NCBI GenBank assembly: GCA_963695095.1
Contig: CAVOFT010000001.1
Span: 3,424,001-3,488,000, forward strand
Length of the DNA stretch: 64,000 bases
DNA from: an uncultured bacterium
GTDB lineage: Bacteria; Krumholzibacteriota; Krumholzibacteriia; JACNKJ01
Direction: 5' to 3'
Shown piece after piece: positions 1 through 64,000 of the stretch. The stretch's first letter is position 1; the number at the start of each line of letters is the position of its first letter. The notes under the pieces were generated by a model, which searched no databases, was not told the origin of the DNA, and saw nothing but the letters and a program-made list of their open reading frames with translations. The translations under genes and the position numbers were made by a program.

Positions 1-461
1 TGGGGGAAGAGCGGCGAGGAGAGCGCGCGCAGTTCCGAGTGCCGGATGAGGCCGCCCTGGTGGGCTGTCCAGGCCAGCAGCCAGCTCAGGACGAGGGCCG
101 CCGCGAGCAGGGTCCAGCGCAGCCAGGGGGCGGGCCGCTCGCCCTGGAGATGCTGCAGCAGGGCCAGCAGCGCGGCGAGGCCGACCAGCACCGTCCCCAT
201 GAAGGCGCCCTTGCCCAGGGCGCCATGGGCTTCGGCGAGATCGCGCTCGACGCCCGGCGGCAGGGCGAGGCTCTCGTAGGCCGCCGGGCCGGAAAAGTAG
301 GCGGCGGCAGCGGCGAGCGCCGCGAAGACGAGGAAGGCCGCGCCGGTCTGGAAGAGCGTTTCGCTCTTGGTCGGGCGCGCGAGAGCGAGCAGGACCACGG
401 CGGCCGGGCAGGCCAGCACCGGCAGGTGCACGACGAGCAGGTGGAACTGAACCGCGCTCAC
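1..461 (-). CDS. DUF2231-like integral membrane protein (3' end runs off the window)
   Basis: Not in ORF track. GTG at 461 overlaps the upstream stop (GTGA). Manual translation MSAVQFHLLVVHLPVL...AHGALG...TAHQGGLIRHSELR shows about 4 hydrophobic helices with the H-x4-HLP and GG-x-IRH-x-E pattern. Confidence 0.65.
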   Translation of the reverse strand, partial: MSAVQFHLLVVHLPVLACPAAVVLLALARPTKSETLFQTGAAFLVFAALAAAAAYFSGPAAYESLALPPGVERDLAEAHGALGKGAFMGTVLVGLAALLALLQHLQGERPAPWLRWTLLAAALVLSWLLAWTAHQGGLIRHSELRALSSPLFP

Positions 462-1435
462 CGCTTCCCGGTCCGGATGGCGTCGGCCGGGTCGACGCCC
501 TGCTCGACGGCCTCGTAGTTCAGCTCGCTGCCGCCCATGCTGTGCGGGATCAGGTAGACCGCGCTCATCACGAGGGCGCCCAGCACCACCGCCGCCCGGG
601 GGATCAGCTCCCGCCGCTTCGGCCGAAAGCCGATCACCGCGCAGGCGAAGACCCAGCTCAGCCACATGATGAGCATCTTGTTGTCAGTGAAGTCGCCGCC
701 GAAGGGGAAGCCCGTCCAGTACTCGCCGAAGGCGTGCTTCTGGACGAGGGGACCCAGCACCATGCCGCCGATCGTCATGCCGACCAGGGCCAGCCAGGAA
801 TAGCGGCGCATGCTGCTGGGCGCGACGATGGCGGCCAGGCCGGTGCGCATGCCGATGAGCACCGAGAAGAACATCATGAGGATGTGCGGGACGAGCACGC
901 CGGCCGGGACATTGTCCTTGAAGCGGATCACGACGTTGCCGGCCTCGGCTTCCGGGATGCGCAGAGGTCCCTCGCCCGCGTCCAGCTCCACGTAGTACTC
1001 GAGCTTGCCGGCCGCGGGCTGGGCGGGCAGGCGGCCGATCAGGAAGGGCTGCTCGGCCGGCTTGCCCCGGCCGCGCAGGAGATCGGCGAAGAGCCGCAGC
1101 AGGCCGCGCCGCGGCCGGGCCATCTCGTGCGCGAGCGGCGCGGCCGTGAACGCGTCGGCGGTACGGTAGCGCTTCCAGAAGAGCGTGCCGCTGGCCTGCG
1201 GGCCAGGATCGGGCAGCATCACCTGCGCGGTCGGGTTGGTCTTCACGGAGGTATCGCTGCGGATCAGCGAGTAGCCGTAGCCCTGGCCGCTCGCGATGAA
1301 GTTGCCCCGGCGCGGATAGGTGGGTCCCGTGCTCCGCTGGTAGGCCACGGCCCCGAGCATGAGCGCCAGGGCGATCACCCAGAGGAGAAGGCGCAACCAG
1401 AGCGGTTCCGTGCGATAGAACTGCGAAGCGGACAT
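458..1435 (-). CDS. Hypothetical membrane protein (N-terminal TM helix, soluble domain, 4 C-terminal TM helices)
   Basis: 325-aa ORF with hydrophobic segments, translationally coupled to the downstream gene. Confidence 0.75.
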   Translation of the reverse strand: MSASQFYRTEPLWLRLLLWVIALALMLGAVAYQRSTGPTYPRRGNFIASGQGYGYSLIRSDTSVKTNPTAQVMLPDPGPQASGTLFWKRYRTADAFTAAPLAHEMARPRRGLLRLFADLLRGRGKPAEQPFLIGRLPAQPAAGKLEYYVELDAGEGPLRIPEAEAGNVVIRFKDNVPAGVLVPHILMMFFSVLIGMRTGLAAIVAPSSMRRYSWLALVGMTIGGMVLGPLVQKHAFGEYWTGFPFGGDFTDNKMLIMWLSWVFACAVIGFRPKRRELIPRAAVVLGALVMSAVYLIPHSMGGSELNYEAVEQGVDPADAIRTGKR

Positions 1436-1532
1436 GCCGACCTGCCTGGGCTGAGGGGGGGCCGCGGGGCGGTGCCGGGCATCCTAGCCGCTGGCTGGGC
1501 CGACCGCAAGGCCCGGCCGCCGGGTCCGGTGC

Positions 1533-2234
1533 CTACCAGGGGTTGGTTGCGAAGACGGAGAACTCTGGAATGAAGCCGCGATCGTCGATCTCCAGGGCGC
1601 CGACGACGGCATCGGCGATCTCCTGCGGGCGCAGCTTCTTGTCGCTCAGCTCCTGGCTGCGCCCGAGCTTGGCGAAGAAGGCCGTCTGCACTTCGCTCGG
1701 ATTGACCTGCGTGACGCGGATGTTGTAGGTCCTCAGCTCCGCGCGCCAGCTCTCGCTCATGCCGCGCAGGGCGAACTTCGATCCCGAGTAGGCCGTGGCG
1801 AACTTGCCGCCGGCGAGCCCCGAGGTCGAACCGATGTTGACGATGTGCCCCCGCTCCTGGTCGATGAAGTGCCGCGCCGCCTCGCGCGCCATCAGCATGG
1901 CACCGGTCACGTTCGTGCGGAAGACGGCCTCGAACTTCTCGGTGGTCATGTCCACCAGCGAGAGGAAGTGCCCGAAGCCCGCGTTGTTGACGAGGATGTC
2001 CAGCCCACCCAGCCCCTCGATGGCGGCCGCGGTGACGCGCACGGCGTCCGCTTCGACGCCGACGTCGCCCGGCAGGCCGAGCACGCCCAGGGACTCCGCC
2101 GCCGCCTGCAGCTTCTTGTCGCTGCGGCCCATGATCGCCACCTGGGCGCCTTTGGCGACCAGGGCCTCGGCGATCGCATAGCCGATTCCTTCGCTGCCCC
2201 CGGTGACCAGGGCGCGCGCATCCTTCAGGTTCAT
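1533..2234 (-). CDS. Short-chain dehydrogenase/reductase (SDR)
   Basis: TGGSEGIG, NNAG and catalytic YSGSK motifs; GAGG RBS. Confidence 0.93.
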   Translation of the reverse strand: MNLKDARALVTGGSEGIGYAIAEALVAKGAQVAIMGRSDKKLQAAAESLGVLGLPGDVGVEADAVRVTAAAIEGLGGLDILVNNAGFGHFLSLVDMTTEKFEAVFRTNVTGAMLMAREAARHFIDQERGHIVNIGSTSGLAGGKFATAYSGSKFALRGMSESWRAELRTYNIRVTQVNPSEVQTAFFAKLGRSQELSDKKLRPQEIADAVVGALEIDDRGFIPEFSVFATNPW

Positions 2235-2263
2235 GGCTTCCTCTCAGGGTTCGGGGGCGCTCG

Positions 2264-4405
2264 CTACCGGACGAGCACGAGCTTGCGCAGGGCCAGCGTT
2301 CGTCCCCCCGCGCTCAGGCGCGCCAGGTAGAGGCCCGAGGCCAGGGGCCGGCCGGCGGCGTCCCGGGCCGTCCAGTCGGCGCGCTGCTCGCCCGCTGCCT
2401 GCCGACCCGCCCTCAGTGTTGACTGAAGGCGGCCGCGGATGTCCAGGATTTCCAGCCGCACGATGGCGCTTTCGGCCAGGTGGTAAACCAGGGTCGCGTG
2501 TCCGTTGACCGGATTCGGATAGGCCGCCAGGCCGAACCTGCCCGGCGGCGCGGTCGCTACGGCGGTCAGGCTCCCATCGCCCTCATAGCAGCCCAGGTCG
2601 AGCCGGCCGCCGATCAGGCGCGGGCGGCCGGCGAGATCCAGTAGAGGCAGCGCGAGCCCCGTGGTGTCGGGCGGTCCCGCATCCACGCAGGGCGAACCGG
2701 GCCCCAGCGCCCAGGGATGCTCGCCCTCGCCAAGAACCCAGGGATCGGCGCTGAAGTTGCCCTCGCCGCCGTGGGCGGTCTGGATGTCGTTGTAGCGCAC
2801 GTAGAAGGGCTTCGTGTTGATCAGCGCCGTCGCTTCGAAGTAGTTGAAGCTGTTCGCCCAGACCAGGCAGCCCGTGAGCTGGGGGCGGGCGATCATCGCC
2901 ACCAGCGTCGCGGCGCGATCGACGATCTGGGGATTGTGGTCCACGTTGGCCACCACCGTCGAGGCCACGAGGCGCGGCATCGCCTCCAGGCAATAGAGCG
3001 CGCCCCCCGCCACGAAGGCGTGATTCGCTTCGAGCAGGCAGCCGACCACCTGCGGCTGGGCGTAGTGCGAGCAGTAGAGCGCGCCGCCGTAGTCCGCCGC
3101 GTTCTCGCGCAGGATGCAGTTCTCCACTCGATGATCGCCGCCGCCGGCAAAGCTCAGCGCGCCGCCGGGAGCGCCGGGGCCCAGACCCTTCGCGTGCTCG
3201 ATGACGCAATAGGCAAGCTGCGAGGGGCCCTGATCGGCCGGCGGAAAGGGAAAACGCAGGCCGGCCCAGGCGCCGGCCGTGCTGGAGTCCGGCGCGAAGC
3301 GCCAGGGCTGGGCGCTGTCGAAGTGGATGCGCCGGGCGGGCTCGCCCTGGGCAAGGAGCCGCCCCAGCACCGTGAGCGCGTGGAAGCCCGCGAATTCCAC
3401 GCGCACGCCGGGCATCACGCGCAGGGTGGCGCCCGCGGGCACGAGGACCTCGGCCGTCACGCGCACGGTGTCGGCATCCCAGACCGTCTCGCTCCTCACC
3501 GGAAGCGCTCCGCCCACGCAGACGAGACCCGGGCGCCCTGCGGCCGGCGCCGGATGCGCAGCCGGCGGTACCGGAGCGCCGGGCTGCGGGCCGGGGAAGC
3601 TCAGGCAGCCATAGCCCGCCGCGGGCGAGCCCGGCTGCAGGCGGAAGTCGCCGTGCTCGGGATCGACGAGCAGGGGATCCGTGCCGATGCGATTGTCGTG
3701 GGGCGCTTGCCCGGCAGCCTGCCAGGCGTAAGGCTCGAATCAGCCGTACTCTCACAGAAAGCCGAAATGCAGCAGCGGATCGCCGTTCTCTCGCGGATTG
3801 CTGCGAAAGCTCCAGTTCTCGTGCACCGTGGCGGTCCCCGCCAGGCTGAGCGCGACGTTCAAACCGGTCTGCAGCCACTCCATCGGATAGCCGTTGTCGA
3901 AGACCCAATCGGGGCCGGTCGCCAGCGCGTCGACGATGAGGTTGCGCTCGACGAGCAGCCCGTCACCCGTGCGCTGCAGGCGCAGGGCATAGTCGTGGGG
4001 CCGATAGAAGGTCACCTGCCGCACGGAGCCGCGCGGCTGGCGGTCCACCTCGTAATCGAGGCCCCGATAGCGCAGGGAGCCGCCGATGATCACGCAATCC
4101 TCGACGTCCAGGCGGTTCGGGCAGTAGGAGATGCTGAGCTGGCTGCCGGCCAGGTCCAGCACGGCGCCATTGCCCAGGATCTTCACGTCCAGGCCCGCCT
4201 CGCCGGAGTAGCTCGTGCTCTCGGGGATCAGGATCGGTCCGATCTGCAGGCCGCCCGTGTAAACGACCCCGGGCTCCAGGATGAGCAGCTTGTCGTAGCC
4301 TGCGCCCGGTGACGCGGCGTCGAAGGCGGCGCGCAGGGTGCCGGCGGCGGCAGTGGCGGCCGCGCCCAGGAGGAGGGCAAGGCTGAACGCGAGCAGGCGA
4401 GTCAT
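2264..4405 (-). CDS. Secreted right-handed beta-helix protein with C-terminal FlgD-Ig/T9SS-like domain, containing two in-frame TGA codons (candidate selenoprotein, 713 aa)
   Basis: Track ORFs 3752..4405 (signal peptide MTRLLAFSLALLLGAAATAAAG) and 2264..3517 are in the same frame. They are separated only by TGA 3752-3754 and TGA 3740-3742. The intervening sequence encodes DPLLVDPEHGDFRLQPGSP. The C-terminus has YPNPVN...LASGLYLARL. Confidence 0.7.
3709..3727 (-). promoter_or_regulatory. Candidate bacterial SECIS hairpin
   Basis: GCCUGGCA-GGC-UGCCGGGC: 8-bp stem with one U-G pair and a G-rich apical loop, 20 nt after the second UGA and 32 nt after the first. Confidence 0.55.
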
Positions 4406-4571
4406 GGGGCCTCGGGCGCTGCGGTGAGGTTCGAGTATATCACGCTGCCCGGCCGGTGGCGACATGGGGAGGGCCTGGCCCGCGGCGGGAAGCGCTGGGG
4501 CATCGACAGCCGGCGGGCGAGCCGCTATGCTCCCGCCTTCCCTTGCCCGGCGCCCTGCGGAGATCCTGCGC

Positions 4572-5453
4572 GTGAAACTGAAAGCCGACCTGCTACTGCT
4601 CCTGGCCGCCGCCATCTGGGGCTTCGCCTTCGTCGCCCAGCGCGCCGGCATGGCGCACCTGGGCCCGCTCACCTTCAACGCGCTGCGCTTCGGCCTGGGC
4701 GCGGCGGTGCTCGCGCCCTTCCTCGTCGGCGCCCGCCGCCACGGCTTCCTGGCCGCGCTGCCGGGCGGGGCCCAGGCCGGCCTCGCCCTCTTCATCGGCG
4801 CCTCGCTGCAGCAGTGGGGCCTGGTGCACACGAGCGCGGGCAAGGCGGGCTTCATCACCGGGCTCTACGTGATCATCGTGCCCGTGCTCGGCATCCTCGA
4901 GGGTCGGCGCACGGGCTGGGGCACCTGGCTGGGGGCGCTCTGCGCGATCGCCGGGCTCTACCTGCTCAGCGTCCGCAGCGACCGGCGCATGGACTACGGG
5001 GAGATGATGGTGACGGCCGGGGCGCTGCTGTGGGCGATCCACGTGCTCATCATCGCCCGCTGGACGCCGCGCCACGACGCCCTGACCCTCGCCGGCCAGC
5101 AGTTCGCCGTCGTCGCCCTGCTCAGCGCCGCCGCCGCCCTGCTCAGGGAGCGCGGCGCTCACTTCGATCTGGCGGGCGCGGCCCTGCCCGTCCTCTACGC
5201 GGGCCTGCTCTCGACGGCCATCGCCTTCACGCTCCAGGTCGTCGCCCAGCGCCAGGCGCCGCCCGCGCACGCGGCCCTGCTGCTCAGCCTCGAGGCTGTC
5301 TTCGCTGCCCTCGGCGGCTGGTGGCTGCTCGGCGAGACGCTCTCCCGCCGCGGCCTGGCCGGCTGCGCGCTGATGCTCGCGGGCATGCTGGCCTCGCAGC
5401 TGCTGGGTCGGCCCCGGCGCGCCCGGACGGAAATGGCGCGGGGCGCGCCCTGA
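4572..5453 (+). CDS. EamA/DMT family transporter
   Basis: About 10 TM helices; IWGFAFVAQR, AGFITGLYV and LSLEAVFA motifs; GTG start at 4572 inferred. Confidence 0.9.
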   Translation: MKLKADLLLLLAAAIWGFAFVAQRAGMAHLGPLTFNALRFGLGAAVLAPFLVGARRHGFLAALPGGAQAGLALFIGASLQQWGLVHTSAGKAGFITGLYVIIVPVLGILEGRRTGWGTWLGALCAIAGLYLLSVRSDRRMDYGEMMVTAGALLWAIHVLIIARWTPRHDALTLAGQQFAVVALLSAAAALLRERGAHFDLAGAALPVLYAGLLSTAIAFTLQVVAQRQAPPAHAALLLSLEAVFAALGGWWLLGETLSRRGLAGCALMLAGMLASQLLGRPRRARTEMARGAP

Positions 5454-5486
5454 GGACGCGCCCCGTCGCCGCGGCCGCCGCACGGC

Positions 5487-6527
5487 CTAGAAGAGTCGAT
5501 AGTTGAAGCCCAGCGACAGGGTCTGCTTGAACTGCCCCGCCTTGCGCACGGCGGCGCCGACGGCGCCCGCGTTGAGCAATTCGCCCCCCTCGCCCAGCTC
5601 GGGCTTCACGCTGTTGTCGTACTTGTCGTAGGCCCAGCGCAGGTAGAGGTTCACGACGATGTGCTTGGTGATCGCCGCCGTGAAGATGTTCTCCCAGTCG
5701 ATGTCCAGCGCGGTGCTGAAGTCGGCGAGATCGGGATCCAGGCCGGCAAGGGCAAGGTCGGCATCCGTCAGGTCGCTCTTACCCGAGAAGAAGAGGGGCT
5801 GGTAGAAGCCGAGCTTGGCCGTCCAGGCCACCCTGTCCTCCAGGATGCGCGTCTTGTAGTCGGTGATCAGCTCCAGGCCGCCGTCGGTGGTGCCGTCGGC
5901 GCTGGTCGCGTCGTCGAGGCCGTCGCTGGCATCCGTGTCCGTGTAGACGCTGCGGCGGCTCTGGCGCAGCGTGAAGCCCAGGCGGCTGAGCAGGCTGCGC
6001 TCCTCCTCGTTGATGAACTGGCGGGCGACACCCGCCGACTCCTTGAACTGCAGCGGATTGAGAAAGAGGCTGCGGCCGTGGGCGTCGCTCGCGTCCAGGA
6101 ACTGGCTCTCCATCCGCCCGGAGACGAAGGGATCGACGTAGCCGCCCAGCGTGAATCGCAGTGTGCTTTCCAGGTCGACGAGGTCCGTGGACTTCTCGGG
6201 CTTGTCCCAGTTGCGCTCGCCGGGCTGACCGCTCTGCTGATGCGTCTCGCCGAAGGCGAGCTTGAGCTGGCTCAGCCAGTTGACCTTCGGGCTCATCTGG
6301 CTCTCGAGGGCGCCGTTGAAGTTCCCGGTCCAGATCAGCGAGCCCTTGTCGCCGCCGCGCCAGTTGTCGCTGTAGGCGCTCTGCGTGACATTGAGGCCGA
6401 TCTCCGCGGACTTGTAGACCTTGCCCAGCTCGAGCACCCGCTCCTTGCCTTCCGCAGCGAGGGCGCTCGACGCCGCCAGCAGCAGCGCGAGCGCGGCAGT
6501 CCCCCGACCAGTGATGATCCTGCGCAT
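5487..6527 (-). CDS. DUF3078-like outer-membrane beta-barrel protein
   Basis: Signal peptide, [12 protein letters not shown] motif, C-terminal [25 protein letters not shown] before ATG 6527. Confidence 0.75.
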
Positions 6528-6778
6528 TGTCGTCCTCCTTGGTCCACTGCCCCGCCGCCCAGCATCCCGAGGCAAGCCGCAATCCGCGGCCGTCTTGTTT
6601 CTATGATGAAAACACCGGCCCCAGCGCCGCCGGTCGGGTCAATCTAGGCCCGAGACTCGGCCTGTCAAGGTCAGCCCGGCGGCGATGGTTGCTTTCCGGC
6701 TGCAGACTGCGTAGACTCCCGCCCGCTTTGCGGGTGACTATTACTTTCGAGCGATTGCAATCCCGAGGAGGGAGCCGA

Positions 6779-7177
6779 ATGAGCATGATGAGCGAGTTCA
6801 AGGCCTTCGCGATGAAGGGCAACGTGATGGACATGGCGGTGGGCATCATCATCGGCGGCGCCTTCGGCAAGATCGTCGCCTCCTTCGTCAGGGACGTGTT
6901 GATGCCCCCCATCGGCATGATGCTGGGCGGGGTCGACTTCACGAAGCTCGCCTTCACCATGAAGGCGGCCACCGCCGAGGTGCCGGCGGTGACGCTCAAC
7001 TACGGTACCTTCATTCAGGCGGTCGTCGACTTCCTCATCATCGCCTTCGCGGTCTTCATGATGGTCAAGCAGATGAACCGCTTGAAGAAGCAGGAGGAGG
7101 CCGCTCCGGCAGCGCCGCCCGCGCCCTCCAACGAAGAGGTCCTGCTCACGCAGATTCGCGACTTGCTGAAGAAGTAA
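6779..7177 (+). CDS. mscL: Large-conductance mechanosensitive channel
   Basis: [28 protein letters not shown]...LLTQIRDLL. Confidence 0.97.
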
Positions 7178-7274
7178 CGGAGCCCACGGCCCGGCCGCCC
7201 CTGCTCCGGAGGGCTAGGCTTGCGCTGCGGTTTCTGGTATAACTCCCCTGATCCTGAGTGGAGGGAGGAGACCG

Positions 7275-8780
<1,506 letters not shown>

Positions 8781-8864
8781 GCGGCTCTTCAGCCGCGGCG
8801 ACGGGGGATGGCCGCCGGGGCCTTTCGCCGGCCAGGCACTTGCCGAGGGACCAGCCGCCGCCCC

Positions 8865-9248
8865 CTAGTTCAAGCTGTGGGGGGTGGCCAGGGTGAAGAC
8901 GGGAATCGACGCCTCGAACTCGCTGCCGTCGTCCCGCTGCATCAGGTAGCTGCCGCGCATCGAACCCAGCGGGGTCGGCAGCGGGCAGAAGCTGCTGTAG
9001 CTGAAGGACTCGTTCGGCTCCAGCCGCGGCTGCTCGCCGACCACGCCGGCGCCGCGCACTTCCTGCACGCGGCCGGCCGCATCCGTGATGACCCAGTGCC
9101 GAGCGATGAGTCGCGCCGCGGCGTCGCCGCTATTGTGAATGCGGATGCGGTAGGCGAAGAAGTAGTAGCCCTCCTCGGGCGCCGAGCGCTCGGGCAGGTA
9201 GACGCCCTCGGCTTCCACCCGGATGCCGCCATCGTCGCGGACACTCAT
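8865..9248 (-). CDS. apaG: ApaG family protein
   Basis: YFFAYRIRIHN, RHWVITD, GAGVVGEQP, GSMRGSY; GGAGG RBS. Confidence 0.95.
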   Translation of the reverse strand: MSVRDDGGIRVEAEGVYLPERSAPEEGYYFFAYRIRIHNSGDAAARLIARHWVITDAAGRVQEVRGAGVVGEQPRLEPNESFSYSSFCPLPTPLGSMRGSYLMQRDDGSEFEASIPVFTLATPHSLN

Positions 9249-9375
9249 GCCGACCTCCTCGCTCCTTGGCTCCGCCACGCCCCGGTCCCGGGGGCGCGCC
9301 GATCCGGGCGCGGGCGACCTCGCGGGGGCGCAGGCGCCCCACCGCTTTCTCGCCCTTCCCGATCGGGGCTCGGAT

Positions 9376-9391
9376 TGGAATGCCCCTTGCT
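9376..9391 (+). promoter_or_regulatory. Sigma54 (-24/-12) promoter of the pilin operon
   Basis: TGGAATGCCCCTTGCT = GG-N10-GC, about 60 nt before the pilin ATG. Confidence 0.65.
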
Positions 9392-9453
9392 GTGCCCCGA
9401 CCGGCGCCGCCAGCGGCGACGCCCAACCGATTCCATCAAACGGAGGATGGTCG

Positions 9454-10122
9454 ATGTCTCCCACTAAGCGCAATGCCGGTTTCACCTTGATCGAGGTCAT
9501 CATCGCCGTGGCCCTGGTCGCCATCATGGCCGTGGCCATCGCGCCGCCGCTGGTCCAGAACATCAAGCAGGGCAAGATCACTCGCGCCCAGAGCGATGTT
9601 CAGGCCATCAGCACCGCGATCCTGAGCTTCTACAAGGACGTCGGCGACTGGCCGACCACCTCGCCCACTGGCGGTGCCCTCAACCGCCTGGTCGGCAACT
9701 ATGCCCTGGGCGGCGGCAACAATGGCATCCCGGCTGGCTCGAATGCGGTCACCGGCGCGGGCCGCTGGCGGAATTATGGCCAGGCAGGCACGCTGACCGA
9801 GTACCTCATTCGCAACCAGGCCGCCGGCAATGCCGAGCTCTACCGCATCAGCCGCAATCCCATGAGCACTCCCGGCTGGAACGGGCCCTACCTCTCGGAG
9901 GTCACCCTGGACCCCTGGGGCAGTCCCTACTGCGTGAACGTCCGCTACGGGCAGGCCGCGCTCTCGGGCACGGCCACCGCGAACTACGACATGCACAATT
10001 TGATCATCGTCTCGGCGGGGCCGAACAAGATCTTCGAAACGGCCTTCGACGACAACGTCTTCGACGAGCAGGCCGGCGGCGACGACATCGCCTACATCAT
10101 CCAGCGCGCCAGCCGCTACTAG
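9454..10122 (+). CDS. Type IV pilin / GspG-like major pseudopilin
   Basis: Prepilin cleavage site G|FTLIE, hydrophobic helix, WNGPYL...DPWGSPY and SAGPN...GDDI motifs. Confidence 0.9.
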   Translation: MSPTKRNAGFTLIEVIIAVALVAIMAVAIAPPLVQNIKQGKITRAQSDVQAISTAILSFYKDVGDWPTTSPTGGALNRLVGNYALGGGNNGIPAGSNAVTGAGRWRNYGQAGTLTEYLIRNQAAGNAELYRISRNPMSTPGWNGPYLSEVTLDPWGSPYCVNVRYGQAALSGTATANYDMHNLIIVSAGPNKIFETAFDDNVFDEQAGGDDIAYIIQRASRY

Positions 10123-10250
10123 GCAGCAAGCGAGCGACCTCCTCCCTCCGCCCGCCCCGGCGCCTACGCGCCGGGGCTCAGGCGGATCGAGGGCAGCCCG
10201 CTCGCGGCGGTGCCGCCGTCGTCGCGAGCGAACGCAGGCAGGGAGTAGCG

Positions 10251-11927
10251 ATGGAGACCAAGAGCGCGGGTCGCCTCGGCGAAATCCTCCTCGCGGCCGG
10301 CTTGATCAGCCCCGAGCACCTCGAGCTGGCGTTGCGCGAACAGGGGCAGACCGGCGAGAAGCTGGGCGCCATCCTGCAGCGGCTGGGCGTGGTCACCGAG
10401 AAGGAGATCGCGCGCATCCTCGCCAGCCAGGCGGGCGTGCCCCACGTCTCCTTGCGCGAGGAGTGGATCCAGCGCGAGGCCGTGGACCTGATCCCGCCCA
10501 GCTTCGCCGAGCAGGAGCGGGTCTTCCCCATCACCATCCGCGGCAAGACCCTCGTGCTCGCGATGGCGAATCCCCTCGACCTCGAGTGCATCGACGCCGC
10601 CGGCCGGCTGACCGGACACTACATCGAGGTGGTCCATGCCACCGATAGCGACATCCAGGCGACGCTGCAGCAGTACTTCGGCAGCCGCAGCGACATCGAC
10701 GCCCGCATCGACCAGGCCCTGGCCTCGTCGCGGGCGAACCTCGCGGCCGGCGCTCGCGCCGCCGACGGCGACTCCCCCTTCGTGCGCCTGGTCGACCTGC
10801 TGCTGGGCAAGGCGGTCGAGCTGGGCGCCACCGACATCCATGTCGAGCCGGAGGAAAAGGTCATCCGTTGCCGCTACCGCATCGACGGCCGGCTGCGGCA
10901 AGGCCATTCGCTGCCCAAGGAGCTGCAGAGCGTCCTCATCACGCGCTTCAAGATCCTGGCCGGCATGAACATCTCCGAGGCGCGCGTGCCGCAGGACGGG
11001 CGCATCCTCTTCGAGCACGAGGGGCGCAAGATCGACCTGCGCGTGTCCTCCTTCCCCACCGTGCACGGCGAGACCTTCGTCGCCCGCCTGCTCGACAAGC
11101 AGAACCTGCTGGTCGGCATCCAGGGGCTCGGCATGAGCAAGAAGATGCTCCCGGCCTTCACGCGTGATCTGGCGCGGCCCAATGGCATCATCCTGGTAAC
11201 GGGGCCCACGGGCTCCGGCAAGACCACCACGCTCTACTCGGCGATGCAGCACCTCAACGCCCCCGACGTGAAGATGATCACCCTGGAGGACCCGGTCGAG
11301 TACGAGTTGCCCCTGATCAACCAGGGCCAGATCCAGACCGCCCAGGGCTTCACCTTCGCCCGCGGCCTGCGCGCGATCTTGCGCCAGGACCCGGACATCA
11401 TCCTGGTGGGCGAGATCCGCGATCAGGAGACGGCCAGCCTTGCGATTCGCGCGGCGCTGACGGGGCACCTCGTCTTCAGCACCCTGCATACGAATGACGC
11501 GGTGGGCGTCATCCCCCGCCTCGTCGACATGGGGGTGGAGCCCTATCTGCTCTCGGCCACCCTGGTCGCCGTGGTGGCCCAGCGCCTCGTGCGCGGCGTC
11601 TGCCCGGTCTGCCGCGTCAGCATCGAGCCCACGCCCGAGCAGCGCGAGCTGCTGGGCCTGGACGACGCGGCGCTCGCGGATGCCACCTTCACCGCCGGCA
11701 AGGGCTGCCCAAGCTGCAACGATTCCGGCTACAAGGGCCGTCTGGCCGTCTTCGAGTACCTGCAGGCGACCGAGCCGGTGCGCCGCATGATCGCCGAGCG
11801 CGCCCCCACGGACGCCATCGTGGCGGTGGCGCGTGAGCAGGGCATGCGCAGTCTGCGCGAGGACACCCTGGCCAAGGTGCTGCGCGGCAAGACCACGCTC
11901 GTCGAGATGATGCGGGTCGTGGCATGA
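10251..11927 (+). CDS. GspE/PilB/MshE assembly ATPase with N-terminal MshEN domain
   Basis: RLGEILLAAGLISPEHLELALREQ, Walker A GPTGSGKT, EDPVEY, LRQDPDIILVGEIRD, CxxC zinc motifs. Confidence 0.95.
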   Translation: METKSAGRLGEILLAAGLISPEHLELALREQGQTGEKLGAILQRLGVVTEKEIARILASQAGVPHVSLREEWIQREAVDLIPPSFAEQERVFPITIRGKTLVLAMANPLDLECIDAAGRLTGHYIEVVHATDSDIQATLQQYFGSRSDIDARIDQALASSRANLAAGARAADGDSPFVRLVDLLLGKAVELGATDIHVEPEEKVIRCRYRIDGRLRQGHSLPKELQSVLITRFKILAGMNISEARVPQDGRILFEHEGRKIDLRVSSFPTVHGETFVARLLDKQNLLVGIQGLGMSKKMLPAFTRDLARPNGIILVTGPTGSGKTTTLYSAMQHLNAPDVKMITLEDPVEYELPLINQGQIQTAQGFTFARGLRAILRQDPDIILVGEIRDQETASLAIRAALTGHLVFSTLHTNDAVGVIPRLVDMGVEPYLLSATLVAVVAQRLVRGVCPVCRVSIEPTPEQRELLGLDDAALADATFTAGKGCPSCNDSGYKGRLAVFEYLQATEPVRRMIAERAPTDAIVAVAREQGMRSLREDTLAKVLRGKTTLVEMMRVVA

Positions 11928-13117
11928 AGGAGTTCCGCTATCGAGCGCTCAGCGCGAGCGGCGAGACGGTGACGGGCATGCGTCAGGCTGCCAACGTGGC
12001 GGCGCTGGCCCGCGACCTCACTGCCCAGAACATGATCCTGATCGATGGGCGGCCCTCCCTGCGCCTGTTCGGCGGCGGCCGCGTGCGACGCCGCGATCTG
12101 CTCGATTTCACGCTGCACATGGCCACCTCGCTGGGAGCGGGCATCCCCGTCATCCAGGCTCTGCGCGACGCCGAGGCGGGCATGGCCGGCCAGGGTTTCG
12201 CGCGCGTGATCAAGGACCTGCGCGAGGAGATCAGCAGCGGCAGCCAGGTGGCCGAGGCGATGAGCCACCACCCGGACGTGTTCCCCCAGCTCTACCTGGC
12301 CCTCATCTCGGCCGGCGAGAGCTCGGGCAACCTGGACGGCACGCTCGCCGAGCTGGTGCGCTATCTCGAGTGGGCCGACGACCTGGAAGGCAAGGTGAAG
12401 CAGGCCCTGATCTACCCGGCGATCCTGGCCACGGCGACGCTGGGGCTATTCCTGCTCATGATCATCTTCGTTATTCCACGCTTCATGGAGGTCTTCCAGG
12501 AGCTGGACTACCAGCTGCCCACGCTCACCCTGCGCGTGCTGGCCACGGGCGCCTTCTTTCGCCATTGGTGGCCCTTCCTGTTCGGCGGCGTGGCGGCTCT
12601 CGTCACCGGGCTGCGCATGCTCGCCCGCAGCGAGCGCGGCCGCCTGGCGCTGGATCACCTGCTGCTCAATCTGCCCATCGTCGGCGGCTTCCAGCGCAAC
12701 CTGGCGCTGTCTCGCTTCGCGCGCAACTTCGCCATGCTCTTCGCTTCCGGCATCGACATCCTGCGCGTGCTCGCCCTGCTCGAGCGCGTGGTCGGCAACA
12801 GCGTGCTCGCCGCGGAGATCGCCACTGCGCGCCAGCGCGTGGTGACCGGCGACACCCTGTCTCGCGCCTTCGCCGACAGTCCCTACTTTCCGCCCTTGCT
12901 CAAGCGCCTGATCGGGGTCGGCGAGCAAGCCGGCAGCCTGGACAAGACACTGGCCAAGGCCGCCGAGTACCTGGACAAGGAGCTGCCGCGCGCGATCAAG
13001 CGCCTGTTCACCCTGCTCGAGGCGGCGATCATCGTCGTGCTCGGCGCGCTGATCGCGATCAGCGCGCTGGCGATGCTCCTGCCCATCTTCCAGATCCAGG
13101 GGCAGTTGATGAAATGA
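11924..13117 (+). CDS. GspF/PilC platform protein
   Basis: AGESSGNLD, ALIYP, VGEQAGSLD; 3 TM helices; ATGA coupling. Confidence 0.93.
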   Translation: MKEFRYRALSASGETVTGMRQAANVAALARDLTAQNMILIDGRPSLRLFGGGRVRRRDLLDFTLHMATSLGAGIPVIQALRDAEAGMAGQGFARVIKDLREEISSGSQVAEAMSHHPDVFPQLYLALISAGESSGNLDGTLAELVRYLEWADDLEGKVKQALIYPAILATATLGLFLLMIIFVIPRFMEVFQELDYQLPTLTLRVLATGAFFRHWWPFLFGGVAALVTGLRMLARSERGRLALDHLLLNLPIVGGFQRNLALSRFARNFAMLFASGIDILRVLALLERVVGNSVLAAEIATARQRVVTGDTLSRAFADSPYFPPLLKRLIGVGEQAGSLDKTLAKAAEYLDKELPRAIKRLFTLLEAAIIVVLGALIAISALAMLLPIFQIQGQLMK

Positions 13118-13941
13118 AGAAGACCCTGCGCACTCGTCGTAACTCGGGCTTCACGCTGCTGGAAGTCATCATCGCCATCGCCATCATCGGCATCATGATC
13201 GGCGCCGTGGCGCCGGTGGCGCATCGCCAGCTCGTGGCGGCCCGCGAGGATGCCACGCGCCTGGAGCTGGACCGCCTGCGCGCGGCCCTGGCCGCCTACT
13301 ACGAGGACATCGGCGCCTTCCCCGGCGAGGGCGTGGGCCTGGCCGCCCTCGTCGGCGCCAGCGGGCCCGCCGGCTGGCAGGGCCCCTACATCGAATCCGG
13401 CGGTGATGACCCCGCCGCCGCAGTGGCCAATGACGCCTTCGGCCAGCCCTACATCTACGATCTCGCGCCGAACGTGCTGCCGGCCGGCGCCGCCGACCTC
13501 ATCGTGGCCAGCCCCGGCGCCAATCGCCGCAATGAACTGCTGGCGGGCGGCACCTGGAATCTGGCCAACGCTGCGGCGGTGGACGACATCGCGCTCGCCA
13601 TCACGACCGGCCCGCTCGATCGAGACAAGCGCCTCGGCTCGCTCGCCGAACTGGAGGCTCTGGCCGGCGGCGCGCGGCGCCACTACCAGGACCACAGCAG
13701 CTTCCCCGCTGTGCTCGCGGACTTGTCGGGCAGCTACGTCGATCCCGGCTTCGCCAACGACAGCTTCGAGGACGACTGGCGACAGTCCTATCGCTCGCGC
13801 ATCGAGGCCCTGGGGGGCGGCGCCAGCCGCTTGATCCTCTGGAGCCTGGGCCCAAATCACACGGATGAAAACGGCACCGGCGACGACCTCAGCTACGAGG
13901 TCAACAGCAGCGCGATTCCGCCGCCGGGGGGTAGCCCGTGA
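13114..13941 (+). CDS. Pilin/pseudopilin with two GspG-like globular repeats
   Basis: MKKTLRTRRNSG|FTLLE start at 13114 (ATGA overlap); WQGPY..DAFGQPY..SPGAN, then DDWRQSY..SLGPN..GDDL. Confidence 0.82.
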   Translation: MKKTLRTRRNSGFTLLEVIIAIAIIGIMIGAVAPVAHRQLVAAREDATRLELDRLRAALAAYYEDIGAFPGEGVGLAALVGASGPAGWQGPYIESGGDDPAAAVANDAFGQPYIYDLAPNVLPAGAADLIVASPGANRRNELLAGGTWNLANAAAVDDIALAITTGPLDRDKRLGSLAELEALAGGARRHYQDHSSFPAVLADLSGSYVDPGFANDSFEDDWRQSYRSRIEALGGGASRLILWSLGPNHTDENGTGDDLSYEVNSSAIPPPGGSP

Positions 13942-15419
13942 TCCGGCGCGCTGAAGCCTACTGCCTCGCCGCCCATGCCGAGGGCTTCCTGGCCCTGTCG
14001 CTCGGCCGCGGGGAGGCCGGCGGCTATCGGGTCAACTGGCTCGAAAGCCTGCCTGCCGGACGGCCCGGGGCGGCGCCGCACTGGCGCGAGCTGACTCGCG
14101 CGAGCCGCCGCCTGCTCTTGCTGCTGCCCAACGATAGCTGCCAGCTCTTCCACGCGCGCTTGCCCGAGATGAAGCCCGAGCTGCAGCGCCTGGCCGTGGC
14201 CGGCATGCTGCAGAAGCAGCGAGGCGGCAACCCCGATCACTGGAGCGTCGCCGTCCGTCGCCGCGAGGGCAGCAAGGGCGCGGACGGCCGCCTGCTCGTG
14301 ACCGGCCTGGCCCTCGAACGGCCGGCCCTGGGCAAGCTGCTGCAGCCGCTGGCCGGCAGCGACCTCTATCCCGGCCTCGGCCTGCCCCAGGCCCTGGCGC
14401 TGGACGCCCTCCTGCGCCGCGAGCTGCGCGACGCAGAGCCGGGCAGCGGGGCCTGGAACCTCGTCTTCCTTGGCCGCGAGGAGCGCTTCCTCGTCATCGG
14501 CGATGCGCAAGGACCACACCTCGTGCGGTCCCTGCCGGCCGACCTCTCGGGCGGCACGGACCGCGACGAGTACCTGGAGCGTCTGGGCACGGAGATCGAG
14601 CGCTCCCACTTCTTCGCCCAGCAGGGCGAGCAGGGGACGCGCGTCGAGCGCGCACTGGTCTGCGGAGACCCCGAGTTGTCCGCGCACCTCGTGCAGCGCC
14701 TGGCCAAGGCCGACGGCCTGCTCGCCCAGCACTGGCAGCCCGAGCAGAACTTCAAGGTGGCGGACGCGGCGGCGAGCTGGGAATTCCTGCCCGTCCTGGC
14801 CGGCGCGGCGGCGGCGCTCGAGGGCGCGCTCTTCAACGTCATGCCCCGGCGCCGGCAAGACGGCGCCCTCTGGCACCTGCGCCGCTACGCGATCACCGGT
14901 GGCGCCGCCTGCTGCCTGGGCATCCTGCCCCTCGTCGGCGGCGGCGGCGAGCTCACTCGCCACCTGCAGTCTCAGGTGCTCGAGCAGCAGACACTGCAGC
15001 TGGAGCAGAGCCGGCTGGCAGCCGAGGCCGCCGCACGGAACTACGTCAAGCAGGTGGGGCTGCTGGCGCGCCAGGCGCAACTCGATCGCTACTCGCCGGA
15101 GGAGACCCCGCTGGGGCCCCTGCTCCGGGACATCGCCGCGCGTCTGCCCGGCCCGGTGCAGCTCGTGGACCTGGACATCGTTCGCGACGAGAACGGCGTC
15201 TACCGGGTCACCCTGCGCGGGGAGAGCCGCGGGCGCACGGGCGAACAGGCCCAGGCAGCCTTCCTCCAGTTTCACGCCGCCCTGGCGGGCACGCCCTTTC
15301 TCGAGGGCGGCGCCGAGCCCATCGTGCTCCAGATCGATGGCGAGCGCGACGACGAGGGCAGCGAGTCGCGCGTGAGCTTCGAGCTGCGCTACCGCTTGCC
15401 GGCAGAGGTGAAAGGATGA
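13938..15419 (+). CDS. PilM/PilN (GspL/MshI)-like fusion protein
   Basis: Operon position; EIERS.....Q motif, then FNVMP, a TM segment, coiled coil and a ferredoxin-like C-terminus. Confidence 0.6.
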   Translation: MIRRAEAYCLAAHAEGFLALSLGRGEAGGYRVNWLESLPAGRPGAAPHWRELTRASRRLLLLLPNDSCQLFHARLPEMKPELQRLAVAGMLQKQRGGNPDHWSVAVRRREGSKGADGRLLVTGLALERPALGKLLQPLAGSDLYPGLGLPQALALDALLRRELRDAEPGSGAWNLVFLGREERFLVIGDAQGPHLVRSLPADLSGGTDRDEYLERLGTEIERSHFFAQQGEQGTRVERALVCGDPELSAHLVQRLAKADGLLAQHWQPEQNFKVADAAASWEFLPVLAGAAAALEGALFNVMPRRRQDGALWHLRRYAITGGAACCLGILPLVGGGGELTRHLQSQVLEQQTLQLEQSRLAAEAAARNYVKQVGLLARQAQLDRYSPEETPLGPLLRDIAARLPGPVQLVDLDIVRDENGVYRVTLRGESRGRTGEQAQAAFLQFHAALAGTPFLEGGAEPIVLQIDGERDDEGSESRVSFELRYRLPAEVKG

Positions 15420-16069
15420 AGCTCGCCTTGCCGCCGCGCCTCCTGAAGCCGCCCGTGCTCATCGCCCTGGGCGCCCTGCTCTGGCTGCTCGCCATCTCCT
15501 TCTTCGTCTGGCCCTCCCTGCGCACCAGCAGGCAGCAGGCGGCGGAGATCAGCGCCTGCGACGCCCGCGCGGCCAGCCTTGCCCGTTGGAATGGCGGCCG
15601 CGCTCTGCCGGCCGCCGAGGCGGCGCGCTGGGAAGCGACGCTCGGCGCGCGCTTCGAGCAGCTCTTCCCCCGCGAGCGTCGCCTGGAGCAGCTCTTCATG
15701 GAGATCGCGACCATCGCCAACGAGAGCGGGGTCGATCCCGTGCAGTTGCGCGCGGACATCGGCGCCGCGGCCGACGGCGAACGCAAGGGCGAGTTGCGCA
15801 GCGCGCGCGGCACGGCCGTCCAGCTCGAAGACCTGGAGGCCCTGGCCGCCACGCTCGGCCTCGCGCCCGGCGACCGCCCCGTCAGCGATCTGCGCGCCTA
15901 CCGGCTGCAGGTCAACTTCGATGCCGACTACGAGCATCTAGCCCGTTTCACCGATGCCCTCGGCACGCTGAGCCGGGCTGTCTGCATTCGCAATCTGCAA
16001 GCGCGTCGCGGTAGCCGCGGCGTCGCCGTGCAGATGGAGCTGGAGTACTATGTCCAGGAACGGAACTAG
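15416..16069 (+). CDS. PilO/GspM/MshJ-like protein
   Basis: N-terminal TM, coiled coil, C-terminal ADYEHLARFTDALGTLSRAVCIRNL. Confidence 0.7.
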   Translation: MKLALPPRLLKPPVLIALGALLWLLAISFFVWPSLRTSRQQAAEISACDARAASLARWNGGRALPAAEAARWEATLGARFEQLFPRERRLEQLFMEIATIANESGVDPVQLRADIGAAADGERKGELRSARGTAVQLEDLEALAATLGLAPGDRPVSDLRAYRLQVNFDADYEHLARFTDALGTLSRAVCIRNLQARRGSRGVAVQMELEYYVQERN

Positions 16070-16607
16070 GATCACCCAGGATCCCCGCCTGATGCTGGCC
16101 GTCCTCGCGGTACTCGCCGGCTTGTTGGCCATCAACTTGCGCGAGTTCCTGCCCCAGGGCGCCGCCGCTGATCTCGCCATCGCTGCGGATGCGGAGACGC
16201 TGCCGCCCCCCGGCGATCTCAAACGCGTCGGCGCGGCCCTGCGGGCCTGTCTCGCCGCCAGATCCGACAGTCTGGCCTTGCCCCGGCCGCCGACCTTCGC
16301 CCGCAATCCCTTCGCCTACAGCGCGGCCACGCTGGCCTTCACGCCGCCCAGCGCGCCGCCGATCGCCCCCCCTCGCAGCGCGGAGGGCCCACAACTGCGC
16401 TGCTCGGCGGTGATCCTGGGCGCGAGCGTCGCGTCCGCCATCATCGACGGCCGCCTGGTCGGCCTGGGCGACGCCCTCGGCGGCTACCGCGTCGTGGACA
16501 TCAGCGCCGAAGGCGTCACGCTGCAGGCCGAGGGCCGCACGCGGGTGCTGGCGGTGAAGCGGACGCGGGGCGAGGGCGCCGTGGGCGTCCCCATCGCCCG
16601 AGACTGA
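16050..16607 (+). CDS. MshK/PilP/GspB-like pilus accessory protein
   Basis: TM, RNPF motif, Pro-rich linker, AIIDGRLVGLGDALGGYRVVDI. Confidence 0.6.
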   Translation: MSRNGTRITQDPRLMLAVLAVLAGLLAINLREFLPQGAAADLAIAADAETLPPPGDLKRVGAALRACLAARSDSLALPRPPTFARNPFAYSAATLAFTPPSAPPIAPPRSAEGPQLRCSAVILGASVASAIIDGRLVGLGDALGGYRVVDISAEGVTLQAEGRTRVLAVKRTRGEGAVGVPIARD

Positions 16608-16643
16608 GCTTGCCCGCGTGCGCGGGCCCGAAAGGATGAACGC

Positions 16644-18167
16644 ATGAGGATTCACGCCGCCCTCTCGCTTATCGCGCTCGCCCTGCTCACGTCGGGCCGT
16701 GCCAGCGCCGACATCGATTTCGCCATCCGTCAACTCGTGACGGAGGCTGCCCCGGCCGCCGCACCGGCGCCCGCGGCCACCAGCGAGGTCGCCGAGCCGC
16801 GCGTCACGCTGATCACCGGCGACTGGGTGGACATCCGCGAGGTGCTCAAGACCGTCGCCAAGAGCGGCGGCTACGGCCTGCAGATCGCCCCCGATGTCGA
16901 GGGCCAGGTGAACGTGCACCTGGATAACGTCGCCTTCGGGGCGGCTCTGCGCGCGCTGCTCGAGCCCATCGACCTCGGTTACGAGCTGCAGGACGGCACG
17001 CTGCTGGTCTACCGGCGGGGACTGGTGACGCGCTGGTTCAACTTCGACTACCCGGTCACGCAGCGCGAGGGCAAGGGCGAGCTGCGCATCTCCGGGCGCG
17101 GACAGAGCCAGAGCGCGGGGGGCGGCAGCCAGGATCAGAACGAGAGCCACGTCACCAGCAGTGCGGCGATGGCGATCTGGCCGGAGATCATGCAGGCGCT
17201 GGAGACCCTGGTCTTCGACCAGAACCGCAGCGAGTCGGCGGCGGCGAACACGGGCCAGTCGCTCAGCATGGCCGACGGCGAGGGCCGCTCCCTGCTCGTG
17301 AGCCCGATGGCGGGAGTGATCCAGGCCACGGCAGAGGTCACGCGCCTGCGCCAGGTGGAGGGCTACCTCGACCGCATGCGCAGCGCGCTGAGGCGGCAGG
17401 TGGCGATCGAGGTGAAGATCCTCGAAGTGGCCATGAGCGACGAGGAGCGCAGCGGCATCGACTGGACCGCCGTGGGCGATGAGGACGGCGTCTCGGTGCA
17501 GGCTCGCCAGCGCACCGCCGAGGGCCTGGGCAATCCCTTCTTCGACTTCGTGATCAGCGGCAGGTCGGTGTCCGGCCTGATCGAAGCCGTGAGCAAGCAG
17601 GGCACGGTCAAGGTGATCAGCACGCCGCGCATCACGACCCTGAACAACCAGAAGGCCGTGGTGCGCATCGTCACCGAGGAGGTCTTCTACGACGCTCAGG
17701 TGGAGCCGCCCGTGGTGACCAACGGCGTCATCACGCCGGCGGTGATCGCCTACTCGGCCAACATCATCCCCATCGGCTTCGTTCTCGACGTGACGCCGCA
17801 GGTGGGCCTGGACGAGATGATCACGCTCAACGTGCACCCGACGGTGACGGACATCCTGCGCATCGAGCTGAGCCCCAACGAGGACTCGGCGCCCGTGCTC
17901 AGCGTGCGCGAGCTGGACACCGTGGGCAAGGTGAGGGACGGCGAGACCCTGGTCATTGCCGGCTTCGTGACCCACAGCACGAACGACCAGCAGCACGGCG
18001 TGCCCTTCCTCAAGGACCTGCCCTACATCGGCCGCCTCTTTCGCCGCACGGTGACCAAGCAGATCGAGACGGAGATGGTGATGCTGCTCACGCCGGTGAT
18101 CCTGGACGCCGAGCGGGCGGCGGCCTGGACGGAGCAGGCCGAGCGAAGCCTGGGCGAGAGATTCTAG
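16644..18167 (+). CDS. Secretin (MshL/GspD/PilQ family)
   Basis: Signal peptide, RQVAIEVKILEV, STPRITTLNNQKA, GVPFLKDLPYIGRLFR, EMVMLLTP. Confidence 0.93.
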   Translation: MRIHAALSLIALALLTSGRASADIDFAIRQLVTEAAPAAAPAPAATSEVAEPRVTLITGDWVDIREVLKTVAKSGGYGLQIAPDVEGQVNVHLDNVAFGAALRALLEPIDLGYELQDGTLLVYRRGLVTRWFNFDYPVTQREGKGELRISGRGQSQSAGGGSQDQNESHVTSSAAMAIWPEIMQALETLVFDQNRSESAAANTGQSLSMADGEGRSLLVSPMAGVIQATAEVTRLRQVEGYLDRMRSALRRQVAIEVKILEVAMSDEERSGIDWTAVGDEDGVSVQARQRTAEGLGNPFFDFVISGRSVSGLIEAVSKQGTVKVISTPRITTLNNQKAVVRIVTEEVFYDAQVEPPVVTNGVITPAVIAYSANIIPIGFVLDVTPQVGLDEMITLNVHPTVTDILRIELSPNEDSAPVLSVRELDTVGKVRDGETLVIAGFVTHSTNDQQHGVPFLKDLPYIGRLFRRTVTKQIETEMVMLLTPVILDAERAAAWTEQAERSLGERF

Positions 18168-18256
18168 CGCCCTTGCGGGAGCACCGGCCGAGGGGCTAGG
18201 CTGGAGCGTCCGGTGCGAAGGCGCCGGCGCCGAGCCCAAGCCCTTGCGAGCCTGCC

Positions 18257-19981
18257 GTGAAGCCTCGTCTGCTCATCCCCGTGCTGCTCGTCCTCGCCGT
18301 CGTCGCCGTCTACGGCCCGACCCTGGGCTTCGACTTCGTCAACTTCGACGACCCCGACTACGTGAGCGAGAATCCCATCGTCCAGCGCGGGCTGAGCGGC
18401 GAGGGCCTGCGCTGGGCCTTCACCACGTATCATGCGCAGAACTGGCATCCGCTCACCTGGGTCTCGCTCATGCTCGACGCGCAGCTCTTCGGAGCGAAGA
18501 GCGCCCGCGGCTTCCACCTGACGAACCTGCTGCTGCACGCCCTGAACGCCCTGCTGCTCTTCTGGCTGCTGCGCGCGCTGACCGGAGCGAGCTGGCGGAG
18601 CGGCCTCGTGGCGGGCCTGTTCGCCCTGCATCCCCTGCACGTGGAGTCCGTGGCCTGGATCGCCGAGCGCAAGGACGTGCTCAGCCAGGCCCTCGCCCTC
18701 GGCGCCACCCTGGTCTGGCTGCGCTGGGCGCGCGGCGGCCGCACGCGCGACTACGCGATCGCGCTCGCTCTGCTGGCCCTCGGTCTCATGGCCAAGCAGA
18801 TGCTGGTCACGCTGCCCCTGCTCTGGCTGCTGCTGGACTTCTGGCCGCTGGGCCGGCTCTGCAGCGCGGCCACGCGGCGGCAGGCGGCGGGGGTTGCGCG
18901 GCGCCAGGCTCTGCTCGAAAAGCTGCCCGCGCTGGCCCTCAGCGCCGGCGCCATCGCGCTCACCCTGGGCGCGCAGACGCGGCGCGCGGCGCTGCTGCCC
19001 CTCGACGATCGGCTCGCCAATGCGGCCGTGGCCTACGCGCGCTACCTGGGCAAGCTCTTCTGGCCGCATCCGCTCTCGGCGCTCTACCCGCACCCTGCGA
19101 TGGCGGGCGGGGAGCCCCTGGCCACCTGGCAGGTGGCGGGCGCAGCGCTCCTGCTGCTCGCCCTCAGCGCTGCCGCCTGGCGCTGGCGGCGCGAGGGCTG
19201 GCCCCTCGTCGGCTGGTTCTGGTTTCTGGGCGCGATGCTGCCCGTGATCGGCGTCGTGCAGGTGGGCGAGCAGGCCATGGCCGACCGCTACGCCTACCTG
19301 CCCTACATCGGGCTCTACATCCTCCTGGTCTGGGGCGCTGCCGCCCTGGTGGAGCGCGGGGGCAAGCGCTGGCGCGAGCCAGCGATCGTGCTGACCCTGC
19401 TCGCGCTCGGCGCCTGCCTGATCGGCGCGCGGGCGCGGGCGGGCGTCTGGCGGGACAGCCTGACCCTCGGCGAGAGCGCCGCAGCGGTGGCGCCCGTACA
19501 TCCCAAGATGCTCTACAACCTGGGCCTGGCCTATGCCGACCTCCACCGCTACCCCGAGGCCGCGGGCAGCTTCGCAGCCGCGATCGCGATCGCGCCGGAC
19601 TACGCCAAGGCGCTGAACAACCTGGGCCAGACCTACGAGGCCATGGGCAAGCTCGATGGGGCACGAGGGGCCTATGCAGCGGCCCTCGCCAAGGATCCCG
19701 ACTTCCTCCTCGCGCACGTGAATCTGAGCCGTCTCCTGGCGAAGACGGGCGACCTCGCCGGCGCCATCGAGGCGCGCCGCCGGGCGGTGGCCCTCGACCC
19801 CGAGGACGCCGCCGGGCGCAACAACCTGGGCGCCCTGCTGGCGCAGGCGGGACGGCTGGACGAAGCCGTGACGCAGTTCCGCGCCGCGCTGGCCATCGAG
19901 CCCGGCAACGCCGAGGCGCGGCGGAATCTGGAAATGGCGCTGCGCCTGATTGCGCAGCAGCGCAGCGCGCCGCAGCCCTAG
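18257..19981 (+). CDS. TMTC-like GT-C membrane glycosyltransferase with C-terminal TPR repeats
   Basis: NFDDPDYV, WHPLTW, LFALHPLHVESVAWIAERKDVL, MADRYAYLP, followed by TPRs. Confidence 0.85.
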   Translation: MKPRLLIPVLLVLAVVAVYGPTLGFDFVNFDDPDYVSENPIVQRGLSGEGLRWAFTTYHAQNWHPLTWVSLMLDAQLFGAKSARGFHLTNLLLHALNALLLFWLLRALTGASWRSGLVAGLFALHPLHVESVAWIAERKDVLSQALALGATLVWLRWARGGRTRDYAIALALLALGLMAKQMLVTLPLLWLLLDFWPLGRLCSAATRRQAAGVARRQALLEKLPALALSAGAIALTLGAQTRRAALLPLDDRLANAAVAYARYLGKLFWPHPLSALYPHPAMAGGEPLATWQVAGAALLLLALSAAAWRWRREGWPLVGWFWFLGAMLPVIGVVQVGEQAMADRYAYLPYIGLYILLVWGAAALVERGGKRWREPAIVLTLLALGACLIGARARAGVWRDSLTLGESAAAVAPVHPKMLYNLGLAYADLHRYPEAAGSFAAAIAIAPDYAKALNNLGQTYEAMGKLDGARGAYAAALAKDPDFLLAHVNLSRLLAKTGDLAGAIEARRRAVALDPEDAAGRNNLGALLAQAGRLDEAVTQFRAALAIEPGNAEARRNLEMALRLIAQQRSAPQP

Positions 19982-19982
19982 G

Positions 19983-20873
19983 CTACCAGAGCCGCGGGCG
20001 CACGCCGGCCAGCCCATGGCGGTCCAGGCTGCGCGTGCGCTCGTCGTCGAGCTGCGCGAAGTCCCAGTTCATGCCGCGGCGGAAGGGAATGCTCTCGCCC
20101 TCGCCGCGCCGCGCGCGCAGGAGACAGCGGTCGGGCTTGTAGAAGCGCAGCTCCGCGCCTGCAAAGCCCATGTACTCGCACATGTCCTCGATGCAGAGCG
20201 CCGAGGGCTTCCACCACATGCCGCCCACGTAGCGACCGAAGTCGGCGAAGCTGCGCTTCTTGTCGTCCACGGCCGCGGTCTCGATGAGCAAGGTGGCACC
20301 GGGTTTCAGCAAGCCGCGCAGCAGGTAGAGACCCACCAGCATGTCGCTGAGGTGGTAGAGCACGCCGCTGAGCAGGATGAGGTCCAGGCTGGCCGGCGCC
20401 ACGTGCTCGCCCACGCGGTAGAGCGAACTCTGCCGGGTGCTCACGCGCGACTGGCCGAAGGTCTCGCAGAGGAATCGACATTGAGCGAGGTGTCCGGGCA
20501 GCTCGTCCACCGCCAGCACCTCGGCGCCGCGCGCGGCCATCAGCAGGCTGTGGCCGCCGGTGAAGCAACCGATGTCGGCCACGCGCAGCCCGGCGAGATC
20601 CCGCGGCCACCAGCCCCAGGCGTCGTAGAGGCCGGCGATCTCCAGGTACTGCACGCCGAGGAAGCCCTCCTTGCGGAAGGGGCCGAAGTCGATCGTCTGG
20701 CCCCAGCCGTACTGGGCCTCGCGCTCCAGTTCGGCGAGGCGCGCTTCGATTCGAGCCCGCTCCGCGGGCGCCAGGTCGGCGGGCAGGGAGAGCGGCCACG
20801 GCGCCAGCGCGCGCGGATAGCTGCCCTTGCCGAAGTGGCGGCGGATCTCCCAGGCGAACTCGGAGAGGGTCAT
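19983..20873 (-). CDS. Class I SAM-dependent methyltransferase (CmoB/DUF1698-like)
   Basis: VADIGCFTGG, SGVLYHL, LKPGATLLIET. Confidence 0.75.
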   Translation of the reverse strand: MTLSEFAWEIRRHFGKGSYPRALAPWPLSLPADLAPAERARIEARLAELEREAQYGWGQTIDFGPFRKEGFLGVQYLEIAGLYDAWGWWPRDLAGLRVADIGCFTGGHSLLMAARGAEVLAVDELPGHLAQCRFLCETFGQSRVSTRQSSLYRVGEHVAPASLDLILLSGVLYHLSDMLVGLYLLRGLLKPGATLLIETAAVDDKKRSFADFGRYVGGMWWKPSALCIEDMCEYMGFAGAELRFYKPDRCLLRARRGEGESIPFRRGMNWDFAQLDDERTRSLDRHGLAGVRPRLW

Positions 20874-20898
20874 CGGGGCTCCAGACGCGGCCTGCGCC

Positions 20899-21870
20899 CT
20901 AGTCGTCCCAGTGCAGCGGCATCAGGCGCAGGTACTCGGTGGTGTTCTCCTTGCGCTCGAAGTCCTTCCATACCCGCTCGACCTGCTCGGGCAGCAGGTC
21001 CATGGCCTTCGCCGTCTCGGCCAGCGGCACCTGCTGCTTCCAGGCGTGGTGCAGCAGGTCCATCGTCAAGAAGGGCAGGCTGTAGTAGAAGTCCTCCTGC
21101 GTGGTCTCCATCGAGTAGGTGTCGGTGGTCGGCGTGCGCTGCAGGATCTCCTCGGGCACCTTCAGCGCCCGCGCGAGCTGGTAGACCTGCGTCTTGTAGA
21201 GGTGCGCGATGGGCTTGAGGTCCGCGCCGCCGTCGCCCCACTTCACGAAGAAGCCCTGGTCGTGCTCGTTGCGCTGGCCCGTGCCCACCACCGCGTAGTT
21301 CCGCTGCTCGCCGTGGTAGTAGAGCATCAGCATGCGCACCCGCTGCTTCATGTTGCTGGCGGCGACGATCTGCAGGTACTCCTTGGGCGGGATGCGTTTG
21401 GTCTCGCGGCGGCCGTCCGGGTACTCGATGTTCATGCGGAAGATGTTGAGGCGATCCTGCACGAGGATGTTCGCCGGCAGCACGATGTTGAACTTGCACG
21501 CGGGCGTGTAGTCGGGGAAGACGCGCTTCACCGCTTCGTCCCGGCGCGGGTAGCACTTGAGGCCCGTGAGCGCCGGGGTGAGGTTTTCCAGGATCAGCTC
21601 GAAGCCGTACTGCTTGGAGAGGTCCTTCGCCAGCTCGTAGCTCACGGGGCTCGAGTCCTGCTCAGGCATCGCGACGCCCAGCACGCGCTCGGGACCCAGC
21701 GCCTTGCAGGCGAGGGCCACCACGGTGGAGCTGTCGATGCCACCGCTCACCCCGATCACCGCGCCCTGGCGGTTCAGCCGGCGGGTGATCTGGCGCTCGA
21801 CGATGCCGGCCAGCTCGGTGGCGGCCTTCTCGGCGTCCAGGGAGAGGATATCCTTGTGAAAGCGAGCCAT
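20899..21870 (-). CDS. nadE: NH3-dependent NAD+ synthetase-like protein
   Basis: SGGIDSS PP-loop, NMKQRVRM, FFVKWGDG, LYKTQVYQLA, TPTTD. Confidence 0.85.
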   Translation of the reverse strand: MARFHKDILSLDAEKAATELAGIVERQITRRLNRQGAVIGVSGGIDSSTVVALACKALGPERVLGVAMPEQDSSPVSYELAKDLSKQYGFELILENLTPALTGLKCYPRRDEAVKRVFPDYTPACKFNIVLPANILVQDRLNIFRMNIEYPDGRRETKRIPPKEYLQIVAASNMKQRVRMLMLYYHGEQRNYAVVGTGQRNEHDQGFFVKWGDGGADLKPIAHLYKTQVYQLARALKVPEEILQRTPTTDTYSMETTQEDFYYSLPFLTMDLLHHAWKQQVPLAETAKAMDLLPEQVERVWKDFERKENTTEYLRLMPLHWDD

Positions 21871-21931
21871 GAGCGTCTCCTTGCGGGGGGCGTCGGCGGG
21901 AGTGTGGGTGGGGCGCGGCCCCGGTCCTCGG

Positions 21932-23308
21932 CTAGTAGAGTCTCAGCGCGAGAAGGTGCAGGCCGCCGCGCGCGATGTCAACCTCGGCCTCGGCCTCGCC
22001 GCCCCCGCCGCGCACGCGGATCAGCTGGCGGCCGGCGGGCAGATTGAGGCGGGCGACCGCCACATGGGCCGGCAGCGTGCTCCAGGAACGCGTGTCGGCC
22101 ACCTCCGTGACGCTGCCGAAGATGTTGGTCAGGAGCCCGGCGGCCTCGCCGTGCTTCTCCTCCATCTTCTTTGTGGACCAGTACTTAAGCAAGCCGCGGG
22201 CCACCGTGCGGATGACCACGGCCGCGTAGCGGTCCTCCAGGCACTGCCGGCTGAGCGCTCCCAGGTTCGCCGCGGGCGCGAGGCTGCCCGCTCGCCCCGC
22301 GGCGATCCAGCTCAGCGCGGGCGCGGGCGGGGCCGGATCCACCGCCGGCAAGGCGATGCTGAGAATGTAGGCCAGCTGCTTGTTCCGCCCGCCCGCACGC
22401 CAGTCGCCGTAGGAATCGCTGGCGATGTGCAGCACCGCCTCCTCGTCCTTGCCCTTGGCATCGGTGAAGATGGGAAAGTCGATGCGCTCGGAGCGCTTCG
22501 CCGGCACGAGGCCCGTCTCCACGAACAGGATCAACTCGCCCTCGTCCGCCTGCGGCGGCGCGGGCGCCTCCGCGAGCTGCGGATAGGCCTCGCGGTAGCG
22601 CTGGGCCTCCTCGTGGAAGCCCAGGCGCTCGCCGCTGCGGACGAGGTCCCTCAGCAGGCAGGCGGGCGCCTCGCCGACGCCGTAGATGTCGGCCGCCTGG
22701 TAGAGCCGCGCTGCCTCGCGGTAGTTGATCCAGGCATCGTTCAGCTCGCCGTCCAGCTCGTAGAGCAGGCCGGCCACGTACTGGAGAAAGGGATCGTTGC
22801 GGTACTTGGCCTCGTCGTTGTCGGTGTCGGCCATGCGCTCGAGAGTCTCGGTGGCGGCCCGCCCCTCGACGGCCGCCGACGCCGGCGCGCCGGCTTCCAG
22901 ATAGGCCAGCGCGCGGTAGTAGTGGATCCAGGCCTGCTCGAAGAGCTCGCCGCGGTAGGACTGCATCGAGTCGTTCAGCAGCAGGCGCGCCGCCTCGCGC
23001 GAAAGGCTCCGCGTGTACAGCTCGTCGACCAGCTGCTCGGCGGCGGCAAGGCTAACCTGGCAGCCCGTGAGATCGCCACTGAGATACTGCAGCAGGCCCC
23101 GCTCCATGAGATAGGGCAGGCTGCGCTCGTCCTCGTCGTAGAGCTTGTCCAGGGAGGCCAAGGCCACGACCGGGCTCCCGCCCGCCAGCTCCGCGCGCAG
23201 CTTCCCCACCTTGTCGGCATAGGTGCTGCAGGAGAGCAGGGGCAGGACGCCCGCCAGGAGCGCGGCCAGGGCGAGCCAGGCCAGGAAGCGGATGCGAGGT
23301 CGACGCAT
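21932..23308 (-). CDS. COG3014-like TPR lipoprotein
   Basis: Lipobox LLSC, YRGELFE, EVADTRSWSTLP; adjacent to lpoB. Confidence 0.75.
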   Translation of the reverse strand: MRRPRIRFLAWLALAALLAGVLPLLSCSTYADKVGKLRAELAGGSPVVALASLDKLYDEDERSLPYLMERGLLQYLSGDLTGCQVSLAAAEQLVDELYTRSLSREAARLLLNDSMQSYRGELFEQAWIHYYRALAYLEAGAPASAAVEGRAATETLERMADTDNDEAKYRNDPFLQYVAGLLYELDGELNDAWINYREAARLYQAADIYGVGEAPACLLRDLVRSGERLGFHEEAQRYREAYPQLAEAPAPPQADEGELILFVETGLVPAKRSERIDFPIFTDAKGKDEEAVLHIASDSYGDWRAGGRNKQLAYILSIALPAVDPAPPAPALSWIAAGRAGSLAPAANLGALSRQCLEDRYAAVVIRTVARGLLKYWSTKKMEEKHGEAAGLLTNIFGSVTEVADTRSWSTLPAHVAVARLNLPAGRQLIRVRGGGGEAEAEVDIARGGLHLLALRLY

Positions 23309-23320
23309 GGTGTGCCGCCG

Positions 23321-23938
23321 CTAGCCCTTGTACTTGCCCTTCTGCTTCATCTTCTTGATCTTCTGATTGCCGATCCAGACTTTCTGATTCGTCTGGATCT
23401 TGATCAACTCCAGATCCGTGGAGAAGAAGAAGACTTCCTTGCCGCCGGCCGCGTCGCCCTGCTCGTTGATGGTGCCGATCAGCATGAAGTCGGCGCCGAG
23501 CTCCAGACCCATCTGCTTGATCGTCTCCGGATCGGCGTTCACGCGCTGGTCCATGCGCTCGCCGCGGATCTGATCCCGCTCGTCGGCGCTGGCCACCACG
23601 TCCACCATGCCGCTGATGATGCAGGCGCGCTCCAGGTCCTTGAGGAAGACCCCGGTGGCGATGTGCTCGCTGGTCTTGTTGCGGATGCTGCCCACGATGA
23701 CCACCGGGTTCTTGCCCTCGGCCATCGCGTGGCGATTCAGCCAGGGCGAGGCCAGGCAGTCGGCGATCATCGCCTCGGAGACCATGCGGCTGTCGGTATC
23801 GTTCCAGCCGCCCGAGAGGTCGATCGTGCTGTCCGTGTCGACACGGGTAACCTGCGTCTTGGCGCAGCCGCCCGCGAACACGGTGAGGGCTCCGCTCGTC
23901 AGCAGAACCAGAACGGGCAGGATGGAAGTGCGCTTCAT
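23321..23938 (-). CDS. lpoB: Penicillin-binding protein activator LpoB-like lipoprotein
   Basis: Lipobox AGGC, DLSGGWNDTDSR, IRNKTSEHI, GADFMLIGTI. Confidence 0.8.
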   Translation of the reverse strand: MKRTSILPVLVLLTSGALTVFAGGCAKTQVTRVDTDSTIDLSGGWNDTDSRMVSEAMIADCLASPWLNRHAMAEGKNPVVIVGSIRNKTSEHIATGVFLKDLERACIISGMVDVVASADERDQIRGERMDQRVNADPETIKQMGLELGADFMLIGTINEQGDAAGGKEVFFFSTDLELIKIQTNQKVWIGNQKIKKMKQKGKYKG

Positions 23939-23977
23939 GCGTTCATGCCTCCAGTCGATGGCCGCCGCGCGGCCGCT

Positions 23978-24523
23978 TCAGTCAGTGTGCCAGGGTTCTT
24001 CGTGGGCCCCCGCGCGCCGGTTCGCCCAGCGAGCGGCAACGAAGAGAAAATCCGAGAGACGATTGAGATAGACGACGACCCCCTCGGAAACGTTTAAGCC
24101 CGCGTTTGCGAGGGCCACCACCCGCCGCTCCGCCCGCCGGCAGACCGTGCGGGCGAGGTGCAGGGCGGCGCCCTGACTCGAGCCGCCGGGCAGGATGAAC
24201 TGCGTCAGCGGGGGCAGATCCTCCTCCATGCGGTCGATCCAGGCCTCGAGCTGGGCGGGGCCGCCCGCATCCAGGGGCGGCAGGGAGGCCGCCGCCGGGT
24301 CCGGGGAAGCAAGATGAGCGCCGAGGCTGAAGAGCTCCCGCTGGATCGCCCGCAGCAAGGGCGACAGCTCGCCCGCCTCGTCCAGGCCGTCGGCCAGCCC
24401 CAGCTGGGCGCTCAGCTCATCGACCGTGCCGTAGGCCTCGATGCGCGGGTCGTCCTTGCCGGTGCGCGTCCCGCCCAGAAGGCCCGTGCTGCCCTTGTCG
24501 CCGCCGCGGGTGTAGATCTTCAT
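23978..24523 (-). CDS. PduO-type cob(I)alamin adenosyltransferase
   Basis: KIYTRGGDKG, AYGTVDEL, FILPGG, RTVCRRAER, YLNRLSD. Confidence 0.95.
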   Translation of the reverse strand: MKIYTRGGDKGSTGLLGGTRTGKDDPRIEAYGTVDELSAQLGLADGLDEAGELSPLLRAIQRELFSLGAHLASPDPAAASLPPLDAGGPAQLEAWIDRMEEDLPPLTQFILPGGSSQGAALHLARTVCRRAERRVVALANAGLNVSEGVVVYLNRLSDFLFVAARWANRRAGAHEEPWHTD

Positions 24524-24620
24524 GCCGCCCAAGATGCCGCCTGCTCACGGGATGGACAAGGGATTTCCTGGTGCCGACTTGGCCGCTGCCGCATCATCCC
24601 CCCTGCGCAGGAGGACAGCC

Positions 24621-25385
24621 ATGCCCAGCTTCCGCATCACCCCGGGGCAGCCCTTTCCGCTGGGCCGCTTCGCGGGTCTTGCCGCCCTTGCCGGCCTCGC
24701 CCACGGCGTGAGCACGCGCGGCGGCCCGGATCTGCGTCCCCCCACCGACTCGCCGGCCCACGCCGCGGCCGCCGGTGAGCTGGCCGCGGCCCTCGGCCTG
24801 GGCGCCGCCGCCTGGCTGCGGCAGGTCCACGGTCCGACCGTGGTGACGGCGCGGGGACCCGGCTGGCTGGGTGAGGGCGACGCTCTCGTCAGCGCCAGGC
24901 CGGGCCTGGCCCTGCTCGTGCGCAGCGCCGACTGCCCGCTCATCCTCGCCGCCGCCCTGGATGCGCAGGACCGGCCCGTGGCCGTGGGCGCCGCCCATGC
25001 TTCCTGGCGCAGCACGGTGGCGGGCATCGCCCCGCGCCTGCTTGCGGCCCTGTGCGCCCTCTCCGGCCAGCCGCCCTCCCGCCTGCGGGCCGCCCTCGCC
25101 CCCTCGGCCGGGCCCTGCTGCTACGAGGTGGGCCCCGAGGTGCGGGCCGCGGCCCTGGCCGCCCAGGGCGAGGCCGCCCACGCCTGGTTCCCCGAGCGGG
25201 AGGGCCGGCTGATCTTCGACCTCTGGCGCGCCAACGCAGATCAGCTCGCGGCGGCCGGCCTGGGCCCGGAGCGGCTCGAGGCGGCCGGCATCTGCACCAT
25301 CTGCGAGGACGAGCACTTCCACTCCTGGCGGCGGGAGGGAGTGGCGGCGGGGCGCTTCGCGGCCGGCATCGGCCTGCGTGTCTGA
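24621..25385 (+). CDS. YfiH/PgeF family (purine nucleoside phosphorylase / laccase-like) protein
   Basis: QVHG, GDAL, ADCP, HASWR, GPCCYEVG, CTIC, SWRR; GGAGG RBS. Confidence 0.9.
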   Translation: MPSFRITPGQPFPLGRFAGLAALAGLAHGVSTRGGPDLRPPTDSPAHAAAAGELAAALGLGAAAWLRQVHGPTVVTARGPGWLGEGDALVSARPGLALLVRSADCPLILAAALDAQDRPVAVGAAHASWRSTVAGIAPRLLAALCALSGQPPSRLRAALAPSAGPCCYEVGPEVRAAALAAQGEAAHAWFPEREGRLIFDLWRANADQLAAAGLGPERLEAAGICTICEDEHFHSWRREGVAAGRFAAGIGLRV

Positions 25386-25567
25386 GCCGGGCCGGGCGCC
25401 GGCGGCCTTGCGGCATCTCCCATTTCGTCGGCCGGGGCGCAGCGGTGGGGCAAACTTGCGCCGGGCCCTTGTTTTCGCCCGCCGCATGCGCTTTCCTCGT
25501 TGCCCGAAAAGGCGAATTTCATACCTTGTCCGCGCATTGCCGCCCTTACGATCCCGGAGGTGGACTC

Positions 25568-26854
25568 ATGGCGACACCGGCTTTCAACGCCTTCGAGATG
25601 GCGCAGCGGCAGTTCGACGCCGTGGCCGAGAAGCTCGGCCTCGATGCGGCAACCCGCGAGCTGCTGCGCCAGCCCATGCGCGAGTACCACTTCAGCATCC
25701 CCATCCGCATGGACGACGGGACGGTGAAGGTCTTCCGCGGCTTCCGCGTACAGCACAACGACGCGCGCGGCCCGGCCAAGGGCGGCATCCGCTTCCACCC
25801 CCAGGAGACCATCGACACGGTGCGCGCCCTGGCCACCTGGATGACCTGGAAGTGCGCCGTGGTGGAGATTCCCCTGGGCGGCGGCAAGGGCGGCATCATC
25901 TGCGACCCGCACAACCTCTCCGAGCGCGAGCAGGAGGCCCTGGCCCGCGGCTGGGTGCGCCAGATCGCCCGCAACATCGGCCCTGTGCAGGACGTGCCGG
26001 CCCCGGACGTCATGACCAGCGCCCAGCACATGCTCTGGATGCTCGACGAGTACGAGACGATCACGGGCGGCCACTACCCCGGCATGATCACGGGCAAGCC
26101 GCTGGGGATGGGCGGCTCGCAGGGCCGCACCGAGGCCACCGGCTACGGCCTCGTCTACACCCTGCGCGAGGCGCTGCGCCGCCAGGGCGTGGACCCGGCG
26201 GACACCACCGCCAGCGTGCAGGGCTTCGGCAACGTGGCCCAGTACGCCATCGACCTCTACCAGCAGCTGGGCGGCCAGGTGATCTGCGTCTCGAGCTGGG
26301 ATCAGGCCGATCAGATCAGCTACAGCTTCCGCCGCGCGAGCGGCGTGGACCTCGCCGAGCTGAAGGGGATCAGCGACCGCTTCGGCGGCGTGGACAAGGC
26401 CAAGGCCAAGAGCCTCGGCTACGAGGTGCTGGCCGGGGACGCCTGGATCGAGCAGGCGGTGGACATCCTCATGCCCTGCGCGCTGGAGAACCAGGTGAAC
26501 GGCGAGACGGCGCCGCGCGTGCACAGCCGGGTGAAGTTCATGGCCGAGGGCGCCAACGGGCCGACGACGCCCGAGGCGGATGCCATCTTGCAGGAGAAGG
26601 GCGTCTACATCATCCCCGACTTCCTCTGCAACGCGGGCGGCGTCACCTGCAGCTACTTCGAGCAGGTGCAGTGCAACATGAACTTCTTCTGGCCCAAGAG
26701 CGAGGTACTCGAGCGCCTGGACGGCGTGATGACCCGCGCCTTCCACAAGGTGGCCGACCTCTCCGAGAAGAAGAAGCTCTGCATGCGCGACGCGGCCTAC
26801 ATGATCGCCATCCAGCGGGTGGCCGAGGCCTGCCGGGCGCGCGGCTGGGTGTAG
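25568..26854 (+). CDS. gdhA: Glutamate dehydrogenase (Glu/Leu/Phe/Val family) with intact catalytic motifs
   Basis: GPAKGGIRF, MTWK, GGGKGG, DVPAPD, TGKP, GRTEATG, GFGNV, EGANGP, NAGGV. Confidence 0.93.
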   Translation: MATPAFNAFEMAQRQFDAVAEKLGLDAATRELLRQPMREYHFSIPIRMDDGTVKVFRGFRVQHNDARGPAKGGIRFHPQETIDTVRALATWMTWKCAVVEIPLGGGKGGIICDPHNLSEREQEALARGWVRQIARNIGPVQDVPAPDVMTSAQHMLWMLDEYETITGGHYPGMITGKPLGMGGSQGRTEATGYGLVYTLREALRRQGVDPADTTASVQGFGNVAQYAIDLYQQLGGQVICVSSWDQADQISYSFRRASGVDLAELKGISDRFGGVDKAKAKSLGYEVLAGDAWIEQAVDILMPCALENQVNGETAPRVHSRVKFMAEGANGPTTPEADAILQEKGVYIIPDFLCNAGGVTCSYFEQVQCNMNFFWPKSEVLERLDGVMTRAFHKVADLSEKKKLCMRDAAYMIAIQRVAEACRARGWV

Positions 26855-26886
26855 AGGCGGCCGGCCGCCCTCAACCGGGAGGCAGG

Positions 26887-27747
26887 ACGCTGCTCTGCTT
26901 TTTCGCAACGGACCTGCACGGCAGCGTCGAGCGCTACCAGAGGCTCTTCGCGGCCACGCTCGCCGAGCGGCCGGATGCCGTCTTCCTGGGCGGCGACCTG
27001 CTGCCCCCGCCCGCGGGCTTCCGGGCGCTGCCCTTCGGCGGCGAGGACTTCATCGGCGACTATCTCGCGGCGGGCTTCCTGCGCCTGCGCGAGCAGCTTG
27101 GGCCGGCGGCGCCGGCGGTCTTCCTGATCCTCGGCAATGACGATCCCCGCGGCGCCGAGGCCGCCATTCTCGACGCGGCCGCCCGCGGCGCCTGGACCTA
27201 CCTGCACGATCGGCGGGTGCTCTGGGCCGGCCGGCCCGTGCTCGGCTACGCCTGCGTGCCGCCCACGCCCTTCCTGCTCAAGGACTGGGAGCGCTACGAC
27301 GTGTCGCGCTACGTGGACCCGGGCTGCGTCTCGCCCGAGGAGGGCCATCACAGCTTCCCCGTGCCCGCGGCGCAGATCCGGCACACGACGATCGCCCGCG
27401 AGCTGGCGGCCCTGGCGGGTGAGGCCGATCTCGGCGAGGCGATCGGGCTCTTCCACTCGCCGCCGCACGACACGGGGCTCGATCTCGCCGACCTCGCCGG
27501 GCAAGTCGTGGATCACGTGCCCGTGGATCCCCACGTGGGCAGCATCGCCCTGCGTCGCTTCATCGAGGAGCGCGGGCCGAAGGTGACCCTGCACGGACAC
27601 ATCCACGAGGCCGCGCGGCTCAGCGGCGACTGGCGGGTTCAGCTCGGCCGCACCTGGTGCTTCGGCGGCGCCCACGACGGCCCCGAGCTGGCGCTCGTGC
27701 GCTTCGATCCCGACTCCCCGGAGCAGGCCACGCGCGAGCTGCTCTAA
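26887..27747 (+). CDS. Icc-like metallophosphoesterase (non-canonical start)
   Basis: DLHG, GGD, GNDD, HSPP, HGHIHE motifs; GGAGG at 26878 followed only by ACG/CTG codons. Confidence 0.85.
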   Translation, partial: TLLCFFATDLHGSVERYQRLFAATLAERPDAVFLGGDLLPPPAGFRALPFGGEDFIGDYLAAGFLRLREQLGPAAPAVFLILGNDDPRGAEAAILDAAARGAWTYLHDRRVLWAGRPVLGYACVPPTPFLLKDWERYDVSRYVDPGCVSPEEGHHSFPVPAAQIRHTTIARELAALAGEADLGEAIGLFHSPPHDTGLDLADLAGQVVDHVPVDPHVGSIALRRFIEERGPKVTLHGHIHEAARLSGDWRVQLGRTWCFGGAHDGPELALVRFDPDSPEQATRELL

Positions 27748-30700
27748 CCCTTTGGCTTCAGCGGCAGCTCCTGCGCGGGGTCGGTGACGGCGCCGATCTT
27801 GATCGCGAAGCTGTCCCGCCGCTCGATGTCCTGGTCCGTGACGATGTGCACGTCCAGCAGGCCGCCCGTGCGATAGCCAGTGCGCAGGTAATTCATCTCG
27901 GCCAGGCAGAGGCTCCAGCCCTCCAGCCAGTTGCGCAGCTCGCGCTCCTGGTCGGCACTGCCCCTGAAATGAACGAGCAGGTCGATGTCGCTGCAGGGCC
28001 CCGCCGTGCCGTTCTTCGTGCTGCCGAAGACGTAGCAGGCCACGACGCCGAAGCGCTCGGCGTCCATCTCGGCGGCCAGTCGCTCGGCCATGCCCTGGCG
28101 CCAGCGCCAGAACTGGTCGCTCTGGGCCGGCCGCGACTGCTCGCCGCCACTGCGGGCGGGCGCCGGCGCGCCGCCGCCGCTGAGGACGGCCACCGCTTCG
28201 TCGAGGTCCGCGTTCAGCAGTACTTGGAGCACACGGCCCCCGCTGGCCGCGCGCACGTCGATGACGCGGATCACGGCCTCCAGGTGCGCGAACTCGGGCA
28301 GCATCTCGGCCAGCAGGTTGGGCGCCCGGCCCAGGAAGCGCTCGTTGAAGAGCACGTCGCGCTCGTCGGGGTAGAGCGGCAGATAGCGAATGCGCGCCTC
28401 CACCAGATCCTGGAAGAAGTGGGTGCCGAAGCTGAGGTCGGGCACGTAGCCGCCCTTGCGCCGCGCCACCTCGATCAGCATGGCCGTGTTGTTGATGTCC
28501 GAATAGCTCACGTTCACGCCGAGGCGGATATCGCCGCGGCTGCCCCAGCGACCCGGCCCGATCAGGATGAACTGGCGCTTGGGCAGCAGCTTGTTCAGGG
28601 CGCTCACCGCGCGGCCCACGCCGACGAGATCCTCGTGCCGCGAGATGTCCGCGTACTGGCGCCCGTCCACGTAGACCAGGTGCGTGATGTCCGGCACCCA
28701 GCCATTGGACACGTGGCGATTCGCCGTGAAGATGATGTCGTCTTCGGGCAGGTCCTTGGGGATGGGCGCCGGCGCGTCCTGCGGCCCGTAGCTCTGGGGC
28801 CGGCACTGGAGCAGGTAGAAGTGCTCGCCGTCGTGGGCGAACTCGATGTCCACCGGCGTGTTCAGCCGCTGCTGCAGCACCTTGAGCATGGCCGCGATCT
28901 GGCGCAGGAAAGGCGTGTCGTCGCTGAGGCCGGCGAAGGTGACCACGAACTCGTCCTGTTCCGCGTCGCAGAGCAGGCGGGAGGCCTTGCGCAGACTGCC
29001 GGCATCCAGGAGCGAGTAGACCTGCTCGAAGCCCGGGAAGTCGCAGCCGCCGGCGGCGAGGAAGTTGCGGATGGGCAGGCTCTCGAGGGTGCGGTTCTCG
29101 AGATCGATGGCGTCCAGCTCCTTGGGCGAGTAGCGCAGCTTCTCCTCGATGGCCACGTTGACGCGTAGCGCGGGCTGGCCGGGCACCATGAGGATGGGGT
29201 AGTCGTCGCCGAGGCGGTCCACGGCTCGCGTACCCAGGCCGGGCACCATGCGGATCAGCCCGTCCTCGCGCTTGATGCGCGGCGACCAGCGGAACTCGTT
29301 GTTGCTGAAGGCCACGCCCGCGAAGGCGGGCAGGAAATACTTGCCGACACGGCGCCCCACGACTTGCTGAATGAGGATGCCCATTTCCTCGTTGAAATCG
29401 AGCAGGCTCCGCTCGCGACGGTACTCCACGGGGTCGGGCCCGAAGACCGAGGCGTAGATCTCGGCGATGGCATCCAGCAGCGCTTCCAGCCGCTCCTGGC
29501 GCGTCCCCTGGTTGGCGAGGAAGAGGCTCTTGTACTTGCCCGCGAAAGAGGTGCCCAGCCGGTCCTCGAGCAGGCTCGAGGAACGCACGATGATGGGCAC
29601 CTCGCCGAACTCGTCGATCACCGCGTGCAGGTTGCGCAGGAAGGCCGGGGGGAAGCTGGAGTTCTTGAAGAGCTGCACGATATTCGGGTACTCGCGCCGC
29701 ACCTGAGCCACATCCTTGTACTTCTGCTCGAGGACGTCGGCGAGGTCGTTGTAGTCGATGAACTCCAGCAGCCAATCCGAGACGACGTAGGCCGCCTTGG
29801 GCACGCGCAGGCCGGCGAGCAAGGGCTCCTCGGCGGCCATCGTGCTCAGGATCTTCTGTGCGAGCAGCAGGCCGGCGCTTTTGCCGCCCAGGCGGCCGCG
29901 GCTGCTCTCCGTCATCACCATGCTGCCCAGCAATCCCTGGAAGTCGGGCAGGGCGAAGAACTCCTTCGCGCACTTGATGAAATCCAGGTGCTCGGTGAGG
30001 AAGCGCCGCACCAGCGACACCTGCAGACCCTGCCGCGTGGGCTCGGCCAGAGTGCCGCCCGCCGCCGCGAACTGGGCATAGCGATGAATGGCGTCGCTCA
30101 CCTCGCCCATCGGCGAGTAGGGGTTGTTGAGCACCTTGAGGAAGGCGCTGGCCTTGTCCTCCTGCAGCCACTTCTGCATGAGGGCCAGGATCTCGGCGCC
30201 GTTGAGGTGCGCGTTGGCAAGCAGGAAGGGCGCCTCGCTGAGCAGCAACTCGGCCACCGGTCGCCGCCGCCGCTCGGGCACATTCGACTCGCCCACGCTC
30301 TCGTCGCCCTCGCCGCTGAGTTCGGCCTCGCGCAGCATCACCTGCGCCTCGGGAATTCCCAGCCAGCAGAGGTGATTGATCAGCTTGCGCGCGATGCTGA
30401 GATAGAGCCGCTGGTCGCTGAGCCGCAGCAGCTCGGCGGGGCCGCGCCAGACCTCGTCGCCGCCCGGAGCCGCCGTGGGACGCAGGCCGCCCTCGCCCGT
30501 CTCCACGCCTTCGACAACGAGCTGCGTGGCGATGCGGTCGGCGATGGAGCCGATGAGGCGCACTTCATCCTTGAGGAAGGGGCCCTCGTCGGCCGCTGGC
30601 CGCTCCTCGAGGTAATAGATCTCGACGGCCCCCACCTCCTGACCGCGCAGCGCAATCGGCGCACGCAGCACCCAGGGCGTGGGCGCGAAGTCCCGGGAGA

Positions 30701-30914
30701 CATAGCGCTGTCCCTCCACCTGCACGACGGCCTCGCAGATCTCGGGGTACTTCCAGCCGGGCCCGACGGCCTCGGCCACCGCCCGCAGGCGCGCGGCCAG
30801 CGGCAGCTCAGGCCAGCTCAGGATTTCCTCCACCCGGTAGAGGCACTCCAGCTCCTTGGCCCGCTCTCGGAGCTCGGTCAGGATTGCATCGAGCCGTTCA
30901 TCCTTCTCTTGCAT
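27744..30914 (-). CDS. PEP-synthase/PPDK N-terminal (ATP-grasp) domain protein with N-terminal sensor-like region and C-terminal pol-beta nucleotidyltransferase domain
   Basis: LGGKSAGL, VRSSSLLED, FAGKY, GLGTRAV, PVDIEFA, LLQCRP, GPGRWGS, SFGTHFF; C-terminal FGS...SDIDLLV. Confidence 0.85.
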   Translation of the reverse strand: MQEKDERLDAILTELRERAKELECLYRVEEILSWPELPLAARLRAVAEAVGPGWKYPEICEAVVQVEGQRYVSRDFAPTPWVLRAPIALRGQEVGAVEIYYLEERPAADEGPFLKDEVRLIGSIADRIATQLVVEGVETGEGGLRPTAAPGGDEVWRGPAELLRLSDQRLYLSIARKLINHLCWLGIPEAQVMLREAELSGEGDESVGESNVPERRRRPVAELLLSEAPFLLANAHLNGAEILALMQKWLQEDKASAFLKVLNNPYSPMGEVSDAIHRYAQFAAAGGTLAEPTRQGLQVSLVRRFLTEHLDFIKCAKEFFALPDFQGLLGSMVMTESSRGRLGGKSAGLLLAQKILSTMAAEEPLLAGLRVPKAAYVVSDWLLEFIDYNDLADVLEQKYKDVAQVRREYPNIVQLFKNSSFPPAFLRNLHAVIDEFGEVPIIVRSSSLLEDRLGTSFAGKYKSLFLANQGTRQERLEALLDAIAEIYASVFGPDPVEYRRERSLLDFNEEMGILIQQVVGRRVGKYFLPAFAGVAFSNNEFRWSPRIKREDGLIRMVPGLGTRAVDRLGDDYPILMVPGQPALRVNVAIEEKLRYSPKELDAIDLENRTLESLPIRNFLAAGGCDFPGFEQVYSLLDAGSLRKASRLLCDAEQDEFVVTFAGLSDDTPFLRQIAAMLKVLQQRLNTPVDIEFAHDGEHFYLLQCRPQSYGPQDAPAPIPKDLPEDDIIFTANRHVSNGWVPDITHLVYVDGRQYADISRHEDLVGVGRAVSALNKLLPKRQFILIGPGRWGSRGDIRLGVNVSYSDINNTAMLIEVARRKGGYVPDLSFGTHFFQDLVEARIRYLPLYPDERDVLFNERFLGRAPNLLAEMLPEFAHLEAVIRVIDVRAASGGRVLQVLLNADLDEAVAVLSGGGAPAPARSGGEQSRPAQSDQFWRWRQGMAERLAAEMDAERFGVVACYVFGSTKNGTAGPCSDIDLLVHFRGSADQERELRNWLEGWSLCLAEMNYLRTGYRTGGLLDVHIVTDQDIERRDSFAIKIGAVTDPAQELPLKPKG

Positions 30915-32640
30915 CGCGAATCACCACCGCCTTGCCGCTCGTGCCGTCCACCTTGATGCCCAGAGGGCTCGCCGTGCGCACCCAGCGGAGGTAAGCCGTC
31001 TCCTCGACGGCGGGCCGCGCGTTCAGCCACGCCCAGTCGATGGCGGGCGAGGCGCCGTGCGGAACGAAGAGGTACTTCACCTCAAAGCTGATCAGATTGT
31101 GGAAGAAATGCGAGCCCTGACTCATGTCCGGGGCGACCTCCGGCAGCGTGGCCTCCACGATGACGCGGGCGCCGCCGATCTGGGCCCAGTCCACGGGCAC
31201 GCCCAGCCACTCGTCCGAGGTGCCCCAGCGGCCGAAACCGATGAGCAGGTAGGGCCGGCCCGCCTCCTGGAGGCGGCGATTGACGCCCTCCAGCTCGACG
31301 GCCATCTGCCGGGTGCGCGCCGTGTCGAAGGCCTCGGGCTTGAGGTAGACGATGTCGCTGATGCCCTCCACCTGCCCGTTGCCGAGCGCGGTCGTGGAGG
31401 CGAGCAGCAGGTCTGCGCGCGCGAACTCGCCCTCGTCGACGCTGACCCGCTCGCCGGCCACCATCATCGGCCGCAGCTGCAGGAAACCGAAGCGGGCCGG
31501 CTCGCGCCGCTTCGGATCGAGGGCCAGCGCGAACTCGATCTCCACCTCGGCGGCCAGGGCCTCGCGCGAGAGCTCGAGCAGGCGGCGGAGGAGATCGTTG
31601 AGGGGCAGGCCCCCGTAGCGCAGGATGGGCGCGAAGTCGAGCACGCGCGGGCCGCCGGCCGCGATGCCCGGGCGCAGGCGGCCGGCCTCGCCGTCGAAGG
31701 TAGAGGCGGTCAGGCCGAGCTGGCCGTCGGCCTCGGCCACTTCCAGCTCGGCTTGCACGAGGTACTCAGTCTCACGCAGGGGATCGGGCAAGGGCGTGGG
31801 CCCCATGTTGACGGCCCAGAAGCCGGTCTGCGTGTTCTTGAGCAGGTCGCCCAGGTTGTTGAAGGGCTGGGGGCTGGCCGGATAGGCCGGCGAATAGCTC
31901 CAGGCGCGCCCGCCGCCCACGATCTGGCAGCCGAGGCCGAGAGCGAGGCTGACGACGCCATCGGCCGCGCGGCCATGGCCGAAGGGGTAGTGGTTGTGCG
32001 AGCGTGCCACCCCGGAGAGCGTCGGGTAGAAGCGCTCGCCGTGGCGCGCGCCGACCACGGCCTGGGCCACGACGGCCATCTTCTCGGCGCCGGGATCGGC
32101 GCCCACGCGCGCGGCGTAGCGCCTCGCCTGGCTGAAGAAGGTGGAGGCCCAGACCAGCTTGATCCCCTCGGCGAGCTGGCGAAAGCGCGCGGCGGCATCC
32201 ACCTGGTGGCCGGGGATCATCTTCGTGCCGTAGACGCCGGCGAAGGGATGGCTGAGGGCATCCTCGAGCAGGCTGGACGAGCGCAAGGCCAGGGGCTGAT
32301 GCACCAGCTCGGCCAGAGCGCGCAGGTCCCCCGCGAAGGCGGCGGGCAGGGCGGCCTGCTGGAAGGCGAGGGCGAGGCGCTCGTCCGGCGGCGCCTCGGC
32401 GATCAGCGCGGCGAGGTCATTCTCCGCGATGAAGCGATCGAAGAGCTCCGTGCTGAGCACGACCAGCGGCGGCACGCCCACGGCGATCTCCGGGAACTCC
32501 TCGGCATCGATTCGGCTGAGGATCTGCTCCCGGATCAGCGCCAGGCCGGCGGCCTTGCCGCCCAGGGCGCCGTCGCCGATCACGGTGAAGGCGTCCTCGC
32601 CCTCGCCGAAGCGGCGCCGGAAGCCGGGCAGACTCGCCAT
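30898..32640 (-). CDS. PEP-synthase/PPDK N-terminal domain protein (second paralog)
   Basis: LGGKAAGL, LRSSSLLED, FAGVY, VEIEFA, LQLRP, GFGRWGT, SQGSHFFHN; ATG at 32640. Confidence 0.85.
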   Translation of the reverse strand: MASLPGFRRRFGEGEDAFTVIGDGALGGKAAGLALIREQILSRIDAEEFPEIAVGVPPLVVLSTELFDRFIAENDLAALIAEAPPDERLALAFQQAALPAAFAGDLRALAELVHQPLALRSSSLLEDALSHPFAGVYGTKMIPGHQVDAAARFRQLAEGIKLVWASTFFSQARRYAARVGADPGAEKMAVVAQAVVGARHGERFYPTLSGVARSHNHYPFGHGRAADGVVSLALGLGCQIVGGGRAWSYSPAYPASPQPFNNLGDLLKNTQTGFWAVNMGPTPLPDPLRETEYLVQAELEVAEADGQLGLTASTFDGEAGRLRPGIAAGGPRVLDFAPILRYGGLPLNDLLRRLLELSREALAAEVEIEFALALDPKRREPARFGFLQLRPMMVAGERVSVDEGEFARADLLLASTTALGNGQVEGISDIVYLKPEAFDTARTRQMAVELEGVNRRLQEAGRPYLLIGFGRWGTSDEWLGVPVDWAQIGGARVIVEATLPEVAPDMSQGSHFFHNLISFEVKYLFVPHGASPAIDWAWLNARPAVEETAYLRWVRTASPLGIKVDGTSGKAVVIRDAREG

Positions 32641-32666
32641 GGATCGCGCCCCCTCTCGCTCGGCCC

Positions 32667-33944
32667 CTAGATCCAGCGGCGGCGCTGGCAGGCCGTCGCC
32701 ACGCGCTCGACGGCCAGGAGCAGGGCGGCCTCGCGCAGGCTGAGCCCCCGCCTCGCCGCCAGCGCCTGGATGCCCTGGTAGGCCTCGGTGAGCTTGAGGT
32801 CCAGGCGGCCGAGCACCTCGTCCAGCTCCCAGGGGTAGTTGGTCTCCCCCTGCACTTGCTCGAAGTAGCTGCAGAGGAGCCCGCCGGCGCCCGCCAGCAG
32901 GGCGGGCAGTTCCCCGATTCCCCGCGCCTGGAGCGCCTCGGCGGCGCCGGTCTCGAGCGCGCCACTGGCGCCTTCGGCCACCAGGCGCAACGCGGGATGC
33001 ATCCGCGCCACCGCCGCCGGTCCGATCTGGCCCTCCATCGCGGCGGGGATGAGGATCTCCACCTCCTGCGCCAGCCAGTCCTCGCCCGGCAGCACCGCGT
33101 AGCCCCGCGCCGCGGCGGCGGCCGGGTCGATGCCGCCGTAGCGATCGGCGATCGGCGCCAGCTCGGCGAGCAGGATGCCGCCGGGCTTCGCGTAGGCCCG
33201 CGCGCAGCCGGCCGCCTGGTCCCAGCTCGCCACGCAGCTCACGGTGCCGCCGAGCTGCGTGAAGAGGGCGATGGCGTGCCGCGCCACGCTGCCGAAGCCC
33301 TGGACGCTGGCGCGGGTCGCGTCCAGGCGCAGGCCCTGCTCCCGCAGCGCCTCGCGGATCAGGTAGACAAGCCCGTAGCCGCCGGCCTCGACATGTCCCC
33401 GCGAGCCGCCCAGGCCGAGGCCCTTGCCGGCGAAGGCGCCGGGCGCATGCAGCCCGAGCAGGCGCTCGTGCTCGTCCAGGGCCCACTGCAGCTCGCGCTC
33501 GCCGGCCATCAGCTCGGGGCCCAGCACCAGGCGGCGCCCGCCCAGGCTGGACTGGACCTGGCGCACCCAGGCGCGGCAGATGGCCTCCAGCTCGCGGTCG
33601 CTGTAACCGTGCGGATCGCAGATGACGCCGCCGGCGCAGCCGCCGAGCGGCAGGTCCATGGCCGCCGCCTGCCAGCTGCGGCCCATGGCGAGGGCGCACA
33701 CCCGATCGGCGCTTTCCTGGGGATGGAAGCGCAGGCCGCCCTTTGCCGGACCGAGCGCGTCGTTGTGCAGGATGCTGAAGCCGCTGAAGACCTGCATGCG
33801 CCCGTCGTCCAGGCGCAGGCTGAAGCGAACGTGCAATTCGCGCTGGGGCAGGCGGAGGAACTCGGCCGCGGCCTCGCCGAGACCAAGGGCGCGGACGGCC
33901 GCGTCGAGCTCGGCCTGGGCCTGAAGCAGGGCACTGGGCTGCAC
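32667..33944 (-). CDS. Glutamate dehydrogenase-like protein lacking catalytic residues
   Basis: Full-length GDH fold with GPAKGG and GFGSV retained, but MTWK>RSWQ, GGGKGG>GGCAGG, PAPD>LGPE; GTG start after GGGAGG. Confidence 0.85.
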   Translation of the reverse strand: MQPSALLQAQAELDAAVRALGLGEAAAEFLRLPQRELHVRFSLRLDDGRMQVFSGFSILHNDALGPAKGGLRFHPQESADRVCALAMGRSWQAAAMDLPLGGCAGGVICDPHGYSDRELEAICRAWVRQVQSSLGGRRLVLGPELMAGERELQWALDEHERLLGLHAPGAFAGKGLGLGGSRGHVEAGGYGLVYLIREALREQGLRLDATRASVQGFGSVARHAIALFTQLGGTVSCVASWDQAAGCARAYAKPGGILLAELAPIADRYGGIDPAAAAARGYAVLPGEDWLAQEVEILIPAAMEGQIGPAAVARMHPALRLVAEGASGALETGAAEALQARGIGELPALLAGAGGLLCSYFEQVQGETNYPWELDEVLGRLDLKLTEAYQGIQALAARRGLSLREAALLLAVERVATACQRRRWI

Positions 33945-34183
33945 GCCGTCCTCCCTTGCCGGGTCCGTGTCACGCCAGAAGGTCATCAGGAATCCCGGCT
34001 CCTGCAAGCCGAAACGGCGCCCTGGCCACCGCTTTCGCCGGCCAGCGCCCCGCTCGGCCCCGCCGGGTGGCGGATCCGCCGCTTGCCGGCCCCGGCCCCG
34101 GCGTGGGAGTTGGCCCCAGCGCGCCCAGGCGCTATCATGCGCTGCCACCCGCCGCGGCAGCGCGGCTTGCCCCGGAGCCAGGA

Positions 34184-35596
34184 CTGAACCCCTCGCTGGA
34201 AGCTCGTTTCGCCGACGCCCTCGGCGCCCTCCTGCCCCCCGGCGCAGGGCGGCTGCTCCTGGCCTGCTCGGGCGGCAGCGACAGCAGCGCCCTGGCCGCG
34301 CTCACGGCCGCGGCCGCGCCCGCCCTTGGCCTCAGCGCCGACATCGCCCACTGCGACCACGGGCTGCGCGAGGGCTCGGCCGCCGAGGCCGTCAGCGTGC
34401 GCGCGCTGGGCGCCCGGCTCGGTTTGCCCGTGCACGCGCTCACGCTCGAGATCCCCGCGACCGGCAACCGGGAGGCTGCCGCCCGCCGCGCGCGCTATGC
34501 GGCCCTCGGCGACCTGGCAGCACGGGTCGGCGTCCAGGCCCTGCTCACCGGACACACGGCGGACGACCGAGCGGAAACCCTGTGGCTCTGGCTGCTGCGC
34601 GGCACGGGACCGGCGGGCCTCAGTCCCCTGCCGGCCTCGCGCCCCCTGCGCCCGGGTTCCTCGCTGCTCGTCCTGCGCCCGCTGCTCGGCTTCCGGCGCG
34701 CGGAGCTGCAGGACTACCTGCGCGAGCGGGATCTCCCCTGGCTCGAGGATCCCAGCAACGCCGATCTCTCCCTGCGCCGCAACCGCGTGCGGCATCGCCT
34801 GCTGCCCGCCCTCGCCGCCGACTACGGCATCGACCCCACCGGCAACGCCCTCGGCCTCGCCGAGCAGATGGGCGAGCTGATCGCCTTCCTGGACGCCGAG
34901 CTGGCCGCGCGGGGCCTCGGCCCGGAGGTCCTCGCCGGCCGCAGCTGGGACCGACAGCTCCTGGCCTCCCAGCCCCCCGTGCTCGCCCGGCGCTGTCTCG
35001 GCGAGTTGCTGGCGCGGCACGGCCTTCTTCGCGGCTGGGCCGTCGAGCGGCTGCTCCAGCACCTGAAGACCCCGGCCATGCGCGGCATCGTCGAGCTGGG
35101 GGAGGGCTGGCAGATCGACTTCGCCGAGAAGACGCTGGCTCTGGAGCAGCCGGGGAAGCCGGTGCCCGCCGCCGGCTCGCCGCCCCAGCTCGAGCCTGCC
35201 GGGGACGGCACTCTCCTGCCCCCCGACGAGGGCGCCCGCCTGCCCCTGGGCGGCGGCTGGACCCTCGTGATCGCGCGACGCCAGGGCAACCCCGGTCTGC
35301 CTGCGGGTCCGAACGCCGCCGTCTTCGACGCCGACGCGCTGGCCGAGCCCCTGCGGCTGGAGCGCCCGCGGCGGGGCCTGCGCATCCGGCCTCTGGGCCT
35401 GGGCGGCAGCCGCCTGCTCTCCGACCTGTTCGTGGATCGCAAGGTGCCGCGTGCCCTCCGGGCCAGCTGGCCCCTGCTCGTGGACGCCCGGGGCGAGCTG
35501 CTATGGGTTCCCGGCCTCGCTCGCGGCGCCTCAGCGCCGCTGGAGCCGCAAACCAAGCGCTGCCTTTGTCTGGACCTGGAGCCGCCCTGTGCCTAG
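34184..35596 (+). CDS. tilS: tRNA(Ile)-lysidine synthetase (start uncertain)
   Basis: SGGSDS, DHGLR, GHTADDRAET, RPLL, EDPSN, RNRVRH, C-terminal TilS domain. Confidence 0.92.
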   Translation: MNPSLEARFADALGALLPPGAGRLLLACSGGSDSSALAALTAAAAPALGLSADIAHCDHGLREGSAAEAVSVRALGARLGLPVHALTLEIPATGNREAAARRARYAALGDLAARVGVQALLTGHTADDRAETLWLWLLRGTGPAGLSPLPASRPLRPGSSLLVLRPLLGFRRAELQDYLRERDLPWLEDPSNADLSLRRNRVRHRLLPALAADYGIDPTGNALGLAEQMGELIAFLDAELAARGLGPEVLAGRSWDRQLLASQPPVLARRCLGELLARHGLLRGWAVERLLQHLKTPAMRGIVELGEGWQIDFAEKTLALEQPGKPVPAAGSPPQLEPAGDGTLLPPDEGARLPLGGGWTLVIARRQGNPGLPAGPNAAVFDADALAEPLRLERPRRGLRIRPLGLGGSRLLSDLFVDRKVPRALRASWPLLVDARGELLWVPGLARGASAPLEPQTKRCLCLDLEPPCA

Positions 35597-35666
35597 TATG
35601 TCGCGGATGGTCGGGGCAGAAACCCCGACCGCGGGGAGAGCCATGCCCAGGGTGGAGGAGAGTCGC

Positions 35667-36203
35667 TTGGTCGACGAGTACAAGGTTGCGCGCATCCTGC
35701 TCACGGAGCAGCAGATCCGCGCGCGCGTCGAGGCGCTGGGGGCGGAGCTGGCCCGGCGCTACCAGGGCCGGCGGCCGATCCTGGTCACCCTGCTCCGGGG
35801 CGGTTTCATCTTCCTGGCCGACCTGACCCGGGCCATGCCCATCCCGCACGAGGTGGACTTCATGCTCGTGCGCAGTTATGAAGGCAGCAGCACCAGCGGC
35901 AGCGTGCAGATCCTCCAGGATCTGAACCTGAACATCGAAGGCCGGCACGTGGTGCTGGTCGAGGACATCGTCGACACGGGGCTCACCCTGGCCTACATCC
36001 GCGAGCACCTGACCCTGCGGGAGCCGGCCAGCCTCATCGTCTGCTCCCTGCTGGACAAGCACGCGGCCCGCCAGATCGAGGTGCCCATCGAGATGGTCGG
36101 CTTTCGCGTCGAGAACGAGTTCGTCGTCGGCTACGGCCTGGACTACAACCAGCTCTACCGGAATCTTCCCTACCTGGCCGTGATCGACCCCGAGCAGGCC
36201 TGA
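35667..36203 (+). CDS. hpt: Hypoxanthine phosphoribosyltransferase
   Basis: LLRGGFIFLADL, VEDIVDTGLTL, FVVGYGLDY; TTG start after GGAGG (alternative ATG at 35643). Confidence 0.95.
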   Translation: MVDEYKVARILLTEQQIRARVEALGAELARRYQGRRPILVTLLRGGFIFLADLTRAMPIPHEVDFMLVRSYEGSSTSGSVQILQDLNLNIEGRHVVLVEDIVDTGLTLAYIREHLTLREPASLIVCSLLDKHAARQIEVPIEMVGFRVENEFVVGYGLDYNQLYRNLPYLAVIDPEQA

Positions 36204-36248
36204 GCGCGGCGCCCCGTCCCGCCCCCGCGCCCGTCAGAAAGGACGTCG

Positions 36249-38354
<2,106 letters not shown>

Positions 38355-38355
38355 G

Positions 38356-39615
38356 GTGGGCGCGGCAGGCGGCAGCGCTGCGGGCAGCGGCAGCCCTCGC
38401 CTGCTGCAGGTGGCCGCGGGTGAACTGCGCACGCTGCTCGCCGCCGCGGGCGTGGACGCCTACGGCGCCGCCCTGATGGCGCGCAAGGCCGAGTCCCTCG
38501 TCGTGCGCGTCGACAACCTGCGCGCGCCGGCCGCCAACATCCTCAAGCAGGAGCTGCTCGCCCTCGGCGCCGACTGCGCCACGCACCGCGAGACCATCCT
38601 CGGCGGGCCCGAGCGCTCGAGCGCCCACCTCATCGGCACCGAACGGCAGCTCGCGAAGCTGCCCGAGCGCCTGAAGCCCCAGCCCTTCGGCCTGCGCGCC
38701 CTCGGCGAGGACCTCGCCGCCCTGCTCGCTCGCCGGCGCCGGCCGCCGAAAGCCTTGACCCTGCCGCAGGGCGCCCTTAGTTTCGAGGCCGCGCCGCTGC
38801 TGATGGGCATTCTCAACGTGACGCCGGACAGCTTCTCCGATGGCGGCAAGTGGGCGGACCCGGACCGCGCCGTCGAGCAGGGCCTGCGCCTCGTCGCCGA
38901 AGGCGCCGGCCTGCTCGACATCGGCGGCGAATCGACGCGGCCGGGCGCCGCGCCCGTCTCCGCGGACGAGGAGCGGCGGCGCGTGCTGCCGGTGCTGCGC
39001 GGACTGGCCCGGCAAGCGGGGGTGCCCCTGGCCGTGGACACGCGCAAGGCCGCCGTCGCCGGCGAGGCCCTGGCGGCCGGGGCGAGCATCGTCAACGATG
39101 TCTCGGCGCTGGCGGATCCGGCGATGGCGCCGCTGGTGGCGCAGAGCGGCGCGGCCCTGGTGCTGATGCACATGCAGGGCGAGCCGAACAGCATGCAGGC
39201 GGATCCGCGCTACGAGGACGCCGTCGACGAGATCTACCGCTGGCTTGAGACGAGGCTGGCCGCCGCGCGCCAGGCCGGCATCGGGGAGGATCGCTTGGTC
39301 GTCGATCCGGGCATCGGCTTCGGCAAGCGCCTGGAGGACAACACGGCCCTCCTGCGCCGGCTGGAGGAATTCCACAGCCTGGGCGTGCCGCTCCTGGTGG
39401 GCGCGAGCCGGAAGTCCTTCCTCGGCCGGCTGATGGACGAGCCGGACCCGGCCCGGCGCCTGGAAGGCAGTCTGGCCGCGGCGGCACGGGCGGCCCAGGC
39501 CGGCGCCCAGCTGCTGCGCGTGCACGACGTGGCGGCGACGCGCCGCTTCCTGGCGGCCTGGGCGCCGCTCTGCCGGCCCGCCGCCACGGCGGCCACTGAG
39601 GACGAGGTCCAGTGA
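38356..39615 (+). CDS. folP: Dihydropteroate synthase with N-terminal extension
   Basis: MGILNVTPDSFSDGG, DIGGESTRPGA, DPGIGFGK, SRKSF, RVHDV; start approximate. Confidence 0.93.
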   Translation: MGAAGGSAAGSGSPRLLQVAAGELRTLLAAAGVDAYGAALMARKAESLVVRVDNLRAPAANILKQELLALGADCATHRETILGGPERSSAHLIGTERQLAKLPERLKPQPFGLRALGEDLAALLARRRRPPKALTLPQGALSFEAAPLLMGILNVTPDSFSDGGKWADPDRAVEQGLRLVAEGAGLLDIGGESTRPGAAPVSADEERRRVLPVLRGLARQAGVPLAVDTRKAAVAGEALAAGASIVNDVSALADPAMAPLVAQSGAALVLMHMQGEPNSMQADPRYEDAVDEIYRWLETRLAAARQAGIGEDRLVVDPGIGFGKRLEDNTALLRRLEEFHSLGVPLLVGASRKSFLGRLMDEPDPARRLEGSLAAAARAAQAGAQLLRVHDVAATRRFLAAWAPLCRPAATAATEDEVQ

Positions 39616-40388
39616 ACGATCTGCTCTTCACCGCCCTCAACGTGCTGGACATCCTCGTGGTGGCCTTTCTCTTCTACCGCCTCTACGTGCTGGTCCACGG
39701 CACGCGCGCGGCGCTCATGCTCAACGGCTTCCTGTTCATTCTGGTGGCCGGATTGCTCGCGCAATGGATCGGCCTGACCACCTTCAACTGGATCCTGGAC
39801 AACCTGCGCACGGTCTGGGTGATCGCCTTCATCATCCTGTTCCAGCACGAGCTGCGCAGCGCGCTGGCCCAGCTCGGGCGAAACCGCATCGTCAATCTGT
39901 TCCTGAAGGTCGAAAAGGACAGCGGCTACATCCAAGAAGTGACGCGCGCCGTCGAGGGCCTGGCGCGCGCGGGTCTGGGCGCGCTGATCGTCTTCGAGCG
40001 CGAGATGGGCCTGCGCAACTACGCCGAGAACGGGGTGATCATCAGCGCGGCGATCAGCGCCGATCTCATCGAGACCATCTTCACGCCGCCCTCGCCGCTG
40101 CACGACGGCGCCGTCATCATCAACGAGGGCAACCTGGTGGCGGCCCGGGTCATCCTGCCCCTCTCGCAGGACCAGAACCTGAGCCGCGTGCTCGGCACGC
40201 GGCACCGTGCCGCCGTCGGCATCAGCGAGGAGACGGACGCTCTCGTCGTGGTGGTGAGCGAGGAGACGCGCACCATCAGCGTCGCCGAGGGCGGCCGGCT
40301 CGAGCGCGATCTCGACGTGGCCGCCCTGCGCAAGCTGCTGATCGCCCGCCTGCGCGCCGGCGGCGGAGAGCGGGTTGCCGCGGCCTGA
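39612..40388 (+). CDS. cdaA: Membrane diadenylate cyclase (c-di-AMP synthase)
   Basis: 3 TM helices, FQHELRSAL, LHDGA, GTRHRAA, VSEET. Confidence 0.95.
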   Translation: MNDLLFTALNVLDILVVAFLFYRLYVLVHGTRAALMLNGFLFILVAGLLAQWIGLTTFNWILDNLRTVWVIAFIILFQHELRSALAQLGRNRIVNLFLKVEKDSGYIQEVTRAVEGLARAGLGALIVFEREMGLRNYAENGVIISAAISADLIETIFTPPSPLHDGAVIINEGNLVAARVILPLSQDQNLSRVLGTRHRAAVGISEETDALVVVVSEETRTISVAEGGRLERDLDVAALRKLLIARLRAGGGERVAAA

Positions 40389-40404
40389 GCTACAGAGCTC
40401 CGAA

Positions 40405-40801
40405 AAGTGCCGGATCCGGCGAGGTGACGACACCCCCACGCGGACGGGCGCGGACGGCAGCGGTCCGGCCCCGATGGCGGCGGGCTCACGGTGCCTCGCG
40501 CTGCTGCGACGTCCGGTAGCCACCGGTCCCCCACGCCGCGTCGCAAGCGCGATGGCCCGTTCCCGAGGGTCGAGCCCGCCGGCCCGGCGGCGGCGCCGCC
40601 ACGCCTGCAAGGCGACTCCTCCCAGATCACCCTGCACGATGGCCGCTCGCCCGCCGGACCCGGCGAAACGCAAGTAGAGGGGCGGACCGGCGGCGGGCCC
40701 GCTGCGAAGCGGGCCGCGAGCCGCCCGTCCGGAGGAGAGTGGCCAGGCCGCGAGCCGCGCTGCGAAGTGCCTGCTTTCTGCCGGCGCCTGGACCCCGGTC
40801 G
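40405..40801 (+). ncRNA. Candidate large structured ncRNA of unknown class
   Basis: Gene-free gap with nested long-range helices and GNRA-capped hairpins on the + strand; see findings. Confidence 0.4.
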
Positions 40802-40977
40802 CCCTCCACGCGCGGGCCATTGCAGGCGCTGGGCCAGCGGGCGCCGCCCCGCCAGCGCGCGGCGGGACAGCGCCTTGCGCCTGCCGCCGTGCGCCGGGCC
40901 CCACGGCTACGACAACGGCGGGGCCCGCGCCGGCGCCAAGCCTGTCCACGTCGGTGGCGCCGGAGCGGGCAAGGGGC

Positions 40978-41006
40978 TTGAGTCCGCCCGGCCGAGGCGC
41001 TAGGCT
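40978..41006 (+). promoter_or_regulatory. Sigma70-like promoter of the Kelch lipoprotein gene
   Basis: TTGAGT-17 nt-TAGGCT. Confidence 0.45.
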
Positions 41007-41071
41007 GTGCGCCTGCCCCGGCCCGGCTGCCGTCCCGCGGAAGCGACGGCGCGACCATTCCAGAGGTTCCC

Positions 41072-42667
41072 ATGCGCCCTCAGCGGATCGCCCCCCTGCT
41101 CATGCTGCTCATCGCCTTTGGCCTGGGCGCCTGCGAGGAGAAAGTCAGCGAGCCCGGCATCCACATCTACACTGCCGACAGCCTGCGCGGGACCATCGGC
41201 GACACGCTGCGCTTCGCCGGCTTCTACACGGGCAATCCCGGCGACGTGGCCCGCCACCAGTGGGACTTCAACTCGGACGGCATCTTCGACGCCACCTGGG
41301 AGAACCTCGGCCAGGATTGGCCCGCCGTCTCCTTCCTGCACAGCTACTCGCGCGCTGACAACTACACCGCCACCCTGCAGGTGACGACGGTGCAGAACCG
41401 CCTCTACCGCGCCACCACGCGGGCCATCGTCACGGACGGCCTGCCCCAGCTCAGCGCTAGCGTGCCCGACAGCGCGAACTGCGGCGAGACGATCAGCCTC
41501 ATCGGCCACGCCGTGGACGATGCCGGCAACCGAGCCTTCTGGGACCTGCGCGGCGACGGCAGCGCGGAACTCAGCCAGACCTTCACGGACAGCATCACCC
41601 TGGTCCTGAACACCAGCTTCGCGGAGCCCGGCCGCTACACGCTGGTCTTCGGAGCCAGCGACAACGACAATCACGTGGAGCGCCTGAGCTTCACGCTCAT
41701 CGTGGGCGGGGCGCCCTACTGGACGAGCGGCGCCGACCTGCTCGAGGCGCGTGCGGACCATGCGGCGGCTGCTTTCGAGGGCCGCCTCTACGTGTTCGGC
41801 GGCCGCCACGGCCGCGGCGTCGTCGGCTCCACGGAGATCTACGATCCCGTCAGCGACAGCTGGTCCTTCGGCAGCCCGCTGCCCACGCCGCGCTGGGGCG
41901 CCAAGGCCGTCGCCATGGCGGAGCGCATCTACGTGCTGGGCGGCGTCACGCAGAACGACAGCATCTTCCCCAGCGTGGAGATCTACGAGCCGGCCACGGA
42001 TAGCTGGCGGGTCTTCAACCCGCAGCTGCCCAAGCACCGCATGCCCAGCCGGAAGCGCGGCTTCGCGGCGCTCAAGGTGGGCGGCACCACGGCCTGCTGC
42101 GACTCCATCCTGCTCTTCGGCGGCATGGGCGCGGGCGGCATCAACGACACCACGCTGATCTACTACACCGCCCGCGACTCCTTCTCGATGGATCGCACCC
42201 ACTTCATGCAGGAGACCCGCGCCTGGCTGGGCGGCGCGACGGCCTGGAACACGCCGGCAGAGCTGGACGGCCGGCTCTACGCCGTGGGCGGCAGCGCCGA
42301 CGGCGCCACGCCCAGCAGCCGCGTGGAGGCCTACGACCCCTTCAGCGATTTCTGGCGCCTGCAGCCCGCCCTGCCCACGGCGCGCATCGCGCCCGCCGTG
42401 GCCTTCCTGGCGGGCAAGCTCTACGTGCTGGGCGGCTCGACCTCGGGCAGCGGGGCCAGCGCGGTGGCGGAGGTCTTCAGCCTCGGCGAGGGGGCCTGGG
42501 ACAGCCTGCCCGCCCTGCCCGTCCCCCGCAGCGGGGCGACGGCCCTGCGGCTGCCGGGCGAGGAGCGCATCTATCTCGTCGCCGGGGCGACGCCGGCCAC
42601 CTCCACCTACCACGTGGAGGGGAGCCGCGACCTGCAGATCCTGGTACCCTGGCGCTGCAGCCCCTAG
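41072..42667 (+). CDS. Lipoprotein with PKD-like Ig domains and a Kelch beta-propeller
   Basis: Lipobox LGAC, WDFNSDG, repeated LYVFGG..EIYDP..W Kelch blades. Confidence 0.85.
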   Translation: MRPQRIAPLLMLLIAFGLGACEEKVSEPGIHIYTADSLRGTIGDTLRFAGFYTGNPGDVARHQWDFNSDGIFDATWENLGQDWPAVSFLHSYSRADNYTATLQVTTVQNRLYRATTRAIVTDGLPQLSASVPDSANCGETISLIGHAVDDAGNRAFWDLRGDGSAELSQTFTDSITLVLNTSFAEPGRYTLVFGASDNDNHVERLSFTLIVGGAPYWTSGADLLEARADHAAAAFEGRLYVFGGRHGRGVVGSTEIYDPVSDSWSFGSPLPTPRWGAKAVAMAERIYVLGGVTQNDSIFPSVEIYEPATDSWRVFNPQLPKHRMPSRKRGFAALKVGGTTACCDSILLFGGMGAGGINDTTLIYYTARDSFSMDRTHFMQETRAWLGGATAWNTPAELDGRLYAVGGSADGATPSSRVEAYDPFSDFWRLQPALPTARIAPAVAFLAGKLYVLGGSTSGSGASAVAEVFSLGEGAWDSLPALPVPRSGATALRLPGEERIYLVAGATPATSTYHVEGSRDLQILVPWRCSP

Positions 42668-42759
42668 GCTAGTATTACACTTAGGCATTAATTGAGCTGC
42701 CAGGCCCCGGCCTGGATTATCTGGCTACAGAGCGATTTCAGACTCGGGCAACCCTGGAA

Positions 42760-42775
42760 CGGCACGCGCTTCGCA
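42760..42775 (+). promoter_or_regulatory. Sigma54-like promoter of the tandem GNAT gene
   Basis: CGGCACGCGCTTCGCA = GG-N10-GC, preceded by an AT-rich tract at 42668-42740. Confidence 0.5.
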
Positions 42776-42841
42776 TCCTGGGTTCGAATTCTCCGGCTGC
42801 CGGTGTCGGGCCACCAGGGGGCGACATCGTCGAGGAATGCT

Positions 42842-43822
42842 TTGTCGGATAAGCAGATAACCAGGGTCGAGCTGATCGGCCGCGGCCACGAGGCCCTGCC
42901 CGCCTTCTTCGAGGCCTTGCCGAAGGAGTCCGGTTGGCCGCCGGACACCGTGCTTTCGCTCACCGACCGGGAGCCCACGGAGTTCGAGCGCGCCGAGCGC
43001 TACGCGGCGGCCTTCGCCGAGGAGCAGATCGTCGGCGCCCTCAGCCTGCATCCGGCGGCAGCGGGCAACTACCACCGCATGCACAACCTGCACTTCCACA
43101 TCGACGTGCTCCCGGCCTGGCAGGGCCAAGGCGTCGGCACGGCCCTCATGCGCCGGCTGATCGATCACGCCCGCGAAGAGGGCTTCTGGCGCATCTACCT
43201 GGGCACCCTGTCCTGGAACCAGCCGGCGCTGGAGCTCTTCGGGCGCTTCGGCTTTCGGGTGGAGGGCCTCAGTCGCGGCGCCTACCGCGTCAAGACGCGC
43301 GGCGGCGAGGACTACTTCGTCGACGGCATCGGCATGGCGCTGTGGATCGGACCGCGCCTGGAGCTCAAGCCCGGCGACTGGAAGCTCAAGATCAACGCGA
43401 TGGAGCCGGGCACGGGCGAGCCGGTCTACCAGCTCGACGGCGAGCTGCTCATGGACGAGCTGGTCGCCCTCCACGAAGCCGTGGGCGATCTGCGCCATCG
43501 CCATCCGCGCTTGATCAAGGGGGCCTGGCGGCAGAGCGACCTGGTCGTCACCGCCCGCGTGGGCGGCCGACTCGTGGGCATGGCCCGCGCGCTCACCGAT
43601 CGCGCGAGCACGCTCTTCGTCTGCGACCTGATGGTGCACCCCGAGCAGCAGGGCCAGGGCATCGGCAGCGAACTGATGCGGCGACTCGTGGGGCCCTATG
43701 CGGAGATCTACCAGATCGTCCTGCTCACGGACCCGGAGACGATGCCGTTCTTCCAGCGCCTGGGCTACATGCACTGGGAGAGCACGGCGCTGCAGATGCA
43801 CCCGCCGCGGACGGAGACCTAG
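42842..43822 (+). CDS. Tandem GNAT acetyltransferase (two domains)
   Basis: Two acetyl-CoA motifs, VLPAWQGQGVG and VHPEQQGQGIG; TTG start after GAGG inferred. Confidence 0.85.
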   Translation: MSDKQITRVELIGRGHEALPAFFEALPKESGWPPDTVLSLTDREPTEFERAERYAAAFAEEQIVGALSLHPAAAGNYHRMHNLHFHIDVLPAWQGQGVGTALMRRLIDHAREEGFWRIYLGTLSWNQPALELFGRFGFRVEGLSRGAYRVKTRGGEDYFVDGIGMALWIGPRLELKPGDWKLKINAMEPGTGEPVYQLDGELLMDELVALHEAVGDLRHRHPRLIKGAWRQSDLVVTARVGGRLVGMARALTDRASTLFVCDLMVHPEQQGQGIGSELMRRLVGPYAEIYQIVLLTDPETMPFFQRLGYMHWESTALQMHPPRTET

Positions 43823-43928
43823 CCGCCGCGGCGGCCCACCTCCCCACGCCGCTTGGGACGCGAAGGCCCTCCCCTCCAACTCCGCTTCACAGGAGTTGTC
43901 GGAGAGGGCCTTCGCGCCCCTGGCGGCA

Positions 43929-45095
43929 TCAGGCAAGGGCCGCGGCGGCTACCGGGGCTTCGTTCGTGGCGGGCGCGGGCAGGCCGAGCGCTTCCAGGTA
44001 CACGGCTTCAACGCGGCGGGCGATCTCGCTCCAGTCCAGGCCGGCGGCCTTCTCGCGCCCGCGCTCGCCGTAGCGGCGCCGCGCCTCGCGGTGCTCGAGG
44101 AAGTAGCGCAGGGCGTCGGCCAGCGCCTTCTCGTTGCCTGGCTCGACGAGCAGGCCGTCCACGCCGTGGCTGACCACGTCCCGGTAGCCCTCGATGTCGA
44201 AGCCCACCACGGGCAGGCCGGCGGCCATGGCCTCCAGCAGCACCATGCCGAAGCTCTCGCGGCCCAGGCTGGGCGCGCAGAAGATATCCGCGGCGGCGTA
44301 GGTGGCGGCCAGCTGCTCGCGATCGGTGATGGCGCCGAGGAAGTGCACGCGGCCGGCCAGCGCGGCGGGCAGCGCGGCCTCGATGCGCCGGCGATCGGGG
44401 CCGTCGCCGGCGACGAGCAGGTCCACGTCCGCGCGCGCGGCGACGAGGCGCGCGAAGCTGCGGAGCAATAGCGGCAGGCCCTTGCGCTTGACCATCGCCC
44501 CCACGAAGAGGATACGCAGGCGCTCGGGGTCGAGCCCCGACAGGCCGGCCGGCTCGGCCTCGGCGAAGAGCGCGTAGTCCACCCCGTTGGGAATGATCCG
44601 GTAGTCCCCCGGGAAGAGGCGCTCCACCGGGCGCAGCGCGGCCTGGCTCACGGGGATGCGCAGGCGCGCCGGCGCCAGCCGGCGGCGCAGGGGCGCGCGG
44701 AAGGTCTCGGCCAGCAGATCCCGCGGATAGTAGCTGTGGAAGGTGGCCACCACGGGGCAGCGCGCGTGCTCGAGGGCCAGGTGCGTGAGCGTGGGCTGCA
44801 GGGGGCTGTGCAGGTGCAGGACGTCGAAGTCCTCGGCGGCGAGCAGCTCGCGCATCTCGCCGCCCAGGCGCCAGCCCACCGAGAAGCGCGACAGGCTGTT
44901 GTTGTAGCGCACGGGGACGCTGCGGCCCAGGCGCAGCACCCGCGGGCCGGCGTTGCCGTTCTTCCCGGGCATGTGGCTGGTGATCACGGTCACCTCGTGG
45001 CCGCGGGCCGCCAGGGCGTTGCCCACGGCGCGGATGTGCTCGCTCACGCCGCCCCAGAGCGGGTAGTAGAATTCGCTGACCACGCCGACCTTCAT
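43929..45095 (-). CDS. GT4 glycosyltransferase, PimA-like
   Basis: GGVSEHI, VATFH, IIPNGVD, RKG, ESFGMVLLEAMAAG. Confidence 0.85.
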   Translation of the reverse strand: MKVGVVSEFYYPLWGGVSEHIRAVGNALAARGHEVTVITSHMPGKNGNAGPRVLRLGRSVPVRYNNSLSRFSVGWRLGGEMRELLAAEDFDVLHLHSPLQPTLTHLALEHARCPVVATFHSYYPRDLLAETFRAPLRRRLAPARLRIPVSQAALRPVERLFPGDYRIIPNGVDYALFAEAEPAGLSGLDPERLRILFVGAMVKRKGLPLLLRSFARLVAARADVDLLVAGDGPDRRRIEAALPAALAGRVHFLGAITDREQLAATYAAADIFCAPSLGRESFGMVLLEAMAAGLPVVGFDIEGYRDVVSHGVDGLLVEPGNEKALADALRYFLEHREARRRYGERGREKAAGLDWSEIARRVEAVYLEALGLPAPATNEAPVAAAALA

Positions 45096-45967
45096 CAAGC
45101 AGCCGCTCCTTTCACGCCCGGCGCCATCTGCGCCGCCAGCTCACCGTCGTGCAGGGGGTAGAGCACGCACCACTGCTCGGGATCGGCGGCGACGGCCGCC
45201 GCCAGGGCTTGCGCGTAGCCGGCGAGCGAGTCGGCCCCGGCAGGCAAGGCAGGGTATACCTTGATAGCATAGCCGCCCGGCTCTCGCAGCAGGAAGATGG
45301 GCAGCAGCGCCGCGCCCGCGCGCTCGGCGAGCGCGAGGCCGGCGGCCGGAAAGGCCCGCGGCCCGCCGAAGAAGGTCTCCGAGCGCAGGCCCTGGCCCGC
45401 CGTGCTCGCCGGATCCAGCGCGCGGTCGATGAGCATGCCCACCGCGCGCCCGCGGGCGAGCTGGCGATAAAGGGCCACCCCGGCGCCGGGGCCCGAGATC
45501 GTGCGCAGCCCTCCCGCCGCGCGGATGCGCATGAAGAGCGCGGCCAGCGCCGGCGGCTCCAGGGCCTCGGCCAGGGCCGAGAACTCGGGGAAGCGGCGAC
45601 CCACCCAGCGCGAGAGCAGGTCCCAGTTGCCCAGGTGCGCGCCGAGGAAGCAGACCGGCCTGCCGGCAAGCCCGGCGAGGTGCTCGCCGCCCTCCACGCG
45701 GAAGCGCAGCCGCTCCAGGCGCTCGGGCCGCGCGCTCAGGGCCAGCAGCTCGCCCCAGTAGCGGCCGTAGTTCGCAAAGACCGCCCCGACGCGCCCGGGG
45801 CGGCCGCCCGCCGCGGCAATGGCGGCGAGATTGGCGGCCACCCTGGCCCGCCGCGGCGAAAAGCGCCCGCCCAGGCGCCAGGCGGCGGCAGCGAGGGCGG
45901 CGCAGGCACCCAGCGGCAGCAGGCCGGCGAGGGCGAGGCCGAGGCGCAGGGCGATCAGCGTGAGCAC
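45095..45967 (-). CDS. LpxL/PatA-family lipid acyltransferase
   Basis: HLGNWD (HX4D), YGRYWGE, MLIDR, ETFFG, PEQW; TGATG coupling to the GT4 gene. Confidence 0.8.
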   Translation of the reverse strand: MLTLIALRLGLALAGLLPLGACAALAAAAWRLGGRFSPRRARVAANLAAIAAAGGRPGRVGAVFANYGRYWGELLALSARPERLERLRFRVEGGEHLAGLAGRPVCFLGAHLGNWDLLSRWVGRRFPEFSALAEALEPPALAALFMRIRAAGGLRTISGPGAGVALYRQLARGRAVGMLIDRALDPASTAGQGLRSETFFGGPRAFPAAGLALAERAGAALLPIFLLREPGGYAIKVYPALPAGADSLAGYAQALAAAVAADPEQWCVLYPLHDGELAAQMAPGVKGAAA

Positions 45968-46040
45968 GCGGGCTCCTGGCGGGATCGGGGTGGGTCGAGG
46001 GCTGCGGTCGAGTCTAGCGGGCGCGGGGCTCTCCGGCAGC

Positions 46041-46074
46041 AAAAAAGGGCCTCCCGCGCGGGCGGGAGGCCCTT
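46041..46074 (-). terminator. Intrinsic terminator after the PLD-like gene
   Basis: AAGGGCCTCCCGC/GCGGGAGGCCCTT inverted repeat with a U6 tail on the minus strand. Confidence 0.8.
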
Positions 46075-46094
46075 CTCGGCGAAGCGCTCGGCGC

Positions 46095-48527
46095 CTACTG
46101 CACGCTGAGCAGCTTGTGGCTGGCCGTCTGGGCGCGACCGGCCGCATCGCGGGCGTCCACGCGGGCAAAGTAGACGCCGCTGGGCAGCTTGCGCCCGCTC
46201 TCGTCCGCGCCGTCCCAGCCGATCAGGTGATAGCCCGCGCCGAGCTGGCGATCCGCGAAGAGGCGGCGCGCCAGGCGGCCCGTCGCATCGTAGATCTCCA
46301 GGCTCACGGCGGCATCGACCCGCGTCGTGAAGGCGATGCTCGTGAAGGGGTTGAAGGGGTTGGGGAAGCTCGCCAGGCCGTCGAGGAGCGCGCCCTGGGG
46401 CACCGTGCCCTCGGGAACGCCCACGGCCGTGCCGAGGGTGCCCGTGCCGCCCGACTCGTGATAGCGCTCGGCGAACTCCTGCAGGAACATGTTGGCCACG
46501 CCCTGATCGTGGATGATCACCGTGTTCTCGTCATTCGCGCCGTCGGCGGCGAAGCTGTAGTTGTGGCTGCCCGTGGCCACCAGCGGGTCCGCGCTCGGGT
46601 TGTTCACGTCCACGACCATGTACTTGTGGTGCAGGAGCCGGCTGCTGGGCAGCGGCGTGTCGATCCAGACGTCGGCGGGGATATCCCAGGCATAGGGCGT
46701 GCAGGGATCGCCGGCCATCTCGTAGTACACGCTGCCTGCGCCGCATGCGCCCAGGCCCTCGTCGAAGACGCCGCGGATCTCCATGGCGCCGCCCAGGGCC
46801 GCGCGACGCTCGTACATGGCATCCGAGAGGTTGTAGTTCGTGAAGGCGAGAATGGTGAAGTAGACCGAGTAGTCGGCCGTCGCCACCGTGCGCTCGAGCT
46901 GGCTCTCGACGGCGTCGCTGGGGCTCATGAACTGCTCCACGCGCAGGCCGTTGATGCGGAACTCGTGCGGCGAGTCGTCCAGCTTGCGCGAGCCGAAGCG
47001 GGCGAGCGTGGAACTCGGCGTCTGCGTGTCGCTGCCCCACATCTCGTTGAAGTCCATCAGGTAGGCCTGGGCGAGGCCGTAGTCCTGGATGTCCAGGCCG
47101 TTGTTGACGTCGTCGTTGCCTGAAATGCTCATGTTGCCGCTGCCCGTCCACACGCGGTCGTTGTACTTGTCCGCGTCGCGGCCGTCGATGACCACGTACT
47201 TGTTGTGCATGATGCCGTAGCCGTCGGCGGCGCCGTGGTTGCCGCCGTAGCTGCTCGTGATGTAGGGGATGCCGAAGCTCGCGCAGTAGATGGCGTACTC
47301 CGGCGAGTTGTCGGCCTCGATGATCAGGCGCACCAGGCAGCCGCGCTGGTGGGCGGCGACGAGCGCATCGCGCACGTTGGTGAGGCTGAAGCTGTACAGC
47401 GCCGCGTCCACCGAGCTCTCGGCGCCGTTGATGAGGGCCGTCAGCAGCGAGCTGAGGTTCTGGCTCTCCGGCACCTCGTTGCCCGGGTCCGCGTAGCTCT
47501 CGTCCGCCGTGAAGCTCATGTAGACGTGCAGCTCGCCCGGCTGGTCGCTGGCCGTGGCCAGGAGCTGGTCGGGCCCGAAGCGGGTGCCCTCGCCGTCGCT
47601 GCTCTTGGCGCGGAAGTGATAGATGGTGTTGGCGTCGAGCGCGCTCAGCTCGACGGTGTGCGCCGTCTCGCTGGCGCCGGCGTCGCCGGCCGTCATGCCG
47701 TAGCTGTCGGTGAGGCCGTACTCGATCTCGCTCGTGCCCGGCGTGGCCGTCTCGAAGTAGAGCGTGGCGGCCGTGGCGGAAAGCTCCAGCACCTGCGCGG
47801 GGCCGTTGATCGGCGGGCCGGGCTGGGTGGGGATGATGTCGGACAGGAAGCGCGGCACGATCTCGTAGCCCGAGGTGTAGGGCGAGGTCGTGTCGTACTG
47901 CTTGACGATGCCGATCGCCGAGAAGTTGCTGCCGGGATCGGGGCTCCCGTTCACCGCCGTGTCCTTGTCGATGAAGAGCTGCGCCGTGGCCGTGCCGTCG
48001 CTGACGTAGACGGAGCTGTTGGAGCCCAGCGGCGAGGTGGGCCAGGCGCCGGTCACGATGTTCAGCCCGTCGATGCGGATCAAGCGGCCCTCGTTGGGCT
48101 CGCTGTGGTCCACGTGGAAGCTGCCGTTCAGCTCGGCGCAGCTGATCACCAGCGGCTCGGGCACCTCGTAGCCCGCGCCGTGGAGGACCTGCACGAAGGA
48201 GGGCGTGGTCAGCTCGACGAGGCCGTTGAAGTTGGCCACCGTGGCGGTCACCGTGATGCTGTCGCCCAGCTCGGCCTCGTAGGTCGCTGCCCCCGCGCTC
48301 ACCCAGAGGTTCACGCCCCCGGTGGGGTCCTGGACGTAGACCTCGTAGTTGTAGGTGCTGTAGATGCTGTCCGGGCTCGTGATGACCCCGCTGACGGTGA
48401 CGACCTGACCGAGCAGGTCGGGCACCCCGTTGGCGTCGTTGGCGTGCAGGGCGGAGATGTCGATGGCCGCCGCCGGGCCGGCCAGGGCGAGGATCCCGAG
48501 GAGGATCGGCAGGGTGCGCAGGCGCAT
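46095..48527 (-). CDS. Secreted phospholipase D-like / nuclease protein (OB-fold, FN3-like domain, two HKD motifs, FlgD-Ig C-terminus)
   Basis: Signal peptide, MHNKYVVID..WTGSGN, LHHKYMVVD..TGSHN, FPNPFNP...LPSGVYF. Confidence 0.87.
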   Translation of the reverse strand: MRLRTLPILLGILALAGPAAAIDISALHANDANGVPDLLGQVVTVSGVITSPDSIYSTYNYEVYVQDPTGGVNLWVSAGAATYEAELGDSITVTATVANFNGLVELTTPSFVQVLHGAGYEVPEPLVISCAELNGSFHVDHSEPNEGRLIRIDGLNIVTGAWPTSPLGSNSSVYVSDGTATAQLFIDKDTAVNGSPDPGSNFSAIGIVKQYDTTSPYTSGYEIVPRFLSDIIPTQPGPPINGPAQVLELSATAATLYFETATPGTSEIEYGLTDSYGMTAGDAGASETAHTVELSALDANTIYHFRAKSSDGEGTRFGPDQLLATASDQPGELHVYMSFTADESYADPGNEVPESQNLSSLLTALINGAESSVDAALYSFSLTNVRDALVAAHQRGCLVRLIIEADNSPEYAIYCASFGIPYITSSYGGNHGAADGYGIMHNKYVVIDGRDADKYNDRVWTGSGNMSISGNDDVNNGLDIQDYGLAQAYLMDFNEMWGSDTQTPSSTLARFGSRKLDDSPHEFRINGLRVEQFMSPSDAVESQLERTVATADYSVYFTILAFTNYNLSDAMYERRAALGGAMEIRGVFDEGLGACGAGSVYYEMAGDPCTPYAWDIPADVWIDTPLPSSRLLHHKYMVVDVNNPSADPLVATGSHNYSFAADGANDENTVIIHDQGVANMFLQEFAERYHESGGTGTLGTAVGVPEGTVPQGALLDGLASFPNPFNPFTSIAFTTRVDAAVSLEIYDATGRLARRLFADRQLGAGYHLIGWDGADESGRKLPSGVYFARVDARDAAGRAQTASHKLLSVQ

Positions 48528-48650
48528 GCGTGTCTCCATGGCTGGGGAGAGGAGTGGCTGGGCGGGCAAAGCCGCCGCCGACCCGCTGGCGAGCCGGACC
48601 GTCAATTATAACAAACAGGACCCGGTTTGCGAAACCCCCAGGCGGGCGCT

Positions 48651-50387
48651 TCAGCCGCCCGAGCGCAGGCGGCGCTCCAGGCGCCAGTCGAGGCCGAGCT
48701 CGAGCTGCCAGCCGTCGCCGGGTACGCGGCCGTCCAGGCCGGCGGGCCAGAGCCCCGAGCGGTCCACGCGGGCCAGGCCGCAGCGCAGATCCAGGCGCCC
48801 GGCGCCGGGCGCTGGCCAGTCGCGGCGCTCCCAGATGAGGCGATAGAGGCGCTCGACGGAGCGCTCCCCCACCAGCCAGGCCTTGTCCTTCTTCGCCATC
48901 CGGATGAAGCCGAAGTCCTCGCCACGGCGGCCCTCGATGAGCCCCCAGCGGCATTGCTCGAACTCCAGGGTGAGACGCCCCCAGCGCGCCGCGGGCGGCA
49001 GGTGCAGGGCGGCGTAGAGGCCGTCGGCGTTGGGCCCCAGCCAGTGGCCGAGCAGGCGGCCCTCGCCGAGCCGATCGTCGCGGACGAAGGCGCGGCGGAT
49101 GTCGCGGTCGTGGTGAAAGTAGACCTGCGGATCCAGGTGCACGGCCTCGATCGCGAGGTCGGCCCCGGCCAGGCCGAGGGGATTGGCCCAGACGAGGCCC
49201 GCCAGCTCGGCGAAGCTCGAGATGCCCGCCTCCTCGCCGGCCGGTTCAGCGGACTCGAGAGTCACCAGGCGATCGAGGAGGAACTCGCCGTAGAAGGTGA
49301 GGGGCGCGAGATCGAGGCGGCAGTCGATGCCGAGCACCTTCTTGTCGTCGGTGCCGCTCTGATCGGCAATGTCCTGGGTGCCCGCCACGAGGAAGGTCAC
49401 CGGGTTCAGATAGGCGAGATCGATGCCCCGCCCGCCATAGGCCACCGCCTCGTAGAGCCCGAAGCTGAGCGGACCCGGCGGGTGGATCTCGAGGCGATGC
49501 AAGGCAACATAGGCCTCGCCCGGCACGGATTGCTCCGTGCTGTCGGGCGGGAAGGGCTCGCCCGGAATGTAGCTCGGCGGATTGGGGCCGCGCTGGGTCT
49601 GGGCGAAGAGGCTGGCGCCGGCGACGTAGCGCGTGCGGAAGTGGAAGCTGATCCCGTCCAGGGGAAAGGGGTTCTCCGAGAGGAAGAGGCTGCCGCGGCG
49701 GCCCACGCCCCAGCGGCGGTCCTCGCGGCCCAGGCGCAGTTCGGCCCAGTCGCCGCCCCAGGCGAGCACGGCGCGGTCGAGGCGAGCGCTGGGCTCCTGG
49801 GTGATGTCGCTCGCGGCAAACGGCAGGTTGTCCACCCAGCCGCCGTCGCCGGCCCCGCGGCTGAATCGGCTGTAGTCCTCGTAGAAGTGGAGCTGGGCCG
49901 TGAGGCGGCCATCGAGTTCGGCGTCGAGGCCGAGCTGGAGCAAGCCCTGGCGCCGCGGTCGCCGCTCGGCGAGGGCCAGCGAGTCCAGGTCCGTGGGCCC
50001 GCCGAAGTAGCGCAGGCCCGCGGACAGCTCCCAGAGCGCTGGCGGATCGGCGCCCGGCGCTCGCCGCGCCGGCGATCCGGAGATCTCGCCGGCCGGGGGC
50101 TCCCAGCCGGCGGTCAGCGCTTCCAGGCGCGCCAGGCGCCGCGCATCGGCCGGAGTCAGCTCCCCGCGCCGGCTCGCCACGCGGGCCACGGCCCGGGCCA
50201 GTTCGTCGCGGCGCAGCGGGCGCAGCTCGAGGCTGCCCTCCCAGAAGCCCAGGGTACGGAAGTGCTCGAGCTGCTCGTAGACTTCCGCAGCGGGCGGCAC
50301 GCGCAAGGCCCCTTGGGCCCGCGCCGTGACGCACTCTGCAACGGCGAGGAAGGCCAGGAGTGCATAACGAGCGATGGGATGATGCAA
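48651..50387 (-). CDS. Capsule assembly Wzi-like outer-membrane protein
   Basis: LGREDRRWGVG..GSLFLSEN..PLD, HRLE, YLNP, LGHWLGPNAD; TTG start after GGAGG. Confidence 0.7.
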   Translation of the reverse strand: MHHPIARYALLAFLAVAECVTARAQGALRVPPAAEVYEQLEHFRTLGFWEGSLELRPLRRDELARAVARVASRRGELTPADARRLARLEALTAGWEPPAGEISGSPARRAPGADPPALWELSAGLRYFGGPTDLDSLALAERRPRRQGLLQLGLDAELDGRLTAQLHFYEDYSRFSRGAGDGGWVDNLPFAASDITQEPSARLDRAVLAWGGDWAELRLGREDRRWGVGRRGSLFLSENPFPLDGISFHFRTRYVAGASLFAQTQRGPNPPSYIPGEPFPPDSTEQSVPGEAYVALHRLEIHPPGPLSFGLYEAVAYGGRGIDLAYLNPVTFLVAGTQDIADQSGTDDKKVLGIDCRLDLAPLTFYGEFLLDRLVTLESAEPAGEEAGISSFAELAGLVWANPLGLAGADLAIEAVHLDPQVYFHHDRDIRRAFVRDDRLGEGRLLGHWLGPNADGLYAALHLPPAARWGRLTLEFEQCRWGLIEGRRGEDFGFIRMAKKDKAWLVGERSVERLYRLIWERRDWPAPGAGRLDLRCGLARVDRSGLWPAGLDGRVPGDGWQLELGLDWRLERRLRSGG

Positions 50388-50439
50388 GGAATCCTCCGGC
50401 TGGGGCGGGGCGATTCTAGGCGCGCGCCCGAGCGCGGAC

Positions 50440-50473
50440 AAACAAAAAGGGCCGCCCCGCGCGCGGGGCGGCC
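50440..50473 (-). terminator. Intrinsic terminator after the HTH gene
   Basis: GGCCGCCCCGC/GCGGGGCGGCC hairpin followed by a U-rich tail on the minus strand. Confidence 0.75.
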
Positions 50474-50531
50474 ATGAATCCGCGAGGCAGCGGGGCGCAT
50501 CCATGCCCGCCCGCCGCCGGTCGCCGAGTTC

Positions 50532-50759
50532 CTAGGCGTTCACTTCCTGGGCGAGCCAGCGATCCAGCACGCTCTTGAGGAAGCGCCACTCGCTGCCGAC
50601 CTTCTTCGCCGGAATCTTGCCTTCCTTGGCCAGCCGGCAGACGGTCTTCACGTGCATCTTCAAGTACTCGGCCGCCTCGACCGAGGTGAGCACCGGAGAC
50701 ACCTGCTCCTCCGTGCCCACATAGATGTTCGAGTATTCGCTTTCCTTCCAGTCGGCCAT
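50532..50759 (-). CDS. Small excisionase-like (HTH_17) DNA-binding protein
   Basis: LTSVEAAEYLKMHVKTVCRLAKEGKIPAKKVGSEWRF; 75 aa. Confidence 0.88.
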   Translation of the reverse strand: MADWKESEYSNIYVGTEEQVSPVLTSVEAAEYLKMHVKTVCRLAKEGKIPAKKVGSEWRFLKSVLDRWLAQEVNA

Positions 50760-50895
50760 CGGTATCTTCCTTCGTTGCAGGTTCCCATCGCTGCAGGTCG
50801 CCGGAGCTCCCCGCCACAGCTTGAACGTGCGCCTCTGCACTCGGAGCTCCCCTCCGCCAGGCAGGGCCGGGCGGCGCTCCCGTCGGCGATGCGAC

Positions 50896-50911
50896 AGCAA
50901 GGTCCATGCCA
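50896..50911 (-). promoter_or_regulatory. Sigma54 promoter of the HTH gene
   Basis: Minus strand TGGCATGGACCTTGCT. Confidence 0.7.
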
Positions 50912-51119
50912 CCGCTATTCTTCCCCATAATGCCCTGTATTTCTTGAGATTGCAGGCTTTGGGCCACGGCGAACCGGGCAAGAGCTGCTCGCCGCCCGCG
51001 ATGCCGGCGGCTTCCTTTGCCTTCCCCATCCTGCCCGTCCCCTCCCGATCGCGTCCTGCACGCCGCCCCGCAATCCGCACTTACCGCAGCGCGCCGCGCC
51101 GCGTGCCGGCCGTGGGCCG

Positions 51120-51135
51120 TGGCATATGCCTTGCA
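51120..51135 (+). promoter_or_regulatory. Sigma54 promoter of the hypothetical gene
   Basis: TGGCATATGCCTTGCA, 34 nt before ATG 51170. Confidence 0.75.
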
Positions 51136-51169
51136 GTTTTTGCGTCGCCCTTCAGCGGGCGGGAGGGAT

Positions 51170-51844
51170 ATGGACACCGTCTACCTGCAGATCGACGGCG
51201 GACAGGCCCAGCGGCGCAAGCGGCGCTTCGGATTCATGATCGAGGCGCTCCTGCGCAGCCGCCTGTCGGCCGGCCTCGAGACGGGCTGCCATCGTCCCGA
51301 CGAAGACGTGAACATGTACCTGGCCGATCTGCTCTGCCACTACGCGGAGGGCGGAGCCGAGCGCTGGCAGAGCGACTACATCATTCCCTATGCGGGCGAT
51401 CTGGCCGAGCGCGTGGCGAGCGCCGGCGAGTGCCGCACCAAGTACCTCATCTATCGGAAGAATGCCGACCATCTCCTCGTGAGCCTGGGCATCTTCGGCA
51501 ATCCCTGGCTGCGCGGCCCGGTGCAGGGCAGCTGTCCGTGGCGGGCCAATCGGGAGGAGAGCATCGGGCGGGGCAAGAGCTACTATGCGCGGGCGGCGAC
51601 CTACGCCTCGCGGCTCGGCGAAGGCCGGCGCGGTCTGGACGCCTTGCTGGCGAAGCTGGAGATCGGCTTCGAGGAGTACCTGCGCATCCTCGAGACCCTG
51701 CGCAGCGAGGCCTTCAATCTGCGGCAGATCTTCACCGTCGGCGAGTGGTACCACTTCTGCCGCGAGCTGGGGATCAGTCCTCGTACTCCGCCGGGGGGCC
51801 CGGCGCCGGGGGGGGAGCCGCCGCCTTCCGCTGTGCTTGGATGA
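51170..51844 (+). CDS. Hypothetical protein (mostly helical)
   Basis: GGAGG RBS and coding-like bias; VNMYLADLL, ADHLLVSLGIF, GKSYY. Confidence 0.75.
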   Translation: MDTVYLQIDGGQAQRRKRRFGFMIEALLRSRLSAGLETGCHRPDEDVNMYLADLLCHYAEGGAERWQSDYIIPYAGDLAERVASAGECRTKYLIYRKNADHLLVSLGIFGNPWLRGPVQGSCPWRANREESIGRGKSYYARAATYASRLGEGRRGLDALLAKLEIGFEEYLRILETLRSEAFNLRQIFTVGEWYHFCRELGISPRTPPGGPAPGGEPPPSAVLG

Positions 51845-52694
51845 ACTCCTGCACCTCGCGCGTGACCCGCGCGCTCTCGGCGCCCTCGAGCAGCAAGTGG
51901 CCGCCCTTGTCGAGCAGGAGCGTGCGCGCCCGCTTGCCCAGGGCGCGCTGGACGCGGCGCAAGCCGGCCGTGCCGAGCTCCGGGTTGTCCTTGGCGTGGA
52001 TGGCCAGGACCGGGGCGCTGAGTCCGGACAGCTGCGCCGACGCCTCGTGCACGGCGCCGTAGCGGTCGGCCATCCAGCGGTGGGGACTGCGGGCGATCAT
52101 CCGCTCGAAGAGGCGCGGGAAGAGCCGGCGCCAGCCCAGGGCCAGGCGCTCGCGCAGGCTCAGGTGCGGCTTGAGCGGCGGCGAGAGCAGGGTGAGGCTG
52201 GCCACCGGGTGCCGCGCCGCGATGAGAATGGCGAGGATGCCGCCGAAGCTCGACCCCACGAGGTGGATGGGCACGTCGAGCAGGGCCAGGTTGCTGTAGC
52301 GCATCTCGAGCTCGGCCAGGGGCAGCTGCCAGGGCACGCCGCCGCGCTGCTCGCCCACCGCTGCCTCGCTGGGCAGCAGCGAGCTGTAGACGGTCATCCC
52401 CGCGCGGTAGAGGTGGCGGCCGAGCTGGAAGTACTGGGCGGGCGTGCTGTGGCCCCCCGGGACGAGGAGCACCGCCGCCGTCGGCGTTTCCTGGATGTAG
52501 AGGAAGGAGCGATCCCGCTTGGGGATGTCCAGGTCCTCTTCGCGCAGGCGCTGCAGCTCGTAGTGGCTGCGCAGGATGTTGAGCCGCTCGGCCAAGGGCA
52601 GCCGCGAGCCCTGGTTCATCCGCTCCAGGGTCCAGACCGTGTCGGTGATGTTGCGGAGCTGCTCTTCGCGGCTGCTCGGAATGACGGAGCTCAT
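51774..52694 (-). CDS. Alpha/beta hydrolase (carboxylesterase-like)
   Basis: Nucleophile elbow GSSFGG, PVLAIHAKD, GGHLL; start uncertain (alternative 52757). Confidence 0.8.
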   Translation of the reverse strand: MSSVIPSSREEQLRNITDTVWTLERMNQGSRLPLAERLNILRSHYELQRLREEDLDIPKRDRSFLYIQETPTAAVLLVPGGHSTPAQYFQLGRHLYRAGMTVYSSLLPSEAAVGEQRGGVPWQLPLAELEMRYSNLALLDVPIHLVGSSFGGILAILIAARHPVASLTLLSPPLKPHLSLRERLALGWRRLFPRLFERMIARSPHRWMADRYGAVHEASAQLSGLSAPVLAIHAKDNPELGTAGLRRVQRALGKRARTLLLDKGGHLLLEGAESARVTREVQEFIQAQRKAAAPPPAPGPPAEYED

Positions 52695-52783
52695 GGCGTG
52701 GCTGCGGGCTCGATGGCGGAGGGAAGGGTCCGGAAATTCCTCGCAAATATACTCCATCTTCGGGTCGCCTGCCACAGCCGCAA

Positions 52784-52812
52784 TTGACACTCAAGCGGAA
52801 TTCCTCTAAGAT
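52784..52812 (+). promoter_or_regulatory. Sigma70 promoter of the cys leader / cysE transcript
   Basis: TTGACA-17 nt-TAAGAT. Confidence 0.8.
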
Positions 52813-52853
52813 AGCGGCTAGTTGTAACGAGCCTCCGCGACGAGGAAATTTCG

Positions 52854-52928
52854 ATGGACCGACTCCTGAGCAGTTCCTTCTGCTGTTGTCGCCCCCTTCA
52901 CAACAGGGATCGGCGGGAAGAACTGTAG
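52854..52928 (+). CDS. Cys/Ser-rich attenuator leader peptide [24 protein letters not shown]
   Basis: GAGGA RBS, ATG at 52854, TGC TGT TGT at 52881-52889, TAG at 52926-52928; too short for the ORF track. Confidence 0.8.
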
Positions 52929-52959
52929 TCCGGTAGCTCCTCAGCACAGCGAAAACAGG

Positions 52960-52988
52960 ACGCGGGCCTTCCGGCCCGCGTTTTTTTT
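52960..52988 (+). terminator. Attenuator terminator upstream of cysE
   Basis: ACGCGGGCC-TTCC-GGCCCGCGT followed by a T-run (T8), about 43 nt before the cysE ATG. Confidence 0.88.
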
Positions 52989-53031
52989 CAGCCGGCGCCG
53001 TCCCGAGCCCGGCGACGAAGCGAGGTGGACG

Positions 53032-53715
53032 ATGAAGCTCTGGCACAAGCTCCGCGAAGATCTGCGCTCGGCCCAGGAGCGCGACCCGGCCGCACAGGGC
53101 GCCCTGGAGCTGCTGTTGCTGTACCCCAGCCTCCACGCGGTCTGGGCCTACCGGCTGGCCCATGGGCTCTGGCGGCGGGGCCTGCGCTTCCCCGCCCGCT
53201 TCCTGATGAGCGGCGTCCGCGTCTTCACCGGCGTGGAGATCCACCCGGGCGCCGTCATCGGCCGGCGTTTCTTCATCGACCACGGCGTGGGGGTCGTGAT
53301 CGGCGAGACGACCGAGATCGGCGACGACGTCCTCCTCTATCAGGGCGTCACCCTCGGCGGCACCAGCCTGGCCAAGGGCAAGCGCCACCCCACGCTGGGT
53401 CACCACGTGGTAGTGGGCGCCGGGGCCAAGGTGCTCGGGCCCATCCGCATCGGCGACGGCGCTCGCGTCGGAGCAAGCAGCGTGGTGATCAAGGACGTGG
53501 CGCCCCAGCAAGTGGTGGTCGGCATCCCCGCGCGCGTCGTCGGGCACCGCGAGGACGCCGAAATCCGCCTCCGCCACCACCTGATCAATGATCCCGTGCA
53601 GGAGAGCCTGCGCGGCCTCGAGGAGCGCATCCGCTTCCTCGAGAGCCGTCTGCAGGAGCGCCGGGACCCGCCGGAGCCCGCCGGGAGCGATGTGGCGGCC
53701 GACGATCCGCGCTGA
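53032..53715 (+). CDS. cysE: Serine O-acetyltransferase
   Basis: [35 protein letters not shown]. Confidence 0.95.
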
Positions 53716-53888
53716 GCCCCCATCGCCGCACGCGGCTGGGCCCGATTGCAGCTTCTCGCAAGCGCTTGGCGGGAAACGCGTTGATGACGCCGCCATCTTG
53801 AACCCGGCTGCCGGCTCTGGCATATTGAGGCCTCGTGCGCCGCCTCCGGGCGGTGCCTGGCCGCCACCTGTCATGAGGAGCCAAGACC

Positions 53889-54827
53889 ATGAAGAAGGTG
53901 AGCATCGTCGGCAGCGGAAACGTGGGCGTGAATACCGCCTTCTTCATCGCCGAAACCGCCGCCGCCAATGTCCTGCTCGTGGACATTCAGGAGGGCATAT
54001 CCACCGGCAAGGCCCTGGACCTCATGGAGGCCGCGCCGATTCGCCGCTATCGCACGAGCATCGAAGGCAGCGACGCGATTGCCGACATCGCTGACAGCGA
54101 AGTGGTGGTGCTCGCCGCCGGCCGCATCCGCACGCCGGGCAAGGAGCGCAGCGAGCACTTCCAGGAGAACGCCGCCACGGCGCGAGAGATCGCCGCGGCC
54201 ATCGTCAAGTACGCGCCGGAAGCCAAGGTGATCGTGGCCACCGAGCCCGTGGACGCCATCGTCAAGGTCGTGCTCGACGCCACGGGCTTCGACCGCCACC
54301 GCGTGATCGGCGTGGGCGGGATCCTGGACAGCATGCGCATGGCCTCCTTCATCGCCGACGCCCTCGGCGTGAGTCCCCGCGACATCCACGCGCTGGTCAT
54401 CGGCAGCCACACCAGCCGCATGGTGCCGCTGCCCTTCTACGCGCGCGTCAACGGCGTCGAGATCACGCAGCTCCTGGACGCGCAGACCGTGGGCCGCATC
54501 GTCGACGATACCCGCCGGGCGGGCGACATGATCGTCGACCTCGCCAAGCGCGCGAATGCCTTCTACGCGCCCAGCGCCGCCATCGCTACCCTCGTCGAGG
54601 CCATCTGCCTGGACCTCAAGCTGGTGCGCTCGGTGAGCGTGATGCTCGAGGGCGAGTACGGCCTCAGCGGCGTGGCCCTCAGCGTGCCCTGCAAGCTGGG
54701 CGCGGGCGGCGTGGAGCAGATCATCGAACTGGCCCTCAACGAGGAAGACCGCCAGGCGCTCGCCGCTTCGGCCGGTCCCGTGCGCGCGCTCGTCGCCGCC
54801 GGCGACGAAAGGAAGGGAACGCGATGA
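53889..54827 (+). CDS. Divergent LDH-like malate dehydrogenase paralog
   Basis: GSGNVG, GKALDL, GILDSMR; ATEPVD and GSHTS deviate from consensus. Confidence 0.85.
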   Translation: MKKVSIVGSGNVGVNTAFFIAETAAANVLLVDIQEGISTGKALDLMEAAPIRRYRTSIEGSDAIADIADSEVVVLAAGRIRTPGKERSEHFQENAATAREIAAAIVKYAPEAKVIVATEPVDAIVKVVLDATGFDRHRVIGVGGILDSMRMASFIADALGVSPRDIHALVIGSHTSRMVPLPFYARVNGVEITQLLDAQTVGRIVDDTRRAGDMIVDLAKRANAFYAPSAAIATLVEAICLDLKLVRSVSVMLEGEYGLSGVALSVPCKLGAGGVEQIIELALNEEDRQALAASAGPVRALVAAGDERKGTR

Positions 54828-55762
54828 AGAAGGTCAGCATCATCGGCGCCGGGCATGTGGGCGCCACCTGTGCCTACTACGTGGCCGAGAAGAACATCGC
54901 CAACATCGTGCTCGTGGACGTGATCGAGGGCATGCCCCAGGCCAAGGGCCTGGACTTCTGCCAGGCAGCGCCTCTGCGCCAGTACGGCGTCAAGGTGACG
55001 GGCACCAACCGCTACGCCGAGATCGCGGACAGCGACGTGGTCGTCATCACGGCCGGCGTGCCGCGCAGGCCCGGCATGGACCGCATGGATCTGCTCAAGA
55101 TCAACACGGAGATCGTCAAGACCGCCGCCCGCGCGGTGGCCGAGTACGCGCCCAACAGCACGATCATCGTGGTGAGCAACCCGCTGGACATCATGTGCAT
55201 GGTGGCCCTGGATGCCAGCGGCTTCGCCCTCAGGCGGGTCTTCGGCATGGCGGGCATCCTCGACAGCACGCGCTTCCGCTGGTTCGTGGCCGAGAAGCTG
55301 GGCGTCTCCGTGCACAACGTGCAGGCGATGGTGCTCGGCGGCCACGGCGACACGATGGTGCCCCTGCCCCGCTTCACGACGGTCAACGGGATTCCGATCA
55401 CGGAGCTCCTGACCGCAGCGGACATCTTGGCCCTCTCGGACCGCACCCGCGAGGGTGGCGCCGAGATCGTCAAGTACCTCAAGACGGGCTCGGCCTTCTA
55501 TGCCCCGGCGGCGAGCGCCGCGGAAATGGTGGAGGCCGTGCTCACCGACGAGAAGCGCATCCAGCCCTGCGCCGCCTATCTGCGCGGGGAATACGGCTAC
55601 GAAGCCATCTTCCTCGGCGTGCCCGTGCTGATCGGCGCCAACGGGGCCGAGAAGATCATCGAGCTGGATCTGTCCCTCGAGGAGAAGGCAATGCTCGACA
55701 AGAGCGCCGAGGCGGTGCACGAGGGCCTCAAGGCCCTGCGCAGCTTCTACACGATGGCCTGA
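54824..55762 (+). CDS. mdh: Malate dehydrogenase (LDH-like)
   Basis: GAGHVG, TAGVPRRPGMDRMDLL, SNPLD, LDSTR, GGHGD, GSAFYAP. Confidence 0.95.
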   Translation: MKKVSIIGAGHVGATCAYYVAEKNIANIVLVDVIEGMPQAKGLDFCQAAPLRQYGVKVTGTNRYAEIADSDVVVITAGVPRRPGMDRMDLLKINTEIVKTAARAVAEYAPNSTIIVVSNPLDIMCMVALDASGFALRRVFGMAGILDSTRFRWFVAEKLGVSVHNVQAMVLGGHGDTMVPLPRFTTVNGIPITELLTAADILALSDRTREGGAEIVKYLKTGSAFYAPAASAAEMVEAVLTDEKRIQPCAAYLRGEYGYEAIFLGVPVLIGANGAEKIIELDLSLEEKAMLDKSAEAVHEGLKALRSFYTMA

Positions 55763-55866
55763 TGACGGCGCCGCCGGGCGCCGCCCACCGGCGCCGGGCG
55801 GGAACCCGGACGGGCCGCGGCGGTAGCAGCGGGCCGTCGACATCTTCAGCGATTCCGCGGGGGGGC

Positions 55867-55895
55867 TTGACCCCGGCGATCCCCTCCGGTACAAC
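55867..55895 (+). promoter_or_regulatory. Sigma70-like promoter of the cytochrome c gene
   Basis: TTGACC-17 nt-TACAAC. Confidence 0.55.
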
Positions 55896-55934
55896 GCGAG
55901 CATTCCGGGACCGCAACCTGTCAAGGAGAGTGCA

Positions 55935-56492
55935 ATGAGAAGAATCGCGCTGTTTCTCGCGCTGCTGGGCGCGGCGGCCATGCTGAGCGCCGGCTACGCC
56001 TGGGCCGAGGGGGAAGCCCACGCCTACATCGGCCTCAAGAAGTGCAGCATGTGCCACAAGAAGGAAGCCACGGGCAACCAGTTTGCCAAGTGGGAAGCGA
56101 GCGCCCATGCCAAGGCCTTCGCCAGCCTGAGCAGTGAGGCGGGCAAGGCCAAGGCCGCCAAGCTGAGCGTGGCCGATCCGACCACCGATGCCAAGTGCCT
56201 GAGCTGCCACATGACCGGCCACGGCACCAAGGCCGAGCTGGGCGGCGAGCTGCTGCTGCCGGCCGATGGGGTCTCCTGCGAGGCCTGCCATGGCGCGGGC
56301 GGCGACTACTACAAGAAGGCCACGATGGAGGAGATCACCGCGGGCACCCTGGACGGCAAGACCGTCGGTCTCGTCCAGCCCACCAAGGAAGTCTGCCTGA
56401 CCTGCCACAAGGCCGACAACCCCGAGCACAAGGGCGTCTTCGACTTCGCCGAGATGGTGAAGAAGATCGCGCACCCGATTCCCAAGCCCTAG
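55935..56492 (+). CDS. Periplasmic tetraheme cytochrome c (c554-like)
   Basis: Signal peptide, YIG..KCSMCH, W..S.HAKAF; 4 CxxCH motifs. Confidence 0.9.
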   Translation: MRRIALFLALLGAAAMLSAGYAWAEGEAHAYIGLKKCSMCHKKEATGNQFAKWEASAHAKAFASLSSEAGKAKAAKLSVADPTTDAKCLSCHMTGHGTKAELGGELLLPADGVSCEACHGAGGDYYKKATMEEITAGTLDGKTVGLVQPTKEVCLTCHKADNPEHKGVFDFAEMVKKIAHPIPKP

Positions 56493-56595
56493 TGATCGGC
56501 CTCGCGCCGACACCGCCTGAACAGGACACCCCGCCGGGCCACGCTCGGCGGGGTGATCTGTTTGCCCGCAGCGGTGCGGGCCGCTTGCGGCCGGC

Positions 56596-58527
56596 CTAGA
56601 TCGCCGGTCCGCGCTCCCCGGCCTCGCGCTCGGCGATGATCGCCGCTTCCTCCGCATTGCTCGCGGCCAGAGCCAGCGGGTGCTCGGCCTTGAACTGCTC
56701 CTCGGGCATGAAGCCGGTCAGCCAGGAGGGGTTCATCGGGTAGACATTGGGACTGAACACGGTCGAGTACAGGTGCCAGATGAGGATGGCCAGGAAGGCC
56801 AGCCAGGCCTCGTAGTAGTGGATGACGAGCATGACGTCCAGGAAGCCCTTGGGCAGCCAGTTGACGAAGAAGTTGTCGAACCAGAGCATGAGCCCGGTGG
56901 CGCCCATGACCATCGTGCCCCAGACCAGCGCCCAGTACTCGGCCTTCTCCACGTAGGAGAAGCGGCCGAAGGGGGGGTGCGTCTTGCTGCGGCCGAGGTT
57001 GTAGGCCATGGTGCCGATGAAGTCGCGGAAGTCCTGGCCGGTGGGCCACATCTGCTTGACGAAGATCCGCCCGCGGCGCGTGAGCAGGAAGAGCAGGTGC
57101 CAGATCGAGGCCAGCAGCAGCACCACGCCCGCGACGCGGTGCAAGTTGCCCCGGAAGGTGTAGCCGCACTCCCAGCCGAAGAGCCAGCGCGACCACCAGG
57201 CCTCGTAGAAGCGCAGCGAGAAGCCGCTGACGACGAGCACCGTGAAGGACAGGGCGAGGATGAAGTGCTGGACCACCTCGTCGGCCTCCATGCGCCGCAC
57301 CTGCTTCTTGGCCATCACCTTGCGAATCTGGTGCGCCAGGTCGATGAGCCAGTGCAGGGCCATGCCGCCGATGACCACGAAGATGAGCGCGATGTAGATC
57401 GTCCGCACGAGGCCGGCCACGCCGGTGTGCAGGCCGGTGGAGTCCTGGTGGATGGGCGTCGCGGCGATCTTGGCCGTGATGGCGGGATGACAGCCGCCGC
57501 AGGTGTGCTGGAGGTTCTGCGGGTTGATGGTCGAGCCGGGATCGCTGGCCGGCAGGATGCGGTGCGCGCCGTGGCAGGAGGCGCAGTTGGCCACGGTGAC
57601 GTCGCCGGCCTGGCTCTTGAGCCCGTGGTAGGAGTCCTGGAAGGACTGCAGGCGCCCGGTCGGCAGCTCGTACTTGTCGTTGAGCATCGCCGACTCGTGG
57701 CAAGGCGAACAGGTGGCCTCGGCCAGGCGGTGGGAGCTGACCGGCGAACGGGGATCGCTGGTCGGCAGGATATTGTGCTCGCCGTGGCAGGTGGTGCAGA
57801 TGGGCGAGTCCACCTGGCCGCGCTCGGTGAGCTGGCCGTGGATGCCCTCGTGGTAGTCCTGGGCGATGTACTGGTGGCACTTGCCGCAGGTCTTGGCGAT
57901 GTTGAAGTGGTTGATCGCCGAGTTAACGTCGCCCGGCGGCAGGATCTTGTGGGCGCTGCCGTCGGTGGAGTGGCAATCGTTGCAGGTGGCCGCCGAGTAG
58001 ATCCCGCCCAGGGCGGCCCGCCCGTGCACGCTGTTGGTGTAGACGTTCACCGGGTGCTTGAAGCGAATGCCCTGCGCCTCGGTGAAGGCGTCGTCCTCGT
58101 GGCACTTGCCGCAGGTCTTGGGCAGGTTGAGCGAGTTGACCGGCGACTCCTTCTCGACCACGGCGCGAATATCGTGGGTGCCGTGGCAGTCGCTGCAGGT
58201 CGGCACTCCGGGATTGACGCCCACCTTGCCCAGTCCATGCCGGGTGTAGACGCGGCTCACGTCCTCGTGGCACTGAGCGCAATCAGCGGCGGGGAGATCG
58301 TCCTCATGGGGCAGCTCGGCGATGCCAAGGTGACAGTCCAGGCAGCCGAGATCGGCATGGACGCTCTTGGCCAGGTGCGCCGGCGTCACCTCCACGGGAT
58401 CGCCGCCCGACCCCTGGTGGCAGTCGAGGCAGTCCTTGTCGGTGACCTGGGCGAGGCTGGGACCGGCGAGGAGGAGGCCGAGGACCAGCGCCGGCAGCGC
58501 CGCCCGGCCGGGGATGAGAGCGCGCAT
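56596..58527 (-). CDS. CbcL-like fusion: 11-heme cytochrome c plus FdnI/HydC-type cytochrome b
   Basis: 11 CxxCH counted; C-terminal TM domain with QH, LHR, WH, EKAEYWA and IHYYEAWLA..IWHLY. Confidence 0.87.
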   Translation of the reverse strand: MRALIPGRAALPALVLGLLLAGPSLAQVTDKDCLDCHQGSGGDPVEVTPAHLAKSVHADLGCLDCHLGIAELPHEDDLPAADCAQCHEDVSRVYTRHGLGKVGVNPGVPTCSDCHGTHDIRAVVEKESPVNSLNLPKTCGKCHEDDAFTEAQGIRFKHPVNVYTNSVHGRAALGGIYSAATCNDCHSTDGSAHKILPPGDVNSAINHFNIAKTCGKCHQYIAQDYHEGIHGQLTERGQVDSPICTTCHGEHNILPTSDPRSPVSSHRLAEATCSPCHESAMLNDKYELPTGRLQSFQDSYHGLKSQAGDVTVANCASCHGAHRILPASDPGSTINPQNLQHTCGGCHPAITAKIAATPIHQDSTGLHTGVAGLVRTIYIALIFVVIGGMALHWLIDLAHQIRKVMAKKQVRRMEADEVVQHFILALSFTVLVVSGFSLRFYEAWWSRWLFGWECGYTFRGNLHRVAGVVLLLASIWHLLFLLTRRGRIFVKQMWPTGQDFRDFIGTMAYNLGRSKTHPPFGRFSYVEKAEYWALVWGTMVMGATGLMLWFDNFFVNWLPKGFLDVMLVIHYYEAWLAFLAILIWHLYSTVFSPNVYPMNPSWLTGFMPEEQFKAEHPLALAASNAEEAAIIAEREAGERGPAI

Positions 58528-58715
58528 TGGACACTCCTTGGCAGGCGAGGCGCCGGGCGCCCGGGGGCACCCGGCGAGTTGGCCGGTACAGAATATGGAC
58601 TTCCGGGTCTCCAATCAAGGGTCAACGAGCGTTTACACTGGAATTTCAGGCGCTGTTTGCCTTGAATAGGGACTTCCGCTAGTCTGGGCGCCCCCCATCC
58701 CGCCGGAGGTCCTCG

Positions 58716-60155
<1,440 letters not shown>

Positions 60156-60224
60156 TCCGGAAGCGACGTGGGGCGGGGTTCAGCCCCCGCCCATGCACCA
60201 AGGGTGACACGCCTTACCGAGAGG

Positions 60225-62807
60225 TCAATGCGGACCGCCCGTGGCGAAGCCGATGATGATCAGGGCAAGCAGCAAGAGTCCCAGCAGGAGGGCGAAGCTC
60301 CCCCAGGCGTAGGCCAGCACGACGGCCCACAGCGAGCGGGCCCCCACGAAGCGCGGCTCGCCGCGCTCCGTCAGGCGCTCCCACTGCGAGGGGCGCTCTT
60401 CCATGAGCTCGTCCTCGCTGATCAATCCCGTGTAGATGCTGACATCCATGGGGAATTTCTCGCTGCGCAGGTGCGTGTTGAAGAAGTGCACGATGAAGAT
60501 GAAGGCCGCGGCCAGCAGCGCCTCCTCCTTGTGCACGGTGTCGGCCAGCGACACGGCGCCGCCCCCCAGCAGGTTGCCGAAGAACTGCTCGCGCCAGCGG
60601 ATGAGGCCGGAGAGGCCGATCACCGCCACGCCCCAGAACACCGCGAAGTAATCGAACTTCTCCCAGTAGGTCCAGCGGTCGAAGCGCGGGCGCTCGGCCC
60701 GGCCGAGGAACCAGCGGATGTGCTGGACGAAGTCCGTGAAGTCCTTCTTGCGGGGCACCAGCGAGTCGGGGCCGGTCAGCAGGGGTCGCCAACCGAGGCG
60801 GCGCAGCTTGACGGCGAGCTGGCCCAGATGCAGCGCGAAGTAGAGGCCCGTCACCGCAGCGGCCAGATAGTGCAGCTGCTGGGCGACCTTGAGCGGCATC
60901 ATGTTCTCGAGGAACCACCTGCCCGGCGTGGTCTCCACGTAGGACTGAGGCAGGCCGGTTAAACAGAGCACCAGGAAGCTGACGTTGACCATGATGTGCA
61001 GCACCCGCTCGTAGGGGCTGAAGCGCCGGAAGTAGCGCTTTTCCTTGCGCAGGCGCGGGCGGATGCCGCGCTGGAACCAGAGCACGGTGTGCAGGCCGAA
61101 GAAGCCGATGACGACAAGGAAGAGCAGCTTCATCGCGCGATCGGCAGCCGAGAATGCGACCTGAAAGGCCTCGCCGCCGCGGTTGGACTCTCTGCGCGCA
61201 GTCTGGCCATCGAGCAGCGGCCGCCCGCCCGGGTTCTTCGCCCGCGCGTCGTCGATCTCTGCTTGGCTGGGCTTGATCGGGTGCACGAGGTAGCTGACGA
61301 AGTTCTCCTCGGCCTTGGGATGGCACTGCCGGCAGGTTTCGACGATATGCGCCCGGTTCACCGAGGACTCGGGGGATTCCGGCTCCTGGATGCTGTGGTG
61401 CCCATGGCAGTTGGTGCAGACGGCGAAGCGCACGCCCTCGGTCATCAGCCCGTAGAGCTTGCCATGGTAGGTGTCCTTGAAGCCCGCCACGACGTAGGGA
61501 TTGATCTCGAAGCTGAGCATCAGCTCCTTGTTGGCGTGGCAGCTCGAGCAGAGCTCCACGATGCCGTCGGGCGTGAACTTGGTCTCGGGCGAGAGAACCT
61601 GCGTATCGCCGTGACAGGTGGTGCAGCTGGGCGCCGCATCGATGCCCGCTGCCCGCGCCCGGCCGTGGATGGACTTCGCGTAGGCCAGGTTCTGCTCGGC
61701 GTGGCAGTTGGCACAGGCCGGGTGGCTGTCGCGGGCGTGGCCTTCCGCGTCGGCCACCTGCCAGTGGTAGACGTGGCACTCCGAGCAGTTGACGTCCTGG
61801 CCCGCCAGGTCCTTGTCCATGACCTTGCTGTGCGCCAGCGGCTTGCCGTCATCCGTGCGCGTGTGCTCCCGGTGGCAGTAGTTGCACTTGTTGAAGATGC
61901 CGCCGGCCTTGTAGACGACCGCTGCAATGGAGGTCATGTCCGTCTGGTGGCCGGTGTGGCAGAAGGTGCAACTCACCTTGGAGTCCGCCTCGCCGGGCTC
62001 CTTGTGCAGACTCGCGCGATGGCCGGGGTGGCAGCCGTCGCAGGTGCGCGAGATGTTCTCGGTGTGCACCCTTGATTTCGGGTCCGTCGGCTTGCGGATG
62101 GCGTGCGACTCGTGGCAATCCACGCAGGAGGGGGCGCGGTTGTCGCCGTCTTCCTCGAGGCGGCGGTAGTGCGTCGAGTGGACGTAGGTTTCGATGTCCT
62201 TCTGGTGGCAGCGCGCGCAGGTGAGGACGATCTCCTGCTTGAAGGCCGTCGCCCCCATCAGCTCCTTCTTGCCCTTGAAGTGGGGATCGTGGCAGGTGAC
62301 GCAGGTGGGGTACTTGCGCGGATCGTCCTGGTAGTGCTGCGCATGGTAGCTGTCGCGATACTGCTGCTCCTGGGCGCCGTGGCACTTGCCGCAGACCTTG
62401 ACGTTGCCGCCCGGCACCTGGGCCTTGATCTGGTGGCTGCCGTGGCAGTCCGCGCAGCCGGGGATCTGCCCGGCGAAGTTCTTGCGCTTGAGGTGCTCGG
62501 AGAAGCGCTCCATCCAGAGGTTGCTCACGCGGTCGTGGCAGGTGGCGCAATTCACGCCGTTGCCGGCCGGCCAGTGCGGGGCGTCGTCGAAATCGCCGCC
62601 GGCGTGGCAGTCGCTGCAGTCCAGATCCGCATGCACCGAACCCTTCAGGGAGCCGGGCGCGACGTGGATCGACTGGCCGGCCTCGCTCTTCATCCCGGGG
62701 TCGTCGTGGCAGTCCAGACAGGCGCCGGCCCCCGCGGCGCGGACGGTCGGCGCGAGCCCAAGGGCGAGGATCAGGGCGAGCGGCGGCGAGAAGAGGCGTG
62801 TCGTCAT
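60225..62807 (-). CDS. Large CbcL-like fusion: 17-heme cytochrome c plus cytochrome b domain
   Basis: Signal peptide, 17 CxxCH counted; C-terminal RVLH, QLHY, RWTYWEKFDYFAVFWG, VHKEEALLA..IVHFFNTHLR. Confidence 0.87.
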   Translation of the reverse strand: MTTRLFSPPLALILALGLAPTVRAAGAGACLDCHDDPGMKSEAGQSIHVAPGSLKGSVHADLDCSDCHAGGDFDDAPHWPAGNGVNCATCHDRVSNLWMERFSEHLKRKNFAGQIPGCADCHGSHQIKAQVPGGNVKVCGKCHGAQEQQYRDSYHAQHYQDDPRKYPTCVTCHDPHFKGKKELMGATAFKQEIVLTCARCHQKDIETYVHSTHYRRLEEDGDNRAPSCVDCHESHAIRKPTDPKSRVHTENISRTCDGCHPGHRASLHKEPGEADSKVSCTFCHTGHQTDMTSIAAVVYKAGGIFNKCNYCHREHTRTDDGKPLAHSKVMDKDLAGQDVNCSECHVYHWQVADAEGHARDSHPACANCHAEQNLAYAKSIHGRARAAGIDAAPSCTTCHGDTQVLSPETKFTPDGIVELCSSCHANKELMLSFEINPYVVAGFKDTYHGKLYGLMTEGVRFAVCTNCHGHHSIQEPESPESSVNRAHIVETCRQCHPKAEENFVSYLVHPIKPSQAEIDDARAKNPGGRPLLDGQTARRESNRGGEAFQVAFSAADRAMKLLFLVVIGFFGLHTVLWFQRGIRPRLRKEKRYFRRFSPYERVLHIMVNVSFLVLCLTGLPQSYVETTPGRWFLENMMPLKVAQQLHYLAAAVTGLYFALHLGQLAVKLRRLGWRPLLTGPDSLVPRKKDFTDFVQHIRWFLGRAERPRFDRWTYWEKFDYFAVFWGVAVIGLSGLIRWREQFFGNLLGGGAVSLADTVHKEEALLAAAFIFIVHFFNTHLRSEKFPMDVSIYTGLISEDELMEERPSQWERLTERGEPRFVGARSLWAVVLAYAWGSFALLLGLLLLALIIIGFATGGPH

Positions 62808-62936
62808 GGCGAAGCAGTCCCTGGCGCCCCCGGGGGGTAGACGGGGAGAATTCAAGCGCCGAGAGCCAAAATACCCCGCAGGGCCGAGGATTACAACCAG
62901 AGCCGGAAATCTTCTTTGATCCTGAAACTGCTGCGC

Positions 62937-62969
62937 AAAGGAAGAGCCCCCGGGCTTTCCCGGGGGCTC
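62937..62969 (-). terminator. Terminator-like hairpin upstream of the 17-heme gene
   Basis: GAGCCCCCGGG-AAAG-CCCGGGGGCTC followed by TTCCTTT on the minus strand. Confidence 0.5.
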
Positions 62970-63141
62970 CTGTCGGCATCTCAGTGCTGCCAAGGGTGCA
63001 GTGTCTGGCCTGCACTACGCCCTCGCCCTCGCCGGGTTCCCGCGCCCGGCGAATCTAGCTCCTCGTTCTCGCGGCTAGGCTCGCCGCCGCGAAAGGGCTA
63101 GACTGCGCCGAGCACCCCATCGGCCGAGAGGAGCCCTCGAG

Positions 63142-64000
63142 ATGTCCGTCGCCGCCCATCGCCGCCTTGCCCTGCTGCTGCCGGCCCTGCTGCTCTCCTC
63201 CGCGGCCCTGGCCCAGACGGAGGATCTGGTCTACCAGATGCCGGCGCCGGTCCTGGCCGCGATGATCGACGCGCCTCCCACTCCCGGCGTGAGGCTGAGC
63301 CCGACCCTGGACTGGCTGCTCCTCCTGGAGTCGCCGGGGCTGCCCTCCATCGAGGAGGTCGCCCAGCCGGAGTTGCGCCTGGCCGGCCTGCGCATCAACC
63401 CCCGCAGCAACGGCCCCAGCCGCCAGCGCAGCCTGAGCGGGCTGCGCTTCAAGCGCCTCGCCGCGGCCGGGGAGGCCCTGGAGCGCCCCGTGACCGGCCT
63501 GCCCGCCGGGGCTCGCCTCGATTTCGTGACCTGGTCCCCGGACGGCAAGCGCGTGGCCTGCGTCGTGGAGGGCGCCGAGGGCCTCAGCCTCTGGAGCGCC
63601 GAGCTCGCCGACGGCCTCGCTCGCCGCATCGGCCCGCGCGATCTCGCCCTCAACGCCGTCTACGGGCAGCCCTATCGCTGGCTCGCCGACGGCAGCGGCT
63701 TCGTCGTGGCGGCTGTGCCGGCCGCTCGGGGCGCGGCGCCCGCTGCGCCCAGCGCGCCGGCGGGGCCCCGCGTCCAGGAGAACCTGGGCCGCAAGACGCC
63801 GGCCCGCACCTACCAGGACCTGCTGCAGAATCGCCATGACGAGGCGCTCTTCGACCACTACGCAGGCAGCCAGCTCTGGCAGCTGGACCTGAAGGGCAAG
63901 GCGAAGGGGCTGGGCGAGGCCGGCATCCTGCGCGACTTCGAGCTGTCCCCGGACGGTCGCTACCTGCTGGTCCAGCGGGTGGGGCGGCCCTACTCCTACT
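63142..64000 (+). CDS. S9 (prolyl oligopeptidase family) peptidase, N-terminal propeller part; truncated by the window end
   Basis: Not in ORF track; signal peptide, then YQMPA...LPSIEEVAQPELRLAGLRINP, WSPDG, RTYQDLL, SPDGRYLL. Confidence 0.8.
   Translation, partial: MSVAAHRRLALLLPALLLSSAALAQTEDLVYQMPAPVLAAMIDAPPTPGVRLSPTLDWLLLLESPGLPSIEEVAQPELRLAGLRINPRSNGPSRQRSLSGLRFKRLAAAGEALERPVTGLPAGARLDFVTWSPDGKRVACVVEGAEGLSLWSAELADGLARRIGPRDLALNAVYGQPYRWLADGSGFVVAAVPAARGAAPAAPSAPAGPRVQENLGRKTPARTYQDLLQNRHDEALFDHYAGSQLWQLDLKGKAKGLGEAGILRDFELSPDGRYLLVQRVGRPYSY

Follow-up and report, generated by a model that had tools for sequence, protein, structure and literature searches.

A widespread family of candidate exported beta-helix selenoproteins with one or two in-frame UGA codons

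Under translation table 11, a region near one end of the DNA analyzed here (a stretch of 64,000 nucleotides from an uncultured bacterium of the Krumholzibacteriota, referred to below as the window) is split into two open reading frames (ORFs) on the minus strand. The locus raises the question of whether these are two genes, the remains of a broken one, or the two halves of a single gene in which UGA is read as selenocysteine (Sec). The original prediction held that both halves share one frame, interrupted solely by the TGA codons 218 and 222, and encode a 713-residue exported selenoprotein with a UxxxU motif. Translation bears out the first part of this claim. From the ATG at 4405 to the TAG at 2264-2266, the two TGA codons are the sole interruptions, and the protein runs ...HFGFL-U-EYG-U-FEPYAW... 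across them when TGA is translated as U. The 74 codons from the second TGA to the GTG (3517) of the downstream table 11 ORF are also free of stops and contain DPLLVDPEHGDFRLQPGSP, which recurs later as DPWVLGEGEHPWALGPGSP, as had been noted. The gene is present in one copy in the genome, and its features are listed in Table 1. Based on the TGA and Cys codons of homologues, the Sec machinery of the genome and a hairpin behind the TGAs, we consider it very probable that the locus is one functional gene whose exported product would carry Sec at both UGAs, as was originally proposed.

Table 1. Coordinates of the candidate gene, its UGA codons and the predicted features of its RNA and protein within the window
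Feature	Position	Strand	Remarks
Complete candidate selenoprotein gene	2264..4405	-	713 codons and TAG stop, two in-frame UGA
Predicted N-terminal Sec-type signal peptide, about residues 1-21, MTRLLAFSLALLLGAAATAAA	4343..4405	-	Assigned by eye from the sequence
N-terminal right-handed parallel beta-helix domain, residues 22-277	3575..4342	-	AlphaFold model; spans both UGAs and holds the putative Sec loop
UGA1, codon 218	3752..3754	-	Predicted Sec in this protein; mostly Cys in homologues from other phyla
UGA2, codon 222	3740..3742	-	Predicted conserved Sec of the family
SECIS-like hairpin GCCUGGCA-GGC-UGCCGGGC	3709..3727	-	8-bp stem, GGC loop
Second beta-helix domain, about residues 294-529	2819..3526	-	Full-length model
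Choice-of-anchor Q domain, residues 566-608	2582..2710	-	NCBIfam NF041518, 28.3 bits (cut-off 25)
T9SS type A sorting domain, Ig-like beta-sandwich, residues 629-710	2276..2521	-	TIGR04183, 26.2 bits (cut-off 23)

The codons at the two sites were compared across 80 homologous loci taken from the genomes of species with several phylum labels. At site 2, the position of UGA2, the codon is TGA in 79 loci and TGC in one; at site 1 it is TGC or TGT in 70 loci and TGA in 10. The site pairs are C..U in 69 loci, U..U in 10 and C..C in 1. No further stop was found within 256 codons around the motif in any of 80 windows scanned, which comprise 79 of these loci and one other (L014), with one locus left out at a contig end. 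Orthologues at 50-75% identity read through two TGA codons (G001, G008, G007 and, twice, G003) or one (G004, G009 and G011), and their motifs are U-EYG-U, U-PYG-U and C-DYG-U. Full-length proteins with Cys at both sites are present in the database as well (L094/P0006 and P0272). The original prediction depended on what homologues carry opposite the TGAs. The aligned codons are TGA or Cys, never Arg or others (Trp in one database entry is considered below), with homology on both sides. Because the same two codon positions are TGA or Cys in many species, in homologues sharing 45-79% protein identity, this pattern is far beyond chance.

Across all phyla, the predicted single-Sec form, C-x-Y-G-U, is the commoner one, whereas in the phylum of the window the predicted double-Sec form predominates. 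The family was present in 36 of 201 genomes sampled from this phylum, and the 37 matches covering the motif have two TGA codons in 29 cases and one in 8. Of these matches, 20 loci, from a sister family in the same phylum, were fetched, and all 20 have TGA at both motif sites. On a tree of 81 N-terminal domains, the U..U state requires seven changes, at least two of which are forced by well-supported branches. Switches between Cys and Sec at site 1 would be cheap and recurrent, since TGA is one base away from TGC and TGT and the SECIS of site 2 would already be within reach.

The hairpin that had been described behind the TGAs, GCCUGGCA-GGC-UGCCGGGC, is indeed present. It begins 12 nt past UGA2, its loop lies 20 nt from UGA2 and 32 nt from UGA1, and its energy is -13.1 kcal/mol. 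The bacterial SECIS (bSECIS) model of Zhang and Gladyshev, as summarized in a 2026 review (PMC13188914), specifies a loop of 3-9 nt on a stem of 4-16 bp, a spacing of 16-37 nt, a G within the first two nucleotides of the loop and a minimum free energy of -7.5 or lower. A bSECISearch-type scan had been suggested, and the window hairpin conforms to all four of these criteria for UGA1 and UGA2 alike. Spacings of 20 and 32 nt are consistent with a single SECIS that serves both codons. The selD gene of the same genome has a hairpin of the same build, with a GC-rich stem of 6 bp and a GGA triloop, 11 nt past its own UGA.

Compared to shuffled sequences, the 71-nt region is not unusually stable (z = -0.93). 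This energy is unremarkable, and the hairpin was assessed by position and comparison and not by energy alone. A strict scan for perfect stems found a model-conforming hairpin behind UGA2 in 45 of 82 family members, against 1984 of 25866 (7.7%) when the remaining in-frame codons of these genes were scanned. In an alignment of 66 homologues, the helix was 78.6% paired, compared to 27-49% when slid, and its covariation was equalled by none of 500 shuffles in a control in which relatedness is retained. The hairpin overlaps the conserved W-x-x-A-G codons, and some of its base pairs could simply reflect conservation of the protein. Hairpins of at least three positions or types occur across lineages of the family, and an Rfam scan of 3600-3850 returned no SECIS family, only chance-level matches to CRISPR repeats. 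Two other proposals about these structures were considered. The idea that double-Sec forms occur only where a hairpin is close to UGA2 was rejected, since the sister family has a double TGA with its hairpin approximately 28 and 40 nt away. A second structure, GGCU-GAUUCG-AGCC, which holds UGA2 in its loop, was set aside as a separate SECIS for UGA1 because its loop is separated from UGA1 by only some 11 nt and the Gly and Glu-Pro codons account for its pairing.

Among the alternatives, the one that fares best is that only UGA2 is decoded efficiently, with UGA1 being decoded poorly, read by a near-cognate tRNA for Cys or Trp, or used as a regulatory or attenuating stop. Site 1 is Cys in 70 of the 80 loci, which were drawn from all phyla, as this reading would have it. 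It also agrees with the sister family, in which UGA2 is about 28 nt from the visible GCCGGUUCGGC hairpin and UGA1 about 40 nt, a distance beyond the range of 16-37 nt in the model. In 9 of the 20 double-TGA loci of that family, the same strict scan, started at UGA1 and allowing up to 50 nt of spacing, detected no hairpin. We nonetheless regard it as improbable. TGA at site 1 has been retained across a well-supported clade whose members have diverged to approximately 63% identity, in several separate lineages, and in most of the own-phylum matches (29 of 37), and a codon that mostly terminates translation should not persist when 70% of a conserved protein lies behind it. Moreover, the distance of UGA1 from the loop in the window falls inside the model, and the 2026 review (PMC13188914) lists families with closely spaced UxxU and UxxxxU pairs.

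Decoding of both UGAs would yield a protein with the layout of an exported one. By eye, a hydrophobic core and then a stretch rich in Ala can be discerned in approximately residues 1-21, and alignments with homologues begin only at about residue 22. The N-terminal domain was modeled from 81 sequences with a pLDDT of 95.4 and a pTM of 0.92. Its best structural match by VIA-align is 7dmk_A (Z 14.0, rmsd 3.1, 187 aligned), among 90 chains at Z >= 8; Foldseek gave no match to the PDB at E <= 0.001, and a weak one at E 0.04. No family in Pfam or NCBIfam 20.0 covers this domain, and residues 1-290 matched nothing in them at E <= 1 except for a chance-level match of 16 bits; the matches of the protein were confined to the tail domains and choice-of-anchor Q. 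The C-terminal end of the modeled beta-helix carries the invariant loop of the family, H-x3-L-(C/U)-x-Y-(G/S)-U-x-x-P. The second beta-helix has strands over model residues 274-509, with pLDDT mostly 80-92, and thousands of beta-helix repeat proteins match this domain. The full-length model, from an alignment of 10 sequences, has a mean pLDDT of 70.7, with values below 50 across residues 197-271, including the motif; it was used for rough domain borders only, and the 81-sequence domain model is confident at the motif. A tail resembling FlgD-Ig and type IX secretion system (T9SS) domains had been predicted, and the C terminus scores above the cut-off for both FlgD_ig (PF13860, 27.7 bits, cut-off 27) and TIGR04183; its match to PF18962 (19.6 bits) is below the cut-off of 27. 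The T9SS translocon protein SprA (TIGR04189) is encoded in the genome in one frame (423.7 bits). Homologues from genomes labeled Planctomycetota have different C-terminal tails.

A second alternative is that the locus consists of two genes, one for a secreted N-terminal protein that ends at a TGA and another for a downstream protein with its own start. Table 11 does yield two ORFs, and public gene callers report the halves separately. We find this very unlikely, given that homology is unbroken across the TGAs and that residues invariant in homologues after UGA2, P225, W228 and C267 among them, precede any start codon of the downstream ORF. The N-domain model needs the residues after UGA2, 55 of which it includes at pLDDT >95, and the downstream piece has a sorting tail with no signal peptide. 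Homologues with Cys at both sites (P0006 and P0272) are full length, and the N-terminal fragments in databases stop exactly at the Sec codon; the homologues are not two genes with starts of their own.

A single gene with recoded UGA codons also fits the way in which the family appears in public databases. The N-terminal domain matches 388 database clusters at E <= 1e-10. In the best 120 of these 388, 119 end at C-x-Y-G (or C-x-Y-S/A) and one ends at site 1, and the C-terminal fragments in the database begin right after site 2. The fragments are named 'hypothetical' or 'beta-helix repeat' proteins, and some carry PF13229. The original prediction placed the fold and motif outside the known selenoprotein families. 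This is in line with the Pfam and NCBIfam scans and with Table 1 of the 2026 review (PMC13188914), which lists 119 selenoprotein families, this one not among them. Our literature search found neither a description of the beta-helix family as a selenoprotein nor a report of a selenoprotein as T9SS cargo. This is a large, widespread family that is cut at the Sec codon in public databases and for which we found no description as a selenoprotein.

Independent sequences bear on whether the TGAs could be nonsense mutations or errors of assembly. Metagenome contigs from other studies retain the TGAs, and one of them (X1) spans both sites. A contig from an RNA library is 100% identical to the window over 3605-3745. 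The contigs from public runs are short and of low depth and show that the TGA is present, not expression level or habitat; the share of sampled words found in any public sequencing run was at most 12%. A pseudogene or misassembly could account for two stops four codons apart in a frame that is otherwise open, yet it is scarcely credible when TGA occupies the same codons in dozens of species whose frames show no further stop, is retained in these independent contigs, and alternates with Cys codons only. In the window, an SDR gene lies 29 nt downstream of the candidate gene. Among the neighborhoods of eight orthologues it was found again in G008 only, and these neighborhoods contain no conserved partner gene and no hint of a function, the SDR gene being common to the closest relatives only.

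A genome that decodes UGA as Sec should also be recognizable by its machinery, and a search for selA, selB, selC and selD had been proposed on this account. We found selA (429.8 bits), selB (336.8 bits), selD (342.4 bits) and a tRNA-Sec with anticodon tca, and the selD gene is itself Sec-containing, with one in-frame TGA. All 15 relatives tested have selA, including all 11 other carriers of the family, in which it scored above the cut-off and which include four other phylum labels. No match to a Sec-type formate dehydrogenase scored above the cut-off in the genome. Of 2166 long open frames, 1197 end in TGA, the commonest stop, as do 4 of 8 neighboring genes, and from this we conclude that the genetic code is standard. 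Reading of TGA as a standard amino acid under code 4 or 25 could be argued from one database homologue on a low-GC contig (P0028), whose Trp residues at both sites probably reflect TGA translated under code 4, but for this organism the idea can be dismissed almost entirely, as TGA is in use as a stop here, the G007 orthologue has TGA as its own terminator, a tRNA-Sec is present, the only tRNA-Trp found has the anticodon cca, and the G+C content of the genome is 70%.

By comparison, the locus is a single unit gene, with TGAs that are conserved and interchangeable with Cys, in a genome with Sec machinery and a SECIS-like hairpin; selenium insertion, read-through and export are predicted from sequence. 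In the mechanism that we propose, SelA, SelB, SelD and tRNA-Sec would decode codons 218 and 222 as Sec, directed by the stem-loop 12 nt past UGA2, which is at a distance allowed by the model from both UGAs. The signal peptide would take the protein unfolded across the inner membrane via the Sec pathway, and the type A sorting domain would hand it over to the T9SS for delivery to the cell surface or the outside. The Sec loop would adjoin the invariant Cys C267 in the N-terminal beta-helix. We suggest, at somewhat less than even odds, that the (C/U)-x3-U pair forms a redox-active selenylsulfide or diselenide. Less likely, though possible, is a binding site for soft metals or chalcogens on an extracellular beta-helix, and other roles would account for the rest.

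We give about even chances to the broader proposal that the family is undescribed and widespread and consists of extracellular selenoproteins, the first to be built on a right-handed beta-helix and the first T9SS cargo with Sec, whose loop forms a selenylsulfide or diselenide for redox or metal/chalcogen chemistry outside the cells of anaerobic sediment and digester bacteria, and in which site 1 alternates freely between Cys and Sec. Together with SelD, the beta-helix protein may help to keep the Sec trait alive in these phyla, as suggested by the genome having no Sec-type formate dehydrogenase above the cut-off. Hundreds of database entries (the 388 N-terminal clusters and many C-terminal fragments) are truncated halves of one protein, and recognition of the family would mend their annotation across no fewer than six phylum-level labels: Eisenbacteria, Krumholzibacteriia, Cloacimonadota, Planctomycetota, Fibrobacterota and Bacteroidota. 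The family also occurs in single MAGs labeled Gemmatimonadota and Acidobacteriota. Most characterized selenoproteins have a thioredoxin-like fold, according to the 2026 review (PMC13188914), and a secreted or surface beta-helix with one or two Sec residues would, if true, widen the places and scaffolds in which selenium chemistry occurs. The Cys-Sec, Sec-Sec and Cys-Cys loops found in many lineages could serve as a natural experiment on what is gained by Sec over Cys. Similarly, the three or more SECIS placements could provide a system for studying how far a SECIS reaches and whether one element serves two UGAs four codons apart.

The modeled fold of the N-terminal domain is the right-handed beta-helix of the PL6 alginate lyase 7dmk_A, pectate lyases, phage tailspikes and NosD (7o0y_A, Z 11.0), with many other beta-helix chains at Z 10-12.6. 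Identity to these structural matches is 7-17%, and the shared fold does not show a shared function; none of these relatives is listed as a selenoprotein in the available text of the review (PMC13188914). Like T9SS type A cargo, the protein ends in an Ig-like sorting domain that exceeds the NCBIfam cut-off; the signal peptide is a prediction made by eye. With its 3-nt GGC loop, 8-bp stem, 20 and 32 nt spacing and energy of -13.1 kcal/mol, the window hairpin resembles the bacterial SECIS consensus, whereas the family has three or more hairpin positions or types, depending on the lineage, and no Rfam match. Extracytoplasmic selenoproteins have been predicted before, namely a TonB-dependent receptor of FCYXU type (NF049945, CxxU), and UshA-like proteins (NF041198, CxU; NF049981, CxxU) (PMC13188914, available text). 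The TonB-receptor and UshA-like types, neither of which is described there as T9SS cargo, share with the present family an envelope or exported location, a Cys a few residues ahead of Sec, an adjacent aromatic residue and an in-frame UGA followed by a SECIS. However, the former is a beta-barrel receptor and the latter a nucleotidase, their motifs are CxxU or CxU instead of Cx3U, and none of the three models was matched at E <= 1 when the whole protein was scanned against NCBIfam. Closely spaced double-Sec families in the same source include Prx-like (UxxU), metal-binding NF041115 (UxxU), FmdB-family (UxxU) and TsoB (NF045694, UxxxxU) proteins. Like these, the present family has two UGAs a few codons apart that presumably share one downstream SECIS; it is set apart from them by its Ux3U spacing, its fold and predicted location, and a first site that appears to have switched repeatedly between Cys and Sec.

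We consider it highly probable that the gene under study encodes a selenoprotein and is read through both UGA codons. Translation of the window gives a single minus-strand frame of 713 codons, interrupted solely by TGA at codons 218 (site 1, UGA1) and 222 (site 2, UGA2), with the surrounding residues ...HFGFL-U-EYG-U-FEPYAW..., where U is selenocysteine (Sec). Under translation table 11 the gene appears as two ORFs, and the ORF listing confirms that the 74 codons from the second TGA to the GTG of the downstream ORF are stop-free. The C terminus of the product matches FlgD_ig and a T9SS type A sorting domain, the kind of tail proposed for it. The original prediction's statements about the sequence, including a hairpin 3' of the TGAs, are all correct.

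Features of the selenoprotein gene, its surroundings and related elements (window positions unless a G000 coordinate, from the window's own genome, is given)
Feature	Position	Strand	Remarks
Reading frame	4405..2264	-	ATG 4405; TAG 2264-2266
UGA1	3752-3754	-	
UGA2	3740-3742	-	
Upstream ORF (table 11)	ends 3752	-	
Downstream ORF (table 11)	begins 3517	-	GTG start
Hairpin GCCUGGCA-GGC-UGCCGGGC	3709-3727	-	read from sequence
Type A hairpin			window-like; 78.6% paired vs 27-49% with partner strand slid; ungapped alignment, 66 sequences
Type B hairpin GCCGGUUCGGC			~8 nt farther downstream; Planctomycetota-labelled and sister-family sequences
Type C hairpin			Cloacimonadota-labelled sequences; loop AGUUG conserved
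Compensating indels (Pro/Ala-rich linker)	3549-3555		in wetland contig
Short-chain dehydrogenase (SDR) gene	1533-2234	-	begins 29 nt past the selenoprotein gene's stop
MscL gene	6527-7177	+	scan
OmpA-family protein gene	7275-8780	+	thrombospondin type 3 repeats; scan
ORF pair	10251-11927 / 11924-13117	+	resembles type II secretion/type IV pilus ATPase and platform genes, by eye
selD	G000:C1:69142-70107		beyond window
Unusual tRNA	G000:C1:736525-736612		four-base anticodon (gcat); ARAGORN
Unusual tRNA	G000:C1:2368409-2368506		98-nt tRNA-Met; ARAGORN
Unusual tRNA	G000:C1:3489346-3489431		86-nt tRNA-Thr(tgt), ~1.3 kb past window's end; ARAGORN

An assembly artefact is excluded because the TGAs are intact in independent contigs. 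A 244-nt DNA contig from a wetland metagenome covers both TGA sites and differs from the window at neither, its 8 differences and 2 compensating indels lying elsewhere. From an estuary RNA library, a 151-nt contig matches the window without mismatch over 3605-3745, a stretch with UGA2 and the hairpin; this is a faint hint of transcription. Four public runs were compared with the window in this way; no public run exceeds 12% of the words sampled from window 3300-4400. In the linker of the wetland contig, which is ~96% identical to the window, one base is gained (+1) and another, six bases away, is lost (-1), so that the reading frame is kept.

Reassignment of TGA is not the explanation for the open frame, as TGA is the stop of 1197 of 2166 open frames of at least 500 codons in the window's genome and of four of eight neighbouring genes. 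This genome (3.64 Mb, 2 contigs, 93.5% complete) contains selA (429.8 bits), selB (336.8 bits, or 362 with a C-terminal piece added), selD (342.4 bits, one in-frame TGA) and a tRNA-Sec with anticodon tca detected by ARAGORN, and the organism is thus predicted to be able to make selenoproteins. Its selD is itself a selenoprotein gene (...SAGG-U-SAKMGPEDL...). No formate dehydrogenase alpha subunit was found at the TIGR01553 cut-off (best 57 bits), so other selenoproteins must sustain the Sec trait there. Three unusual tRNAs also lie outside the window (table). Further afield, selA exceeded the curated cut-off in 15 of 15 genomes tested. Eleven of these carry the family, that is, homologues of the N-domain (residues 22-277, with the (C/U)-x-Y-G-U loop): six from the window's family and five other loci, labelled Cloacimonadota (two, one being a Cys/Cys form), Planctomycetaceae, Bacteroidia and Krumholzibacteriia. 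The remaining four, also from the window's taxonomic family, do not carry the protein family, so co-occurrence does not discriminate within that taxonomic family.

The two sites are conserved in homologues. Of 40 related genomes searched in all six frames, seven have strong orthologues at 50-75% identity (G001, G003 with two copies, G004, G007, G008, G009 and G011), each continuing through one or two TGAs. The motif is U-EYG-U in the window's genome (G000), G001, G008, G007 and G003a, U-PYG-U in G003b, and C-DYG-U in G004, G009 and G011. Each of these sequences, the window's included, has ~490 more in-frame codons after the motif, and the terminal stops are TAG (6), TAA (2) and TGA (1). We then scanned for the pattern with the N-domain alignment, taking one genome per species; records were labelled Candidatus Eisenbacteria, Cloacimonadota, Planctomycetota/Phycisphaerales, Fibrobacteraceae, Krumholzibacteriia, Bacteroidia, Gemmatimonadetes and Acidobacteriota. 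Among the best 80 loci of 130 relatives, site 2 reads TGA at 79 loci and TGC at one; site 1 has a Cys codon (TGC/TGT) at 70 and TGA at the other 10, so that both sites show solely TGA or Cys codons in all 80. All 80 of the 256-codon windows around the motif (79 of these loci plus locus L014, one locus off its contig being skipped) are free of stops besides the motif TGAs.

In an even sample of 201 genomes from the window's phylum, the family is carried by 36, including 7 of the 11 genomes of the window's taxonomic family and 28 of the 87 from a single sister family, and no carrier was found in the other families searched in this sample. Two TGAs are read through in 29 of the 37 matches covering the motif and one in 8. 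All 20 sister-family matches fetched have TGA at both positions, as U-x-Y-G-U (8) or U-E-Y-S-U (12); in the latter (L122, L124-L134), Ser replaces the Gly before the second Sec. Together, these counts indicate that C-x-Y-G-U is commoner across phyla and double-Sec commoner in the window's phylum. On a maximum-likelihood tree of 81 N-domains, with motif columns excluded, the double-Sec state requires seven changes, at least two of them forced by branches with SH-aLRT >= 95; the window's clade of four double-Sec sequences is fully supported. TGA differs from TGC/TGT by one base and, given a site-2 SECIS, a switch at site 1 would require no further change, an ease that may explain the recurrent Cys-Sec switching.

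The proposed SECIS hairpin fits the published bacterial model (apical loop 3-9 nt, upper stem 4-16 bp, G within the first two loop positions, UGA-to-loop distance 16-37 nt, MFE <= -7.5 kcal/mol; PMC13188914). It has an 8-bp stem, a GGC loop and an energy of -13.1 kcal/mol, and its loop lies 20 nt from UGA2 and 32 nt from UGA1, within the allowed spacing for both codons. In a strict scan, restricted to perfect stems, a conforming hairpin follows UGA2 in 45 of 82 family members, compared to 7.7% (1984/25866) for the remaining in-frame codons of these genes; with the energy threshold tightened to <= -10 kcal/mol, these values become 30/82 and 3.0%. At least three hairpin placements occur within the family. 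Type A shows two-sided changes at three pairs and a covariation of 0.205, and type C is 92.7% paired versus 26-48% slid, with a covariation of 0.506 versus 0.231 in shuffles; neither covariation value was attained by any of 500 shuffles, a control that leaves relatedness among the sequences in place, and the hairpins overlie conserved codons (W-x-x-A-G). Type B is 58% paired over a mixed alignment. In sister-family loci the visible type B hairpin lies ~40 nt from UGA1, beyond the 16-37 nt of the model, and the strict scan from UGA1 found no hairpin in 9 of 20. The 71-nt region overall folds no better than shuffles (z = -0.93), and no Rfam family matches the hairpin region. The hairpin of selD, a bona fide selenoprotein gene in the same genome, is GGGUCC-GGA-GGACCU; it begins 11 nt after the UGA and consists of a GC-rich stem of 6 bp capped by a GGA triloop. 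Type A is built in the same way, GGA being its most frequent loop.

The family is abundant in databases, yet its entries are split at the Sec codon. Many proteins of ~470-510 residues came out of a full HMMER scan of 1.84 billion representatives with their first residue aligned at residue 223, directly after the second TGA (for example, P0011, P0015, P0017, P0060, P0062, P0074, P0077 and P0081), together with two full-length proteins, P0006 (Cys/Cys) and P0028 (Trp/Trp). A profile search of 5.8 billion clusters yielded 388 proteins with lengths between 140 and 448 residues at E <= 1e-10. Lengths among the best 120 are 200-267 residues; 119 of them have C-x-Y-G (or C-x-Y-S/A) as their very C terminus, one residue short of site 2, and the remaining one stops at site 1. 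Where named, fragments are called "hypothetical protein" or "right-handed parallel beta-helix repeat-containing protein". Three longer proteins matched within the best 8000 word-sharing candidates: P0006 and P0272, each with Cys at the two sites, and P0028. This last protein, of 705 residues, reads L-W-EYG-W, with Trp in place of each Sec, and derives from a low-complexity, apparently low-GC contig; its source pipeline probably translated TGA as Trp under code 4.

No Pfam or NCBIfam family covers the first ~290 residues; residues 566-608 match a choice-of-anchor Q domain. An AlphaFold model of residues 22-277 from 81 sequences, which takes in 55 residues downstream of the second TGA, is confident (pLDDT 95.4, pTM 0.92). 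Foldseek found no PDB match for it at E <= 0.001; VIA-align sets it firmly among right-handed parallel beta-helices, with the PL6 alginate lyase 7dmk_A as top match (Z 14.0, rmsd 3.1, 187 aligned). Pectate lyases and phage tailspikes score Z 10-12.6, and NosD scores Z 11.0. In the model, the Sec pair occupies an irregular segment right after the helix's last strand, and H213, Y220, G221, P225 and C267 (full-protein numbering) are invariant in the 81-sequence alignment, with L217 nearly so. The full-length model from 10 sequences is middling (pLDDT 70.7, <50 over motif and linker); in it, about residues 294-529 form another beta-helix, and a beta-sandwich makes up the C-terminal end. The window's genome encodes the T9SS translocon SprA. 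Planctomycetota-labelled homologues have different, dockerin-like tails, so the family looks surface-located or secreted whatever the export route.

By comparison, then, the locus reads as one gene whose UGAs are conserved and alternate with Cys, accompanied by a SECIS-like hairpin, Sec machinery, a putative export signal and a T9SS tail. The hairpin would recruit SelB with Sec-tRNA when the ribosome reaches UGA1 and again four codons later, and the product would cross the inner membrane unfolded and exit via the T9SS. Tentatively, the (C/U)-x3-U loop could form a selenylsulfide or diselenide that would act as a redox centre or, somewhat less probably, be a soft-metal or chalcogen ligand site. 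His213 and Cys267 may be partners. Neighbouring genes gave no functional clue. The SDR gene, on the same strand and close downstream, may be co-transcribed; the arrangement recurs in G008 only and is absent from five other relatives examined. An MscL gene, an OmpA-family gene and a secretion-like ORF pair lie nearby (table).

The original interpretation is supported by the conserved TGA/Cys sites, the Sec machinery and the SECIS-like hairpin, and the data support a new bacterial selenoprotein family using the standard SECIS mechanism. A full-text literature search found nothing on such a family, and an automated prediction for one of its members may sit in supplements or BSepDB. In the passages searched of a 2026 review of prokaryotic selenoproteomes (PMC13188914), the deep-Sep paper and the BSepDB paper, the words secretion, beta-helix and Cloacimonadota do not come up. 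Table 1 of the review comprises 119 families and subfamilies, and the table as a whole includes no beta-helix protein, T9SS cargo or Cx3U/Ux3U family, in agreement with the original interpretation, which recognised neither fold nor motif among known selenoprotein families. What is unusual in this family is its fold, its location and its recurrent Cys-Sec switching. Nearest in kind are the FCYXU-type TonB-dependent receptor and UshA-like families, which are predicted envelope selenoproteins, and the UxxU and UxxxxU families are near through their closely spaced double Sec (PMC13188914).
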